A stretch of 64,000 nucleotides of DNA from Myxococcota bacterium (GTDB taxonomy: Bacteria; Myxococcota_A; Polyangia; Nannocystales; Nannocystaceae): NCBI GenBank assembly GCA_039028615.1, contig JBCCHT010000031.1:1-64000 (forward strand). Direction: 5' to 3'. Position 1 is the stretch's first letter; the number at the start of each line of letters is the position of its first letter. The notes under the pieces were generated by a model. The model had not been told where the DNA came from. It made no database searches and saw only the letters and a list, made by a program, of their open reading frames with translations. Positions 1 through 64,000 of the stretch are shown in pieces. Both the position numbers and the translations under genes were made by a program.

Positions 1-1
1 G

Positions 2-1222
2 CCGGGCGGACTGGGAGCACCGCCTCCGGGTGGAGCACCCGGTGGTCTGGGAGCCCCGCCGATGGGCGCACCGGGAGCACCTCCTCCGGGCGCGGCCCCG
101 CTCGTTCCTCCGGGGGGCATGGCCCCGCCGATGGGCGCCCCGGGCATGGCCCCGCCGATGGGCATGGGTGGAGCGACCGGTGCAGTCCGTCCCAACTTCC
201 AGGGCACGGGTGGCGAGCTGTTCGTCACGTTCTTGGTCGGCTACCTGCTGACGATGATCACCTTCGGCATCTACATGCCGTGGTTCCTGTGCAAGCTCAC
301 CAACTTCCTCATGGCGAACACGACCCTCGGGCCCACCAAGCGCGGCGAGCTGCGCTTGGAGTTCTCCGGTACGGGTGGTGAGCTGTTCGTGACGTTCCTG
401 GTCGGCTACCTGCTGACGATGATCACCTTCGGCATCTACACGCCCTGGTTCATCGCCAAGCTGATCAAGTTCTACTGCGCCAACACGATAGCCACGGCGC
501 AAGACGGCACGCGGTTCCGGCTCCAGTTCGACGGCACGGGCGGCGAGCTGTTCGTGACGTTCCTGGTCGGCTACCTGCTGACGATGATCACCTTCGGCAT
601 CTACATGCCCTGGTTCATCTGCAAGCTGCAGAAGGTGCTGCTGTCCCGCACCACGCTCCTCGAGAACGAGCAGCAGGCGGGCAACTTCGACTTCGAGGGC
701 ACGGGTGGCGAGCTGTTCGTGAAGTTCCTCGTCGGCTACCTGCTGACGATGATCACCTTCGGCATCTACTTCGCCTGGTTCCAGGTGAACCTCATGAAGT
801 TCACCGCCGAGAACACTCGGGTCCACTATCAGGGCCGCGTCTTCGGCGGAAGCTTCCAGGGTACGGGCGGCGAGTTCTTCGTGACCTTCCTGGTCGGCTA
901 CCTGCTCACGGCCCTCACCTTCGGCATCTACATGCCCTGGTTCCAGGTCAAGCTGTGGAAGTTCCAGCTCAACCACATGGAGTTCAACGACATCGGAGCC
1001 GGCGCGATGCCGAGCGCGATGCCGCCCGGACCGGGCATGCCCGGTCAGCTCCCGGGTCAGGCCCCGGGCATGGGTGCTCCTGGTATGCCGGGTCAGGTCC
1101 CGGGCATGGCCCCCGCTGGTCTGCCGCCGCAGCCCGGCATGGGCGCTCCCGGTGGGTACCCCGGCATGCCCGGTCAGCCCGGTCAGCCCGGCGGCTACCC
1201 CCCGCCCGGCGGCATGCGCTAG
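2..1222 (+). CDS. YjgN/DUF898-like inner-membrane protein with five internal repeats and Pro/Gly-rich flanks (5' end runs off the window)
   Basis: The frame is open from position 2 (PGGLGAPPPGG...). It has five ~55-aa units with core F.GTGGELFVTFLVGYLLTMITFGIY.PWF, resembling the YjgN motif (F.G...LT..T.GIY.PW). The C-terminus is PGM/PGQ low-complexity. Confidence 0.8.
   Translation, partial: PGGLGAPPPGGAPGGLGAPPMGAPGAPPPGAAPLVPPGGMAPPMGAPGMAPPMGMGGATGAVRPNFQGTGGELFVTFLVGYLLTMITFGIYMPWFLCKLTNFLMANTTLGPTKRGELRLEFSGTGGELFVTFLVGYLLTMITFGIYTPWFIAKLIKFYCANTIATAQDGTRFRLQFDGTGGELFVTFLVGYLLTMITFGIYMPWFICKLQKVLLSRTTLLENEQQAGNFDFEGTGGELFVKFLVGYLLTMITFGIYFAWFQVNLMKFTAENTRVHYQGRVFGGSFQGTGGEFFVTFLVGYLLTALTFGIYMPWFQVKLWKFQLNHMEFNDIGAGAMPSAMPPGPGMPGQLPGQAPGMGAPGMPGQVPGMAPAGLPPQPGMGAPGGYPGMPGQPGQPGGYPPPGGMR
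236..931 (+). repeat. 39-nt coding repeat: four exact copies plus one diverged copy
   Basis: GTCGGCTACCTGCTGACGATGATCACCTTCGGCATCTAC starts at 236, 401, 566 and 731 (period exactly 165 nt). A diverged copy starts at 893. Confidence 0.9.
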
Positions 1223-1261
1223 CCGAGCCCGGCTCGCATCCGCGAGCCTCGGGATTCAGCG

Positions 1262-1291
1262 AAGGCCGCACTCCTCGGAGTGCGGCCTTTT
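1262..1291 (+). terminator. Rho-independent terminator
   Basis: AAGGCCGCACTC-CTCG-GAGTGCGGCCTT hairpin ending in a T run, about 40 nt after the stop at 1222. Confidence 0.8.
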
Positions 1292-1339
1292 CCGTGGTTT
1301 TTCGGGAACGCTCTGGGGCCGCTCCCCACTCACTCCTCG

Positions 1340-3502
1340 ATGAGGTCATACGCAGGGGTCGAATCCAACCGAGCATGGGCGAAGCGACGCATGGGCGTCA
1401 TGGCTGCCCTGAGCATCGTGAGCGGGTGGCAGCTGGGCTGCCAGTCTCCGCCACCGGCCGAGTCGGGCGACGGGACCTACCAGCCGCGGGCCTCCGATGA
1501 TCATCCTTTCGTCTCGGGCATCGAGGGGGTGGTGACCTCGAACGAGGAGCCCGATGGCTCTTCGAATCCCTCCCAGGAACCGGTGTTCGTCGACGCCACC
1601 GGCGTTCGGAGCACGGCCGTCACGACCCTGCCCGGGCTGAGCTTCGAGATCGAAGCGACGCCCGAGGTCTCCGACGAGATGCTCGAGTATCTCGTCGCCA
1701 ACCTCGGAGTGCTGCCGGGCGACGCCTCGACCCGCAAGGACCTGCTGCCCTTCCTCGAGGCGGACGGTCGGCTACAAAAGGGCTTCCCCGAGGTACGGCT
1801 GCCGCAGATCCGAGACGGGCAGGGCATGCCGCGGTTTTTCACGTGGCCCGACGCGTGGGACATCATTCGACCCGGGGTGATTCGGCTGCGGCCGGAGCTG
1901 GCCGAGGCCACGCCGAGCCCGGGCGGAGGCAACGAGGTCGGCAGCACGACCGCGGCGCTGACCGGCTCGTGGACGACGGTGGAGGGGCGCATCCTGTGCG
2001 GCACGGGCAACGGCCTGCCCTTCGCTCCGATCGAGGTCTCGGGGGTCGGCGGGGTGACCGACGGCGTGGGCAACTTCAGCGTGGCCGGGACCTTCACCGA
2101 CGTCGACGTCGTGCAGATCACCTACGACGGCACGGTGACGAACGCAGGCGTTACGTCGCCGCTCACGGTGATGGACGACTTCCACCAGCCCCGCGGCGGA
2201 GAGGCGGACGTGACCGACGCGACGGCGACCACGGTGGGCGACACGCTCCAGACCGGGACGCTGACCGTCGATACCCTCGACTGCGAACTCTACGAGCTGG
2301 GTTTCGACGCGCTGAGCGAGTACCACACCCTCATGGGCGCCTCCCCGCCCGCGGGAAATTACCGGATGAAGCGGTGGGACGGGGTGGAGCACGTGTTCGG
2401 TACGCCCTACGCCTATCACGACTACGCGGTGTTCCCCATCAACTTCCGTGACCGCACGGGTCGGCGGGCGACCATGTTCCACGAGTTCGCCCATACCGTC
2501 CGGCACGCGGCCGATGGCGATCTCGGCCACTGGGGCTGGGACAACTTTCGCTGGACCTACGCTCGGGCCCGCGGCGGCAACGAGGTCTTCAACGAGCAGT
2601 ACGCGTTCAACGAAGGCTGGAGTCAGTACTGGGAGTGCACGCGAACGGGGGCGGCCGGGATATGTCCCGCGATCGACGGCGCCAACCCGGGCGCCGTCCC
2701 GGCCCCGCCCTTGGGTGACGTGGACGCCTTCGCCGACTGGAACGAGCTCCAGCTCGGTCGACGCTTGATGACGCTGTCGTCGGCACCCGGGGTCGGCCAC
2801 GCGACGATGGTCTCGATCTTGATCGCCAACCCGGGGGTCATCCATACGCTGTGGGAGTTCGAGCAGCGCTACTGCGCGACCGTGCCGATGCCCAACCCGG
2901 ACTGCGATCCGACGACCCGGCGCCCGCTTCGGACCAAGAACTCCTGTCCCCCCGGCTTCGACGACCACGGGGCCACCTGCTGGCAGCAGGACGTGGTGGC
3001 CAAGGACTCGTATCCCCGCCACGGCGACATCCCGACCGCGTGCGAGCCGGGGGCGACCAACCACGCGGGGCTGTGCCACGGGCCCTGCCCGGCGGGCTTC
3101 GACGCGGTGGGCTTTCACTGCTGGCAGGACTGCCCGCCCGGCATGACCGACGACGGGGCCTTCTGTCGCCGCGACGTCGACATCCGCAACGCTACCAACC
3201 GCTGCCCGTGGTGGGACGCGTGCGGATTGTTCGAGAACTGCACGACCTGCCCGGACGGCTATCAGAACGACGGCTGCACCTGCCGTCTGGATGCGTGGAT
3301 CTTCGCCAAGGAGACGCGCGACCGAGCGGTGACCTTCCCCGGCTGCGACGGCGGTCGCGAGTACGACGGCGGGCTGTGCTACGACCCGTGCCGGGCGGGC
3401 TTCACCGCGTTGGGCTCGGTGTGCTGGGCGGCGTGCCCTCCCGGCTTCGACGACCACGGGGCGACCTGCTACCGCCCGCCCAACATCCTCACGAAGTTCT
3501 GA
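1340..3502 (+). CDS. Lipoprotein zinc metalloprotease-like (HEXXH) with a C-terminal Cys-rich repeat region
   Basis: KRR n-region and lipobox-like QLGC. HEFAH is followed by NEGWSQY (gluzincin-like third ligand). CPPGFDDHGATC occurs twice, as does GLC...C.AGF...G..CW..CP. Start is uncertain (1340 or 1391). Confidence 0.7.
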   Translation: MRSYAGVESNRAWAKRRMGVMAALSIVSGWQLGCQSPPPAESGDGTYQPRASDDHPFVSGIEGVVTSNEEPDGSSNPSQEPVFVDATGVRSTAVTTLPGLSFEIEATPEVSDEMLEYLVANLGVLPGDASTRKDLLPFLEADGRLQKGFPEVRLPQIRDGQGMPRFFTWPDAWDIIRPGVIRLRPELAEATPSPGGGNEVGSTTAALTGSWTTVEGRILCGTGNGLPFAPIEVSGVGGVTDGVGNFSVAGTFTDVDVVQITYDGTVTNAGVTSPLTVMDDFHQPRGGEADVTDATATTVGDTLQTGTLTVDTLDCELYELGFDALSEYHTLMGASPPAGNYRMKRWDGVEHVFGTPYAYHDYAVFPINFRDRTGRRATMFHEFAHTVRHAADGDLGHWGWDNFRWTYARARGGNEVFNEQYAFNEGWSQYWECTRTGAAGICPAIDGANPGAVPAPPLGDVDAFADWNELQLGRRLMTLSSAPGVGHATMVSILIANPGVIHTLWEFEQRYCATVPMPNPDCDPTTRRPLRTKNSCPPGFDDHGATCWQQDVVAKDSYPRHGDIPTACEPGATNHAGLCHGPCPAGFDAVGFHCWQDCPPGMTDDGAFCRRDVDIRNATNRCPWWDACGLFENCTTCPDGYQNDGCTCRLDAWIFAKETRDRAVTFPGCDGGREYDGGLCYDPCRAGFTALGSVCWAACPPGFDDHGATCYRPPNILTKF

Positions 3503-3526
3503 GCCGGGCGTCCGCCGGCCGAAACG

Positions 3527-3564
3527 AAAAACGACGCGGGAGCCTCTGGCTCGCGCGTCGTTTT
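3527..3564. terminator. Bidirectional intrinsic terminator
   Basis: AAAACGACGCG-G-GAGCC-TCT-GGCTC-G-CGCGTCGTTTT lies between convergent genes, with an A run on the left and a T run on the right. Confidence 0.75.
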
Positions 3565-3590
3565 GTTGCGACCGGAGGGGCCGCGGTGGG

Positions 3591-5255
3591 CTAGAAGCCG
3601 CCGGTCTTCAGCTCGTCGAAGCGCTGGAAGATCTTGCCGACGTACTTGCCGTTGGGGAAGCGGTCGAGATAGCGACGGCCCCGGCGAAGCGCCTCGGAGA
3701 TGCGACCGTCCTCGGTGGCCGACAGCCACAGGCGGTACATCGCCATCTCCACGCTGTGGTGATTGCGGGGCGCCCGGCGGAGAAACTCCTCGAAGGCATT
3801 GTCCGCGGCGCGGTAGTCGAGCGCGTAGTCCATGCGGAGGATACCGACCAAGAGGTAGCCCTCGACGGCGGCCGGCTCGTCGCCGTACTGCGAGATGAAG
3901 TTCGACAGGCAGCGAGCGGCGCGGTAGCGGGTGCGCTGCGACCGGTAGAGCTTGCGGCAGTTGTCGAGCGCGGCCCGCAGCTCTTTGCCGCGAGTCTTCT
4001 TGACGTCTTCCATCAAGCGCTCGATGAGGTCGCCGGCCTCGTCGTCGATGATGAGCGGCGCGGGCTCGTCCTCGTAGCTGTCCACCTGCGCGCTGCCGGA
4101 GCGGCGCCGCGTGGTGGGCATCTCGAAGGTCGTGGGCTCGGCCGTGGGCGCGGGCACGTGGACCAGCGTGCGCTGGTGGGGGTCCTCGGGGAGGCCGGGG
4201 ACGTTCCAGCTGCTGGGGATGTGCCCATCCGCCAGGTCGATGGAGTCGGTGAAGTCCGAAGACTCGGCGTCGACCTCGTTGGACAGAGGCAGCGCCGCGG
4301 CGACCTCGGCCCGACCGACGTTGCCGTGGCTCGAGGTGGCGACCTCGTAGCGATCACCCGACTCGACCTCGGCGCGTAGGCTGTTGGTCTCGGGGTTGAG
4401 CACGTCGACCTGGCCGCGCAGCACCGACACGATGGTCTCGGCGTTGGCGTCGACCTCGACGGTGAAGACGGTTCCGATCACGCGGACCACGGCGGTCGGC
4501 GTGCGGACGTACAGGATCGGATCGGAGGGGCGACGGTCGTAGCGGACGGCCGCGATGCCGCGATGCACCTCGAGCTCGATCAAGCTGGGCGTCGCCTGGG
4601 TCCACTGGATGTCGGAGCCCGGCGTGAAGTTGGCGACGATCTTGCCGACCATGCCCACTTGCAGCGCCTCGTGGGCGTCGACGGCGAAGCGGGTGCCGAC
4701 GGGGAAGGTATCGGTGTGACCGAGCGAGCGCTCGGGTCGGGCGATGGCGACGATGTCTGCATCACCACCGAGCACGCGGCCGTAGCTCTGCGCGGGGTGG
4801 TCGATGCCGCCTTGGGCGTCGGGAGCCTCGGGCTCGACGGGCGAGTTCGGGGCGCCGATCTGCTCGGCATCGGCGACGGTCTCCACGGGCGTGAAGGTGC
4901 CCGGGCCGACCCCGAACAACGCGAGGGTGAGCGCAGCCGCGGCGCCAGCCATGGCGGTGACGCCCGCTCGCAGGGACCACTTGTGGTACCAGGGCGCGGG
5001 TAGATCCTCGCGGGTGCGCCGAAGCGCTGCGTGGAACTCCTTTTCCTCGGCGAGGCCGGTGGGAGGCGGAGGCACCACGGGGCCCTCGTAGAGGGCGTAG
5101 AGCAGCCGGTGCATCTTGCGGCAGTCCCGGCACTCCTTGAGGTGGGCCCGGTACAGGTCCGCGACGCCTTGAGTGGCGCGGTCGCTCATGACGAGCTCGG
5201 CGTCCTCTCGGCACTCGTGGCAGCTGTATCGCGTCGGGTTTGTCTCGAAGGTCAT
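3591..5255 (-). CDS. Anti-sigma factor: zinc-binding N-terminus, TM helix, FecR-like domain, C-terminal TPR-like region
   Basis: CHEC...HLKECRDC (HxxxCxxC, ZAS-like); hydrophobic helix AGVTAMAGAAAALTLALFGV; FecR-like VRTPTAVVRVIGTVFTV..VSVLRGQVDV; TPR-like tail YLDRFPNGKY. Lies directly downstream of an ECF sigma. Start trimmed to MTFETN. Confidence 0.8.
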   Translation of the reverse strand: MTFETNPTRYSCHECREDAELVMSDRATQGVADLYRAHLKECRDCRKMHRLLYALYEGPVVPPPPTGLAEEKEFHAALRRTREDLPAPWYHKWSLRAGVTAMAGAAAALTLALFGVGPGTFTPVETVADAEQIGAPNSPVEPEAPDAQGGIDHPAQSYGRVLGGDADIVAIARPERSLGHTDTFPVGTRFAVDAHEALQVGMVGKIVANFTPGSDIQWTQATPSLIELEVHRGIAAVRYDRRPSDPILYVRTPTAVVRVIGTVFTVEVDANAETIVSVLRGQVDVLNPETNSLRAEVESGDRYEVATSSHGNVGRAEVAAALPLSNEVDAESSDFTDSIDLADGHIPSSWNVPGLPEDPHQRTLVHVPAPTAEPTTFEMPTTRRRSGSAQVDSYEDEPAPLIIDDEAGDLIERLMEDVKKTRGKELRAALDNCRKLYRSQRTRYRAARCLSNFISQYGDEPAAVEGYLLVGILRMDYALDYRAADNAFEEFLRRAPRNHHSVEMAMYRLWLSATEDGRISEALRRGRRYLDRFPNGKYVGKIFQRFDELKTGGF

Positions 5256-5271
5256 TGCCAACCCCACTGTC

Positions 5272-5880
5272 CTAGGCGGACACCAGCTCTCGGAGCTTCT
5301 TGCGAGCACGGGTGAGACGGTCGCCGACCGTCGAAACCGGCTTGCCGAGGATGTCGCTGATCTCCTGCAGCGTCAGACCCTCGTAATGATACAGAACGAA
5401 GACTTCGCGGAGCTCCGGGCGAACGCGCTGCAGGATGCGATGCGCTTCGTCGCGAGCTTCCACGCGACTCGATTGGACGGAAGTTCCTCTTCCGGCGTTG
5501 AACCAGCTCAGGGCCGTCTTCACCCGGTCTCGTCGAAACCGTTGACGCAGCAGGTTGTGCGTCGTGTTGGCGGTGATGCGGTACAGCCATGTGCTCAAGG
5601 TGGAGTTGCCCTGGAAGGTGGACAACGCGTTGAAGGCCCGGGCAAAGACGATCTGCGTGAGGTCGTCGATCTCGCAATCGGGGCCGAGTAGTCGGAACAG
5701 ATGAGCCCGCACCTGACCTTGGTAGGTGCTGTAGAACTGCCGCAGCGCCCGGTGCTGCCCCGCCTTGGCACCTGCGAGCAGGTCCCGTTCTTCGTGGGAC
5801 AAAAAGGTCGCGTCGTTCCGAGACTCCTCGGGTCGTTCCGAAGGAACGTGAGCGATCGCAATGTTCTCGGCGCTTTGCAT
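5272..5880 (-). CDS. ECF (sigma-70 group 4) sigma factor
   Basis: Region 2 DDLTQIVF...FQGNSTLSTWLYRITAN; region 4 REVFVL...EGLTLQEISDILGKPVSTVGDRLTRAR. Start is uncertain. Confidence 0.9.
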   Translation of the reverse strand: MQSAENIAIAHVPSERPEESRNDATFLSHEERDLLAGAKAGQHRALRQFYSTYQGQVRAHLFRLLGPDCEIDDLTQIVFARAFNALSTFQGNSTLSTWLYRITANTTHNLLRQRFRRDRVKTALSWFNAGRGTSVQSSRVEARDEAHRILQRVRPELREVFVLYHYEGLTLQEISDILGKPVSTVGDRLTRARKKLRELVSA

Positions 5881-5912
5881 GTGCGTCGACTTGGGGCGCG
5901 GCGTCTGCACCT

Positions 5913-5940
5913 TTATGACAACCTCTCGGCTCGAATTTCC
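5913..5940 (-). promoter_or_regulatory. Candidate ECF-type (autoregulatory) promoter
   Basis: Minus-strand GGAAAT-N16-TCATAA, similar to the sigmaE-type GGAACT-N16-TCAAA, 32 nt upstream of the ATG at 5880. Confidence 0.35.
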
Positions 5941-6251
5941 GGGCCTCGATCGAGTTAACCTCATTCTTCCATTCGCGGGAACCTAGCGTGGATCGCGGTT
6001 TCCGAGGGGTTCTGAGGATATGACTCCGGTTGTGCACGCTGGAGTACCAACTTTTCTTGGGAAGTAACCGTTATACCTCGAAAAGGGGTTTTGCTCGCGC
6101 TTAATGTCCGCCCGTTCAGGGTGCGAAAGCGAAACGTCGCGCGGGATCGGCACCTGGGACCCATCGGCCCCGGAGACGGCGCTCGACCCTGTCCTTTGAA
6201 TGGCCATGGGCGGCCAAAGTCCCCAAAAAAAATGCGGCCGCCGCTGCTTGC

Positions 6252-7172
6252 GTGCTGAGGGCGCAGATCGGCATGGTGGTCTCGGTGACGTCTTCTTCGC
6301 TGCGAATGCTGGGCGCGGCCGTATTGGGGCTGACCCTGCTGACGGGCGTGTTCTTGTCGGGCAAAGCCAGACGAGACACGGAGCAGCGGCTCGAGGATCT
6401 GCATGCGGGCGTCGAGCGCACGGAGCGGGAGGTCGAGGCTCGGGGCGAGCCGCCGCCGGTCGCACTCGAGGAAAATCCCGAGCAGTTCGCGATGCGCCTG
6501 GCCGAAGACGTGAAGACCTTCGCGCTGGAGCCGGTCACGGTAGAGGCGCTGGGGCAGCCCAACGCGTACTTCAACGAGCTGCCGGAGCCGGTGGTGCTCG
6601 GCAACAAGAAGACGTGGACGTCCGCGCACCTCAAGATCAAGGTCCACCTCGATCGCGTGAACTACATGCAGCACGGGGCTCGGGTGAGCTCGGTGCACTC
6701 GCTGGCGCGCATCGAGAACATCTCCACCGTGCCCATTGCGTATCGCGCGATCCTCCGCGGGGAGAAGGGCAAGTGCGAGGTCCGAGGCGCGCGCGAGCAC
6801 AACGCCGTCACCCTGGTGCCCGGCGAGTCGGCGGAGATCGTGGTCTGCGCGGGTCGGGATCGGGTGAAGATCGAGGCGGTCGAAGTGCTCGAGGTGAGCC
6901 CCTTGGGGCACTACTATCTCAGCCAGATCTCGCCGCGGGCGCTGGGGCTCGACGCCACCTCCGACGCCGGCCATCGCCCGTCGATCTCCGTGCCCAAGTG
7001 CACCAAGCTCGACACCAAGGCGCTGCTGGGCTACCTGCAGGCCGGAACCGCGAAGTGGGCCGACATCGTCGACTTTTACAGCCGGCACAATTGTCACCGG
7101 CTCGACTTCTTCCCCGGATATCGCCGCGCAGAGGCTCCGTTGGACGGTCTGCCGGTCGTCCGGCCCCGCTGA
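6252..7172 (+). CDS. Hypothetical membrane-anchored protein with a Cys-containing extracytoplasmic domain
   Basis: Hydrophobic N-terminal segment LGAAVLGLTLLTGVFLS and coding-like codon usage. No family recognised. True start may be 6273 or 6306. Confidence 0.7.
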   Translation: MLRAQIGMVVSVTSSSLRMLGAAVLGLTLLTGVFLSGKARRDTEQRLEDLHAGVERTEREVEARGEPPPVALEENPEQFAMRLAEDVKTFALEPVTVEALGQPNAYFNELPEPVVLGNKKTWTSAHLKIKVHLDRVNYMQHGARVSSVHSLARIENISTVPIAYRAILRGEKGKCEVRGAREHNAVTLVPGESAEIVVCAGRDRVKIEAVEVLEVSPLGHYYLSQISPRALGLDATSDAGHRPSISVPKCTKLDTKALLGYLQAGTAKWADIVDFYSRHNCHRLDFFPGYRRAEAPLDGLPVVRPR

Positions 7173-7261
7173 ACCGGGAAAATCTCGGAGGGGCCTTGAT
7201 ATCTAAGGGTTTTTTCCTCTACCATGCCTCTTCGCGAGCAGTCGTTTGCTCGAAGTGAGCC

Positions 7262-7663
7262 GTGACGAAGTCCGAGCTGATCGAGTACGTGGCGCAGGAG
7301 ACGAACCTCACCAAGGGGCGCGCCGAGTTGGTGATCAACACCATCTTCGAGTCCATGGTCGAGGCGTTGCAGCGCGGAGAGGGGATCGAGATCCGGGGGT
7401 TCGGGAGCTTCACCGTGCGCCAGTACAAGGCGTACGAAGGGCGGAACCCACGGACCGGTGATCCCGTACATGTAGCCCCCAAGCGCTTGCCCTTCTTCAA
7501 GGTGGGCAAGGATCTGCGCCTGCGGGTCAACGGCCAGCGCGCGGGTACAGAAAGCCCGCGGCGGGGCGAGGCCAAGAACACGGCCAGCTCCGGCGGTGGT
7601 TCGGGCGGCGTGTCCAAGCCGCTGCCCGTGCCCGACTCGGGCATGACCGAAGACGTGATCTAA
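7262..7663 (+). CDS. ihfB: Integration host factor beta-like (HU/IHF family) with a C-terminal low-complexity tail
   Basis: MTKSELIE...IEIRGFGSF...GRNPRTG...PFFKVGKDLR.RVN. Confidence 0.85.
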   Translation: MTKSELIEYVAQETNLTKGRAELVINTIFESMVEALQRGEGIEIRGFGSFTVRQYKAYEGRNPRTGDPVHVAPKRLPFFKVGKDLRLRVNGQRAGTESPRRGEAKNTASSGGGSGGVSKPLPVPDSGMTEDVI

Positions 7664-7695
7664 AGGACCCAGCAGCCCACCCGCGGCTGGATGGA

Positions 7696-8844
7696 CTAGC
7701 GACCGCGGGGAAGGTCGAAGGCGCCGCCGACTCGAAGGGCGGCGCCCGGCTGTACCGGCCACGGATCGAGCACGACGGTGCTCGTGTCCGCGGTCTGGTA
7801 GACGTGGCCCGCGATTTCGGCGTCGAGGGTCCCGTGGAGGCCGAGCACCAGCCTGGCGGGGCCACCGAGGACGATGTCGAGGCCCAAGGCGAGTCGGCCC
7901 GAGCTGGCGACGCGCAGCTGCGGGGCGAAGGCTTCCGCGCGGTCGTTGAGCACCCGGGTGCGATCGGAGAGCAGGGACAAGACTGGCCCCGCTTCCACGC
8001 CCACGAGCACGACGGGGGCGACCTGAAACGCAGCCCGGAAGGCGAGCGAGACGTCGCCGCCGGTCAGCCGTAGACCGAGCTCGTCGTTGGCGACCTCGGG
8101 GCTCGGTACGTAGTAGGTGCCCTCGAGCGAACCGCCGAGCGACACCCGGCCGCGGACGATGCCCCCGCGTATCGCGACGGTCGGTCCGTGCAGCCACGCA
8201 CGGGAGGCGAGGGCCCGGAATCGATAGCCCCCGTCGGCGCCCACCCAGGGGCGCGGGCGGACCGGGGCGACGGGTTCTTCGGCAGGCGGCGACGTCGGTG
8301 GGGGCGTGGCGGTTTCTTCCGTCGGTTCTTTGGCTTCGGGGGGGTCCTCTTTGTTCTCGGAGCCTAGCGCTTCCTCGAGGGCCCGTTGGGCTTCCGCACG
8401 CGAGACGCCGAGTTCTCCGCCCGTCAGCAAGACCTCGAACGACGAGCCGAGCACATGCGCGAGCTCGTCGACGACGACCGCGTCGAGGCGCTCGCCGCCA
8501 TGGAGGGTCCGCATGAAGATCCGCTCGCGCTCGGGATCGATGACGTAGACCCGCGCGATGCCTTCTTCGCGCAGGTCTACGTACGCGACGGCCCGGGCGG
8601 CGCCCGGAGGCGCGAACAAGTCGGCCAGGGTCAGAGTCTCCGTGCGACCTTGCGCCAGCTCGGCCCCGATGCGCTCGACTCGTTCGGCCGTCGCACGCTC
8701 GGCGGCATCGATGCCTTCGCGAGGGCCGACCCAGGTGACGGAGACCCGGGCTTCGCTCTGAGCGGGAGCCGTGACGGCCGAGGCGAAGGACGGGGAGGGG
8801 ACGGCGGCGTAGACCAACGCCAGCGCGAGCGCAGCGAGTTTCAT
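7696..8844 (-). CDS. Secreted protein: signal peptide, periplasmic domain, Pro/Glu linker, putative C-terminal outer-membrane beta-barrel
   Basis: Signal MKLAALALALVYAAVPSPSFASA. The last ~180 aa show alternating hydrophobic strands ending AALRVGGAF. Third gene of the ECF cluster. Start trimmed. Confidence 0.65.
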   Translation of the reverse strand: MKLAALALALVYAAVPSPSFASAVTAPAQSEARVSVTWVGPREGIDAAERATAERVERIGAELAQGRTETLTLADLFAPPGAARAVAYVDLREEGIARVYVIDPERERIFMRTLHGGERLDAVVVDELAHVLGSSFEVLLTGGELGVSRAEAQRALEEALGSENKEDPPEAKEPTEETATPPPTSPPAEEPVAPVRPRPWVGADGGYRFRALASRAWLHGPTVAIRGGIVRGRVSLGGSLEGTYYVPSPEVANDELGLRLTGGDVSLAFRAAFQVAPVVLVGVEAGPVLSLLSDRTRVLNDRAEAFAPQLRVASSGRLALGLDIVLGGPARLVLGLHGTLDAEIAGHVYQTADTSTVVLDPWPVQPGAALRVGGAFDLPRGR

Positions 8845-8848
8845 GGCC

Positions 8849-9739
8849 CTACTCGTTGGACTCGAGCGCCTCGAGTCGGCTCTTGCTCGGCCCGGCGCGC
8901 ACCGACGACGGGAACTGGGACAGGAGCTTGCCCAGGGCCTTGCGCTCACCCGCCGGGTCCTCCAGCGCTCGGCTCGCGCGGGCGCTGCCCCACAGGGCTT
9001 CTTCGGCCAGGTTGCCGTTGGGGTCGTGTCGCAGATACGCCCGGAACATTCGACGCGCCTGGCCGGGCTTGTGCAAGTTCTTGAGCAACAGCTCGGCGGC
9101 GCTCATGCGGGCCACGGAGGCCTCGCGACTGCCCGGGTGGTCGCGCAAGATGGCGCGGTACTGGGTGACCGCGGTGGCGTGGGTCCCCGCGCTTCGGGAA
9201 CGGTTGGCTCGCTCGAGCATCGTGGCCGCGCTGAGGGTCTTGGTCGGGCTCGGGTCGGGCAGGGGCTCGACGCTCGGCTCGGGCTCGACGGCGGGCTCTG
9301 GCTCGGGCTCGACGGCGGGCTCTGGCTCTGGCTCGGCGACGGGCGGTGCCACGGCAGGCGTCGCCTTGGCCTTTGCGCTCGCGATGGGGGCCCGAGTGGA
9401 GGTGGTCTCGACGACGGCGGGAGTCGGCTCACTGGGCTCGCTCGTGGCCAGCGACACCGCGACCGCGCCTCCACCCGTGACGACCACCGACGCGAGCACG
9501 AGCTTGCTGACCAGACCCAGTCCTCCGGTCGTGGCCTTGGTCGCGGTGGCAGCCTTGGTCGCGGTGGCGGCCTTCGTGGCGGTGAGCGTGGCCGCGACGG
9601 CGACGGCACCCACCTGCCACTGACGCAGGCTCTCGCCTACGATCCGAGCGTTGATCTCGTCGTCGCCCGGCTGGGGAGCGGCGGCTGCGTCGACGCTGGG
9701 ACGCGCGGCATCGAAGAGCTGATCGAGTTCGTCGACCAT
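8849..9739 (-). CDS. Putative anti-sigma factor: short cytoplasmic N-terminus, TM helix, Pro/Glu linker, TPR domain
   Basis: 1-nt TGATG overlap with the ECF gene; TM LVLASVVVTGGGAVAVSLA; TPR-like YRAILRDHPGS, YLRHDPNG and LLSQFPSS. Confidence 0.7.
   Translation of the reverse strand: MVDELDQLFDAARPSVDAAAAPQPGDDEINARIVGESLRQWQVGAVAVAATLTATKAATATKAATATKATTGGLGLVSKLVLASVVVTGGGAVAVSLATSEPSEPTPAVVETTSTRAPIASAKAKATPAVAPPVAEPEPEPAVEPEPEPAVEPEPSVEPLPDPSPTKTLSAATMLERANRSRSAGTHATAVTQYRAILRDHPGSREASVARMSAAELLLKNLHKPGQARRMFRAYLRHDPNGNLAEEALWGSARASRALEDPAGERKALGKLLSQFPSSVRAGPSKSRLEALESNE
9276..9323. repeat. Exact 24-nt tandem duplication encoding EPAVEPEP
   Basis: GGCTCGGGCTCGACGGCGGGCTCT, two copies. 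Confidence 0.85.
9534..9587. repeat. 18-nt tandem repeat, three copies, encoding (A)ATATKA
   Basis: GCCTTGGTCGCGGTGGCA / GCCTTGGTCGCGGTGGCG / GCCTTCGTGGCGGTGAGC. Confidence 0.8.
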
Positions 9740-10410
9740 CAGCTCGCCTCGCTCTTTCTGGCCTCGTCGAAGGCCCCGTCCTCGGCCAGGGAGCGTGTCA
9801 GCGCCTCGCGGGCGAGCCGAACTCGGCTGCGCACGGTATTGACCGAGACGCCCGTCGCCTGGGCGACCTCGGCCGGCCGATAGCCCAGCATGTGTTGCAT
9901 GACCAACGCGACGGCCTGGTTCTCGGGCAGTCGAGCGATGTGGTCGCGCAGGCGCTCCGCTTGTTGCTCCGCGATGCCGAAGCTGGGCTCGACATGCGCC
10001 ACCGTCGCGTCGTCGTCGGCGAGACCCGCCGCTCGCTCGCCGTACTTCGTCCGCTTGGCGCGGTGGCGCAGGGCGACGCGCGTGGTGAGCCGCCGGGCGA
10101 AGGCGACGACCGCCTCGGGTTCGCGCAAGGCATCGATGCTCCGCGCCAGATCGACCATGGCTTCCTGGGCCGCATCCTCGGCGTCTTCGCGCTGGCCGAG
10201 GATCTGTCGGGTGGTGCCGAGGATGATCGGAGCCAGGCCTTCCAGGAGCTTCCTCATCGCCGTTGCGTCCCCGCGCTGAGCGCCGGGAACGTGCGAGGCG
10301 TGGTCGGACGAGGCCAAGGCGGTTCGGGAGGCTAGCACATGGAAATCGGTTTCCCTCGAGCCATACGCCGCCGACAACGGCATGCGCGCGAGGTAGAGGA
10401 TGGTCGCCAT
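9739..10410 (-). CDS. ECF sigma factor
   Basis: AQRGDATAM...DAEDAAQEAM (region 2); LGYRPAEVAQATGVSVNTVRSRVRLAR (region 4). Start is 10410 or 10383. Confidence 0.85.
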   Translation of the reverse strand: MATILYLARMPLSAAYGSRETDFHVLASRTALASSDHASHVPGAQRGDATAMRKLLEGLAPIILGTTRQILGQREDAEDAAQEAMVDLARSIDALREPEAVVAFARRLTTRVALRHRAKRTKYGERAAGLADDDATVAHVEPSFGIAEQQAERLRDHIARLPENQAVALVMQHMLGYRPAEVAQATGVSVNTVRSRVRLAREALTRSLAEDGAFDEARKSEAS

Positions 10411-10454
10411 TGCTCCAACGAAATAGGGGGGACCCTCGCCACCAAATCGATCAA
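10411..10454 (-). promoter_or_regulatory. Shared upstream motif, copy A (candidate ECF promoter)
   Basis: Minus-strand TTGATCGATTTGGTGGCGAGGGTCCCCCCTATTTCGTTGGAGCA directly precedes the ATG. It matches the copy at 15259-15302. Confidence 0.5.
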
Positions 10455-10519
10455 CTTTGGCTAGAATCAACGTGTCGATGCTCGGCTGGTCGCGAATCAC
10501 GGCCCCTACGCGGGGGTGG

Positions 10520-11578
10520 ATGCGTGTTCTCGGTCTCGCCTCCTTCGGTTGTTCGTTGGTGGTGGGCGCATGCACGACCCCGGCCGAGATCGGGAACAGT
10601 CGGGTCTCGGGCACCGCGACCACGGGCGAGGGCACGACCGCGGGCACGGGCATGGGCTCGAGCACGGGCGCGGACGAGGACTCGGGCCTGCTACCGGGCT
10701 GCCAGCAGTACGACATGCTGTTCGTCATCGACGATTCCGAGGGCATGGCCGCGGCGCACCATCGGCTGATCGATACTGCGCCCGACTTCATCCGTCGGCT
10801 CCGCAACATGACCGGGGTCAGCCCGGTCAACCTCATGGTGGTCGACACCAGCGGCGGCGAGCCTCCGGCGTCGTTGCCCGTGCACGAGTGTCAGGGCGCG
10901 GACTGCTGCGTGGCGATGTGCGAGCAGGGAGCCATCAAGCCCTACCCGTACTGCTCCGAGGACGGGGGGGCGATGCGCACCTGCGCAGAGTGGCGCCTGG
11001 AGGTCGAATTCGGCGAGTGCGACCGCTCGCTCGGGGCCGGGCGGACTTACAACGGTGGGGAGTTTCGCGACTGCAACGGGCTCGAGGGCAATCGCTATGC
11101 GGTGAGCGAGGACTCGCCGCTCGCGGGGCCCTTCGGGTGTTTGGGCAATGTGGGTGACGGAGGCAATCCCGACGAGCGGATCGCCGACGCCATGACGCGC
11201 GCGCTGCAGATGTCTCAGGCCGGCGATTGCAACGAGGGGTTCGTGCGGGACGACGCGGTCTTGCTCGTGGCGATCTTCACCAACGCGGCGATGACCGGTA
11301 GCCCGGCGGATCTCGAGGCGTGGCGCGAGGCTCTGGCCGCGGCCAAGGGCGGGGACGAGTCGAAGATCGTGGTACTGGGGATCTTCGGCGATGGCGATCT
11401 CCCGCAACCGGTATGCGAGGCGGACGAGGCCGTGAACGCGCCCCGGCTGCGGCAGTTCGTGGACAGCTATGGCGATCGCGGGGTCGCGTGCAGCGTGTGC
11501 TCGCTCGACTACTCGGACTGTCTCGACGAAGCGGGCGCTGCGATGACGGCCGCGTGCGAGGCCTTCGAAACGCCCTGA
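10520..11578 (+). CDS. Myxobacterial vWA-like Cys-rich lipoprotein
   Basis: Lipobox VGAC; Thr/Gly tether; DMLFVIDDSEGM (MIDAS-like); GFVRDDAVLLVAIFT; AAKGGDESKIVV. Confidence 0.75.
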   Translation: MRVLGLASFGCSLVVGACTTPAEIGNSRVSGTATTGEGTTAGTGMGSSTGADEDSGLLPGCQQYDMLFVIDDSEGMAAAHHRLIDTAPDFIRRLRNMTGVSPVNLMVVDTSGGEPPASLPVHECQGADCCVAMCEQGAIKPYPYCSEDGGAMRTCAEWRLEVEFGECDRSLGAGRTYNGGEFRDCNGLEGNRYAVSEDSPLAGPFGCLGNVGDGGNPDERIADAMTRALQMSQAGDCNEGFVRDDAVLLVAIFTNAAMTGSPADLEAWREALAAAKGGDESKIVVLGIFGDGDLPQPVCEADEAVNAPRLRQFVDSYGDRGVACSVCSLDYSDCLDEAGAAMTAACEAFETP

Positions 11579-11597
11579 CGCACGCTCGCGTGGTCGG

Positions 11598-12089
11598 TCA
11601 GGGCGCACCGCAGGCGAGCCACTCCGCGAGCATGACGCGCTCGTCGGAGGGGACGCCATCGATGGGCGGCATGGTGTCTTCGTCGGCCGCCCGCGCGTAG
11701 ATCCGCAGCAGCCACTGCTGCGTCAGCTCGTGGGTCTCGAAGTCGATGCCGACCGGTGCGCCCGCGCGCATGTCCTCGGGAATGTAGGAGCTATGGCATC
11801 CCGCGCACTGGCTGAGGATGAAACCCTGCCCAAAGCTCTCCCAGGTGATGCCGAGCTCGTCGTCGCACTCGAGGCCGGGAATGAAGGGATCGTCGACTGC
11901 CCCCGTGCTCGCCTCGGGTTCGTCCTCACCGGTCTCGGTGGCGGGCTCTTCTGCAGGCTCGGCTCCCGTGTCGCCGGATTCGCTGCCGAGCTCGTCCCCG
12001 AGGTCCTCCGGGTCTTCGTTGGTGCACGCGGTGCCGAGCAGCGCCGCGCACAGCAGTCCGAGCGTGAAGGGCCGAAGGCTCCTACGCAT
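11598..12089 (-). CDS. Small monoheme cytochrome c lipoprotein
   Basis: Lipobox-like GTAC; CAGCH heme motif; distal MPP; 8-nt overlap with the upstream gene. Confidence 0.75.
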   Translation of the reverse strand: MRRSLRPFTLGLLCAALLGTACTNEDPEDLGDELGSESGDTGAEPAEEPATETGEDEPEASTGAVDDPFIPGLECDDELGITWESFGQGFILSQCAGCHSSYIPEDMRAGAPVGIDFETHELTQQWLLRIYARAADEDTMPPIDGVPSDERVMLAEWLACGAP

Positions 12090-13359
12090 GAAAGCCTCGG
12101 CACGGGATGATGTCGGGCAGGTGGCGGCTGGGATCGATGCCGAACAGCTCCAGCACCCCCGCGAGCATGTACTCGTTGTTGAGGAGTTCGCCATTGTCGC
12201 TGGGCACGCCCGTCTGCAGGTCGACGGTGCGACCGGCGAAGGTCTCGTCGCTGCCCCCCACGATGGTGTTGCCCCGGATGCCGCAGCCGGCGATGAGGCT
12301 GCTGGTGAAGGGCCAGTGGTCCTTGCCGCCGTCGCCGTTGAGCAGGGGAGTGCGGCCCATCTCCGACACCAGCATGACCACGGTGTCGTCGATCAGCATG
12401 CCGCCGTAGCGGCTCGGCGTCGTCTCCAGCAGGCCCATGAGGAGCATGAGCCCGGCGAAGGTCTGATCGTACTGAGCGATCTGCTCGGTGTTGTCGTCGT
12501 GGGTGTCGAAGCTGCCGTCCGCGGTCATGTGGACCGCTCGGCTCACGCCGGCCGACAGGGCATTGACCGCGATCTCGGTCTGGGCCTCGAGCGTCTTGGC
12601 CGAGGTCATGTCGGCGAAGAAATCGGTGTACCCGGGCAGCTGATGGCCGCGGTCGAGGCCGAGCAGGTACGACTCGTTGATGCGGGCGTTGTAGCCGAGC
12701 GCGGCGCGTTCCTGGGCGTTGCGCTCGACCCGGCGCTCGACGAAGTCACGCACGAGCACCTCTTGCTCGGCGGACGAGAAGTGTCGCTCCCAGCTCGCGT
12801 TGCCCTCGGGGGGGCGGTAGGCGGAGCTGTCGATCACGAGGTTCTTGAGCTGGTTGCGCGCGCCCAGGTAGCCCATGTCGGCGCCGTAGGGCCCCGGGTA
12901 GGCGGTGCCGCCGATGTCGAGATACGGCATGGGGGCATCGTCGCTGAGGTCGTGCCCGATCATCGCGCCGATGTCCGGCTTGCTCGCGTTGCGGGTGCCG
13001 GTCAGCATGCGGGTGGTGCTGCTCGGGTGTGCGATCGACGGCACGTTGACGCCGTTGACCACGCTCGTGATCGAGCCGTAGCGGGCGAAGTACTCGGTGA
13101 CGTTGGGCCGGCCCTCGTCGAACCACAGCATGCCGTTGCCGAACGCAGACGCCTGGCCGACCCCGGTGTGGACGTAGCTGGAGTCGGGCTTGGGATCGAA
13201 AACGTAGGTCGGGTCCCAGCCGCCGCGGGCGAACATCAGCACGAAGTGTTTGGCGGGTCCCTTGGCCGCGTACGCGCGCGAGGGGTTGAGGAGCGACAGC
13301 GGGCCGAGGGCCCCGAGGGCGCCCATCGAGCCGAGAAAAGTCCTGCGGTTGAGCTTCAC
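12082..13359 (-). CDS. DUF1501-family Tat-exported protein
   Basis: GTG start; twin-arginine signal NRRTFL; motifs GGWD...FDPK, FDTH, SEMGRTP..N..GGKDHW. Confidence 0.85.
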   Translation of the reverse strand: MKLNRRTFLGSMGALGALGPLSLLNPSRAYAAKGPAKHFVLMFARGGWDPTYVFDPKPDSSYVHTGVGQASAFGNGMLWFDEGRPNVTEYFARYGSITSVVNGVNVPSIAHPSSTTRMLTGTRNASKPDIGAMIGHDLSDDAPMPYLDIGGTAYPGPYGADMGYLGARNQLKNLVIDSSAYRPPEGNASWERHFSSAEQEVLVRDFVERRVERNAQERAALGYNARINESYLLGLDRGHQLPGYTDFFADMTSAKTLEAQTEIAVNALSAGVSRAVHMTADGSFDTHDDNTEQIAQYDQTFAGLMLLMGLLETTPSRYGGMLIDDTVVMLVSEMGRTPLLNGDGGKDHWPFTSSLIAGCGIRGNTIVGGSDETFAGRTVDLQTGVPSDNGELLNNEYMLAGVLELFGIDPSRHLPDIIPCRGFHA

Positions 13360-13367
13360 GATGGACC

Positions 13368-15188
13368 TCAGTGGTAGGCGACGCGGAAGTCTTGGAACAA
13401 CGCCCCGAGCACGAGCTTCCAGGTCGTGGGCACGTCGTCGGTGGTGGAGTGGAGCGCGGTGAACAGCGCGTAGGTCTCGTCGATGGTCTCGGAGTCGGGC
13501 TCGACGTCCTCGGCGAGGATGCGCAGGTGGAGGAACGCGAGCTGCTCGCGAATCGCGGCTTCGTCGGTGGTGTCGGCCTCCACGTAGCGCAGCAGGGCGC
13601 GTTGGTCGGCTGCCTGAGCGAAGTCGCGGGCGGTCACCGCTCCCGCGGCCTCCGCCGCGAGTCCCCGGAGGAACACGCTCGCGTGGGCCGAGTACTGATG
13701 CACGGGCAGGACCTTGGTCTCGTTGTCGAGGCTGCCGCCGTGCACCTTGAAGCCGAAGTTGGCGTTGGTGGGTAGATCGATGATCGAGACGATGCCTTCG
13801 TTGGGGTTGCCCGCGGTGGCTCGCCAGGAGAAGCCGGTGAGGTCCTCGATCATGCGCTGCAGCTGCTCGGGGCGGGTCTGGAGGTAGCCGATGACGCCCT
13901 CCGCGACCTCTTCGTCGGTGGAGTGCGAGACGGCGAACCGATCGGCCAGCACGATCGCGCGCACCATCTCCTTGATGTTCATGCCGCTTTCGGTGAGCAC
14001 CCGCTGGGTCGCGGCGATGTCGGCGATGGGGATCGACTCGCGTCGGACCTGGGAGAAGTACGAGATGTAGCGCCGCGCGGTGCAGGCGGAGAAACGGTGG
14101 TCGTTGGCGATCAGCTCGCCCAGGTCGTCGAGGGTCTCGCCGCCGAGCCCGTAGTAGCCGTTGTCCCGGCCCGTCTTGTTGCGGTTGCTGCCGACTTCTT
14201 CGGGCTCCCAGGCCACCGACGGGAACAGGCCGAAGCCGGTCTGGCGGGGGAAGCCATCGAAGAAGCCGCCCAGGGGATCGAGCGTCTGGTGACAGGTGAC
14301 GCAGGTCGGATTGGTCAGGATCGCTTCTTCGACCGCGTCGTTCTCGGTCAGATCCACGCTGCCCAGCGGGATGTCGCGATCGCTGTAGCTGGTGCACAGC
14401 AGGGTCTCGGCCACCGCCGCCGCCGCTTCGCGGTGCGCATTGCGGTTCGACGACGCGTAACGCTTGATGAAGGCCCCGGACGAGATGATGCCTACGGCGG
14501 GGCGACCATCGGTGTAGCCCAGGCGCTGCCACTCGGGTCCGTCGGGATCGAAGCCATCCTCGATGCCCGCCCAAAAGCGAGGCCCGAGGTGCGTGCTCAT
14601 CGTGGTGTCCGACGTGACGATCTCGGTATAGGGCTGGTCGTTCATCACCACGTCGGCGATGAGCACCAGCGGCTCTTCGTAGTACATGCGGGTGTACTCG
14701 ACCCAGTGGATCGGGTCGACGTCGGCCGGGAGCTCGCCGTTGGGCGGGAGCTCCAGGCGCATCAGCAGCGTCTGGTTTTCGAGGTCGCGGATCGTCTCGC
14801 CAAACTCCGGGGACTCGAGATACTCGTCGACGAGCGACTCGATCACGTCCGGGTCTTGGGCGACCGCGGCCAGCTCTTCGAGGCTCGGGCGCGTGCCCTT
14901 GAGCGCCATGGCGATGCGGACGAGTCGGTCGGTGGGCGACAGCAGCTCGACCGAGTCGTCGAGCTCTTCGCCTTGCCCGTCTTCACCTCCGCCGTCGGCC
15001 GTGTCGTCGGCTCCGCCCGAGGCTTCTCCTGCACCCGAGGTCCCCGCGGAGTCTTGGCCCGCGCCGTCTCGCCCTTCGCCGCACGCTCCGGCCAGCGCCA
15101 GCGCGATCACGACGCTGGCCGACGTCCACGTCCTGCGCCTACGGAGTCCATGCGGTTCGTTTGCCGCGTCTTCGAATCGTGTCTTCAC
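13368..15188 (-). CDS. Heme-c-motif lipoprotein of the DUF1588/DUF1592 (PSD-like) type, usual partner of DUF1501
   Basis: GGAGG Shine-Dalgarno before GTG; lipobox AGAC; CVTCHQTLDPL; FSACTARR. Confidence 0.7.
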   Translation of the reverse strand: MKTRFEDAANEPHGLRRRRTWTSASVVIALALAGACGEGRDGAGQDSAGTSGAGEASGGADDTADGGGEDGQGEELDDSVELLSPTDRLVRIAMALKGTRPSLEELAAVAQDPDVIESLVDEYLESPEFGETIRDLENQTLLMRLELPPNGELPADVDPIHWVEYTRMYYEEPLVLIADVVMNDQPYTEIVTSDTTMSTHLGPRFWAGIEDGFDPDGPEWQRLGYTDGRPAVGIISSGAFIKRYASSNRNAHREAAAAVAETLLCTSYSDRDIPLGSVDLTENDAVEEAILTNPTCVTCHQTLDPLGGFFDGFPRQTGFGLFPSVAWEPEEVGSNRNKTGRDNGYYGLGGETLDDLGELIANDHRFSACTARRYISYFSQVRRESIPIADIAATQRVLTESGMNIKEMVRAIVLADRFAVSHSTDEEVAEGVIGYLQTRPEQLQRMIEDLTGFSWRATAGNPNEGIVSIIDLPTNANFGFKVHGGSLDNETKVLPVHQYSAHASVFLRGLAAEAAGAVTARDFAQAADQRALLRYVEADTTDEAAIREQLAFLHLRILAEDVEPDSETIDETYALFTALHSTTDDVPTTWKLVLGALFQDFRVAYH

Positions 15189-15258
15189 CCTCGACCTCCG
15201 TGATGTGCCTTGGTGCCTGCCGACCCCACCTGGGGGCTGGCGATCGTGGCGACATCCG

Positions 15259-15302
15259 TTGCTCGTCTGAGTGAGGGGAAGGCTCGCTGGCGAATCGATC
15301 AA
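15259..15302 (-). promoter_or_regulatory. Shared upstream motif, copy B (candidate ECF promoter)
   Basis: Minus-strand TTGATCGATTCGCCAGCGAGCCTTCCCCTCACTCAGACGAGCAA ends about 70 nt upstream of the GTG at 15188. Confidence 0.5.
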
Positions 15303-15397
15303 TCGAGGGGCAGAAAATCAGACTTCGTTTCGCGGCACCGCGCAGACCGTAGTCGTTGGCACGGCCGCGGCTCGAAATACGCGTCGATCGACCGTGA

Positions 15398-16762
15398 CTA
15401 GGTCCCGCTGACGCCTTCGATCACGAACAGGCGATCGAAACCGTCGAGGAACATGACCTCGCGCTGCCCGTTGTTGTCGCTGTCCACGGCGACGAGATCC
15501 ACCAGCGTATCGAGCTGGGAGAACCCACGGCACAGGACCCCGGTCTCGGTGCGGAGATAGATGTCGAGCCGCGAGTCCGCGTTGGCGACCACGATGTCGT
15601 CGAAGCCGTTGGAGTCGAGGTCGGCGACCACCATCGAGGTGGGGACGCCCTCGGCCCCGAAGGGCAGCTGCACGTCGAGCGGGTCGATGGCGATGGGGGT
15701 GACCGACGACCACGTCGCACCCGACTCGTCCTGGACCGAGGTCAGCGCGAGCAGCTGGACCCAGCCGAAGATCGCGGGATCGCGGGAGGCATCGAGATCG
15801 ATGACCGTGCCGACGAGTCCCGTGGCCGAGTCCATGAGGGTGCCGTTCGAGGTGGAGACGATGCCCACGCTGCCGTCGGAACTCGCGGTGCCGGCCCAGC
15901 CCACGTCGTGACCGGCGATGGCCACGGGGGCGATGCGGTCGATGCCGGGGTCGATGTCTTGGCTGAGCTGTTCGTCGAACAGCGGAGGCGAGTCGGACTC
16001 CCACAGGTCGAGCCCGTTGCTCTGCAGCACGAGCAGATCGGCCGGCCACGAGCCCCAGATCGCATCGCGTGGCTCGCCGGAGAGGACCTCGCTGGTCGAA
16101 TGCTCGATGCCGGTACCCGTGGAGTTGACGCGGGTGACGGAGTACGCAGGCCCACCCCGTTCGTCGGTGGTGAGCATGACCACCATGGCGCCCGCACCAC
16201 GCGTATCGATGAGATCGAAGACCTGGTCTCCGGGCAGGGGGTCGCCCAAGGTGCCCGTCGGGCTCAGCCCGGTGATGGTGTACAGCTGGTGGGCATCGTC
16301 GATCCCCACCAGGGTGTCGAAGACGCCGGGCGAGCGCGTGATGTGGCGCAGCGTGACCGCAAGCTCCTCCATGGAGAACTCGAACACGATGTCGTCGCCA
16401 CAGGGAGTCGGTACGTCGACCGGAGGGGGCACCCCGTCGACGCAGATGCCACCCACGCACATCTGGTTTTCCCCGCACTCGCTGTCGTCGAAGCAGTTGG
16501 GCTTCGAGCATCGCCACTGCGAGGGTTGCCCCGGGGCGGCTTCACAGCAGCCGGGAATGTTGGTGCAGACCCCGGCCGAGCACTCGCCACAGATGCCGCA
16601 ATCGAGGTCGTCGCAAGGATCGACGACGCCGTCGCTGCCGTCGGCCGAAGACGGGGGAGGCGGCGCAGTGGTCGAGCCGCTGCCGTCACCGACCACGGTG
16701 ATCGTGTTGCTCGTGCAGCCCGCGGCCAACAGCCCTACCCACGCGAGCGCTCCGCCCTTCAT
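15398..16762 (-). CDS. Cys-rich lipoprotein with C-terminal FG-GAP/VCBS-like repeats
   Basis: Lipobox AAGC; Cys-rich module; ADLDSNGFDDIVV and VDSDNNGQREVM. Confidence 0.75.
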   Translation of the reverse strand: MKGGALAWVGLLAAGCTSNTITVVGDGSGSTTAPPPPSSADGSDGVVDPCDDLDCGICGECSAGVCTNIPGCCEAAPGQPSQWRCSKPNCFDDSECGENQMCVGGICVDGVPPPVDVPTPCGDDIVFEFSMEELAVTLRHITRSPGVFDTLVGIDDAHQLYTITGLSPTGTLGDPLPGDQVFDLIDTRGAGAMVVMLTTDERGGPAYSVTRVNSTGTGIEHSTSEVLSGEPRDAIWGSWPADLLVLQSNGLDLWESDSPPLFDEQLSQDIDPGIDRIAPVAIAGHDVGWAGTASSDGSVGIVSTSNGTLMDSATGLVGTVIDLDASRDPAIFGWVQLLALTSVQDESGATWSSVTPIAIDPLDVQLPFGAEGVPTSMVVADLDSNGFDDIVVANADSRLDIYLRTETGVLCRGFSQLDTLVDLVAVDSDNNGQREVMFLDGFDRLFVIEGVSGT

Positions 16763-16769
16763 CCCGAGA

Positions 16770-17726
16770 TCATCGCACTTTTTCCGCTGCCTCACCGCGA
16801 TCTCGAAACCAGCGGACGGCGTCTTCGAGCGCGGTCTCGATCGTTCGGTACCCACCCAGCCCCAGCGCCACCCGGGCCTCTTCGCCCCCGTGGTGGGCCG
16901 AGCGGGGTAGCGACAGGTACGACGTGGTGAACGTCGTCAGCGGCGGCGTCTTGCCGAACATGCGGTACAGCGGCTCGATGACCACGGCGAGGGCGTTGGC
17001 CAGCCCCACCGGGATCGCCATCGGCCGTTTGCGCCCCGTGATCTCGGCCAGCGCGGCGAACAGATCGGGCGTGGTCCAGTACTCGGCATCGAGGATGTAG
17101 TCGCGGCCGGGCTCGCCTCGCTCGAGCGCTGCCACGTGCCCGGCGGCGGCGTCGTCGACGTGGATATAGCCCGAGCCACCTCCGACGACCGCGCGCATGG
17201 TGCCCGCGGTGAACGAGGCGATGGCCCGACCCATGGGGGTGGGCTTGCGATCCCACGGCCCGATCATCCCCGAGGGGTGCACGGCCACGACTTCCATTGC
17301 GTCCTCGGCCTCGCGGCGGGCGGCCTCGGCCCCGCGCCGTTTGGACGCGGCGTACGGGGTGGTCTGCCCGTACATCATCGCGACCGTACCCGTGTACACC
17401 GCCCGGCGGATGCCGGCCTGGCGCGCGGCTCGAAACACGGTGAGGCTGAGCTGCTCGTTGCTGCGATCGTAGTGATCGCGGGCGCGGTAGTACCGGCCGG
17501 CGGCTCCGGCGACGTGGCACAGCCCATCGCAGCCTCGCATGGACTCGCGCAGGGCATCGGGGTCGTCGAAGGTCCCCGTGATTACGTCGACGCCGGACAT
17601 CGACTCGAGGTCTCGGCGATCGGCGTTGGGGCGGGCGATGGCCACCACCTCGTGGTGGTAGGCCCGCAGGGATCGCACGACGGCCGAGCCCAGGAACCCG
17701 GTCCCTCCGGTCACGAAGACGCGCAT
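16770..17726 (-). CDS. NAD-dependent epimerase/dehydratase (extended SDR; HpnA/dihydroflavonol-reductase-like)
   Basis: MRVFVTGGTGFLG; catalytic YAASK; GPWDRKPTPMG; IHVDDAAAGH. Confidence 0.85.
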   Translation of the reverse strand: MRVFVTGGTGFLGSAVVRSLRAYHHEVVAIARPNADRRDLESMSGVDVITGTFDDPDALRESMRGCDGLCHVAGAAGRYYRARDHYDRSNEQLSLTVFRAARQAGIRRAVYTGTVAMMYGQTTPYAASKRRGAEAARREAEDAMEVVAVHPSGMIGPWDRKPTPMGRAIASFTAGTMRAVVGGGSGYIHVDDAAAGHVAALERGEPGRDYILDAEYWTTPDLFAALAEITGRKRPMAIPVGLANALAVVIEPLYRMFGKTPPLTTFTTSYLSLPRSAHHGGEEARVALGLGGYRTIETALEDAVRWFRDRGEAAEKVR

Positions 17727-17787
17727 GCGATCAAGCGTGCCGCATCGGCCACGAGATTGCTCGTCTCGTGGCCCTGAACCGGCGAAA

Positions 17788-19278
17788 TCAGTCCTCCTGC
17801 GCTTGGCAGCTGTACTCGCCGTTGCAGAACGCGCCGTCGTTCGGCCACTCCATGCCGTTGGAATCGACGAACGGCGTGTTGAGCGGATCATGGTCGTGGG
17901 TGCACAGATCGCAGGCGTCGCCCAGGCCGTCGTAGTCCTGGTCCCACTGGGGCAGGAAGCACAGGTAGCTCCACAGCTGGGCGTTGCCGCCGACGTCGGC
18001 CGGGCTCACGGCCGTGGCTTCGCCCACCCCCGCTTCGGCCAGCGCCTCTTCGCACCCCGGAGGCAAGGTCAGCACGCCGGGCTCGTCGATGGGGAGATCG
18101 GCGACGTCGATGGGGTTGCCGTCGGGGTCGGCCAGCGCCTGGCCCTGGTAGACGGTGGTGCAGCAGTAGCCGCCCACCGACACGTCGTAGAACGCGAGGC
18201 GACGCGGGTCGCGGCGGGTCTCGCAGTCGGGGTGGGTCTCGCAGGCAGCGCCCACGAAGTCGCCGTCGTCGTCGTCGAGGTCCTGCATGCCATCGACGAT
18301 CTGCTCCGGGTTGGGCGCGAAGGGGCAGGTATCGCACTCGGTGCCGACGCCGTCTTCATCGGGATCGGGGTGATTGCAGAAACCATCGACGCAGGCGGAG
18401 TGCTCGGGGCAATCGGCGTCCGCACCACAGGTCGAGAGCCCGGTCGCGAGCCGCGGGCACAGGTCGTCCAGGTTGGCGATGCCGTCCTGGTCGAAGTCGC
18501 CGCTGGGGGCCAGATCCATGGGTCCGGCGGCGTCGGGGCCTTGCTCGCCTTCGCACGCATCACCCACGCCATCGAGGTCGGCGTCGGCTTGGCAGCTCGG
18601 GTCCTCGAAGTCGCGGGGCATACCGAGCTCATACGGGGTCAGGCCGGGGCCGTTGCCGTAGTCGTGGCAGTTGGGCACGGTGGGACAGTTGTCACAGGGG
18701 TCGCCCACGCCATCACCGTCGGTGTCCACCTGGGCGGGCACGTTGCGGATCGCGTAGGGGGCGGGCACGTCGTCGGGGCCCGGATAGGTGTTGACGTTCA
18801 GCGGGCACAGGTCGCAGTCGTTGCCCACGCCGTCGCGATCGCTGTCGGCGGTGTTGGTCAGGCCCTGGATCGTCGGGCACAGGTCGACGACGTCGCCGAA
18901 GCTGTCGAAGTCGACGTCGCTCTGGTCGGGGTTGGAGTGGTCCGGCGCGTTGTCGCAGCTGATCGGTCGATCGTCTTCATCGCGATCGGCCTGGCAGGGC
19001 CAGTCCTCGGGACAGGGCAGGGGAGGATCGGGGGGTGCCCCCGTGGTGTCTTCGGCCGCGCCCTCGGTGGTATCGGCGAGCCCCGAGCTGCTCTCCCACG
19101 GGTTGTCGTCGGTATCTCCGTCGAAGCTCGTGGCGCCGTCGGTGAGGTTGGTTGCCATGGTCATCGGACCGGTGGTCGACGAAGAGCCGGAGGCGGGCGG
19201 CGCCACCTCGTCGCCCGGGCACGCACCGGCCATCGCGAGGAGCAGGGCCAGCGGGATCATGCGAGTCGGATTAGCCAT
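17788..19278 (-). CDS. Thrombospondin type-3 (Ca-binding) repeat lipoprotein
   Basis: Lipobox AGAC; many D.D.DGVG..CD.CP...NP.Q motifs. Confidence 0.85.
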   Translation of the reverse strand: MANPTRMIPLALLLAMAGACPGDEVAPPASGSSSTTGPMTMATNLTDGATSFDGDTDDNPWESSSGLADTTEGAAEDTTGAPPDPPLPCPEDWPCQADRDEDDRPISCDNAPDHSNPDQSDVDFDSFGDVVDLCPTIQGLTNTADSDRDGVGNDCDLCPLNVNTYPGPDDVPAPYAIRNVPAQVDTDGDGVGDPCDNCPTVPNCHDYGNGPGLTPYELGMPRDFEDPSCQADADLDGVGDACEGEQGPDAAGPMDLAPSGDFDQDGIANLDDLCPRLATGLSTCGADADCPEHSACVDGFCNHPDPDEDGVGTECDTCPFAPNPEQIVDGMQDLDDDDGDFVGAACETHPDCETRRDPRRLAFYDVSVGGYCCTTVYQGQALADPDGNPIDVADLPIDEPGVLTLPPGCEEALAEAGVGEATAVSPADVGGNAQLWSYLCFLPQWDQDYDGLGDACDLCTHDHDPLNTPFVDSNGMEWPNDGAFCNGEYSCQAQED

Positions 19279-21724
19279 CGTTACGAACCTCCCGGGGGGT
19301 GCCGCTGGGGAAAATGGTGTCGTTGCCTTGTTGACCGGAGAAATTGCGACCCCAGCACCACAGGGTGGAGCCGCGACGACCGCAGACGGTCGATTCGTGG
19401 GCCGCGATGTCGAGCCAGTCGGTGTCGGTGCCGACCTGCACGGGGAGATCGGTACTTCGAGAGTCTCCGATCGAGCCTTGGCCGAGCTGCCCGTAGGTGT
19501 TGGAGCCCCAGCACCACAGGGTGCCGTCGAGCTTGCGGGCGCAGCGGAAGGACGAGCCGACGCTCACCTGAGCCCAGTCGGTGTCGGTGCCGACCGGGGT
19601 CGGCGTGGAGGTCGTGGGGTCGATGGCACCCCAACACGAGAGGCTGCCGTCGGTCGCGATGGCGCAGGTTCGCAGGCCATCGACGGCCACGTCGGACCAG
19701 GCGCCTGGCACCTGGGTCGGCGTGGCCACCGGGTCGCCTTCGACCCCGAGCCCGAGCTGGCCGAAGTCGTTGCGACCCCAGCACCACAGGTCGGTGCCTC
19801 GCAGGCCGCACACATGGTTGTCGCTGGCCAGGGCGAGGGCGCTCCAGTCGGTGGCGACACCGACCTGGGTGGGGCTCGATTGGCTCGCGCCGGTCGAGCC
19901 GTTGCCCAGCGTGCCGACCGAGTTGGAGCCCCAGCACCACGCGCTTCCGCTGCCCCGGAGGCCGCAGGTCGCCCCGTTGCCCGTGGTGACGCCGAGCCAG
20001 TCGGTGGCCGCCTCGACCTGAACCGGGCTGAGGGCGGTGTCGCCGTCTTGGCCGAGCTGCCCCACGCCGTTGGCACCCCAGCACCACAGGGTGCCGTCGT
20101 CTTGTACCGCGCAGGTGTGATCGAAGCCCACCGAGGGTGGGTCCCAGTTGCCCGCGCCCGTGGGCGTGACCGCGACGGGCGTGGTGTAGATGCACTCGCT
20201 GGGGCTCGCGGGGGAGCAGTCGTCGGTGGGGTCGCCGTTGCCGAGCCGCCCCGATCGGCGGCTGCCCCAGCACCACATCGAGCCGTCCTCGCGGGCGCCG
20301 CAGCCATGGGCGCTGCCCGTTTGCCCGCCGACCCAGTCGTCGGCGACGGGGCCTCCGCCCCACGGCCCCACGGGGACCGCGTCGAGTCGATTGTTGTCGA
20401 AGCCCGAGGTGCCGTCGCCGACCTGGCCGGCCTCGTTGTTGCCCCAGCACAGCGTCTCGCCTGCTTCGGTGCGTCCGCACAGGTGGATGCCGCCCGCGGC
20501 GATGTCGATCCAGTCGTCGCCGGGCATCTGTACCGGGACCGAGGAGCTGTACCCCGGTTCGGCCACGCCATCGAGCAGCTGTCCCTGGCTTCCGCTGCCC
20601 CAGCACCACATCTGACCTTCGTCGGACCGGGCGCACGCGCTGCTCACCGACAGGTGAATCTCCGCGATCGGCTCGGGCAGATCGACCGGCTCGGGCATGA
20701 AGACCTGCTCGTCGTGACCGAGCCCGGCGACGCCGCCCTGGTTACGGCCCCAGCACCACACGGTGCCGTCTTCGGTGAGCGCACACATCGTGCTGCTGAC
20801 GCCGCCCGTGGCCAGGGAGCGCATGGGGGGCAGCCCCGGCACCTCGACGGGGAGGCTGCTGAACACCACGCCTTCCATGCCGAGCTTGCCGTTGCCGGCT
20901 CGACCCCAGCACCACACCGCGCCCGAGGTGTCGAGGCCGCAGGTGTGCTGGTCGCCCGCGTAGACCTCGAGCCAGTGGCTTCCGCTGACCTGCACGGGAG
21001 CGATGCGGTTGTAGTTGCCGCCCACCGCTCCGTCGCCGATCTGCGCCGCCTCGTTGCTGCCCCAGCACCACAGGGTGCCGTCGGTCTGGATTCCGCACGA
21101 GTGGTCCTGCCCGAGCGAGAGCCGGGCCCACTGCGTGCCTTCGGCGATCGGCATCAGCTCGAAGCGGCACCAATCGCTGGGCAAGCCGTCGTCGAGCACA
21201 CCGTCGCCGACCTTGCCGTCGCGGCCGTTGCCCCAGCACCACAGCGAGCGGTCTTCGGCGATGCCGCAGGCGTGGTCCCAGCCGATGCTGACGGAGGCCC
21301 AGGTGTTCTGCGTGCCCGTGACGGTGGGCGGGGCCGGAGCCGCGCCCCCGTCGGCGAGCAGCCCACAGCTCCCGTCGCCCCAGCAGGTCAGCGTGCCGTC
21401 GTCGTCGACGCGACACGAGCTGTAAAGCCCCGTGGACAGCCCCGGCGGATCAGGCTCGGGGTCGATCTCGGGGGGAGGCGGCGGCGGTTCGCCCGTGGAC
21501 TCTTCGTCGGCCGCCGTCGTGTCGGGGTCGCTCGAGTCCGTGTCGCCGGTCTCGGCGGTCGTGCTGTCGACCGCGTCGGTGTCGCTCAGCGAGTCGCTGT
21601 CGGTGTCGGTGTCGGCGGGCTGCGACGTGGTGCCGCCCCCGCCCCCGCTCGCCATCGTCGTGTCGTCGGGACATCCGGTGAGTGCGAGCAGGGCCGCACA
21701 GCACCATCGAGTATTCCAAGCCAT
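19271..21724 (-). CDS. RCC1/BLIP-II beta-propeller repeat lipoprotein
   Basis: Lipobox LTGC; Asp/Thr/Ser tether; about 14 H.C....G.LWCWG.N..GQLG repeats, enough for two 7-bladed propellers. Confidence 0.9.
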   Translation of the reverse strand: MAWNTRWCCAALLALTGCPDDTTMASGGGGGTTSQPADTDTDSDSLSDTDAVDSTTAETGDTDSSDPDTTAADEESTGEPPPPPPEIDPEPDPPGLSTGLYSSCRVDDDGTLTCWGDGSCGLLADGGAAPAPPTVTGTQNTWASVSIGWDHACGIAEDRSLWCWGNGRDGKVGDGVLDDGLPSDWCRFELMPIAEGTQWARLSLGQDHSCGIQTDGTLWCWGSNEAAQIGDGAVGGNYNRIAPVQVSGSHWLEVYAGDQHTCGLDTSGAVWCWGRAGNGKLGMEGVVFSSLPVEVPGLPPMRSLATGGVSSTMCALTEDGTVWCWGRNQGGVAGLGHDEQVFMPEPVDLPEPIAEIHLSVSSACARSDEGQMWCWGSGSQGQLLDGVAEPGYSSSVPVQMPGDDWIDIAAGGIHLCGRTEAGETLCWGNNEAGQVGDGTSGFDNNRLDAVPVGPWGGGPVADDWVGGQTGSAHGCGAREDGSMWCWGSRRSGRLGNGDPTDDCSPASPSECIYTTPVAVTPTGAGNWDPPSVGFDHTCAVQDDGTLWCWGANGVGQLGQDGDTALSPVQVEAATDWLGVTTGNGATCGLRGSGSAWCWGSNSVGTLGNGSTGASQSSPTQVGVATDWSALALASDNHVCGLRGTDLWCWGRNDFGQLGLGVEGDPVATPTQVPGAWSDVAVDGLRTCAIATDGSLSCWGAIDPTTSTPTPVGTDTDWAQVSVGSSFRCARKLDGTLWCWGSNTYGQLGQGSIGDSRSTDLPVQVGTDTDWLDIAAHESTVCGRRGSTLWCWGRNFSGQQGNDTIFPSGTPREVRNDG

Positions 21725-21918
21725 GGCTTCAGGGTGCTCCCAAACGCTGGTTGGAGGCAAGAACGGCGGGACCCGTCGTCGTCCATGATCGAACGGGAGC
21801 CCAAGATGGCCCGCATCGGTCGGCCCGATACGGCGTTCGTTCGTCGGGCCGCGTGCTGCGGAGAGTTTTGTGCACGTTCGGTTGGTGTCCCGAGGGGGGC
21901 CAAACCATCACGCGCGGG

Positions 21919-21953
21919 AAAAAAAAGCCGCGGCCACGCGGCCGCAGGACGGC
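21919..21953 (-). terminator. Rho-independent terminator
   Basis: Minus-strand GCGGCC-GCGT-GGCCGC-GGC then T8, downstream of the stop at 21984. Confidence 0.6.
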
Positions 21954-21983
21954 GTGACTTCACGCGGGAGCGAAAGCGCGGGT

Positions 21984-23903
21984 TCAACCCGGTCGCGACG
22001 GATCGAGGATCAGCCGCCCCGCCTGGGTGTCGACGCGGGCGAAGCGATCGGCGGGAAGATCGGTGCAGCCGCGACAGCCGATCAACGCCGAGAGCCCGAG
22101 CTCGCGGGCCATCAACGCGGCGTGGCTGAGGGGACCCCCGTGCTCGCAACACACCGCGCGCACGCCGAGCTGCTGCAGGGCCACGGCCGCGGGGGCCGTC
22201 AGCGCGGGCAGGGTGACGATGGCATCGGGGCCGGGCGGATCGTCGAGCAGCGCGGCCAGGTCCCGGCGGGGCGCGAGTCGACCGGTGAACGACTCGCCCA
22301 GCGGAATGCCTCGCAATCGACTGCGGCGACCATACGAGACGGGGTGGCCATCTTCGATGCGCAGCGGGGGCCGCAGGCGCGCTTGCTGTCGTAGCCGAAC
22401 CCGGCGGGCTTCGATGATGGCGGCGGTGTTCAGCGGCGGAGGGACGATGGCATCGATCACCTCGGTCGCGCTGAGCATGAACACGGACTCGCCGAGGCCG
22501 AGGTGCGCCCCGGCGGCGAGGAACCACGCCCGCAACGGGGCGAGCCCGAGCGCGAACAAGTGGTCGTCCCACTCCCCCAGCAACACCGCGGCCGTGGCCT
22601 CGTCGCGCGGCAGCTCGAAGGGTTGTTCGCTGCGGGTGGTGCCGAGCTCGGCCAGACTGGGGCTGGCCAGGTCCCAGGTCGCGGGCAGCACATCGAGGAA
22701 GTCGTCGCGCCCCAGGGTCGATAGCGGGCGCGAGCCGGCGGCGGGTCCTTCCGGGTGCGCGCGGCGGGCCCGGGTGCGCGCGGGCACCAGCACCCCGATA
22801 TAGGTATCGATCATCGCCAGGAAGGCGGCTTGGGCCTCATCGAGGGCCTGGACCAGCGCGGCGGCGTCGGCCTGTCGTAGCTGGGTCTCGAGCGCCTCGA
22901 GTCGCGCGCGAGCTTGCGGCAGCGTGTGCTCGTGCAGCTGCTGGATGACGTCGCATGCGGTCGGCGTGGGGCGAGTCGAGGCGGACTTGGGCTTCGAGCT
23001 ACGGGCCAGGTCGCGCGGCAGGGTCCGCACGTAAAGCCATCCGGCCAATACCGTGGGATCGCCGGCCGCGGGTCGTTGCTCGCGAAGCCAGCCCATCAAC
23101 CACGCGTGCGCGGGGCTCAGCGGGGCGGGGTTGTGCTCGGCATCCAGCGTCAGCGTGCCGCCGCGCAGCTGGTCGGTGAGCCCTTCATCTTTGAGCGCCT
23201 GGAGAAACCCCCGCCAGCCGGGATGCAGCGCGGTGGTGAGCGGTCGTGCCTGGACGATGTGTACGCGCTCATCCTTGCCGACGACGATCTCGAGATCGTG
23301 ACCATGCGGGGCCGGACCGAGGGCATCCATGGCTCGCTGCACGAGCGCCTCCACCTCGGCCCGAGCCGGATCGTCGAGGGTGGCGAGCGGGCCGGCGAAG
23401 TCGGGATCGAGGCCGGCGGCCAGCGCTTCGCCTGCGGCCGTATGCAGCTCGACCTCGGGGCGGCCTTGGGGCGGCACGGCGATGACGAGCAAGGCCCGTC
23501 GTGGAATCTGATGCTGAATGACGGCGCGATCGAGCGGCGCCCGTGTGGAGCCCTGGCGGTACGCGGTGAGCCACGGATCGGCGCGCGAGGTGGCGAGCGC
23601 AGCCAGGGCCGAGCGGACTTCGGCATCGGTATGGCAATCGAGCTGCGAACGACCCAGGCCGGCCGCGCTGCCTTCGGCTTCGTCTTCGCCATAAAGAGCG
23701 CTGCGCACCACGACCGGACCTTCGGCGAGCAGCTCGGCGACCCCCGCGGACACGGCGGGGTCGTCGAGGGCTTCGGCCGTGGGGGCGACGACGAGGCCGC
23801 GAGGGACGGGGAGACCCGCGCGGGCCAGGCCGCAAAGACGCCGCGCTTTGGCGGGTAGGTCCTCGCCGGTTGCGGAGTCGAGCCAGGGCACGGACGAATT
23901 CAT
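21984..23903 (-). CDS. PEP-utilising enzyme (divergent ATP-grasp domain plus C-terminal phospho-His swivel domain; rifampin-phosphotransferase-like architecture)
   Basis: AGLPVPRG, VVVRSA...ED, IVQARPLT, and C-terminal GGPLSHAALMARELG. Confidence 0.75.
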   Translation of the reverse strand: MNSSVPWLDSATGEDLPAKARRLCGLARAGLPVPRGLVVAPTAEALDDPAVSAGVAELLAEGPVVVRSALYGEDEAEGSAAGLGRSQLDCHTDAEVRSALAALATSRADPWLTAYRQGSTRAPLDRAVIQHQIPRRALLVIAVPPQGRPEVELHTAAGEALAAGLDPDFAGPLATLDDPARAEVEALVQRAMDALGPAPHGHDLEIVVGKDERVHIVQARPLTTALHPGWRGFLQALKDEGLTDQLRGGTLTLDAEHNPAPLSPAHAWLMGWLREQRPAAGDPTVLAGWLYVRTLPRDLARSSKPKSASTRPTPTACDVIQQLHEHTLPQARARLEALETQLRQADAAALVQALDEAQAAFLAMIDTYIGVLVPARTRARRAHPEGPAAGSRPLSTLGRDDFLDVLPATWDLASPSLAELGTTRSEQPFELPRDEATAAVLLGEWDDHLFALGLAPLRAWFLAAGAHLGLGESVFMLSATEVIDAIVPPPLNTAAIIEARRVRLRQQARLRPPLRIEDGHPVSYGRRSRLRGIPLGESFTGRLAPRRDLAALLDDPPGPDAIVTLPALTAPAAVALQQLGVRAVCCEHGGPLSHAALMARELGLSALIGCRGCTDLPADRFARVDTQAGRLILDPSRPG

Positions 23904-23953
23904 GCGGGGAGCATAGGAGCTGGTGCAGCCCTGCGGTAGCCTGTCGGCTTCGC

Positions 23954-24460
23954 GTGTCGCGCCTCGAGGATCACTTGCCGTGTCCGCCCTTGGATCGGTG
24001 GCTCGCTCCGCAGTGGAAGGGCCGCGCCGTGGCTGTGACCACCACCACCGCGGCCAAGGGCTGGACCCCACCGCGGGGGCTGCGAAAGTGGATCGCGCGC
24101 GAGGGGGTCGAAGCCTTGCCGGCCGAGCCGGCCCGCGGCTCGGTGGAGGTGCTGCTGGTGTTGTCCACGCTCCGCAGCGCGGCCGAGATCATCGAGGACG
24201 CACCGTGGCAGGCGCTACGACCGGGCGGCGTGCTGATCGATCTCGGGGTGATTCCGAGCCCCGGCCTGGGCGGCGTGCTGCGGCCATGGGTGCACGCCAG
24301 ACAGCTGCGCGTCGGCTCGGCCACCCGTATGAGCTACTGGCTGCGCCGCGGGGCCTTTGCCCCGGAGCAGTGGATCGCCGTCTCGCCCGCCGACATCGTC
24401 GTGACCATGGTGAAGCGAGCGATCCGGTCGGGCCGGTGTGTGTCCGCGCCCGACTCCTAG
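23954..24460 (+). CDS. Hypothetical protein, possible degenerate methyltransferase-like fold
   Basis: ORF fills the gap between two genes and contains ALRPGGVLI. No clear GxGxG SAM motif. Start is uncertain. Confidence 0.45.
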   Translation: MSRLEDHLPCPPLDRWLAPQWKGRAVAVTTTTAAKGWTPPRGLRKWIAREGVEALPAEPARGSVEVLLVLSTLRSAAEIIEDAPWQALRPGGVLIDLGVIPSPGLGGVLRPWVHARQLRVGSATRMSYWLRRGAFAPEQWIAVSPADIVVTMVKRAIRSGRCVSAPDS

Positions 24461-24632
24461 CCAGCGGCGGCGAACATTACCTTCCAGCCGAGATGCCCGA
24501 GCGGCTCGTCGGCGGCGGCCGGAAACACCGCGGTGCACGCCGCAGCCCCATCGCGCGGGTTCGGCCCAGAGAATCGCTCGACAGCGGAGGAACGGGGCAT
24601 CGACCCCCCGCTACAAAAAATCTCCAACATCC

Positions 24633-24660
24633 TGCAACACTCGGGGCAGCGGCGGCATCC
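24633..24660 (+). promoter_or_regulatory. Candidate ECF promoter
   Basis: A-tract, then TGCAAC-N17-CATCC, ending 16 nt before the ATG at 24677. Confidence 0.35.
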
Positions 24661-24676
24661 CGGGGGCGCTTCACCG

Positions 24677-26095
24677 ATGACCTCTTCCAATGCATTCGCG
24701 GGGGCGCTCGACGAGCTTCCCTGGCTTCGATCCTTCGCGGCCCGGCTCGCCCGGGGCAACGAGGGAGAAGCCGAGGATCTCGTGCAAGAGACCCTGGTCG
24801 CCGCCTGGCAGCAATCTCCGAACGAGTCACCGCGCTCGCCCCGGGGCTGGCTGTCGACCGTTGCTCGCAATCGGGCTCGGCTGCGTAGTCGTAGCGAGAT
24901 CCGACGGCGAGCCCGGGAGGCCCAGTCGGGCGCCCCGGCGGGGGTCGAAGGCTCGGACACCCAGCTCGAACGACTCCGCGTGCTGCGGCTGGTGGTCGAG
25001 CGGCTCGAAGGCCTCCCCGAGATCGATCGCACGATCATCGTCCGTCGCTTCTTCGATGGCCTCAATGCCTCGGAGATCGGCGAACACGTCGGGATGCCTG
25101 CCGCCACGGTCCGGTCTCGACTCAAGCGAAGCCTGCAACGGCTACGAGAGGAACTCGATGAGCATCACCGAGGGGACCGCGCGGCCTGGTCGGTCGTGGT
25201 GGCCCTGCCCCTCGGTTCCGTGAAACCGGAAGCCATCGCCATGAGTCAGTCCATGAAAGTCACCGCTGCCATCACCACCGCGATCACCCTCGGGGTGGGG
25301 CTGTGGCTGGTGCAGCGCAATGCCGAAACCACGCCCGCCGACGACGTCTCACCCGTCGCCCTCGAACCCGCGGTCGCAAGCCCGAACCTGCCCCCCGCCC
25401 CCCGACCCAGCCTGGGCTCGGTGGCTCCGCGCAGGGTTGATGCCGAGGTCCCCTCGGCCCCCATGCCCATCCTCGCCGCCGCCGAGTCCGACGAAGACAC
25501 ACCGCTAGAGCAGGCCAAGGCGGCCCGCAGCGCCGCGTCCAAGTACTGCGTGGAGGAGCCGTCGATGGGTTCGGTGGGTGTGTTCACCCTACGAACGCTC
25601 ATCGTGGGTGACCCGCAGCGGGGTACCACCTTCGAGTCCTTCGAGGTCCTCGATGATCGCGGCACCGACACGGCGTTCATCGAGTGCATGCACACCGAGC
25701 TCGAGCGTTACTCGGGGCCTGCTCCCACCGAGGCATTTCGCGAGACCGACACCCGGTCGACCTTCGGACCCCACCTCTCACAGGTCGCCGGAGACCGCCG
25801 GGTCCAGACGATCTTCGAGGGGGTCGCGCTCGCTCGTCTCTCCGAAATTCGCGGCTGCGAGCTCGAGTCGGGGGAGACGAAGGGCGCGCTGGTGCTGGCG
25901 GTGACCTTCGACGGCGAACCGGCCGTGTCCCGACTGGAGATCAAGCACAGCGAGCTGCCCCCCCGGGTCGCCGAGTGCATCGTCGACGAAGTCGAGGCGT
26001 GGCCGTTTCCCTACCTGACGGCCGACACCTTCGACTACACGTTCGAGTTGCCGATCGATCCGGCGGTCGACGGGATCGTCCGCGCGCCCGAGTAG
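24677..26095 (+). CDS. ECF sigma factor fused to a TM helix and two AgmX/PglI-C-terminal-like (TonB-C-like) periplasmic domains
   Basis: EAEDLVQETL, WLSTVARN, GLNASEIGEHVGMPAATVRSRLKRSL; TM AAITTAITLGVGLWLV; Pro-rich linker; C...G...L....EC....FP modules. Confidence 0.8.
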   Translation: MTSSNAFAGALDELPWLRSFAARLARGNEGEAEDLVQETLVAAWQQSPNESPRSPRGWLSTVARNRARLRSRSEIRRRAREAQSGAPAGVEGSDTQLERLRVLRLVVERLEGLPEIDRTIIVRRFFDGLNASEIGEHVGMPAATVRSRLKRSLQRLREELDEHHRGDRAAWSVVVALPLGSVKPEAIAMSQSMKVTAAITTAITLGVGLWLVQRNAETTPADDVSPVALEPAVASPNLPPAPRPSLGSVAPRRVDAEVPSAPMPILAAAESDEDTPLEQAKAARSAASKYCVEEPSMGSVGVFTLRTLIVGDPQRGTTFESFEVLDDRGTDTAFIECMHTELERYSGPAPTEAFRETDTRSTFGPHLSQVAGDRRVQTIFEGVALARLSEIRGCELESGETKGALVLAVTFDGEPAVSRLEIKHSELPPRVAECIVDEVEAWPFPYLTADTFDYTFELPIDPAVDGIVRAPE

Positions 26096-26175
26096 TCCCG
26101 AGCAAGCACAGGCGGCTCCGCCACGGCGGTCGCACCGTGGGCTCGTGTGGGTGCTCGTTTCCCGCGCAGCAGGCT

Positions 26176-26213
26176 CGGCAACGCGGCCCTCGTCGACGGG
26201 GGCCGCGTTGTCG
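26176..26213. terminator. Strong hairpin between convergent genes
   Basis: CGGCAACGCGGCCCTCG-TCGA-CGGGGGCCGCGTTGTCG: 17-bp stem with two G-U pairs and no U tail. Confidence 0.55.
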
Positions 26214-26237
26214 CCTCGCGAGGGGTTGAGATGAGCG

Positions 26238-27719
26238 TTAGGCGTACTCGATCGCCGTGCGCCAGGCCTCGCGCAGCGCGGCGAGCTTGGCGGTGTCGGG
26301 ATCGGGCGTGAAGCGTCGGTCCTGCTGCCAGGCCTTCTCCAGCGCCTGGGTATCGGCCCACAGCCCCACGCCCAGGCCCGCCAGCGAGATCGCACCCAGG
26401 GCGGTGGTCTCGAGCATGGTGGGTCGATCGAGCGGGATCCCCAGCAGGTCTGCCTGCATCTGCATCAACAGGTTGTTGGCGGCCGCACCTCCGTCGACGC
26501 GCAGCAGCTTGTTCGGCCCGCCGAGGTCGGCGGCCATCGCTTCGAGCAGGTCGGCGATCTGCAACGCGATGCCTTCGAGGGCGGCCCGAGCCAGGTGCCC
26601 CTTGCCCGTGCCCCGGGTGATGCCGCGAATGAGGCCGCGGGCGTCGGGGCGCCAGTGCGGAGCGCCGAGCCCCGCGTGCCCCGGTACGAGCACGACCCCT
26701 CCGCTGTCCTCCACGCTGGCGGCCAGCGCTTCGATCTCGGCCGCGCTGTCGATGATGCCCAGCTGGTCGCGCAGCCACTGCACGACGGCGCCGGCCATGA
26801 ACGAGGAGCCCTCGAGCGCATAGGTGGTGGTGTCCCCGAGCTGCCAGGCCACGGTGCCGAGCAGGCCGTGCTTGGACTGCACCACGCGGGAGCCGGTGTT
26901 GAGCAGCACGAAGGCTCCGGTGCCGTAGGTGCACTTGGCCTGGCCCTCGGCGAAGCAGGCCTGGCCGAACAGCGCCGACTGCTGGTCGCCCGCGATGCCG
27001 CAGATGGGAATGCCGTCGGGGAGGCCGGGCACGCCCTTGGTGCGACCGAACTCGCCCGCGCTGGGGCGGACCTGCGGGAGCACGGCCTTGGGCACGCGCA
27101 GCAGGTCGCACATCTCGTCGTTCCAGCCCCCGCCGGCCAGCGGCCACAGCAGGGTGCGCGACGCGTTGCTGGGCTCGGTGGCGTGCACTTGGCCGCCCGT
27201 CAGTCGCCACAGCAAGTAGGTGTCCACCGTGCCCGCGGCCAGGGCTCCCGACTCGGCGCGCGCCCGGGCACCGTCGACTTCGTCGAGGACCCAGGCGATC
27301 TTGGTGCCCGAGAAGTAGGGGTCGATGACCAGCCCGGTCAGCTCGCGCACGCGATCCTCGTGACCGGCCGCCTTGAGGGCGGCGCAGTGCTCCGAAGTCC
27401 GGCGGTCCTGCCACACCAGCGCGCGGTGGATGGGCTCCCCGCTCTTGCGGTCCCAGATCAAGCTGGTCTCGCGCTGGTTGGTGATCCCGATGGCGGCGAT
27501 GCGTTCGGCGCCCACGCCCGACTTGGCGAGGGCATCGGTCACGGCCCGTAGCGCCGAGTCCCACAGCTCCTCGGGGTCGTGCTCGACCCAGCCCGGCTTC
27601 GGAAAGTGCTGAGGGAACTCGTGGTTGACGCGAGCCAGGACCTTCAAGTCGGTGTCGACGACGAGGCAGGTGCTGCCCGTGGTTCCCTGATCGATGGCAA
27701 TGATGAGATCGGCGCTCAT
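26238..27719 (-). CDS. glpK: Glycerol kinase
   Basis: AIDQGTT, GITNQRET, VWQDRRT, DPYFSGTK, GDQQSALFG, AKCTYGTG, LRVDGG. Confidence 0.97.
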   Translation of the reverse strand: MSADLIIAIDQGTTGSTCLVVDTDLKVLARVNHEFPQHFPKPGWVEHDPEELWDSALRAVTDALAKSGVGAERIAAIGITNQRETSLIWDRKSGEPIHRALVWQDRRTSEHCAALKAAGHEDRVRELTGLVIDPYFSGTKIAWVLDEVDGARARAESGALAAGTVDTYLLWRLTGGQVHATEPSNASRTLLWPLAGGGWNDEMCDLLRVPKAVLPQVRPSAGEFGRTKGVPGLPDGIPICGIAGDQQSALFGQACFAEGQAKCTYGTGAFVLLNTGSRVVQSKHGLLGTVAWQLGDTTTYALEGSSFMAGAVVQWLRDQLGIIDSAAEIEALAASVEDSGGVVLVPGHAGLGAPHWRPDARGLIRGITRGTGKGHLARAALEGIALQIADLLEAMAADLGGPNKLLRVDGGAAANNLLMQMQADLLGIPLDRPTMLETTALGAISLAGLGVGLWADTQALEKAWQQDRRFTPDPDTAKLAALREAWRTAIEYA

Positions 27720-28534
27720 GAGGTCGAGTGAGTGTCTGGTGGTCCGTCGGCGGGGTCGGGTGACCCGAGCACATTGAGGGCGAAGTCCACGAGCTCGGCG
27801 CAGGCGCGGTCCCGGTCGAGGTCGTGGGCGAGGATGTGGAAGGAGCGGGGGAGGACGACCTTGCGGACCTGGCTGCTGGCCACGCGCTGGGCCACGCGGT
27901 CGGCCATCTCCACCGAGGCGGTGTGGTCGTGGCGCCCGTGCAGCAGCAGCAGCGGAGCGCGGACCAACGGCAGCAGGTCGCCGACTTCGCGCTGCAAGGC
28001 CACGAGCTCGGCCAGGGCAGGGAAGGGGAAGCCACGCAGGTTGGGGCTCTCGCGGCCGGCTCGCTCGACGCGGACGTCGGGGCCCCCGTCCTTGGGGAAG
28101 AAGCCGACCAGGCGCCCCAGGCCGGGAGTGGCTCGGGCCCGGGCCATGGCCTCGATGGCGGTGCGCTTCCAGGCGGGGAACGACAGCGGCACCGACAGCG
28201 CGGCCAGGCCCGTCACGTCGGGCGTGCGCAGGGCGGCCAGGCGCAGGGCGAGCAGCGAGCCCATCGAAAAACCCAAGACCATGACCTTGCGGCGACCCTG
28301 GGCCGACAGATCGTCGAAGGCGCTCTCTGCCGTGGCGTACCAGTCTCGCCAGGAGGCTTCCTCGAGGGCATCGAGGTCGGCATGACCGGCCATCTCGGGA
28401 GCGCGCACGGCAAAGCCCTTGGCGTACAGCGCCTCGGCAAAGGGCGCGACGTCGTAGGGAGTGCCGGTCAGGCCGTGCAGCAACAACACCGCGCGTTTGC
28501 CTTCACCCCGGTGGATGGGGCGAGGGTCGGCCAT
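27716..28534 (-). CDS. Alpha/beta hydrolase (carboxylesterase / monoacylglycerol-lipase-like)
   Basis: LLLHGLTG; nucleophile GFSMG; G.HD; SFHIL; ATGA overlap with glpK. Confidence 0.85.
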   Translation of the reverse strand: MADPRPIHRGEGKRAVLLLHGLTGTPYDVAPFAEALYAKGFAVRAPEMAGHADLDALEEASWRDWYATAESAFDDLSAQGRRKVMVLGFSMGSLLALRLAALRTPDVTGLAALSVPLSFPAWKRTAIEAMARARATPGLGRLVGFFPKDGGPDVRVERAGRESPNLRGFPFPALAELVALQREVGDLLPLVRAPLLLLHGRHDHTASVEMADRVAQRVASSQVRKVVLPRSFHILAHDLDRDRACAELVDFALNVLGSPDPADGPPDTHSTS

Positions 28535-28677
28535 GTCGTCGCCGGGCGCGGGGGAAGCGGGATGCATCGCAGCGGCCGCGAGCTTAGAACAGAGCCTTGC
28601 GCAGGACCATCCCGACGCCGCGAGGGTTGCGTTATGGGCCGAGGTTGCATCGAACGCCGTAGGGCGCGCGAGGTCGC

Positions 28678-30354
28678 TCAACCCGGAGGCACACAGATCC
28701 CTCCGCCCTCGATCTGGGCGTTGGTGCGGAACGTGTTCAGCTGCTGCCACGAGCGCGGCTCGACGGCGGGTATCGTCCCGTCTTCGCGCACGTTCGACAC
28801 GTGATAGGTGTGCTGATTCCAGATGCGGCGCGCCTGAATCCAGCGGTCTTCGACGTCGCGAATCACGGCCACCGCGGGTGAGCCCCCGATGGGCTGGAAG
28901 TTGGACACCACGACGATCTCGGCCGAGCCGTCGTTGTCGACGTCGGCCACCACCGGGTATTCGAGTCCGGTCCCGCTCTGACGCGGGCTGGCCAGCAGCG
29001 GGGCGCCCATCGCATCGAACACGAACAGCTGGGTCTCGTCGGCGTACATGGCCTCGGCGAGTCCGTCGCCGTCGAAGTCGAAGGCGGTGCCCCCCGCCGA
29101 GCCGCTGGCGTCGAGCACGGGTGCTTGCCAGAGGATGGAGGGGCCGGCCGGGGTGATCTCGTAGGCGGTGTAGTTGTTGGCCGAGCCGGTCGCGAACTCG
29201 GACACGTCGTCGCCGTCGAAGTCGTGCACGGTGCCGGGCTTCAGCCAGACGGTGAAGGGCGTGTTCGGATCTCCGGTGGGACGCTGGTCCTGCCACACGA
29301 TGGTCCCGTCGTGCTCGATCAGGTTGATCCCATTTTGGTTCATCAAGATGATCTCGGGGTCGGGGTCCCCGTCGAAGTCCGCCACGTGCGGGAAGCCGGG
29401 GGGCAGCCCCGTGTCGTAGTAGGGCGAGCCGTCGTGGTGATAGGCCACGGTGCCGTGGATGACCTCGAGGTCCCCGTCGCCGTCGAGGTCGGCCGCCGTC
29501 ACCAGCGAGCCGATGCTGGGGCCGGCGACGTCGCCGCTGTTCCACAGCTGGACGCCCATGTCGTCGTACACCGCACCGCCGATCATGATCTCCACGCGGC
29601 CATCGCCATCGAGGTCGGCCAGCGCAGGTCCGGCGAACTCCACCGTGCCCGCGGTGGTGGGGCTGGTCCAGGCCACGCTGCCGTCGTGTTCGAAGGCGAT
29701 GAGGTTGCCCAGCGTCGTGGTGGTGATGATCTCGGGGACGCCATCGTCGTCGATGTCACCCAGCGCGGGCGTCACCGTGAAGTTGACGTCGGCGGGGATC
29801 TCGAAGTGCTCGCTGCCGTCGTCACCCGACAGCACCACGATTCGCCCCGCGCCGCCGAAGCCGCCGAACGCGACGATCACCACGTCGGGGATGTCGCACA
29901 GGTCGATGGTCCCGTTGCCGTCGTCGTCGGTGAGGTTGGCCACCACGGGCGTGGTCACCGACTGGGTCAGCGTCGCACCCGTCCACTCCCACTGCACGTC
30001 GGGGTCGAAGGAATCGGGCGGGGCGGTCTCTTCACAGGTGCCGACCCCGGACCCATCGCGATCCACCGTGCAGCTCGGCCCCACGATGCGGGTGTCGGGG
30101 ACGGGAAGGTCGAACAGCACATCGTCGCCGCCGGCCTCGGTCGTCGAGCTGCTGCCGCCCGTCGTCCCGTCCCCCGTGGGTTGGTCCGGCCCGGTGGAGT
30201 CGAGCGCAGAGGTGGCGACCGGTCCCGTGCTCGACGCGGCTTCCATCGTCGGGTCGGTGCTGGAGCTGCCCGTGGCCGTCCCCGGGTCCAGCGGCGTTTC
30301 GGGGCCACAGACCGATAGACCCAGAGTGATGGCGCAGAGATGGCGTCGTTGCAA
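28678..30354 (-). CDS. FG-GAP/VCBS repeat surface protein
   Basis: Repeated D.DGDG..EI motifs; FDFDGDG.AE..YADE; EYPVVADVDNDGSAEIVV; WNQHTYHVSNV; Ser/Thr tether; TTG start. Confidence 0.85.
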   Translation of the reverse strand: MQRRHLCAITLGLSVCGPETPLDPGTATGSSSTDPTMEAASSTGPVATSALDSTGPDQPTGDGTTGGSSSTTEAGGDDVLFDLPVPDTRIVGPSCTVDRDGSGVGTCEETAPPDSFDPDVQWEWTGATLTQSVTTPVVANLTDDDGNGTIDLCDIPDVVIVAFGGFGGAGRIVVLSGDDGSEHFEIPADVNFTVTPALGDIDDDGVPEIITTTTLGNLIAFEHDGSVAWTSPTTAGTVEFAGPALADLDGDGRVEIMIGGAVYDDMGVQLWNSGDVAGPSIGSLVTAADLDGDGDLEVIHGTVAYHHDGSPYYDTGLPPGFPHVADFDGDPDPEIILMNQNGINLIEHDGTIVWQDQRPTGDPNTPFTVWLKPGTVHDFDGDDVSEFATGSANNYTAYEITPAGPSILWQAPVLDASGSAGGTAFDFDGDGLAEAMYADETQLFVFDAMGAPLLASPRQSGTGLEYPVVADVDNDGSAEIVVVSNFQPIGGSPAVAVIRDVEDRWIQARRIWNQHTYHVSNVREDGTIPAVEPRSWQQLNTFRTNAQIEGGGICVPPG

Positions 30355-30404
30355 AATCGGTCCCCCCCCCCGCTCATCGTATCAGGGCAGCCGAGGGATC
30401 GATT

Positions 30405-30728
30405 TCACGAGTCCGCATCGCCCCAGCGTCGGGCGGTCTTGCGGGCCCATGCATCGAGCGGCAGCAGCAGCGCGCCGAGGCGCTCGCCTTCGGTGGTGAG
30501 CTGGTAGCCGCGCTCCCCGTGCTCGACCACCGTCAGCTCGCGCAGCTCCGACAGTCGCCGGTTGAGCACGCTGGGCGAGGCGTCGTCGCAGGCCGAGCGT
30601 AGCTGCCGAAAGTTGAGGGGGCCGTGCCGCAGCTCCCACAGCACGCGCAGGGCCCAGCGCCGCCCGAGCATGTCGAGCAGGACCATGACCGGACGCTGGG
30701 AACCGCGGGGTTTACGAGGGGCCGCCAC
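30405..30728 (-). CDS. HxlR-family winged-helix transcriptional regulator
   Basis: LDMLGRRWALRVLWEL..GPLNF..L....SPSVL..RL.EL....Y.LT..G. Confidence 0.9.
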   Translation of the reverse strand: MAAPRKPRGSQRPVMVLLDMLGRRWALRVLWELRHGPLNFRQLRSACDDASPSVLNRRLSELRELTVVEHGERGYQLTTEGERLGALLLPLDAWARKTARRWGDADS

Positions 30729-30742
30729 CGAGGGGTTGTACG

Positions 30743-30796
30743 TTGCTACGATTTTAGTAGCAAGATGTCGATGCGATGCTACTCAAAACGTAGCAA
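30743..30796. promoter_or_regulatory. Two palindromic operator boxes TGCTAC-N7-GTAGCA
   Basis: TTGCTAC-GATTTTA-GTAGCAA at 30743-30763 and TGCTAC-TCAAAAC-GTAGCA at 30777-30795, in the divergent HxlR/CMD gap. Confidence 0.75.
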
Positions 30797-31368
30797 TGAC
30801 TTCCGCGACCACGAGCGCTCGGATTCCCCCGTTATGTCCCCCGTACGACCCCGAGGTCGCGCACGACCTCGAGCGGTTGATGCCGCCGGGTTACGACCCC
30901 CTGCTGTTGTTTCGCACCGTGGCCCACAACCCCCGGGTCCTCCGTCGCATGCGAAAGGGGGGTTTGCTCGACGCCGGATCGATCGAGCCCCTCCATCGCG
31001 AGCTCGTCATCCTGCGCACGACGGCGCGCTGCGGCAGCGAGTACGAGTGGGGCGTGCATGTCGCCTTCTTCGCGGGCCGGGTCGGCCTGAGTCCGGCCCA
31101 GGTCCAAGCGACGGTGAGCGGGACGCCCGACGATCCGGCGTGGACCCAGGCGCAGGCGCTGCTGGTGCAGCTGTGCGATGCGCTGCACGAGGGCTGCACC
31201 GTGCCGGAGCCCTTGTTCGCCGAGCTGCGCGCCGTGTGGTCCGCCGCTCAGCTCGTGGAGCTGGTGATGCTGGTCGGCCTCTACCACGCGATATCGATGA
31301 TGACGAACGCGCTGGCCCTGCCACCGGAACCAGGCGCTCCGCGTTTCGACGACCGCCCCGCGCTCTGA
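30796..31368 (+). CDS. Carboxymuconolactone decarboxylase (AhpD-like) family protein
   Basis: LFRTVAHNP; RELVILRT..RCGSEYEWGVH; QLVELVMLVGLY...S...NAL. Confidence 0.85.
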   Translation: MTSATTSARIPPLCPPYDPEVAHDLERLMPPGYDPLLLFRTVAHNPRVLRRMRKGGLLDAGSIEPLHRELVILRTTARCGSEYEWGVHVAFFAGRVGLSPAQVQATVSGTPDDPAWTQAQALLVQLCDALHEGCTVPEPLFAELRAVWSAAQLVELVMLVGLYHAISMMTNALALPPEPGAPRFDDRPAL

Positions 31369-31391
31369 CGCGTGGTGGTACGCTGCTCGCG

Positions 31392-32828
<1,437 letters not shown>

Positions 32829-33172
32829 GCTCGGCGGCCGAAAACGCGTGATGGCCGCTGTCGGTGGGACCCTTGCGCCGACTTCGGCGCCGCGGTTTTC
32901 ACGCGAATTAGATCGAACGTGAGGCAAGGGCGGCCACGCAATTCCCTCACTTTTTGGGCGCAACCGAGCCGTCGTGAAATGCTGAGCCGTACCTCCGGGG
33001 GCAGGGCCGTACTCCGCCCGCTTCTTGACCGCTTTGCCTAACAAACTCAATGACTTGCCCCTTTACCGGGCCTCGGGCCGCCCCGCGGGTGCGCGATTCA
33101 GATCACTACAATGACCTATCAATTCCCTATCACTGTCATTCACTTACATATCTCTGACGCGCAATCGTCGCG

Positions 33173-33201
33173 TTGACGGACTACGAATCGGCGTCGACAA
33201 T
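33173..33201 (+). promoter_or_regulatory. Sigma-70-like promoter for xre-pilMNOPQ
   Basis: TTGACG-N17-GACAAT, preceded by an AT-rich tract. Confidence 0.5.
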
Positions 33202-33218
33202 GTACGTGCTTCCAACGC

Positions 33219-33638
33219 ATGGACCCGGAAACCAACCACGGAGGCGAAGCCTCGACCAGTGGCGACGACACGTCTGCAATCGCAGCCGTGCCCGTCGAGC
33301 CGACGCCGCGCGACGAATCCTCTCCTGCGGAGGTTTCGCCAGCAGCTGCCGTGGAGGCGCCGCAGCCCGTCGTGGCCGCACCAGCCCCGGCCAAGAAGAA
33401 GAAGTCACGTACGCGGCCGAAGGCGGGGACGCATCCCAACAACGTCCGCAAGCTTCGCCAAGGCGCGATGATGAGCAAGGCCGAGCTTTCGCGGCGGGCG
33501 GGGGTCAGTCCCCTGACCATCGATCGCGTCGAAGCCGGGTGCCCGTGTCGTATGGACACGAAGCGCAAGATTCTCGAGGCACTCGGCTTGGAGCCTTCGG
33601 CGGCCAAGCAAGTGTTCCCCGATCTCGAAACTCCCTAG
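33219..33638 (+). CDS. XRE-family helix-turn-helix protein upstream of pilM
   Basis: NNVRKLR...MMSKAELSRRAGVSPLTIDRVEAG..CRMDTKRKI..ALG, with an acidic/Pro-rich N-terminal extension. Confidence 0.85.
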   Translation: MDPETNHGGEASTSGDDTSAIAAVPVEPTPRDESSPAEVSPAAAVEAPQPVVAAPAPAKKKKSRTRPKAGTHPNNVRKLRQGAMMSKAELSRRAGVSPLTIDRVEAGCPCRMDTKRKILEALGLEPSAAKQVFPDLETP

Positions 33639-33719
33639 GCGCGCGCGGTCGTCTCGCATCGTCGGTCGGCGCGCCTGCACATCCGTGGTCCCCAGGACCC
33701 GGGAGGGCGGCGTAACGCC

Positions 33720-34784
33720 ATGGCCAAGCAGTGCATCGGCCTGGACATTGGGTCGAGCGCGATCAAGCTCGTGCAGCTCAAGATCGGGCGGCGCGGCATC
33801 TCGCTCCTGAACTTCGGCATCGAACCGGTACCCCCGCAGTCGATTGTCGACGGCGCCGTGATGAACCACAGCGCGGTCGTCGACGCGATTCGGAACCTGA
33901 CCCGGCGGATTCACCTTCGCGGCAAGGGCATGGCGCTGGCGATCTCCGGTAACGCGGTGATCATCAAGCGCCTCACCATCCCCGCGATGGACGGCCCCTC
34001 GCTCGAAGAGCAGATGGAATGGGAGGTTCGGCAGAACATCCCGTTTTCTCGCGAGGATGTCGTGGTCGACTACGAGGTCCTGGTGCAGCAGACCCCGCAG
34101 GGCCAGATGGAGGTCCTGCTCGTGGCTGCCAAGCGAGACCTGGTCGGCCAGTACAACCAGGTCGTCCGCGATGCGGGTTTTTCACCCACCGTGGTCGACA
34201 CCGCGGCCTTCGCTCTGCAGAACGCAGTCGAGGGCGGCATCGGCTACGCCCCGGGCGAGACGGTGGCCATCATCAACGTGGGGGCGTCGTACTCCACGCT
34301 CAGCATCGTCACCAACGGGATGCCTTCGTTCACCCGCGACATCGCGGCCGGGGGCAATACCTACACGCAGGCGATCCAGCAGCGCTTGGCGGTGAGCACC
34401 GACGGGGCCGAGGCCTATAAGGTCGGCGGCGCGACGGCTGCGGCCGGGGCTGCGGCCGACGTGGTGCCGCAAGAGGTCCACCGCATCCTGGCCCAGGTCT
34501 CCGAGCAGGTGGCCGAGCAGGTCCAGCGCTCGCTCGACTTCTACATCAACGATGCGGTCGACACGCAGCTGTCTCGCATCTACCTGGCCGGAGGATCGTC
34601 GCTGGTGCCCCAGCTGCCCAAGGCGATCCAGGATCGCTCGCGGATCCCGGTCGAGATTCTCGATCCCTTTGCCCGCGCTCAAGTCGACGGTCGTCGCTTC
34701 GACGTCGAGTACCTGCGGGCGAACGCGCCAGTGGCCGCCATCGCATTTGGTCTGGCCCTGCGCCGCCCAGGAGATTCGGCATGA
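33720..34784 (+). CDS. pilM: Type IV pilus assembly protein PilM
   Basis: IGLDIGSSAIK, LLVAAK, IYLAGG, AFGLALR; first gene of the MNOPQ block. Confidence 0.96.
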   Translation: MAKQCIGLDIGSSAIKLVQLKIGRRGISLLNFGIEPVPPQSIVDGAVMNHSAVVDAIRNLTRRIHLRGKGMALAISGNAVIIKRLTIPAMDGPSLEEQMEWEVRQNIPFSREDVVVDYEVLVQQTPQGQMEVLLVAAKRDLVGQYNQVVRDAGFSPTVVDTAAFALQNAVEGGIGYAPGETVAIINVGASYSTLSIVTNGMPSFTRDIAAGGNTYTQAIQQRLAVSTDGAEAYKVGGATAAAGAAADVVPQEVHRILAQVSEQVAEQVQRSLDFYINDAVDTQLSRIYLAGGSSLVPQLPKAIQDRSRIPVEILDPFARAQVDGRRFDVEYLRANAPVAAIAFGLALRRPGDSA

Positions 34785-35470
34785 TTCGCATCAACCTGCT
34801 GCCCACCAAGAAGAAGGCCGCGCGCGGCGGTGCTCGTCGTGCCAGCGGCGGGGAGGGCAGCGCCAACGCCGGTCAGCTGTGGGTGTTCGGCTGGCTCATC
34901 GGCTGGCTCCTGATCGGTGGCGCCGGCTACTGGTTGCTGACCATGGAAGAAGACGCGGCCGCCGCGATGCGCGAGCAGGCCGCGGCCAAGAACCACGCCG
35001 CCGAGAAGATCAAAAACGACATCGACGAAGAGGGCCTCGAGGCGAGCAAGAAGGAGCTCGAGATGCAGCAGGCCATCCGGGCGAAGGTCGCGACCAAGCG
35101 CCGCACGCCGGTCTACGTGATGTACGAGCTGGCGTCGATCCTCACCGACGACAAGGACGGGGGCGGTGCCGACGAGGACAAGGAGAAGCTTCGTCAGCTC
35201 GAGAAGTCCGACCCGCGCGCCCGGCCCAACCCGCTCTGGGACCCCACGGGCCTGTGGCTGACCAAGGTCGAGGAAGAAGGCGGCTCCCTGGTCATCGAGG
35301 GCGGAGCCCGCGACGCGACCGACCTGTCGGAGTTCACCCGTCGCCTGCGGGTCAGTGCCCGCTTCGGCAAGGTCTCCCACCCCAACTTCGAGCGGGTCGG
35401 AACCCGGAGCGACGAAGACGAGCAACACCTCACCTGGGCGCTCAACGTAGCCGTGCGGCGGTGGGATTGA
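34781..35470 (+). CDS. pilN: Type IV pilus assembly protein PilN
   Basis: MIRINLLP motif, TM helix, coiled coil; ATGA overlap with pilM. Confidence 0.92.
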   Translation: MIRINLLPTKKKAARGGARRASGGEGSANAGQLWVFGWLIGWLLIGGAGYWLLTMEEDAAAAMREQAAAKNHAAEKIKNDIDEEGLEASKKELEMQQAIRAKVATKRRTPVYVMYELASILTDDKDGGGADEDKEKLRQLEKSDPRARPNPLWDPTGLWLTKVEEEGGSLVIEGGARDATDLSEFTRRLRVSARFGKVSHPNFERVGTRSDEDEQHLTWALNVAVRRWD

Positions 35471-35479
35471 GAGGCGAGT

Positions 35480-36136
35480 ATGGCGTCAGCGTTCGATAGC
35501 ATCGAAAAGATGCCCGTGTGGCAGAGGCTGGTCGTATGGCTCCTCTTTGCCGTCGTCATCGCGGCCGTCTGGTACTACATCTTCTATCTCGACGCGGTGA
35601 CGGCTCGAGAAGGGGCCGAGCAGAGCCTCGCCAAGGCCAAGACCGAGCTGGTCCGGCTCGAGGAGAAGAAGGCCAACCACCTCGAGGAGCTGCGCAAGCA
35701 CGAGGAGCGCAAGGCCGCTCTCAAGGCCGAGCGCACGGAGCTGTCCACCAGCTCCGCCACGGTGGAGAACCTCATGCAGACCTTCCAGCAGAAGGCCCGC
35801 CAGGTGGGGCTTTCCTTCGACAGCTGGAAGAACGAGGGCGAGCAGCGCCAGGACGTCTACGCCCGCCTGCCCGTGCTGGTCACCGCGCGCGGTACCTGGG
35901 CCCAGACCGGCGAGTTCTTCCGGCAGCTGTCCGAGCTCAAGCAGACGGTCAGCATCGAGAACATCCGGCTGAACGTGAAGGCCAACCGCAGCGAGGCCGA
36001 GCAGGTCGAGAACCCCGTGCTGGATCTGGAGTTCGAGGCGGCGACCTACCGCGCGCTGACCGAACAAGAACGTAGTGCGCCGAGCAACGGCCGGGCCAAG
36101 CCGTCGCGCCGTAAGGGAGCGAAGAAGAGAAAATGA
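35480..36136 (+). CDS. pilO: Type IV pilus assembly protein PilO
   Basis: TM helix, coiled coil, YARLPV....G.W...G.FF..LS; position in the operon. Confidence 0.9.
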   Translation: MASAFDSIEKMPVWQRLVVWLLFAVVIAAVWYYIFYLDAVTAREGAEQSLAKAKTELVRLEEKKANHLEELRKHEERKAALKAERTELSTSSATVENLMQTFQQKARQVGLSFDSWKNEGEQRQDVYARLPVLVTARGTWAQTGEFFRQLSELKQTVSIENIRLNVKANRSEAEQVENPVLDLEFEAATYRALTEQERSAPSNGRAKPSRRKGAKKRK

Positions 36137-36759
36137 GCACTTCGCACTCGAATTCCCGCCCCCGATGGCTGGGCCTCGGCGTCTCGGTGCTGGCGTTGGC
36201 GTTGTCCGGGCCCGCCTGTGGCGACGACGAGCTGCCCGCGACCGCCCAGCGCGGAGCTCCGGGCGGCGGCAAGAAAAAGGGCAAGAAGAAGGCCGGCAGC
36301 CGCCGCACCGGGAAGGGTGCTGCCGCCGGCGACGGGCTGCTCGACGAAGAAGTCGAGGACCCCGGGGTCAAGCGGCCTCCGCCGCTGCTCGACGCGACGT
36401 CGTTCGCGAAGTTTCGCGACCCCTTCCAGGGCTTCGTGGCGGCCGAGCCCGTCGAGCCCGAGCCCGATCCGATCCGAGCCGAGCGCGAGGTCGAGATGCG
36501 TCAGTACTCGTTCGAGGACTTGAAGCTGATCGGGATCACCAGCACTCGGCGATCCGGGGCGAGCCCCCGGGCGCTGTTCGTGGCCAATGACGGGATCAGC
36601 GGGTCCATCAGACAAGGCCAATTCTTCTCGAGCGCCGAAGTTTTGCTTGTGGCGGTCAATCGGGATTATGTCGAGATCGAGGTCGTCGACGAAGAGCTCT
36701 CGGCCAGCCTCGGCATGGAACGTGGCGAGCGCCGCGCGCTGTACCTGCGGAACGACTAA
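36133..36759 (+). CDS. pilP: Type IV pilus lipoprotein PilP
   Basis: Lipobox-like GPAC; RDPF; Y...DLKLIGI.....RAL; position in the operon. Confidence 0.88.
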   Translation: MSTSHSNSRPRWLGLGVSVLALALSGPACGDDELPATAQRGAPGGGKKKGKKKAGSRRTGKGAAAGDGLLDEEVEDPGVKRPPPLLDATSFAKFRDPFQGFVAAEPVEPEPDPIRAEREVEMRQYSFEDLKLIGITSTRRSGASPRALFVANDGISGSIRQGQFFSSAEVLLVAVNRDYVEIEVVDEELSASLGMERGERRALYLRND

Positions 36760-36795
36760 GCCGCACTCAATTTCACCCAGGGATTTTCCGTAGCG

Positions 36796-39700
36796 ATGAG
36801 CCACACCATGTCGACGCCCCACTCGATCCTGCAATGCTTGGCGGCGCCTCTGGCTCTGGTGGTGCTCACCCAGGCGCCCACCGAGGCCAACGCGACCGCG
36901 CTGCCGGGCGGCACCCTGCTGCCGCTACTGGCGGCCAGTCCTCCCACCAAGGCCGCGGAGACCAACCGCATCGATGGCCTGAGCGTCGAGGAACTCGACG
37001 ACGGCACCACCGTGCTGCGCGTCACGGGCAGCCGCAAGCCGACCTTCAACGTCTATCGACTCTCCTCGCCCGAGCGCCTCGTGGTGGACATCGCGGGGAG
37101 CGAGCCGGGCAAGGTGGTGCCCCACGTGCCCCTGGATACCTGGGCCTGCGGTCGGGTGACCGTGGACGGGGTTTCCGAGCGCGATGCCTCTTTGGTTCGC
37201 CTGGTCGTCGAGCTCAAGCGGGACGCCAGCTACATCGTGCTGCCCAAGGGCGACGAGCTGGTCATCACCGTGACCCCGCGCCAGGTGGCCCCCGAGGCGT
37301 ACTTCGCCCGCAAGAGCGCCAACGAGCGCCGGGCGGACATCGAGAAGAGCAACCGCGATGCCAAGGCCCTGCAGGCCGAAGCGCGGGCGCTGAGCTCCCA
37401 CGCGCACAAGCAGGCGAAGGTCGCCGATCGCAAGGTGGCCGAGGCCGAGAGCCGGGCCGATGCGGCGCGGCAGGCCGAGGTGCGAGCCAAGGCGGCCGAG
37501 CGCCGAGCGACCGATCTCGAGGGGCTGGCACGCAAGACCCTGGCTGACGCCAAGTCGCGCAAGGTGAAGCTGCGTCGCGAGCTGCGTCAGGCCGAGGACG
37601 CGCGATCCAAGGCCGAAGAGGCCCGGGCCGCGGCCGAGTCCCAGCGCCGTGCGGCCGAGTCCGCCCTGGTACTCGCGCGTCGTGATCTCGAGGCCGAGCG
37701 TAGCGAGCTGAAGGCTGCACGTGGCGAGGTCGAGGCCGCCCGGGGTGAGGTCGAGGCCGAGCTGGCGAAGGCGCGAACCAAGACCGAGCGGGCCGAGCAG
37801 AACGCGGCCAAGCTCGTGGAGCAGGCCAAGGTCGAGCTGGCGCAGGCACGAAGCTCCGCCGAGGCGGCCAACCGCAAGGCCAAGGCCGAGCTGGCGAAGG
37901 CCGAAAAGGACGCCGCCCGGGCAGCGAAGGCGGCTCGGCGCGCCGACGCGGCGGCCAAGCAGAAGCTCGATGAAGCCGCGGCCAAGGCAGACAGGCAGCT
38001 GCAGCGGGCGCGGGCCGACGTGGCGAAGTCCGAAGCGGCGGTGGCCAGCAAGCTCGCCGCCGCCCAGAAGGCCGAGAAGCGGGCCGAACTCCTGTTGATG
38101 GAGGCGCGGGCCAAGGCGACCCACGAGGCCGAGCGCACGATGGCGCACGCCCGGAAGGAAGCCGAGCGCGAGGCCAAGAAGAAGCTCGCCGCAGCCGAGA
38201 AGGCCGAGGCCGATGCCCGGCGCAAGGCGGCGGCTCTGCTCGCCAGCGCCGAAGCCGAGGCCCAGGCGAAGATCGACGCCGCGACCAAGGCCGCGCGTCG
38301 CAAGGCACAAAAGCGCCTGGCGCAGGCCGAGGCGGAGGCCGAGCGACGCCTGGCCGAAGCCAAGAAGAAGGCGCAGACCCACGCGGTGGCCAAGGCCGAG
38401 CGCGAGCTCGGTGAGCTGCGCAAGAAGGCGGAAGGCGAGGTCGCCCGCGAAGTGGCCCGCGCCAAGACCAAGGCCGAGCGCGAGGCGAGTTCCGATCTCG
38501 CGCAGGCGCGCGTGCGGGCCGAGAAGGTCGAAGCGCGGGCGCAGGCCAAGCTCACCGCCGCCGAAGCCACGCTGGCCAAGGCCGAGGCGGATGCCAGCGC
38601 CAAGAAAAAGAGCGCGGCCGCTCTCGAAGGCCGAGCCCGGGATGCCCTGGCGCGAGCCGAGCGAGCGCTGTCCCAGGCCAAGTCCGAGCGCGATGCCGCA
38701 GCCGCGGCTCGTCGCGAAGCCGACGCCCGACTCGCGGCCACGGAACGCCGCGTGCGAAAGGCCAAGCGTCGGGGCAAGGCCAGCGCCGAGCTCGAGCGCT
38801 CGCTGGCGGCGGCCAAGAAGGCCTCCGCGCAGGCGCAGGGCCGGCTGACGTCGGTCCAGCGGGACATCAAGAAACTCAGCGGTGACCGCGATGCGCTCGA
38901 GCGCACGCTGGCCCACCAGCGCAAGGCCAGCAAGGCCCTCGCGAGCAAGATCGAGGCTCGCAGCCAAGAACTCGAGCGCCTCGAGCACAAAGTCGCCAAG
39001 GCCCGCAAGGCGGGGCAGGGCGGTCAGGATCGCCTTCGTCGCGAGCAGAAGGCACTGGCCAGCGAGGGCGCCTCGCTGCGCAAGCGCAACGCTGCGGCCA
39101 AGGCCGAGCTCGATCGAGCCGAGGCCGAGCTGGTCGCCCTCCGCAAGTCGATCACGCGGGAGCAGAACAAGCTCAGCGACGCCGAGCAGGCGGTCGAGCA
39201 AGCGCAGGAGAAGCTCGAGTCTCGCGTGGCCAAGCGCGAAGCCTCGGCGGGCGCGGCTGCGCCGGCCAAGGTCGCCCCGAAGGCGTCCAATCCCCCGCCG
39301 GGCGACGGCGCGTTCATCCGCGACGTTCGCTTCGAGGACGACGGCACCGAGTCGCGCGTCATCGTCGAGCTCGAGGGCCCCGTGCGCTTCCAGGGCAAGA
39401 CGCTCACGCCCGACATCCAGCTGCTGGCCCTCGAAGGCGCCCGCATCGACTCTCGGCTCGAGCGCAGCCTCGACGCCCGGGCCTACGGCGGTCCGGTGCA
39501 GCGCATCACGTCGTTCTCCGAGGACGGCGGAGCCAAGGTCATCGTCGCCACCGCGGGGAATACCAAGCCTCGCATCGAGCAGGGCGATGGCGTGCTCGTG
39601 TGGCACTTCCCCCACGGGCGTGAGGCAGCCCGGCCACCCGCCCACGAGGTGGCGAGCCTGCCCGGCACCAAGGTCGGGGGTTACGCCGCGGCCGTGCCTC

Positions 39701-41106
39701 CGGTCGCCGCGGCTCGTACCGCCGCCATGGCTCCCGCGAGCTCCTCGAGCACCCTCGGCCAGTCGCGCTCCGGCAGCAGCTCTTCGGCCCCGGTCCGAGG
39801 CACGCGCTGGCGAGGCGAACGCATCGACATCGAGCTCCAGGACGCGCCGATCAAGGACGTCTTGCTGCTGTTCTCCGACATCGGCCGCGTGAACATCATC
39901 GCGGGCACGGGCGTCGAGGGCAGCGTCACCATGAAGCTGACCGCGGTCCCCTGGGACCAGGCGCTCGACATCATCCTGCGCTCGCTGAACCTGGGCATGG
40001 TGCGCGAGGGCAACGTCATCCGCGTGGCGACCTCCGAGGCGCTCGAGACCGAGCGGCGCGAGGCCATCGAGCGGGCCAACGCTCGGGTCCAGCTCAAGCC
40101 GCTCCAGACCCGCTTGGTGTCGGTGTCCTACGCCACCGCCGACGAGATGGTGCCCAAGGTGCAGAGCGTGCTCTCGCCGCGTGGCTCGGTGACCCCCGAC
40201 GCGCGGACGAACAAGCTCATCATCATGGACGTGGCCGAGAACATCGCGCTCGCCGAGCAGCTGGTCTCGAGCCTCGACACCCAGACGCCGCAGATCCTCA
40301 TCGAGGCGCGGATCGTCGAGGCGCGGACCAACTTCCAGCGTCAGCTCGGCATCCAGTGGGGCTTCGACTTCACCGCGAGCCCGGGCACGGGTAACCCCAC
40401 CGGTCTGCTGTTCCCGAACTCGGCCGGCATCGGTGGTGGTGCGACGGGTACTCCCGTCGACTCGCGTGGTCTGGTGCTCCCGGCCGCCGCCGCGAACCCG
40501 AACTACGTGGTCGACCTGCCCGCGCCGGTCGGTACCGGGGCTGGTGGTGCGCTGGGCTTCTCGTTCGGCAGCATCAGCGGCAACCTCAATACCAACCTCC
40601 GCCTGTCGCAGGCCGAGGAGACTGGTGAGGTCCGCATCATCAGCTCGCCCAAGATCGTCGCCCTCGACAACATCGAGGCGCAGATCGAAGACGGCGTCCA
40701 GATCCCGATCTCTCAGGTCAGCGCGCAGGGCGTCAACACTCGGTTCGTCAATGCGTCGCTGTCCCTCCGCGTCACGCCGCACGTGACCAACGAGGGCGCG
40801 GTGCTGCTCGATGTCCAGGTGCAGAAGAACGAGGCGGACTTCGTCAACACGGGTGCTCGGGGCGACCCCACCATCTTGACCAAGCAGGCGCAGACGCGAA
40901 TGCTGGTCAACGACAGCGACACCGCGGTGATCGGCGGCATCTACTCTCGGAACAAGGCCGTCAACTTCACCAAGGTTCCCTGGCTCGCCGACATCCCGCT
41001 CATCGGCTGGTTCTTCAAGAACAAGAACGAAGCGGACACGCGGTCCGAGGTTCTCATCTTCCTCACTCCGAAGATCGTCAACCGCGCCAGCTCCATCGGC
41101 GGCTGA
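36796..41106 (+). CDS. pilQ: Type IV pilus secretin PilQ (1436 aa) with two AMIN-like domains separated by a ~645-aa coiled coil
   Basis: AMIN LSSPERLVVDI; GERIDIELQDAPIKDVL; VPWDQALDIIL; QILIEARIVEA; KVPWLADIPLIGWFFK; LIFLTPKIV. Confidence 0.95.
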   Translation: MSHTMSTPHSILQCLAAPLALVVLTQAPTEANATALPGGTLLPLLAASPPTKAAETNRIDGLSVEELDDGTTVLRVTGSRKPTFNVYRLSSPERLVVDIAGSEPGKVVPHVPLDTWACGRVTVDGVSERDASLVRLVVELKRDASYIVLPKGDELVITVTPRQVAPEAYFARKSANERRADIEKSNRDAKALQAEARALSSHAHKQAKVADRKVAEAESRADAARQAEVRAKAAERRATDLEGLARKTLADAKSRKVKLRRELRQAEDARSKAEEARAAAESQRRAAESALVLARRDLEAERSELKAARGEVEAARGEVEAELAKARTKTERAEQNAAKLVEQAKVELAQARSSAEAANRKAKAELAKAEKDAARAAKAARRADAAAKQKLDEAAAKADRQLQRARADVAKSEAAVASKLAAAQKAEKRAELLLMEARAKATHEAERTMAHARKEAEREAKKKLAAAEKAEADARRKAAALLASAEAEAQAKIDAATKAARRKAQKRLAQAEAEAERRLAEAKKKAQTHAVAKAERELGELRKKAEGEVAREVARAKTKAEREASSDLAQARVRAEKVEARAQAKLTAAEATLAKAEADASAKKKSAAALEGRARDALARAERALSQAKSERDAAAAARREADARLAATERRVRKAKRRGKASAELERSLAAAKKASAQAQGRLTSVQRDIKKLSGDRDALERTLAHQRKASKALASKIEARSQELERLEHKVAKARKAGQGGQDRLRREQKALASEGASLRKRNAAAKAELDRAEAELVALRKSITREQNKLSDAEQAVEQAQEKLESRVAKREASAGAAAPAKVAPKASNPPPGDGAFIRDVRFEDDGTESRVIVELEGPVRFQGKTLTPDIQLLALEGARIDSRLERSLDARAYGGPVQRITSFSEDGGAKVIVATAGNTKPRIEQGDGVLVWHFPHGREAARPPAHEVASLPGTKVGGYAAAVPPVAAARTAAMAPASSSSTLGQSRSGSSSSAPVRGTRWRGERIDIELQDAPIKDVLLLFSDIGRVNIIAGTGVEGSVTMKLTAVPWDQALDIILRSLNLGMVREGNVIRVATSEALETERREAIERANARVQLKPLQTRLVSVSYATADEMVPKVQSVLSPRGSVTPDARTNKLIIMDVAENIALAEQLVSSLDTQTPQILIEARIVEARTNFQRQLGIQWGFDFTASPGTGNPTGLLFPNSAGIGGGATGTPVDSRGLVLPAAAANPNYVVDLPAPVGTGAGGALGFSFGSISGNLNTNLRLSQAEETGEVRIISSPKIVALDNIEAQIEDGVQIPISQVSAQGVNTRFVNASLSLRVTPHVTNEGAVLLDVQVQKNEADFVNTGARGDPTILTKQAQTRMLVNDSDTAVIGGIYSRNKAVNFTKVPWLADIPLIGWFFKNKNEADTRSEVLIFLTPKIVNRASSIGG

Positions 41107-41322
41107 TCGAACCAAGCCGCCTCCGCCCGCGCCCCGAGTCGCCTCCCATTTGCAAGTGGGGTCGCGGTCCTCGGGGCGTTTGCACGTCGGGCGGTCGTTT
41201 GCAATCACCGCCCGAGACCGCGTCGTAGCCGCGGAATCGCCGGGGGGCGCCTTGCAAGAACGGTCCCAAGTCGTTGGGGTTCATGCCGTGCGGGTGAGTT
41301 CGTTCCCCTTGCTCGCGACGCC

Positions 41323-41910
41323 ATGTCGGCGCAGGCTTGGGGGGTGCAGCGGCCGCTGTTTTTGACGGGCATGATGGGCTGCGGCAAGACGACCGTCGGC
41401 CGCGTGCTCGCCCATGACCATGAGCGCACCGTCGTCGACCTCGACGAGCGGATCGAGCGGCTCTTTGGTCGTACCGTCGCCGAGCTGTTCGGGGCCGGCG
41501 AAGCGAGCTTTCGCGAGCACGAACACCAAGCGTTGCGCTCGCTGCTGGCCGAGCCGGGCTTCGGCGGCCAGGGCACGGTGGTCACCTGCGGGGGCGGAAC
41601 CGTACTCGACCGTCGCAACCGCGACGCGATGGACGCCGTGGGCACTCGGGTGTACCTCGAGGTCGGGGTCGACGAACTCGTGCGACGCCTGCTGCCCACC
41701 GTCGAGGCCGACCCCGACGCCAGACCTTTATTGAAAGGTGAGCCGGCTCGGGTACGCGCCCGCCTCGGAGACTTGCTCGCGGCTCGTCGTTCGCTCTATC
41801 GAGCGGGCTCCATCGTGGTCGATGCCGAGGCCGATCCCGTGTCCGTGGCGGAACGCATCGTGGCGGCGCTGGACGGCGTCGCCCAGCTCCGAGACAGCGA
41901 GGCCGTATGA
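41323..41910 (+). CDS. aroK: Shikimate kinase
   Basis: GMMGCGKTTVG, GEASFRE.E, GGGTV, RPLL. Confidence 0.92.
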   Translation: MSAQAWGVQRPLFLTGMMGCGKTTVGRVLAHDHERTVVDLDERIERLFGRTVAELFGAGEASFREHEHQALRSLLAEPGFGGQGTVVTCGGGTVLDRRNRDAMDAVGTRVYLEVGVDELVRRLLPTVEADPDARPLLKGEPARVRARLGDLLAARRSLYRAGSIVVDAEADPVSVAERIVAALDGVAQLRDSEAV

Positions 41911-43019
41911 ACACAAAGCCCCTGGTTTTGGACGTCCGGGTCCCCTCCGAAGACCTCAGCTATCACGTACGGGTGGGGGACGGGCTGCTGTCCCGCCTCG
42001 GGGCCGAGCTCGCTCGCGGGCGAGAGCCGGGCCGCGTCGCGCTGATCTCCGACACCAACGTCCTGCCTTTGTATGGCCCGAGGGTCCGGCAGAGCCTCGA
42101 GGCCGCGGGCTTCTCCGTCATCGAGCAGGTGGTGCAAGCGGGCGAGGCGAGCAAGAACCCCGACGAGCTCGTGCGCCTGGTCGGGGCGCTGGTCGAGCGC
42201 GGCATCGGTCGCCGCGATCTGGTCGTCGCCCTCGGCGGCGGGGTGGTGGGCGACCTGGGCGGCCTGGTGGCGGCGCTGTTCATGCGCGGCATCGATTTCG
42301 TGCAGTGCCCCACCTCGCTTTTGGCCCAGGTCGATGCCTCGGTGGGAGGCAAGGTCGCGGTCGACCTTCCTTCGGGCAAGAACCTGCTGGGCGCGTTTCA
42401 TTTTCCTCGGGCGGTGCTCATCGACACTTCGGTGTTGACCACGCTGCCCGACGACGAGCTCGGTTGCGGCCTCGCCGAGATGCTCAAGCACGGCGCGTTG
42501 TTCTCGGTCGAGCACTTCGATCACTTGGTGGAGCACGCCGATGCCCTCTATGCCCGCGACGCGGCGATCTTGCCTCGCTTGGTCGCCACTTCGGTCGCGC
42601 TCAAGGCGGCCTGTGTCAGCCGCGATCCGCTCGAGATGGCGGCGGCGGGCAAGGGGCGGGTGCTGCTCAACCTCGGTCACACCATCGGCCACGCCATCGA
42701 GTCGGCGTCCGAATTCGGACTTCGTCACGGGGAGGCGGTCGCGCTCGGCCTACGGGCGGCGGCGCGCCTGTCCGAGGCCAAGTCCTTTGCCCCGGCTGGG
42801 CTCGAAGAGCGCATCGTCCAGGCGCTCACGGCTCTCCGCCTTCCCACCGACCTGGACGCGTGGCTCACCGGCGATCGAGCGGACGCGCTGCGGCCCGCGT
42901 TGATGAACGACAAGAAGCGCGCGGGGTCCACGGTGACCTACATCGGGCTGGCCGCGATCGGCGAACCTCGCACCGCTCAGCTGACGCCCGACGAGATCTT
43001 GACTTTGTTGCAGCGCTGA
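41907..43019 (+). CDS. aroB: 3-dehydroquinate synthase
   Basis: GEASK, ALGGGVVGDLGG, PTSLLAQVDASVGGK, KNLLGAF, LNLGHTIGHAIE. Confidence 0.96.
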   Translation: MNTKPLVLDVRVPSEDLSYHVRVGDGLLSRLGAELARGREPGRVALISDTNVLPLYGPRVRQSLEAAGFSVIEQVVQAGEASKNPDELVRLVGALVERGIGRRDLVVALGGGVVGDLGGLVAALFMRGIDFVQCPTSLLAQVDASVGGKVAVDLPSGKNLLGAFHFPRAVLIDTSVLTTLPDDELGCGLAEMLKHGALFSVEHFDHLVEHADALYARDAAILPRLVATSVALKAACVSRDPLEMAAAGKGRVLLNLGHTIGHAIESASEFGLRHGEAVALGLRAAARLSEAKSFAPAGLEERIVQALTALRLPTDLDAWLTGDRADALRPALMNDKKRAGSTVTYIGLAAIGEPRTAQLTPDEILTLLQR

Positions 43020-43047
43020 ATCCCGCGCTGCTACGCTCGATCCGTCG

Positions 43048-43908
43048 ATGGCACGCTTCGGAGGAATCTTGGCGGGTACGGGGCTCTTTGCGGGCGTCGT
43101 GTTCTTGGGTCTTTCGGGGCTGAGCTGCGCAAACGAGCAGGAGCCGCTCATCGTCTTGCACACGCTGGCGGGCGAGCCCTCCGATCCGAACGAGCAGGGC
43201 ATCGTCCAGTGCGAGTACAACTCGGGCGGACCGGTGCGCACCTCGGGTCGCTTCGACGTGCGCACGGGGGTCGCCTACCAGATGGCGCCCGTCGTGCTCA
43301 ACAACCTCGCCGCGCGGGTGAACGCTTCGAATACCGGGGTCAACGACAGCGAGCTGCAGCTCATGTCCGAAGTGGACATCCGGCTCAACGTGCCCTCTGA
43401 AGTGCGCGATGCCATGGGCACCGACGACGCGGGCAATGCTCTGCCGCTCACGTTCACGGCCAACATCGCGACCGACTCCATCGGGCCCAGCGACGAGTTC
43501 GTGGCCATCCTCGACGTCATCCCGGCCGACTACGCGGTCGCGTTCCAAGAGGGCATCGCCTACGGCGACGAAGTCGACGCTTCGGTCGACATCATCTTCC
43601 ACGCCACGCGCACGGGTAACTCCCGGGGCAACGCGGGCGTGCTCGACTCGCGGCGCTACTCGTTCCCGATCTCGCTGTGCAACGGGTGCCTGGTCTTCTC
43701 GTGCACGTGCGACACCAACGACGAGTGCGAGCTCGGCAGCGAGACCTTCTGGGGTCACTGCGGCGTCGGGGCCGACGTGTTCGGCGACGGCTTCAGTTGC
43801 TCCGACCCGCTCCCCGCGACCGGCACGGGCGCGACCACGGGCGACATGGACGACGGCAGCACCAGCCTGCCCCCGGACCCGCCCCCCACGACCACCGCGA
43901 CCGGTTGA
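43048..43908 (+). CDS. Hypothetical lipoprotein in the pil locus
   Basis: Lipobox-like GLSC; YSFPISLCNGCL; Cys-rich region and Thr/Pro tail. Confidence 0.75.
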   Translation: MARFGGILAGTGLFAGVVFLGLSGLSCANEQEPLIVLHTLAGEPSDPNEQGIVQCEYNSGGPVRTSGRFDVRTGVAYQMAPVVLNNLAARVNASNTGVNDSELQLMSEVDIRLNVPSEVRDAMGTDDAGNALPLTFTANIATDSIGPSDEFVAILDVIPADYAVAFQEGIAYGDEVDASVDIIFHATRTGNSRGNAGVLDSRRYSFPISLCNGCLVFSCTCDTNDECELGSETFWGHCGVGADVFGDGFSCSDPLPATGTGATTGDMDDGSTSLPPDPPPTTTATG

Positions 43909-44080
43909 TTCCTCTCATCGGGCGATCCCTTGCCACCGGTCCCCGTGCGGGCCTTTGCGCGATGGATCCTCGAGGTACCGAAACCTGCGCTAAGGGCGCT
44001 TGACCCCAGGGCCCCACCTCTGACAAGCTACCTTTGCGGGTGAGCGCTCCATGTCCGGTGGCGGCCCGTCCCGTTTGCCC

Positions 44081-44440
44081 ATGCTCTTCGACACCCTCCG
44101 AAAGATCGTAGACGAGACCGACGGCGCCACTGGGGCCATCTTGATGGGCTTCGACGGCATTGCCGTCATGCAAGCGCTCGCCAAGGGTCACGAGAAGACC
44201 GACATCGAGTCGATGGCGATGGAGTTCTCGTTCCGCTTCATCGAGCTGCAAAAAGCGGCGAAGTCGCTCGACATGGGTGAGGTCAGCGATATCACCATCA
44301 AAGCGGCCGGGGCCACGGTGCTGTGCCGCGTGCTGACCGACGAATACTTCGTCGCGGTGGTCATGCACGATCCGGCGCAGTACGGAAAGGGCCGCTGGAT
44401 GCTGCGGTCCTCGGCCGACGAGTTGGTCGCCCAGCTCTGA
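44081..44440 (+). CDS. mglC: Roadblock/LC7 protein, MglC orthologue
   Basis: MGFDGI motif and GKGR.MLR match Myxococcus MglC as I recall it, in the same position between pilQ and accB. Alternative start at 44051. Confidence 0.8.
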   Translation: MLFDTLRKIVDETDGATGAILMGFDGIAVMQALAKGHEKTDIESMAMEFSFRFIELQKAAKSLDMGEVSDITIKAAGATVLCRVLTDEYFVAVVMHDPAQYGKGRWMLRSSADELVAQL

Positions 44441-44604
44441 GGAGCGAAGCCGCAGACCGGCCGTTCGTTCGAGCGTGGCGCGGAGCCCTGCGCAGGGGAC
44501 CGTGCAAGGGCCCTCGCACCCTTGGGTCATGCTCGTACGAGCGTTTGTACGGCGTGAGCGAAGGGGTCTGGCAGGGGTAGCGTCGCCTCCCAATCCTCTC
44601 CACA

Positions 44605-45084
44605 ATGGCCGGCGAATTCATGGCTGAGTCCATGCCCGCAGTGTTGGTGCTCCACGGCCCCAACCTCAATCTCCTCGGCCAGCGCGAGCCGGAGCACTAC
44701 GGTCGGCAGACCTTGGCTCAGCTCGACGCATCGCTGGTCGAGCGTGGTCGACAGCTCGGCTTGGCCGTGCGCTGCGAGCAAGCCAATGGCGAAGGGGCGC
44801 TCATCGACCAGCTACACGAAGCCGGTCGAACCTGCGTGGGAGTGGTCATCAATCCCGGTGGGTACACCCACACTTCGGTGGCCATCGCCGATGCCCTTCG
44901 TGCGATCGCGATACCCGCGATCGAGGTTCACCTTTCCAACATCTTTGCGCGGGATCCTCTGCGGCATCGCTCCCTGACCGGGGCGGCATGCCAGGGGGTG
45001 ATCATGGGCCTCGGCCCGTCGTCGTACCATCTCGCGTTGCACCATCTCGCCCAGGGACTCGAGTCCGCGGGCGAGCAGTCCTGA
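44605..45084 (+). CDS. aroQ: Type II 3-dehydroquinate dehydratase
   Basis: HGPNLNLLGQREPEHYG, INPGGYTHTSVAIADA, EVHLSNI. Confidence 0.96.
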   Translation: MAGEFMAESMPAVLVLHGPNLNLLGQREPEHYGRQTLAQLDASLVERGRQLGLAVRCEQANGEGALIDQLHEAGRTCVGVVINPGGYTHTSVAIADALRAIAIPAIEVHLSNIFARDPLRHRSLTGAACQGVIMGLGPSSYHLALHHLAQGLESAGEQS

Positions 45085-45128
45085 CGCTCCTCTTTCTCCA
45101 ACGCACACCCCGATTTCGCGGAGCTTTC

Positions 45129-45629
45129 ATGTCCAAGACCCGTGACCCGAACCTGCCGGACCTCGACTACATTCGCGAGCTGGCCAAGGTCTTCAAGCGC
45201 TACGAACTCGACGAGATCGAGATCGAGACCGGTGAGCAGCGCGTGTTGTTGCGTCGCAGCGACACCCCCGCTCCGGTGGTTGCCGTGCCGACGCCCGTCG
45301 CGGCTCCGGCCCCCGCCGCCGTGGCCGCTCCGGCCGCCCCGGCTCCCGCCGCCGCTGCTCCTGCTGCCAAGCCGCCGGCCGAGCCCGTCGGCGAGTTCAT
45401 CACCTCACCCTTCGTCGGCACCTTCTACCGCGCCGCGCGTCCCGACACCCCACACTTCGTGGAGGTCGGCAGCACGGTCGAGCCGGGCGCCACGGTGTGC
45501 ATCGTCGAGGCGATGAAGCTCTTCAACGAGATCGAGGCCGAAGAGGCCTATCGCATCGAAGAGTGCCTGGTCGAGAACGCGGAAGCCGTCGAGTTCGGCA
45601 CCAAGCTGTTCCGGGTAACCAAGCTGTGA
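45129..45629 (+). CDS. accB: Acetyl-CoA carboxylase biotin carboxyl carrier protein
   Basis: Ala/Pro linker, SPFVGTFYR, EAMK biotinylation motif. Confidence 0.95.
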   Translation: MSKTRDPNLPDLDYIRELAKVFKRYELDEIEIETGEQRVLLRRSDTPAPVVAVPTPVAAPAPAAVAAPAAPAPAAAAPAAKPPAEPVGEFITSPFVGTFYRAARPDTPHFVEVGSTVEPGATVCIVEAMKLFNEIEAEEAYRIEECLVENAEAVEFGTKLFRVTKL

Positions 45630-47002
45630 CCCAAGAGATTCGCAAAGTTCTCGTGGCCAATCGCGGCGAGATCGCCTTGCGGGTGATCCGAGCGTGCCGC
45701 GAGATGGGCATCCGTACGGTAGCCATCTACTCGACCGTCGACGAGGCGGCCCTGCACGTGCGCTTCGCCGATGAAGCGCTGTGCGTCGGGCCGGGTTCGG
45801 CCACCGAGAGCTACCTCAACATCCGCAACCTGATCGCAGCCGCCGAGTTGGCGGGGGCCGACGCGGTGCACCCCGGCTACGGGTTCCTGGCCGAGCGCCC
45901 GGACTTCGCCGCCGTGTGCCACAAGTGTGGGCTCAACTTCATCGGCCCGTCGCCGGAGCACATGCGGCTCATGGGCGACAAGGTGCAGGCCCGCGAGCGC
46001 ATGCAGGAGGCCGGTGTGCCGGTCCTGCCCGGCACCGGCGTGCTCCAGAGCCCGCAAGAGGCCATCGAGGCCGCGGAGCGCATCGGTCTTCCCGTCATCC
46101 TGAAGGCTTCGGCCGGCGGTGGTGGGCGCGGCATGAAGATCATCCGCGACATGGACAAGCTCGCGGGGATGGTCGAGACGGCCCAGGCCGAGGCGCTCGC
46201 CGCCTTCGGTGACGGCTCCGTCTACGTCGAGCGCTACGTCGAGAGCCCGCGCCACATCGAGGTGCAGGTCGTCGCCGATCAGCACGGCAACTGCATCGAC
46301 CTGCTCGAGCGCGAGTGCTCGATCCAGCGCCGTCACCAGAAGGTGATCGAGGAAGCCCCCGCCGCCTGCCTCCCCGAGGAGGTCGGCCAGCGGATCCGCG
46401 CGGCCGCGGTCACCGCAGCCAAGGCGATCGGCTACCACTCGGTCGGCACCGTCGAGTTCCTGCTCGACGGCGACGACTTCTACTTCATGGAGATGAACAC
46501 CCGGATCCAGGTCGAGCACTGCGTGACCGAGATGATCACGGGCGTCGACCTGGTCCAGGAACAAATCCGGTTGGCTACCGGAGAACCCCTGGGCCACCTC
46601 GATCGCGAACATCGCGCACGGGGCCATGCCATCGAGTGCCGGATCAACGCGGAAGATCCCATCAAGTTCACGCCGCAGCCCGGCGTGATCACCGAGGTGA
46701 ACTTCCCCGGTGGGTACGGAGTTCGGGTCGATAGCCACGTCTACGGCGGCTATCGGATCTCCCCACACTACGACTCGATGATCGCCAAGCTCGTCGTCCA
46801 TGCCCCGACACGGGATCAGGCCGTAGCGCGGATGAAGCGCGCTTTGGGGGAGCTCGTGGTGGAGGGGATCCGCACCAACACCGCGCTGCACCGCTGGATC
46901 ATGCAGCACCCCATCTTCCTAAGCGGCCGCTACGACACGCACTTTTTGGAGCAGAACCTGGATCCGGAAGCGATTCTCGCGGTCGCGGAGGATCAGAACT
47001 AA
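45626..47002 (+). CDS. accC: Acetyl-CoA carboxylase biotin carboxylase subunit
   Basis: GTG start overlapping the accB stop; ANRGEIALR, HPGYGFL, GGGGRGM, FMEMNTRIQVEH. Confidence 0.96.
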   Translation: MTQEIRKVLVANRGEIALRVIRACREMGIRTVAIYSTVDEAALHVRFADEALCVGPGSATESYLNIRNLIAAAELAGADAVHPGYGFLAERPDFAAVCHKCGLNFIGPSPEHMRLMGDKVQARERMQEAGVPVLPGTGVLQSPQEAIEAAERIGLPVILKASAGGGGRGMKIIRDMDKLAGMVETAQAEALAAFGDGSVYVERYVESPRHIEVQVVADQHGNCIDLLERECSIQRRHQKVIEEAPAACLPEEVGQRIRAAAVTAAKAIGYHSVGTVEFLLDGDDFYFMEMNTRIQVEHCVTEMITGVDLVQEQIRLATGEPLGHLDREHRARGHAIECRINAEDPIKFTPQPGVITEVNFPGGYGVRVDSHVYGGYRISPHYDSMIAKLVVHAPTRDQAVARMKRALGELVVEGIRTNTALHRWIMQHPIFLSGRYDTHFLEQNLDPEAILAVAEDQN

Positions 47003-47020
47003 AGTAGCGGCTGGCAACCG

Positions 47021-49897
47021 GTGGCCTTCAGCAAGCCAAAGGCGCACGAGCGGGCGGAGCGTTATGCCGCCAAGGGGCAGCACGACAAGGCCGCCCGCGA
47101 GTACCAGACGATCGTCGAGCACGATCCGAAGGATATTCGCGCGTGGCTCATGTGGGCCGACTGTCTCGTGCGCTGTGGCGATCGACCGGGCGCGGTCGAG
47201 CGCTACGAGCGAGTGGCCACCTATTACGTCGAGGCCAAAGAGGACAACAAGGCGCTCGCCGTCTATCGCCAGGTGCTCAACCTGGCGCCGCAGCGGCTCG
47301 ACGTGCAGACCAAAGTGGCCGCGCTGAACCTTCGGCTCGGCCACACCCAAGACGCGATCGCGCTGTACGAGCGGATCGGTCACGCGCAGATGCAGCTCGG
47401 TCGCATGGGCGAGGCGTTGGCGACCTACGAGATCGTCGCCGACATCGATCCCACCGCGGTCGCGAGGCGCCTGCGCTTGGCCGAGTTGTTCTCCCGAGAA
47501 AAACGCACCAAGGAGGCGGTCCGCGCCTTCGAAATGGCCGGCGACGAGCTGCACGACGCGGGGCGCATGGCCGACTACGTGCGGGTGGCCGAGCGCCTGC
47601 TCTTTCACGACGAGAGCCAGGTCGACGTCATCCGCAAGCTGTCGCGCGCCTACCTCGAGCTGGGGGATCCCCGGCGCGCGCTGATGAAGCTCAACGGGCT
47701 GCTTCGAACCAACTCGCGGGACGAAGAGGGCATCGAGCTGCTCGCCGAGACCTTCATGAGCCTGGGCAAGCCCGAGAAGGCGCTCAGCGCTCTCGAAGAG
47801 CTGGCGCGGGCGCTCAAGGCCAAGGGCCCCGACGCCAAGGCCGACACCATTCGAATCCTGCGGCGAGGCCTGCAGTGGCGACCCGCCCACGTGGAGTTCC
47901 GCGAGGCGCTGACCGAGCTCGAAGGGCGTCGCCGTAGCGGTCCGCAGCCCACGGTGCCGGCGGCCGCTGCCGCGGCCGAAGAGTCCGACGAGATCGATCT
48001 CGACACCATTGACGAAGGCGACCTCGTCGAGCTCGACGACGACGATCTGGTCATCGAAGAGGGCAGCGATGCCCGGGCCGCCGACCAGGTCTCCGCCGTC
48101 ACGCCGAGCGAGCCGCCCACCAAGGTGGCCCTGCCCGAGGCGGGCAGCTCCGCCCCCGGCACGCGACGCACCACCGAGATGGAGGCCGTGCCCTCCGTCG
48201 AGTCCTCGCTGACGCAGAGCGTGCTGTCCGAGGTCGCGGGCGATTCCCCCGATGTCGAGAGCCTCACCGACTTCGACAAGATCCTGTTCGAGGCCCGCGT
48301 CTACATCAAGTACCGGCTCTTCGAGCACTCGCTCGACCACATCCTCACCGCGCTGGGGCAGCAGCCCATGCACATCGGTGCGCTCAGCCTGCAGGCGCGG
48401 GCGCTGACCGAGCTGCAGCGCGGCGAAGAAGCGGCCGACGTCCACGTCAAGGTCGCCGAGCTGGTCGCGCCCAACGATCCCAAGCTGGCGCGCGAGCACC
48501 TGTCGGCCGCGACGGCGCTGGTCGAGGGCCACGCCGGAGCCGAGGCTCTGGCGGCTCAGGTCGCCCCCCGCGATTCGGTGGCCGTGCCCGTGCCCGTCGC
48601 CGAGCACGACGAGCACGGCGACAGCGGAGCCTTCGACCTGCTCACCGACAGCTACGCGGGCCAGAGCGCCACGGGGATGCCGGTCGAGAGCAGCACCTCG
48701 GGGCCCATTCCCATCTCCGTCGAGGACGAGCCGGCCGAGCCCGCCGCCAACCTCATCGACGCGCACGAGCATTCCGACGAGGACGTCGAGGAGTCGACGC
48801 AGCCCTTCACGCCCGTCGATCCGTCGCTGCTCGAGGAAGAGCCCGTCCCGGCGGAGCCAGAGCCAGAGCCGGAGCCGGCGCAGACCGGCCGCACGCTCAC
48901 CCCGTACGGCAATGTGCCCGAGGAGGCACCGCGGACCGGTCGCACGCTCGTGCAGATCCCGGCCATGGGCGACGACGGCGTGGAGGTGCCCGAAGGCGGG
49001 GAGACGCCATCGCTCGACTTCGGGACCGGAGCGGACGACGACCTCGAGCTCGATCTTCCGCCCGACATGGCCGAGGCGGAGGCCCCGGCCGTCGCCGAAG
49101 AGCCCGCGGCCGCCGAGGCCGAGCCGGCGGTGGCCCAGGCCCCGGTCGCGGCTGAAGCACCCGCGGGGGGCTGGCCCGACATCTCCGACGATCTGGCCGA
49201 GGTGCGCTTCTATCTCGACCAGGGTCTCGACGAGGACGCCGAGGCGGCGCTCGAAGACCTCGATCAGCGCTACCCGGGGCACCCCGAGATCCGGGCCCTC
49301 CGGGGCGGTCCCGCCGAGGAAGAGGAAGCACCCGCCGTGCTGCTCGAGGCCGAGGCAGCCGAGCCCCTGTTCGATGTCGACGAGCCCAGCGCGGCGACGC
49401 CTCTGCTCAGCTTCGACGAGGACGAGGACGAGGACGACTACCTCAGCTCGATCTTCGCCGAGCCCAGCGAGCGGGAGAACAAGCCCAGTGCGGCGGCCAC
49501 CTCCGATGGCGGCGGTGCGGGGGCCAACCTCGCCGAGGGCCAGTCGGTGGATGCCGCCACCGCGTTCGACCTGGGCGTGGCGTACCGAGAGATGGGCCTG
49601 GTCGATGCGGCCATCGCTCAATTCGAAGGGGCCGCTGGCGATCCGCAGTGGCGAGCCCGCGCGCTCACCATGTTGGGCGCCTTGCGAGTTCATCAGGGCC
49701 AGACCGAAGTCGCCATCGCCAACCTGCAAGAAGCGGTCGGCCTGGCGAGCACCGGACCGGAGTCTTCCGAGGCCGCCTACGAGCTCGCGGTGCTCTACGA
49801 AAAACTGGGAGACACGTCGTCGGCAGTGCAACAGCTGCAGAGCGTGACCCCCGGGTATCGCGACCGCGACCAGCGCTTGGCTGCGCTGGGGGGTTGA
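47021..49897 (+). CDS. sgmX: TPR protein, probable SgmX orthologue (polar activator of type IV pili)
   Basis: N-terminal TPR array, long acidic linker, C-terminal TPRs (FDLGVAYREMGL...YRD). Directly follows accC, as in M. xanthus from memory. Confidence 0.7.
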   Translation: MAFSKPKAHERAERYAAKGQHDKAAREYQTIVEHDPKDIRAWLMWADCLVRCGDRPGAVERYERVATYYVEAKEDNKALAVYRQVLNLAPQRLDVQTKVAALNLRLGHTQDAIALYERIGHAQMQLGRMGEALATYEIVADIDPTAVARRLRLAELFSREKRTKEAVRAFEMAGDELHDAGRMADYVRVAERLLFHDESQVDVIRKLSRAYLELGDPRRALMKLNGLLRTNSRDEEGIELLAETFMSLGKPEKALSALEELARALKAKGPDAKADTIRILRRGLQWRPAHVEFREALTELEGRRRSGPQPTVPAAAAAAEESDEIDLDTIDEGDLVELDDDDLVIEEGSDARAADQVSAVTPSEPPTKVALPEAGSSAPGTRRTTEMEAVPSVESSLTQSVLSEVAGDSPDVESLTDFDKILFEARVYIKYRLFEHSLDHILTALGQQPMHIGALSLQARALTELQRGEEAADVHVKVAELVAPNDPKLAREHLSAATALVEGHAGAEALAAQVAPRDSVAVPVPVAEHDEHGDSGAFDLLTDSYAGQSATGMPVESSTSGPIPISVEDEPAEPAANLIDAHEHSDEDVEESTQPFTPVDPSLLEEEPVPAEPEPEPEPAQTGRTLTPYGNVPEEAPRTGRTLVQIPAMGDDGVEVPEGGETPSLDFGTGADDDLELDLPPDMAEAEAPAVAEEPAAAEAEPAVAQAPVAAEAPAGGWPDISDDLAEVRFYLDQGLDEDAEAALEDLDQRYPGHPEIRALRGGPAEEEEAPAVLLEAEAAEPLFDVDEPSAATPLLSFDEDEDEDDYLSSIFAEPSERENKPSAAATSDGGGAGANLAEGQSVDAATAFDLGVAYREMGLVDAAIAQFEGAAGDPQWRARALTMLGALRVHQGQTEVAIANLQEAVGLASTGPESSEAAYELAVLYEKLGDTSSAVQQLQSVTPGYRDRDQRLAALGG

Positions 49898-49951
49898 TCT
49901 CCGGTCGTCCACCGCTTGTTGCGGGCCCCGTTGCCACGCCAAAGTGAGGGC

Positions 49952-51160
49952 GTGAGCGACGAAGAGACGAAACTCGGCCCCTCGACCTTGGCTGTGCACG
50001 GGGGAGAGCCGGCGGTGCGTATCGATCGCTCGCTCACCACTCCGGTCGTCAACGCCAGCGCTTATCCCTTCGAGAACACGGCCGAGCTCGTGGACTACAT
50101 GGAGGGGAGGGTGGAGCGACCGGCCGAGTACGGGCGCTACGGCAACCCCACCGTCGAGCGAGCCGAGGCCAAGCTGGCTGTGCTCGAAGGCGGCCAGGCG
50201 GGCCTGCTCTTGTCCTCGGGCATGGCCGCGATCACCACGACGCTCCTGGCGATGCTCCGACAGGGCCAGCACATCGTGCTGACCCGCGACGCGTATCGCA
50301 AGACGCGGGTCTTCGCTCGGCAGGTGCTCGCCCGCTACGGGGTGGAGGTCGACATCGTGGAGCCCACCGCCGACGCGGTGATCGACGCGATGAAGGACAA
50401 CACCCGCATCGTGTTCACCGAGGCCCCGACCAACCCCTACTTGCGGGTCATCGATCTGGCGCGGGTGGTGAAGGAAGCCAAGGCGCGGCGGATCAAGACG
50501 GTCATCGACGCGACCTTCGGTACGCCGGTCAACATGCGGCCGCTCGAGCACGGGGTCGACTTGGTGATCCACTCCGCGACCAAGTACCTCGGCGGTCACA
50601 ACGACCTGTTGGCGGGGGCGGTCATCGGCAAGGCGCCGCTGGTGGGGGCGATCCGCGAGCACCTGGGCATGGTGGGCGCCATCGTCGATCCGCAGACGGC
50701 CTTCCTGTTGCTGCGCGGGCTCAAGACCCTCGCGCTGCGGGTGCGGCAGCAAAACGAGACCGCGCTGCGGCTGGCGGGAGTGCTGGCCGAAGATCCTCGG
50801 GTCGAGCGGGTGTGGTACCCGATGCACCCGAGCCACCCCGACCACGAGATGGCCACGCGTTACCTCAGCGGGGGCGGCGGGGTCGTCTCGTTCGAACTCC
50901 ACGGCGGACTCCCGGCCGGCACTCGCTTCGTGGATGCGATGCGCATTCCCAAGCTCGCGCCCAGCCTCGGCGGCGTGGAGAGCCTCGTCGAGCAGCCGGC
51001 CTTGATGAGCTTCTACGAGCTGTCTCCCGACGAGCGCGCCGCCATCGGCATTTCCGAGGGCCTGGTGCGACTGAGCGTGGGCATCGAAGAGGCCGACGAC
51101 CTCGAGGCCGACCTGCGGCAGGCCCTCGCTGCGGTCGATGCCAAGGGCGGAACGGCGTAG
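49952..51160 (+). CDS. metB: Cystathionine gamma-synthase / trans-sulfuration PLP enzyme
   Basis: YGRYGNPT, SSGMAAI, EAPTNP, PLP lysine in SATKYLGGH, SLGGVESL, RLSVGIE. Confidence 0.8.
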   Translation: MSDEETKLGPSTLAVHGGEPAVRIDRSLTTPVVNASAYPFENTAELVDYMEGRVERPAEYGRYGNPTVERAEAKLAVLEGGQAGLLLSSGMAAITTTLLAMLRQGQHIVLTRDAYRKTRVFARQVLARYGVEVDIVEPTADAVIDAMKDNTRIVFTEAPTNPYLRVIDLARVVKEAKARRIKTVIDATFGTPVNMRPLEHGVDLVIHSATKYLGGHNDLLAGAVIGKAPLVGAIREHLGMVGAIVDPQTAFLLLRGLKTLALRVRQQNETALRLAGVLAEDPRVERVWYPMHPSHPDHEMATRYLSGGGGVVSFELHGGLPAGTRFVDAMRIPKLAPSLGGVESLVEQPALMSFYELSPDERAAIGISEGLVRLSVGIEEADDLEADLRQALAAVDAKGGTA

Positions 51161-51236
51161 TCCGGCGCGTCGCATCGCGCGGCCGGCTCGGAAACGGCGG
51201 TCGGCTTCGCGCGGTCTCGGCGGCCATGGCGACGTC

Positions 51237-51267
51237 TTGCTGGGCCCCAATGCGTCACGTACCGTCG
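51237..51267 (+). promoter_or_regulatory. Duplicated sigma-70-like promoter, copy 1
   Basis: TTGCTG-N17-TACCGT; the block TCACGTACCGTCG is shared with 52925-52937. Confidence 0.55.
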
Positions 51268-51275
51268 GCCCCCTG

Positions 51276-52835
51276 ATGAAGCGTGCATGGCTTGTTTGGG
51301 GGAGCTTGGTCGCATTGCCCGTGGGTTGCTTCAACCCGGACAACGCGACCGAGGATACCGATGGCAGCTCGGGGGACTCGGGCGCGACGACGGCGACGGC
51401 CGAGCCCACCACCGCGGCCGACGACACCACCACCGACCAAGCCGACAGCACCGGGGCGGATGACGTGGACGGGTGCGTGCAGGACTCCGATTGCGACGAT
51501 GGCCTCGCCTGCAACGGCACCGAGATCTGCGACGACGGCACCTGCTCACCGGGCGCCGGCCCCTGCACCAACCCCGACGCCGAGCACTGCGACATCTCCT
51601 GCGAGGAGTCGGCCGAGGGAGCCAACTGCGGCGTGGTGGCGGCCGACGACGACGGCGACGAGCACGGCGACATGGCCTGCGCCGCCGCCCCGGGCGACGA
51701 CTGCAACGACGACGAAGCCACGGTCTTCACCGGCGCGGAGGAAATCTGCGACGGGCTCGACAACGACTGCAACGGCCTCGCGGACCTCGAAGACGGCCTC
51801 GGACTCTACGGTACGCCCGTGATCGTGCCCGACGTGTTCTTCGCCGAGCTCGCGTACTCGCCCGCGGAGGAGAACTACGCCATCGCCTACAACGGCCCCA
51901 CGGGACCGCAGTTCGTCTCCTACAACCTCGACCAGACGCTCCGCGCCACGCCGCGGAGCTTCCCGCCCGACTTGGGGCCCGGCGATCGCGTGTTCCTGGA
52001 GGCGGCCGGAACCGGCTACGCGGGGATCTACCGCGATGACGCCGACGGTGACTTCATCCGCCAGCGCCAAGTGAATGCCGACGGCGACATCGCCATTGGT
52101 GGCGTGGTCTCGTCGTCGGGTGGCGTGGGCTTCTTCTACAGCGCGAGCGAGCTCGACGGCGGAGGCCTCGGGGTCATCTGGAACCAGGACAACACCCAGG
52201 AGACGCGACTGCGCCTGCTGGGAGACGACCTCGCGCCGCTGGGGCAGGTGCTCTCGTTGCCCTTCCAGGGCAACACGCCTCGGATCTCCCGCAACGGCGA
52301 CACCTTCGCCATCGGGACGCGAGAAGAGAGCACGTGGATGCGCTTTTACGACAACGACCTGGTCGAGCAGGCCGCGGTCGAAGTCACCAGCAGCCCCACC
52401 GGTACGATCTACGGCACCTTCGGCGTGGGCCCCATGGGTACCGGGTTCGGTGTGGCCTTCAACGGCGGCGTGGCCTCGCAGCGCGTCGAGTATGTCGAGT
52501 ACGAGGCCGACGGCACCGAGCGCTGTGGGCCCATCGTGCTCGCCGATTCGAGCCAGTCCTCGTTCCTCAACATGGACACCGATGGCTCGACCGCGGTCAT
52601 CTACGCCAGCGTGGGCGACGACTGGACGCTCTATCGCGTGGGGGAGAACTGCGAGCTCGTGGACGAAGGCGTGATGATCGAGTCGGTGACCTTCTTCGGC
52701 GAGATCGGTGACGTCGACATCAACGAGTCGGGCATCGGCATCGTCTCGCAGATCTTCGACGATGGCGGCGCCAACCCGCGGTATTCGTTCCGGGCGCTGG
52801 GACCCAACCTGTGCGACGCCCCCATCGGGGCGTGA
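51276..52835 (+). CDS. Cys-rich lipoprotein with a putative metal-binding (MopE-like) motif, paralogue 1
   Basis: Lipobox-like PVGC; CDDGLACNG.E.C; DCNDD....F.GAEEICDGLDNDC. Confidence 0.8.
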   Translation: MKRAWLVWGSLVALPVGCFNPDNATEDTDGSSGDSGATTATAEPTTAADDTTTDQADSTGADDVDGCVQDSDCDDGLACNGTEICDDGTCSPGAGPCTNPDAEHCDISCEESAEGANCGVVAADDDGDEHGDMACAAAPGDDCNDDEATVFTGAEEICDGLDNDCNGLADLEDGLGLYGTPVIVPDVFFAELAYSPAEENYAIAYNGPTGPQFVSYNLDQTLRATPRSFPPDLGPGDRVFLEAAGTGYAGIYRDDADGDFIRQRQVNADGDIAIGGVVSSSGGVGFFYSASELDGGGLGVIWNQDNTQETRLRLLGDDLAPLGQVLSLPFQGNTPRISRNGDTFAIGTREESTWMRFYDNDLVEQAAVEVTSSPTGTIYGTFGVGPMGTGFGVAFNGGVASQRVEYVEYEADGTERCGPIVLADSSQSSFLNMDTDGSTAVIYASVGDDWTLYRVGENCELVDEGVMIESVTFFGEIGDVDINESGIGIVSQIFDDGGANPRYSFRALGPNLCDAPIGA

Positions 52836-52906
52836 CCGGATCCGCGCCCTGCTCGATGGCCGGTGCCGACGAGGGATGACTCGTCGGTCTGGCCCGAGTT
52901 GAAGTG

Positions 52907-52937
52907 TTGTCGGGCCACTGGGCCTCACGTACCGTCG
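52907..52937 (+). promoter_or_regulatory. Duplicated sigma-70-like promoter, copy 2
   Basis: TTGTCG-N17-TACCGT. Confidence 0.55.
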
Positions 52938-52938
52938 A

Positions 52939-54468
52939 ATGACGATGCGATGGGCTCGGCTGGCTACGGCGGGGATGGTGGCGGTGCTCGTCGGCTGTGT
53001 CGACCGCGGCTCCGCGAGCAGCGGGTCGGGTGGAGGGTCCGGCGATGCGACCTCCGCGGTCGACGGAGCGACCGAGCCGGCCGATGGCTCCGGTGCCGAC
53101 GGGACCTCGTGCGTCGGCGATGCGGATTGCGACGATGGACTCGCCTGCAACGGCGTGGAGGTCTGCGACGCGGGCGTTTGCTCGCAAGGCGCCGACCCGT
53201 GCCCGAACCCGGATGCCGAGCACTGCGACGTCACGTGCGGGGAGTCGGGGCAGGGGGCCCAGTGCAACGTCGTCGCGCATGACGACGACGGCGACGCGCA
53301 CGGCGACCTCGCCTGCGTGGCCGCCTCGGGAGACGACTGCAACGACGACGACGCGGCGATCTTCCCGGGCGCGGAGGAAATCTGCGATGGCCTCGACAAC
53401 GACTGCGACGAGCTCGTCGACATCGAAGACGGCCTCGAGCTGTTCGGCTCGGCCCTGATCGTCGAAGACGGCCTCACTCGCCCCGCGCTGGCCTACTCGC
53501 CCCGTGACGCCACGTACGCTCTGTCGTACTTCTCCGACGAAGGGTGGCGCTTTGCCTCCTTCGAGCTGGACCAGACGCCGCGCGCGGGACCAGTGCCGTT
53601 TCCGAGCATGGGCCCGGGAGGGTTCCCCGTGTACCTCGAGGCGCTCGGCACTGGCTTCGGTGCGGTCTATCGCACCAGTGAAGAACCTCGGGTTCTCGAG
53701 TTTCTGCCGATTGATGCCGATGGGAACTTCGGGTCTGCCTCGACGATCTCCGAAGGCGGATCCCGCTATACCGCCCAGCAACTCGAGGGCGGTGGCGTGG
53801 GCGCGGTCTGGCAATCCGAGGGGAGCGCACCCGCGATCGGCTTCGTCGGGGACGACCTCGTGCCGCTCGAGACGGTCGAGTTGTCCGTCCCGGGAGGGGG
53901 GACCTTCCCGCGAATCAGTCGAAGCGGCGGGGTGACGGCGGTCGGTTTCGACGGCGCCACCCTCATACTGCATTTGTTCGCGGGCGACTTCTCTTCACCG
54001 TCCACGGTCGATCTGGGGGTCGATCCCGACGGGCTCGTGTCGGGCAATTTCGGGATGGGTCCCATGGGGAGTGGCTTCGGCCTGGCCTATGGCATCAGTG
54101 CCTTTCCCCGTCCCGACCGGCACATCGAGTACGTCGAGTACGAGCCGGACGGGACTCTGCGCTGCGGCCCCATCGTGTTGGCCGATGGAGAGCACGCCGT
54201 CTTCGCCGACATGGACACGGACGGATCGACCGCCGTCATCCTCGCGGCCGTGGACGAGCAGTGGGTGTTGTTCCGTGTGGGCGACAATTGCGAGCCGATC
54301 GGGGGGAGCGTTCGCATCGAGTCCACGCCCTACCTGGAGAGTGGCGAGGTCGTCATCAACGAGTCGGGGTTCGGCATCGCGTCGCTGCTCTCGGACGACC
54401 CCAGCGATCGGCGCGTCTCGTTCCGGGCGCTGGGTCCGAACCTGTGTGACGCCCCCGTGGGCCTCTGA
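52939..54468 (+). CDS. Cys-rich lipoprotein with a putative metal-binding motif, paralogue 2
   Basis: Lipobox LVGC; same modules as the upstream gene and the same C-terminus SFRALGPNLCDAP. Start may be 52945. Confidence 0.8.
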   Translation: MTMRWARLATAGMVAVLVGCVDRGSASSGSGGGSGDATSAVDGATEPADGSGADGTSCVGDADCDDGLACNGVEVCDAGVCSQGADPCPNPDAEHCDVTCGESGQGAQCNVVAHDDDGDAHGDLACVAASGDDCNDDDAAIFPGAEEICDGLDNDCDELVDIEDGLELFGSALIVEDGLTRPALAYSPRDATYALSYFSDEGWRFASFELDQTPRAGPVPFPSMGPGGFPVYLEALGTGFGAVYRTSEEPRVLEFLPIDADGNFGSASTISEGGSRYTAQQLEGGGVGAVWQSEGSAPAIGFVGDDLVPLETVELSVPGGGTFPRISRSGGVTAVGFDGATLILHLFAGDFSSPSTVDLGVDPDGLVSGNFGMGPMGSGFGLAYGISAFPRPDRHIEYVEYEPDGTLRCGPIVLADGEHAVFADMDTDGSTAVILAAVDEQWVLFRVGDNCEPIGGSVRIESTPYLESGEVVINESGFGIASLLSDDPSDRRVSFRALGPNLCDAPVGL

Positions 54469-54629
54469 GGCGGCCCGCGGCACGAGCCCAGGGTCCCCGG
54501 CGCCGCCTCGGATCGCGCACAGCGCACCATTTGGGCTGGCCGTCGCAACCTCGCTCAGAGTGTGCGGGAGCCCTCACATTCGCCCGGATCGGCCGATGCC
54601 AGCCTCCGGTCGCCCCTCGGCTCGCCGAC

Positions 54630-54658
54630 TTGTGCGCCACGACGCGCGTTGATATTAG
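54630..54658 (+). promoter_or_regulatory. Candidate sigma-70 promoter of tig
   Basis: TTGTGC-N17-TATTAG with a TG extended -10. Confidence 0.4.
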
Positions 54659-54687
54659 CCCGGGACTTTTCGAGCACGAGTCGACAG

Positions 54688-56097
54688 ATGGATAGCAGTA
54701 TCGAACGGATCAGCGCGGTCGAGTGTCGGGTCAAGGTTGAGATTCCGTGGACGGATGTCTCCGGGCGCCTGGCTGACAAGATGCGAGACCTGCGGCGGCG
54801 GGCACGACTCCCGGGGTTCCGCCCTGGCAAGGTGCCTCCCCAGGTGCTCGAGCGAATGTTCGGCAAGGGTGTTCGCCAGGAGCTGGCGCAGGACCTGGTG
54901 CAGGAGACCTTCCAGACCGCGGTCACCACCCACGAGACCACGCCGCTGACCCAGCCCGTGCTCGAGACGCACTCGCTGGAGAAGGGTGAGCCGTTCACCT
55001 ACGAGGCGCGCTTCGAGGTTCCGCCCGAGATCGAGCCCGACAACTACGAGGGCGTCGCCGTGCGTCGTCGTCCGGCCAAGGCGGACTCCGCCAAGGTCGA
55101 CGCCGAGCTCGAGAAGAAGCGCGAAGAGCTGTCCGAGCTGCAGCCCCTGGCCGAGGACGAGACCCGCGAGGTCACCCAGAACCTCGACGTCTGGACGGTC
55201 GACGTCGACGGCCAGGTCGGAGGCCAGCGCCTCACCCGTCGCGACGTCGAGATCGAGATCGGCTCGACCAAGAACGAGCTCATCCCCGGCCTCGCCGCGG
55301 CGATGTTCGACACCCGTCTCGACCAGGTCGGCAAGACCCGCGAGCTTCGCTTCACCCCGCCGCCCGAGCGCATGCGGGAGGAACTCAAGGGCCAGGAAGC
55401 CGTGCTCCAGGTCGGCCTGCGGAGCCTCAAGGTTCGCGTGGTGCCCGAGCTCGACGACGAGTTTGCCCGCGACACGGGCGAAGCCGAGTCGATGGACGAG
55501 CTTCGCACCAAGATCGAGGACAAGATCCGCGAGGCCGACGGTGACGAGGCCGAGCGCGAGGCTCGACGCCGCCTGGTGGAATCACTGCTCGAGGTCAACG
55601 ACTTCGAGCCCGCGCCCTCCATGGTCGCCCGCGAGGTCCAGGCCCAGGTCGAGCAGACCAAGCGTCAGCTCGCCCAGCAGGGAATGAACTTGTCCGCCAT
55701 CGGGACCACCGAGAACCAGCTCGCGCAGCGCATCCGCCCGCAGGCTTCGTTCAACGTCAAAGCGTTCCTCCTGCTCGACGCGATCGGCAAGAAGGAGAAC
55801 ATCGAGGTCACCGACGAGGAGCTCGAAAAGGAGCTCACCGACATGGCCGAGGACAGCGGGCAGAACCTCGACCGCATGAAGGCCACCATGGAGAAGAACG
55901 GGCAGATCATGCTCGTGAAGGCCCAGATGCGCGAGGAGAGGATCCTCGACCTGCTGATGGGTAAGGCCGAGATCACCGAGGCCGAGGACCCGGTCGAAGA
56001 GCAAGACCAAGAGGGCGGCGACGAAGCGTCCTCCGACGAGAGCGCGGCCGACGGCGAGTCTTCGGACAGCCCGACGCAGTCCAGCGACTCCGAATGA
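54688..56097 (+). CDS. tig: Trigger factor
   Basis: Ribosome-binding motif LPGFRPGKVP; PELDDEFA; upstream of clpP-clpX. Confidence 0.93.
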   Translation: MDSSIERISAVECRVKVEIPWTDVSGRLADKMRDLRRRARLPGFRPGKVPPQVLERMFGKGVRQELAQDLVQETFQTAVTTHETTPLTQPVLETHSLEKGEPFTYEARFEVPPEIEPDNYEGVAVRRRPAKADSAKVDAELEKKREELSELQPLAEDETREVTQNLDVWTVDVDGQVGGQRLTRRDVEIEIGSTKNELIPGLAAAMFDTRLDQVGKTRELRFTPPPERMREELKGQEAVLQVGLRSLKVRVVPELDDEFARDTGEAESMDELRTKIEDKIREADGDEAEREARRRLVESLLEVNDFEPAPSMVAREVQAQVEQTKRQLAQQGMNLSAIGTTENQLAQRIRPQASFNVKAFLLLDAIGKKENIEVTDEELEKELTDMAEDSGQNLDRMKATMEKNGQIMLVKAQMREERILDLLMGKAEITEAEDPVEEQDQEGGDEASSDESAADGESSDSPTQSSDSE

Positions 56098-56430
56098 GGG
56101 ACGCCCCAATCTGGGCTGGAGGTGAGCGATCGACGCGCGAGCTTCCACACTGTGCCCCCCCAATCGGGCGGGGCACTACTCCCCAGGTGGGCGGAACGTC
56201 CCGAGGCGGATCCCGCCAAACAGGGTTAGTCGGCCATTGTGTGGTCGAAATCCAACGATCGCATCCGGGCCGGGCCACTTGCATCGCCTGGCGCACGCGT
56301 ACACCATAGCGAGGCGGTCGGGGACGCCCACGGGGACGCAAAGGTCGGAGAGGAGCCATAGGCTCGTGCTCCTCCTAGGCGCTGCGTCTTGCCCCGAAAC
56401 GTCTTTCCCACCCCCAAGGACAAGCCTTCG

Positions 56431-57084
56431 ATGAGTCACGGCGACCACTTCGATTCTCCACCCTCGGCGAACATCCCCTTCGTCATCGAGCAGACCCACC
56501 GCGGCGAGCGTTCCTGGGACATCTACAGCCGCCTGCTCAAGGACCGCATCATCTTCCTGGGCACGCCCATCAACGACCAGGTCGCGAACATCATCATCGC
56601 GCAGCTGCTGTACCTGGAGTCCGACGACGCCGAGAAGGACATCCGCCTGTACATCAACTCGCCCGGTGGCGTGGTGACCGCGGGCCTGGCCATCTACGAC
56701 ACCATGCAGCACGTGCGCCCGCCGGTCGCCACCTACTGCATCGGTCAGGCGGCCTCCATGGGCGCGGTGATCCTCGCAGCGGGCGCGCCCGGCAAGCGCA
56801 CCGCGCTACCCAACGCCCGCATCATGATCCACCAGCCGCACGGCGGCGCCCAAGGGCAGGCCACCGACATCGAGATTCAGGCGCAAGAGGTTTTGCGCCT
56901 GCGCGCGCGGCTCAATGAAATCCTGGCGCACCATTGCGGCGTTGAAGTGGAGCAGGTGCTCAAGGACACCGACCGGGACAAATTCATGGACGCCGAGACA
57001 GCCAAGGGCTACGGTTTGGTTGACGAGGTTCTGGCCAGGCCCTTGGGCACGGGCAAGAATCCCGACCCCAAACAGGGGTCCTGA
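56431..57084 (+). CDS. clpP: ATP-dependent Clp protease proteolytic subunit
   Basis: [33 protein letters not shown]. Confidence 0.97.
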
Positions 57085-57107
57085 CCCGAATCCCGACCCT
57101 CTGACGC

Positions 57108-58367
57108 ATGAGCTCTTCCAAGCGCGATAACGGCCACGGCAACCTGAGCTGCTCCTTCTGCGGAAAGAGTCAGAAGGAAGTCAAAAAGCTAATTGCCGGG
57201 CCGTCGGTCTACATCTGCGACGAGTGCATCTCCTTGTGCAACGACATCCTCGCCGAGGAAGTCCAGAAGGAAGAGCGCTCGCAGGGTCAAGGCAAGGTTC
57301 CCAAGCCCAAGGAAATCCGGGTCATCCTGGACGACTACGTCATCGGGCAGAACCTCGCCAAGAAGATCATCTCGGTCGCGGTCTACAACCACTACAAGCG
57401 CATCACCGCGAAGAAGAAGCCCGACGAGGCCGAGCTGCAAAAGAGCAACATCTTGCTCATCGGTCCCACCGGGTCCGGCAAGACGCTGCTCGCTCAGACC
57501 TTGGCGCGCATCCTCGACGTGCCCTTCGCCATCGCCGATGCCACCAGCCTCACCGAGGCCGGCTACGTGGGCGAGGACGTCGAGAACATCATCGTCAGCC
57601 TCCTGCAGAACGCCGACCACGACGTCGAGCGAGCGCAGCGGGGCATCATCTACATCGACGAGATCGACAAGATTGCTCGCAAGGGCGACAACCCCTCGAT
57701 CACGCGTGACGTGTCCGGCGAGGGCGTTCAGCAGGCCTTGCTGAAGATCCTCGAGGGGACCATCGCTTCGGTGCCGCCCAAGGGTGGTCGCAAGCATCCC
57801 CAGCAGGACTTCCTTCAGGTCGACACCACGAACATCCTGTTCATCTGTGGCGGAGCCTTCGCCGGGATCGAAGACATCATCGATCACCGCATGAGCGCTC
57901 GCACCATGGGCTTCGGTGCCGACATCCAAAAGAAGAAAGAGCTGCGGCAGTGGGAGCTGCTGCAGGCGGTGCAGAACGAAGACCTCATGAAGTTCGGGCT
58001 CATCCCCGAGTTCATCGGTCGTCTGCCCGTGGTCGCGCCGCTCCAGGAGCTCGACGAAGAAGCCCTGGTCAAGATCCTCACCGAGCCCAAGAACGCCCTG
58101 GTCAAGCAGTACAAGCGACTGCTCGAGATGGACGGCGTCGAGCTCAAGTTCACCGACGACGCTCTCAAGGCGGTGGCCACCAAGGCCAAGGCTCAGCGCT
58201 CCGGCGCTCGTGGCCTGCGTTCCATCCTCGAGCACGCCATGCTCGACGTCATGTACGACATCCCGAGTGTCGACAACATCGTCGAAGCGGTCGTCAACGA
58301 GGACTGCATCACCGAGGACAAGAGCCCGGTCGTCGTCTATCGGAACGAGGAAAAGGAAGCGAGCTAG
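57108..58367 (+). CDS. clpX: ATP-dependent Clp protease ATP-binding subunit
   Basis: Zinc finger [37 protein letters not shown] loop. Confidence 0.98.
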
Positions 58368-58604
58368 CGCGCTGACCGCGTTGCACCCGGTGGTCGGGCT
58401 CCACCCGACCGCGGTTCGCACCTAGTGCACGAGGCCGGTGGCCAGGCGCAACGCGCTTGCCGCCGGTTTTCAATTGTGGCGCCGAATCGCCCGCCAACCG
58501 TCGTCCACTTCGTTTTAGGATGGTGCGCGGCCGGGTCGGTGCCACGGGGGTGCAACAGGTCGGCCCACGGTCCGTCCATAGGGCGGAAGCGAGGAAGCGA
58601 GTCG

Positions 58605-59465
58605 ATGCCGACGCAGAGGATTCATCGGGGGGCACGGATGGGAGCAAGTCTCGCGATCACGGTGGGCCTCATCATCGGCACCAGCGGCTGTTTCCAAGAC
58701 ACCTTCATGATGCCCGAGGACGACGACGACACCCCGGTCGGCACGACCTCGGGTGGCACCGTCCCGGCAGACAGCGGCGGCGACACGGTCAGCGCCGAGA
58801 CCGAAGACGCGGTCGACGGCACGGACGACGCGGCCACCACCACCGGTGTCGACACGACGGGCGACGACACCACCGACACGGGCGAAGAGGACAGCGGCAG
58901 CACCTCCGACATGGTCGACGACAGCACGGGCGAAGAGGTCGTGCTCTCCGTCGACGAGCTGCTCGAAGGCGACCTGGTCATCTCCGAGGTGATGTGGAAC
59001 CCGACCTGCGCCCAGGACACCTGCGAGTGGCTCGAGGTCTACAACGCCACCGCCCACACGGTGAACCTGCTCGATCTGTTCGTGCAGGACAACAACTTCA
59101 ACCCCGGCAACCAAGGGCGCATCACCACCGACCTGCTGGTCGAGTCCGGTGACGTCGTGGTGATCACCCGCGGCGTGGACTTCTGGCCCTACGACTTTGG
59201 GGCCGACGGCATCTACGGCCCGCAGCCCGGCTTCACCAACAGCTCGCCCGAGCGCGCGGTGTTGGTCAACGCGGGCGGCATCATCGACCAGACCTGGTTC
59301 TTCGACATCGACCAGGAAGAGGGCATCGCGTGGTCGCTGTCGGGGGTGAGCCTCGACGCGGTGAGCAACGACGACCCCGACTCCTGGTGCCTCGCCACCG
59401 ACGAGCTGCCGACCTTCACCGATACCGAGTACGGCACGCCCGGGCAGCTGAACCCGCCCTGCTGA
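58605..59465 (+). CDS. Lipoprotein with a lamin-tail-like domain
   Basis: Lipobox TSGC; Asp/Thr tether; GDLVISEVMWNP...EWLEVYN; GTPGQLN. Start is 58605 or 58638. Confidence 0.8.
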   Translation: MPTQRIHRGARMGASLAITVGLIIGTSGCFQDTFMMPEDDDDTPVGTTSGGTVPADSGGDTVSAETEDAVDGTDDAATTTGVDTTGDDTTDTGEEDSGSTSDMVDDSTGEEVVLSVDELLEGDLVISEVMWNPTCAQDTCEWLEVYNATAHTVNLLDLFVQDNNFNPGNQGRITTDLLVESGDVVVITRGVDFWPYDFGADGIYGPQPGFTNSSPERAVLVNAGGIIDQTWFFDIDQEEGIAWSLSGVSLDAVSNDDPDSWCLATDELPTFTDTEYGTPGQLNPPC

Positions 59466-59622
59466 CGGCGGCTCGTACCGCAGCGGCATGAAGCCGCGTC
59501 ATTGCGGGCTCGGGCGAGTCGTTGGCATGGCGAACCGGCGACGGGTGTCCTCGGTGCGCGGGCAAAACGAAACCGCCGGGTGGCGAGCCACCAGGCGGTC
59601 GGGAGCGAGAAGCTCGGGCGGC

Positions 59623-62600
59623 TCAGCGGAGCCGGTCGACCTTGAGCTGGCCGTTGCTCTTGAACTCGGACTCGCCGGCTCGGGCCTCGGCCAGACCGCT
59701 GGTGCGGAGCACCCACATGCGGCGAACAGACACGACGTCGTCGTCCTCGCGGGCGTAGATCTCGATGAGGTTGTTGCCGGGAGTCAGCGGGACGTCGGCG
59801 CTGAAGTCCAGGTTGCCGGAGCTGGGGGTGGCGCTGGCCTCGTAGAAGACCTTCTCGCGCTTGGCGAACAGGTCGCGCGAGGGGTTGGCCACGGTGATGA
59901 ACATGTCCTGGACCCGGGTCTCGTCGGCGACGACCCCGGACAGGTGCAGGCTGGTCTCTTCGGTCTGGGTGACCATGCCCTCGAGGGTGATCTTGGGCGG
60001 AGAGACCTCGAGGACGGGCTCGTGGGCGCCGACCTTGGCCTTGCCCTTGGCGTCGTCGCAGGCCTCGTTGGGCACGAAGGCGAAGCCGCCGTCGCCGAGG
60101 TCGAGGCGCAGCCAGGTGCTGGTCTGGCCGTTGACGCGGAAGCGCTGCCCCGCGGAGGCATGAGCCACGGGGCGGCTGCCCTCGAGCGGGCTGGCGTACA
60201 GGTCGACCTCGTCGCGGGTGATGACCGAGCGGCGGCTGACCGACTCGACGGGCTCACCCACCTCGGCAACGGGGAACAGCAGCTTCTCGGAGACCGCCTC
60301 GCCGACCTTGGTGTCGGAGACCGAAAGCTGGACGCGGGTCTGGCCGCCGCGCGGGCGCTGGCGGAGCTCGGCGTCGAGGTCGATGACCTTGGTCTCGCCC
60401 ACGGGCAAGCGCTCGAGTCGCTCGCGGCCCTCGTGGATGAACAAGGCCTCGTCGCTGAGGTTGCGCAGGTTGATCCACGTGTCGAGGGCCTCGCCCTCGC
60501 CCTTGTTGGTGACGTTGACCCGCAGCCGGACGCGCTCGCCGACCTGCCAGATGCCGTCGCCGTTGCCGTCGATCTTGGTGCCCTTGGTGGGCTGGTCGAG
60601 GATCTGGTAGCCGAACGCGAACTGCGGCCGGGGCAGGCCCTCGGCGCTGATGTCGATGGAGGTCTGCGAGCCCTTGGCCAGGATGGCGCCGTACTGCTCG
60701 AACAGGTGCACGTCGATGCGATCGGTGCGGCTGATCTCGTTTTCGCCGACGGCCAGCTTGATCTCGAAGGACTTGGAGGCGCCGGGGTCGATGCGGCCGA
60801 AGATCAGCTCCCGCTCGTCGAAGTAGCGGTAGTCGCTGTCGGTGATGGCCCGCACCTGGTACGCGGTGCCGTCGCCCCGGTTCTCGACGGTGACCTCGAC
60901 CGTGCCCTTGTCGCCGCCCTTGATGGTGTTGCTGGGCTTGTCGCTCTTCACTGTCATGAACAGCTTGGGCGCCCCCGTCCCGGGCTTGGGGCCGCGGGTC
61001 CAGTCGATATCGCGGGCGGCCAGGCTGCCCGTGATGCGCTCGTGCTCGCTGCGCTTTTGGTCGCGCACGAACTCGCCCATCTGCTCGAGCAGGTCGTCGC
61101 GGCGGCTGGTGGGAGCCCAGGCCACGAGGTCACGGGCCATGCGGATCTCGGGATCCTCGAGCAGCATGGCGGTGCGCTTGTCGAGGTCTTGCTCCTTGTC
61201 GGAGTCGCGCACGGGCGCGGCCTGACGCTTGGCGTCGGCGCGGGTCTGGGCGTCGGTTTTCTTGCTGGGATCGTCGGGGTCGAGCGAGCCCTGGTCGAGG
61301 AAGTGCAGGGCAAAGGGGCTGCGCTTGCGCTCTTCGACGAGGTCGGACTCGAGGTGGGCCGACAGCGACTCCTCGCGCAGCAGATCGAAGCGCTGGCGGC
61401 CGAAGTAGGCGACGTGGTCCTTGCTGATCCAGACCGGGAGCGTCTCGATGTCGGGGGCCACGCCGACCGACTGGATGGAGACGTCACCGGGGGTGAGGTA
61501 CTGGGCCACGGTGAGCTTGAGCGCGAGCTCCTTGTCGGCGACCTTGCGATCGCGCAGCTCCTGCACCGAGCCCTTGCCGAAGCTGCGGCGCCCCATGAGC
61601 ACGGCTCGGCCCTGGTTGCGCAGCGCCCCGGCCACGATCTCGGAGGCGCTGGCCGAGCCCTGATCGATGAGCACCACGACGGGCAGATCGGGGAAGTCGC
61701 CGCGACTGCTGGCCCGGCTCTCTTTGCGGGGCGAGGCCACGCCTTCGGTGGCCACGATGGTGCCCGAGGACAGGAACGCGTCGGCGACCTCGACCGCGGC
61801 GTTGAGCAGGCCGCCGGGGTTGCCTCGCAGGTCGAGGATGACGCCCTCCACGCCCTCGCGCTCGAATTCGGAGAGCTTGGCCTGGAGCTCCTTGCCCGTG
61901 TTGCGAGAGAAGTTGCGGGGGATCTGCACCAGCCCGACCTTGCGCTCCTTGCCCTGCTCGTCGGTGTCGCGCAGGACGTCGCCGATGACGCTGTCGAGGG
62001 CGATGGTGGCCCGGGTGATCTCGAGCGGCTTGGGCTTTTGCAGGCCGTCGCGCATGACATAGACGGTGACCATCGTGCCCGCCGGGCCGCGCAGCAGACC
62101 GACCGCGTCGTTGAGGCTCATGGTGACGGTGGACTCGGCGTCGATCTGGACGATGCGGTCGCCGGGTCGCATGTCGACCTGAGACGCGGGGTTGTCCTCG
62201 ATGACGCGGATCACGGTGATCGCCCCGTCGCGCATGCCGACCTCGATGCCCAAGCCGCCGAAGCTGCCCTTGGTGCTGGCCCGCATGTCCTCGAAGTCTT
62301 CGGGCTTGAGCAGGTTGCTGTGCGGGTCGAGGGTGCCGAGCACCCCTTCGACTACCGCGTACTCGGCCTTGCGCTGCTCGTCCTCGTCGAGGGTGGTGTG
62401 CTTGTTGACGAAGCGGAAGACCGCCCGCACATGGGGCCCCACCGCCCACAGGGCCTCGACCTCGCCGATGTCGAACTCCTGCTCGGCTGTGCCCACCCGC
62501 ACGAGCACCGTCTTTCCGTCGTCGCTCGGCTCGACCAGGACCTCGGCGATGTCCTGCTCGAGGGCCTCGAGGGCGCCCAGGGTCATGGCCTGGGGATCGA

Positions 62601-62844
62601 TGCGATCAGGCTCTACGTAGTATTTGGAGACGTTCCAGAGGGTCCAGTCGAGGACCCGCAGCTCCGTGGCGTCGTGGTCGGGGACCAGGCGGGCGTGCTT
62701 GCGCGGGTCCGTGCGCTGGGCCTGGGCGTAGGTGTCGCCCATGGCCGTCAGGCCCAAGGCGGCCAGCAGCGAGCCCACGACGATGATCGGTGCCGACGCT
62801 CGGCCGTGGGAGGGAAGCGGACGGCCGGAGGCGGGAGAAGTCAC
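59623..62844 (-). CDS. S41 carboxyl-terminal processing protease, MXAN_5808-type long form
   Basis: LDPHS; PDZ GLGIEV; DLRGNPGGLL; SASASEIVAGAL; FGKGSVQ; C-terminal Ig-like and SH3-like extensions. Confidence 0.9.
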   Translation of the reverse strand: MTSPASGRPLPSHGRASAPIIVVGSLLAALGLTAMGDTYAQAQRTDPRKHARLVPDHDATELRVLDWTLWNVSKYYVEPDRIDPQAMTLGALEALEQDIAEVLVEPSDDGKTVLVRVGTAEQEFDIGEVEALWAVGPHVRAVFRFVNKHTTLDEDEQRKAEYAVVEGVLGTLDPHSNLLKPEDFEDMRASTKGSFGGLGIEVGMRDGAITVIRVIEDNPASQVDMRPGDRIVQIDAESTVTMSLNDAVGLLRGPAGTMVTVYVMRDGLQKPKPLEITRATIALDSVIGDVLRDTDEQGKERKVGLVQIPRNFSRNTGKELQAKLSEFEREGVEGVILDLRGNPGGLLNAAVEVADAFLSSGTIVATEGVASPRKESRASSRGDFPDLPVVVLIDQGSASASEIVAGALRNQGRAVLMGRRSFGKGSVQELRDRKVADKELALKLTVAQYLTPGDVSIQSVGVAPDIETLPVWISKDHVAYFGRQRFDLLREESLSAHLESDLVEERKRSPFALHFLDQGSLDPDDPSKKTDAQTRADAKRQAAPVRDSDKEQDLDKRTAMLLEDPEIRMARDLVAWAPTSRRDDLLEQMGEFVRDQKRSEHERITGSLAARDIDWTRGPKPGTGAPKLFMTVKSDKPSNTIKGGDKGTVEVTVENRGDGTAYQVRAITDSDYRYFDERELIFGRIDPGASKSFEIKLAVGENEISRTDRIDVHLFEQYGAILAKGSQTSIDISAEGLPRPQFAFGYQILDQPTKGTKIDGNGDGIWQVGERVRLRVNVTNKGEGEALDTWINLRNLSDEALFIHEGRERLERLPVGETKVIDLDAELRQRPRGGQTRVQLSVSDTKVGEAVSEKLLFPVAEVGEPVESVSRRSVITRDEVDLYASPLEGSRPVAHASAGQRFRVNGQTSTWLRLDLGDGGFAFVPNEACDDAKGKAKVGAHEPVLEVSPPKITLEGMVTQTEETSLHLSGVVADETRVQDMFITVANPSRDLFAKREKVFYEASATPSSGNLDFSADVPLTPGNNLIEIYAREDDDVVSVRRMWVLRTSGLAEARAGESEFKSNGQLKVDRLR

Positions 62845-63043
62845 ATTCGCAGTCTACCTTCGGGGTCGGACAGCGGCCACTTTGGCGGGCCCAGATGCCC
62901 TTTGCCGACCGTGGCCCCGCATCCAGCGTTGTTCGCGCGATCGGCCGCGTGAGGGAGCCCGGACTCGGTTGCTGCGGTGAAACATCCGAAGCCCGGGTGA
63001 CGGTGGTCGTGCGGTGGACGCCGGGATTACACTGCCGCAACGC

Positions 63044-64000
63044 ATGGCAAAGGCCAGCAAGCCCCGCACGCGCAAGAAGGCCAGCTCGAAGGGCGCCGCC
63101 CGCGAGCCCGAGCCGGTCGATGTCGAGGTCATCGAAGCCGCTCCCGCGGACGAAGAGCCCGACGAAGACGAGCTGGGGAGCGAGGCGCTGGCCGAGGTCG
63201 AGGTCAGCGAAGAAGACCTCGATGCCATCGCGACCGATCTGGCTCGTCGCGCCAAGGCGGCGCCGTCCGGCTCGACCGCGCTGGCCCGGCGCGACCCGAT
63301 GGCGGCCTACATGTCCGAGGTGCGTCAGCACCCGCTGCTGTCGCGCGAGGAAGAGTACGAGCTGGCCGTGCGCTGGGTGGAAAACGGCGACAAGGAGGCC
63401 GGTCGCAAGCTGGTGACCTCCAACCTCCGGCTCGTGGTGAAGATCGCCCACGAGTACCGCCGCGCCTATCACAACCTGCTCGACTTGGTGCAAGAGGGCA
63501 ACGTCGGCCTGGTGAAGGCGGTGCAGAAGTTCGACCCCTATCGCGGGGTCAAGCTCAGCACCTACTCCGGCTGGTGGATTCGGGCCTACATCCTCAAGTA
63601 CATCCTCAACAACTGGCGGCTGGTGAAGATCGGCACCACGCAAAACCAGCGCAAGTTGTTCTTCAACCTCCGCAAGCAGCGGGACGCCCTGACGGCGGCG
63701 GGCATCGATCCCACGCCCGAGCGCATCGCCAAGGAACTCGACGTCTCGCCCAAAGAGGTTCGCGAGATGGAGCGGCGCATGTCCGCCCCCGACGTCTCGC
63801 TCGACGCCCCGCTGGGCACCGACGATGGCGACGGCACTCGCACTCGGCTCGATCTCATCGAGGACGACTTCGCCGACCCCGAGGACAACGTCGACGCGGC
63901 CGAGTTCAAGAACCTGTTGCAAGACAAGCTCATGGCCTTCGGGGCCGACCTCGCCGGGCGCGAGCTCGAGATCTTCCGCGATCGCCTGATGGCCGAGGAG
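63044..64000 (+). CDS. rpoH: RpoH/sigma-32-family sigma factor (3' end runs off the window; absent from the ORF track)
   Basis: Manual translation gives LVTSNLRLVVKIAHEY, DLVQEGNVGL, FDPYRGVKLSTY..WWIRAYI and the RpoH box QRKLFFNLR. Myxobacteria have several paralogues, so the call is family-level. Confidence 0.88.
   Translation, partial: MAKASKPRTRKKASSKGAAREPEPVDVEVIEAAPADEEPDEDELGSEALAEVEVSEEDLDAIATDLARRAKAAPSGSTALARRDPMAAYMSEVRQHPLLSREEEYELAVRWVENGDKEAGRKLVTSNLRLVVKIAHEYRRAYHNLLDLVQEGNVGLVKAVQKFDPYRGVKLSTYSGWWIRAYILKYILNNWRLVKIGTTQNQRKLFFNLRKQRDALTAAGIDPTPERIAKELDVSPKEVREMERRMSAPDVSLDAPLGTDDGDGTRTRLDLIEDDFADPEDNVDAAEFKNLLQDKLMAFGADLAGRELEIFRDRLMAEE

Follow-up and report, generated by a model that had tools for sequence, protein, structure and literature searches.

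A predicted coiled-coil rod of about 650 residues between the AMIN domains of PilQ, the secretin of type IVa pili, in Myxococcota

The pilQ gene and the reality of its insert

The pilQ locus analyzed here raises the question of why a type IVa pilus secretin that is otherwise ordinary carries a 650-residue segment between AMIN1 and the last AMIN domain, and what such a segment could do. In the window, by which we mean the whole 64,000-nucleotide stretch of Nannocystaceae DNA that was analyzed, pilM, pilN, pilO and pilP directly precede pilQ, the last gene of an intact pilMNOPQ operon. This operon and a TIGR02515 score of 401.7 bits (NCBIfam cut-off 284.35) bear out the intact PilQ of 1436 aa named by a first-pass annotation of the same DNA. 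Pfam places N0, Secretin_N and secretin domains at the C-terminus of the protein, and AMIN domains, also recovered by comparison with the Myxococcus xanthus PilQ structure 3jc8, at its N-terminus. The gene may instead start at Met5 (36808); the database copy has 1432 aa. The features are as follows.

33720..34784 (+): pilM, 354 aa (Pfam PilM_2, E 7.7e-69)
34781..35470 (+): pilN, 229 aa, of normal stalk length (Pfam PilN, E 7.7e-08; stalk comparison)
35480..36136 (+): pilO, 218 aa, of normal stalk length (Pfam PilO, E 2.5e-17; stalk comparison)
36133..36759 (+): pilP, 208 aa (Pfam PilP, E 0.0047, below cut-off; operon position)
36796..41106 (+): pilQ, 1436 aa (ORF call, Pfam, NCBIfam)
36796..36894 (+): likely Sec signal peptide, residues 1-33, with an A-x-A end (by eye)
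36958..37278 (+): AMIN1, about residues 55-161 (3jc8 residues 31-198, i-Evalue 4e-10; Pfam AMIN in 2 stretches)
37273..37320 (+): AMIN1/rod junction motif, residues 160-175, conserved in the window's family (65-row alignment)
37306..39261 (+): rod, residues 171-822 (residue content, periodicity, indel and charge statistics)
37712..37759 (+): tandem repeat of 21 bp in 2.3 copies, duplicating one heptad
38101..38562 (+): middle of the rod, residues 436-589, period 3.64-3.76 (hendecad- or pentadecad-like), length-variable in relatives
38629..39240 (+): C-terminal part of the rod, residues 612-815, heptad period, richer in Leu and best conserved
39301..39615 (+): AMIN2, residues 836-940 (Pfam AMIN 843-926; 3jc8 residues 314-440)
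39805..41103 (+): C-terminal part of pilQ (Pfam; TIGR02515 above cut-off)

Pro is absent from residues 167-822 of PilQ, and Pro, Phe, Trp and Tyr are all absent from 171-822, which confirms the earlier reading of residues ~172-815 as free of these four amino acids. The insert had also been placed between two AMIN domains, and its flanks indeed match the first and third AMIN regions of M. xanthus PilQ. The most frequent amino acids in residues 172-815 are Ala (29%), Arg (13.5%), Glu (12.7%), Lys (11.6%) and Leu (8.1%), with Arg+Glu+Lys making up 38%, and the net charge of the rod is about +55. No other stop-to-stop frame of the genome has as long a stretch of this kind (656 residues; the runner-up has 467). 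In the junction motif, P107, P112 and Y115 are invariant and F116 is near-invariant (numbering of alignment A2, 65 rows, window's family). No second gene copy with the AMIN/rod profiles was found in the window's own genome. The same genome contains seven PF00437 matches above cut-off, candidates for the motor ATPases PilB and PilT, and three ORFs with a class III signal-like pattern, as generally known for pilins, which are pilin candidates.

The insert is real and no artefact. An assembly chimera or a mis-called frame could be suspected from the GC-rich, low-complexity region with its long shadow ORFs on the opposite strand, and from the fact that no single contig of the possible source run spans pilQ. 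Logan contigs of that run, which are not independent of the assembly, tile the gene with 0 differences; weak joints with sides of 21-26 letters were taken as chance. The first-pass annotation had called for a check of the two AMIN/rod junctions; each lies within a single contig (36000-37977 and 37948-39852), but no piece crosses the whole gene. GC3 in the rod is 0.87, resembling the 0.90-0.92 of the remaining gene, and GC at the codon positions is alike. The same architecture moreover recurs in other genomes. A whole-length protein search gave 410 matches, the best 120 of which were examined (candidates of 789-2513 aa, favoring long forms); with the query added, 118 of 121 proteins have both AMIN domains with 344-960 residues between them, a count that includes the query's database copy, and AMIN1 is absent from the other three among the matches listed. 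It was also found at 69 of 100 genome loci picked by hand (see below). Because the architecture is conserved, we regard a chimera or mis-called frame as already refuted.

Several genes near the operon deserve mention. A small HTH_3 gene (33219-33638, +) lies directly upstream of pilM and may regulate the pil operon. Downstream of pilQ follow genes for shikimate kinase and 3-dehydroquinate synthase (41323-43019, +) and, as judged by eye, ORFs like dehydroquinase, biotin carrier and biotin carboxylase (44605-47002, +). A 958-aa TPR protein is encoded 6 kb downstream of pilQ (47021-49897, +); its N-terminal 280 residues match SgmX, which activates type IV pili (NF052243; E 3.5e-59, a score well short of the cut-off set for whole proteins).

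Predicted coiled-coil character and chain orientation

The first-pass annotation took the insert for a long coiled-coil-like segment, and sequence statistics bear this out: the reading of the rod as a coiled coil is well supported. In the window protein, residues 656-809 have a heptad period of 3.50-3.54 with a best power of 6.2-9.6, above the 99th percentile of shuffled sequences, whereas the N-terminal rod windows of this protein alone fall inside the shuffle range. The best period over 436-589 is 3.64-3.76 (3.70-3.76 over 480-589), with a power of 10.5 at 502-567 against a shuffle 99th percentile of 6.1. When 101 non-redundant rods were pooled, the period was ~3.5 at all five positions tested, and the 3.7-period middle was confined to the 39 closest proteins. 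The hendecad phrasing noticed earlier in the central part thus holds locally, in windows spanning 436-589, but not as the general pattern. Positions a and d are mostly Leu, Ala and Val and positions e and g mostly charged, partly by construction of the register.

The way in which the rods vary points in the same direction. In the 52 of 75 disjoint close pairs that passed the identity filter, indels of up to 36 aa kept phase in 99 of 131 cases inside the rod versus 32 of 137 outside it, a contrast inflated to some degree by the fact that aligning periodic sequence itself favors in-phase gaps; the commonest rod indel length is 7. Rod dN/dS was below 1 in all nine pairs analyzed, at 0.06-0.17 in the three closest and at 0.18-0.76 in the six more distant ones, where several values are near those of flexible linkers and synonymous sites are near saturation. 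Conserved Gly breaks occur at Gly660 and Gly740-743 in the C-terminal third, and gains and losses in this third are modular, of 60-105 residues; together these could represent hinges or local hairpins. Three rod pieces searched against Pfam gave generic coiled-coil matches only, below cut-off. In the ESM Atlas the protein has no model; the whole protein matches ordinary PilQ clusters and the rod alone gave no usable match.

A parallel orientation of the chains is moderately supported by three tests taken together, of which the charge pattern gives an uneven signal. The pair g to e' is the inter-chain charge pair of parallel coils, and it alone among the seven i to i+5 pairs shows an excess of opposite charges (z +5.0 to +7.7 at three thresholds, compared with -4.0 to +0.5 for the six other pairs and -1.6 after shuffling). 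Pooling 822 heptad segments from 107 non-redundant rods gave 756 opposite versus 467 same charges (z +5.8). By subset, most of the signal comes from 19 rods outside the window's class (z +6.8); it is weak for 29 rods of the window's family (+2.1) and for 59 others (+1.6), and absent from the window protein alone (-0.9; 10 segments).

An antiparallel arrangement, in which each subunit folds back into an SMC-like hairpin (~48 nm here, with AMIN1 beside AMIN2) or forms several local hairpins, appears unlikely. It would suit the Ala-rich d position (29%), which is typical of tight antiparallel coils, the symmetric 3.5-3.7-3.5 period layout in close relatives, and the conserved Gly turns and modular changes of the C-terminal third. 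The window's own pair, whose arms changed by similar amounts (-115 and -105 residues), is the one closest to matched. The central turn and matched arm lengths of SMC-like hairpins were nevertheless not observed. Gly and Pro are not in excess at the rod midpoint, the weakest helix windows or breaks lie mostly at 70-90% of the length, and in 24 of 44 close pairs one arm differed in length by 14 residues or more, with 0 of the 24 matched within 7 residues by the other arm. The g-e' pairing suits parallel chains, and no anti-diagonal emerged when covariation in 109 family sequences was scored by mutual information with APC, in an analysis of low power where relatedness dominates the signal.

Distribution and history of the rod in Myxococcota

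The first-pass annotation had implied that such an insert is rare and had suggested that PilQ lengths be compared across Myxococcota. This comparison gave rods of 161-1,894 residues in many families, and the rod appears to be the ancestral state of a large clade, lost several times, rather than a rarity. Taking all sets together, a continuous helical core was identified in 225 of 243 inserts (median 568 residues). Cultured carriers are Plesiocystis pacifica SIR-1, with a 373-aa insert, and Enhygromyxa salina, with 443-472 aa; several MAGs labelled Nannocystaceae are also among the carriers. To escape the length bias of whole-length searches, the secretin part alone was used as query across genomes, and matched 173 of the 201 genomes searched in the window's class and 127 of the 151 searched in the phylum. 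Loci were then chosen by hand to cover families and lengths. In the window's class, 45 of 60 loci and 18 of 25 families carry the rod, three families being mixed and seven without it at the loci taken; outside the class, 24 of 40 loci do, in 10 families. The longest rod, with ~1,900 helical residues, lies in a 2,668-residue frame of genome G324, and most sampled rods of family f37 are 1,330-1,800 residues long. Among 80 genome loci, Pro-free stretches of more than 131 residues before N0 were confined to records that are Myxococcota-labelled or deltaproteobacterial.

When 1.84 billion representatives were searched with profiles, 138 further proteins came to light, 53 of them with the order AMIN-rod-AMIN-secretin and three with AMIN-rod-AMIN-AMIN-secretin. 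AMIN plus rod only, sought as a stand-alone donor gene, was seen in 30 of the 138; these are short and not distinguishable from fragments. Four proteins (P0122, P0125, P0126 and P0252) consist of 4-8 AMIN domains and lack a secretin, stopping directly behind the final AMIN; in P0122, two helical segments lie among five AMINs. Such proteins might be fragments, or N-termini of PilQ that have become separate.

Other genomes depart from the common picture in different ways. The secretin query found no pilQ match in seven genomes from three genera of the window's family (G006, G008, G021, G022, G023, G102 and G207; 82-95% complete), in 10 of 12 f11 genomes and in 10 of 10 f50 genomes, where loss of type IVa pili is possible. 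In the PilQ frames at loci L122, L123, L169 and L147, the profiles detected no AMIN and the N-terminal region is short and Pro/Ala-rich; these may be secretins without a wall anchor of their own. At four loci (L116, L117, L224 and L035), the pilQ sequence is distributed over more than one reading frame, and every one of the breaks falls within the rod; as three of the four assemblies consist of 5-20 contigs, indel errors are likely.

In a quick IQ-TREE analysis of the secretin part (92 rows, midpoint root; 20 near-redundant or frameshifted loci left out), all 53 rod-bearing rows grouped in a single clade of 67 rows (SH-aLRT 96), and the 25 rows outside it are free of the rod. The 14 rod-less rows inside the clade form at least five nested groups. 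An earlier 72-row tree agrees. We read this pattern as one ancient gain followed by repeated loss. Rows outside the rod clade have two or three AMINs, and three proteins (P0193, P0211 and P0242) retain AMIN-rod-AMIN-AMIN; because these keep the rod together with three AMINs, the rod was likely inserted after AMIN1 and the middle AMIN lost separately. PilN is a second marker of the rod clade: it is ~25 residues longer after the membrane helix, rod-loss members included (~170 residues versus 140-155 in most outside rows).

Possible functions of the rod

Taken at ~0.15 nm per residue, a straight rod would measure ~96 nm here, close to the ~95 nm first estimated, and 24-280 nm over the clade. The periplasm is tens of nm wide. 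PilN and PilO reach from the inner membrane to the periplasmic rings of the secretin, and their offsets from membrane helix to core (in most rows about -52 to -58 and -32 to -44, respectively) do not grow from 0 to 1,690 rod residues. With such constant stalks, bridging of a wider periplasm is unlikely and the rod must lie sideways or bend. A vertical strut through a widened periplasm, a form of the TolA-like struts also suggested by the first-pass annotation, is therefore highly improbable. In its favor, the composition of the rod resembles that of TolA domain II, and an AMIN domain fused to a TolA-related charged helical region is described for deltaproteobacteria (PMC2572700). Beside the unchanged stalks, it is opposed by lengths of 96-280 nm, well beyond the tens of nm of periplasm widths, by an N-terminus that offers no inner-membrane anchor except a signal peptide that by eye looks cleavable, and by the heptad phase, which disfavors a lone helix. 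Neither the protein nor the three rod pieces matched the TolA family, which combines an inner-membrane anchor, a helical domain II and a TolA C-terminal domain and is encoded in a tol-pal locus; the locus here is pilMNOPQ.

Two side observations concern the same genes. In the family with the longest rods (f37; L212-L216), the part that follows the membrane helix is longer than in the window: 263-339 residues instead of ~175 for PilN, and 212-216 instead of ~180 for PilO. The added length lies C-terminal of the core. At L217, L219, L220, L221 and L247, no pilM, pilN, pilO or pilP match was seen upstream of pilQ in the stretches examined; in f44 and f41 the pil operon may have been dispersed or may have diverged too far for a match.

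The lateral tether, the other half of the first suggestion, is also the reading we prefer, with a probability of about one half: the rods would bundle with those of neighboring subunits into lateral spokes that serve as a long-reach peptidoglycan tether. Here the rod fold and oligomer state rest on sequence statistics, the sideways course of the spokes on geometry, and wall binding on AMIN domains studied elsewhere. The rods of two or three neighboring subunits would bundle in parallel, so that the secretin ring would bear several spokes, each tipped by a cluster of AMIN1 domains; since the vertical parts of the machine are not longer, the spokes are placed sideways in the periplasm. The predicted role of the AMIN1 clusters is to hold on to peptidoglycan at distances of up to ~100 nm from the pore, while AMIN2 would retain a local anchor beside N0. 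Bundling would give AMIN1 avidity and pre-group the subunits, so that septal or polar wall could be captured more widely and strongly while the machine assembles, and after assembly the spokes could spread the retraction load. AMIN domains are reported to attach to peptidoglycan and to direct PilQ to sites of division (PMC5285504; PMC10653833), and in Vibrio a single AMIN is described as forming a ring next to the secretin in situ (PMC12632996). The site itself tolerates bulk: one AMIN is reported to be sufficient in M. xanthus (PMC10653833) and mCherry between the AMINs of Pseudomonas aeruginosa PilQ is reported to be functional (PMC5285504). Against a tether stand these reports and the loss of the rod in several nested lineages that still have pilMNOPQ.

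These losses, at least five in number, also suit a less likely explanation, namely that the rod is a tolerated spacer, a helical linker of little function that varies by duplication under selection only against breaking or aggregating. A length range of more than tenfold, tandem duplications within the rod, dN/dS of 0.42-0.76 in four of nine pairs, the accepted mCherry and the polymorphic repeats reported at the same site in Neisseria (PMC3441751) would all be accommodated. It is harder to reconcile with retention of the rod in 28 sampled families and more than one class, where each subunit of a ring that has 12 copies in 3jc8 bears the expense of as many as 1,900 added residues, and the phase-keeping indels, the g-e' signal and the low dN/dS of the closest pairs argue for selection on a defined structure. 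The rods of different rings might alternatively pair or interdigitate in a polar periplasmic mesh that spaces the machines, a lattice or ruler that we consider improbable. Parallel self-pairing requires no particular partner ring, lengths are lineage-specific and stable within families such as f37, and spokes of 100-280 nm would presumably reach adjacent machines; the nearest partners are nevertheless subunits of the same ring, and between close relatives the length varies by anything from tens of residues to more than 100, which is loose for a ruler. A broader proposal, that PilQ acts as a scaffold whose spokes of 25-280 nm tie the wall and neighboring rings into a polar lattice, with length setting the spacing or bracing of machines, is likewise speculative and unlikely.

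Among the known systems nearest to the window protein, M. xanthus PilQ (901 aa, PDB 3jc8/3jc9) shares with it the pilMNOPQ operon and the N0, N3 and secretin domains; M. xanthus PilQ is described as having three AMINs on flexible linkers (PMC10653833), whereas the window PilQ has the rod and lacks the middle AMIN. Neisseria PilQ is alike in having a polymorphic basic low-complexity insert (SBR) in the same place, between B1 and B2, which is reported to affect piliation and DNA binding (PMC3441751; PMC2884949). The SBR consists of short octamer repeats, unlike the rod, which is 20-200 times one such unit and has heptad phase. FimV of P. aeruginosa has a periplasmic coiled coil beside its peptidoglycan-binding domain. 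That domain is reported to aid polar localization and PilQ multimers (PMC5285504); FimV is a separate inner-membrane protein with LysM, and the likeness is one of functional analogy, with homology not claimed. The AMIN followed by a TolA-related charged alpha-helical segment in deltaproteobacteria (architecture viii of de Souza et al. 2008, PMC2572700) is entered there apart from PilQ, unlike the rod described here.

The same paper includes the Plesiocystis PilQ, with the rod unremarked in the text and supplement searched, and the word 'coiled' is absent from the searched text and supplement of a 2018 survey of myxobacterial pili (PMC6060248). In the literature searched, which leaves most subscription journals outside, we found no published description of a coiled-coil rod in PilQ, and this architecture is apparently not in print. 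M. xanthus, with its short AMIN linkers, underlies almost all knowledge of myxobacterial pili, and in its sister branch most sampled families carry a rod whose length would be several times the width of the periplasm. If the rod is a lateral tether, it would represent another solution for positioning and bracing a machine that generates force. The natural series of rod lengths offers a means of testing how anchor reach affects polar capture, machine spacing and the bearing of load. The rod occurs in two cultured genera, and the design could be grafted into M. xanthus PilQ.

Two further roles were considered and rejected. DNA binding was dismissed as a conserved trait, the net charge ranging from -41 to +244 across rods. 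Replacement of the pilotin was dismissed as a general rule, as Tgl-like genes persist in the longest-rod families: matches with E <= 1e-25, none above the curated cut-off, were obtained in the rod-bearing families f37 (12/12), f34 (15/15) and f44 (9/10). In the window's own genome the Tgl-like matches are weak (best 1e-16). The search for TsaP gave 24 LysM matches, none of which was assigned to it.
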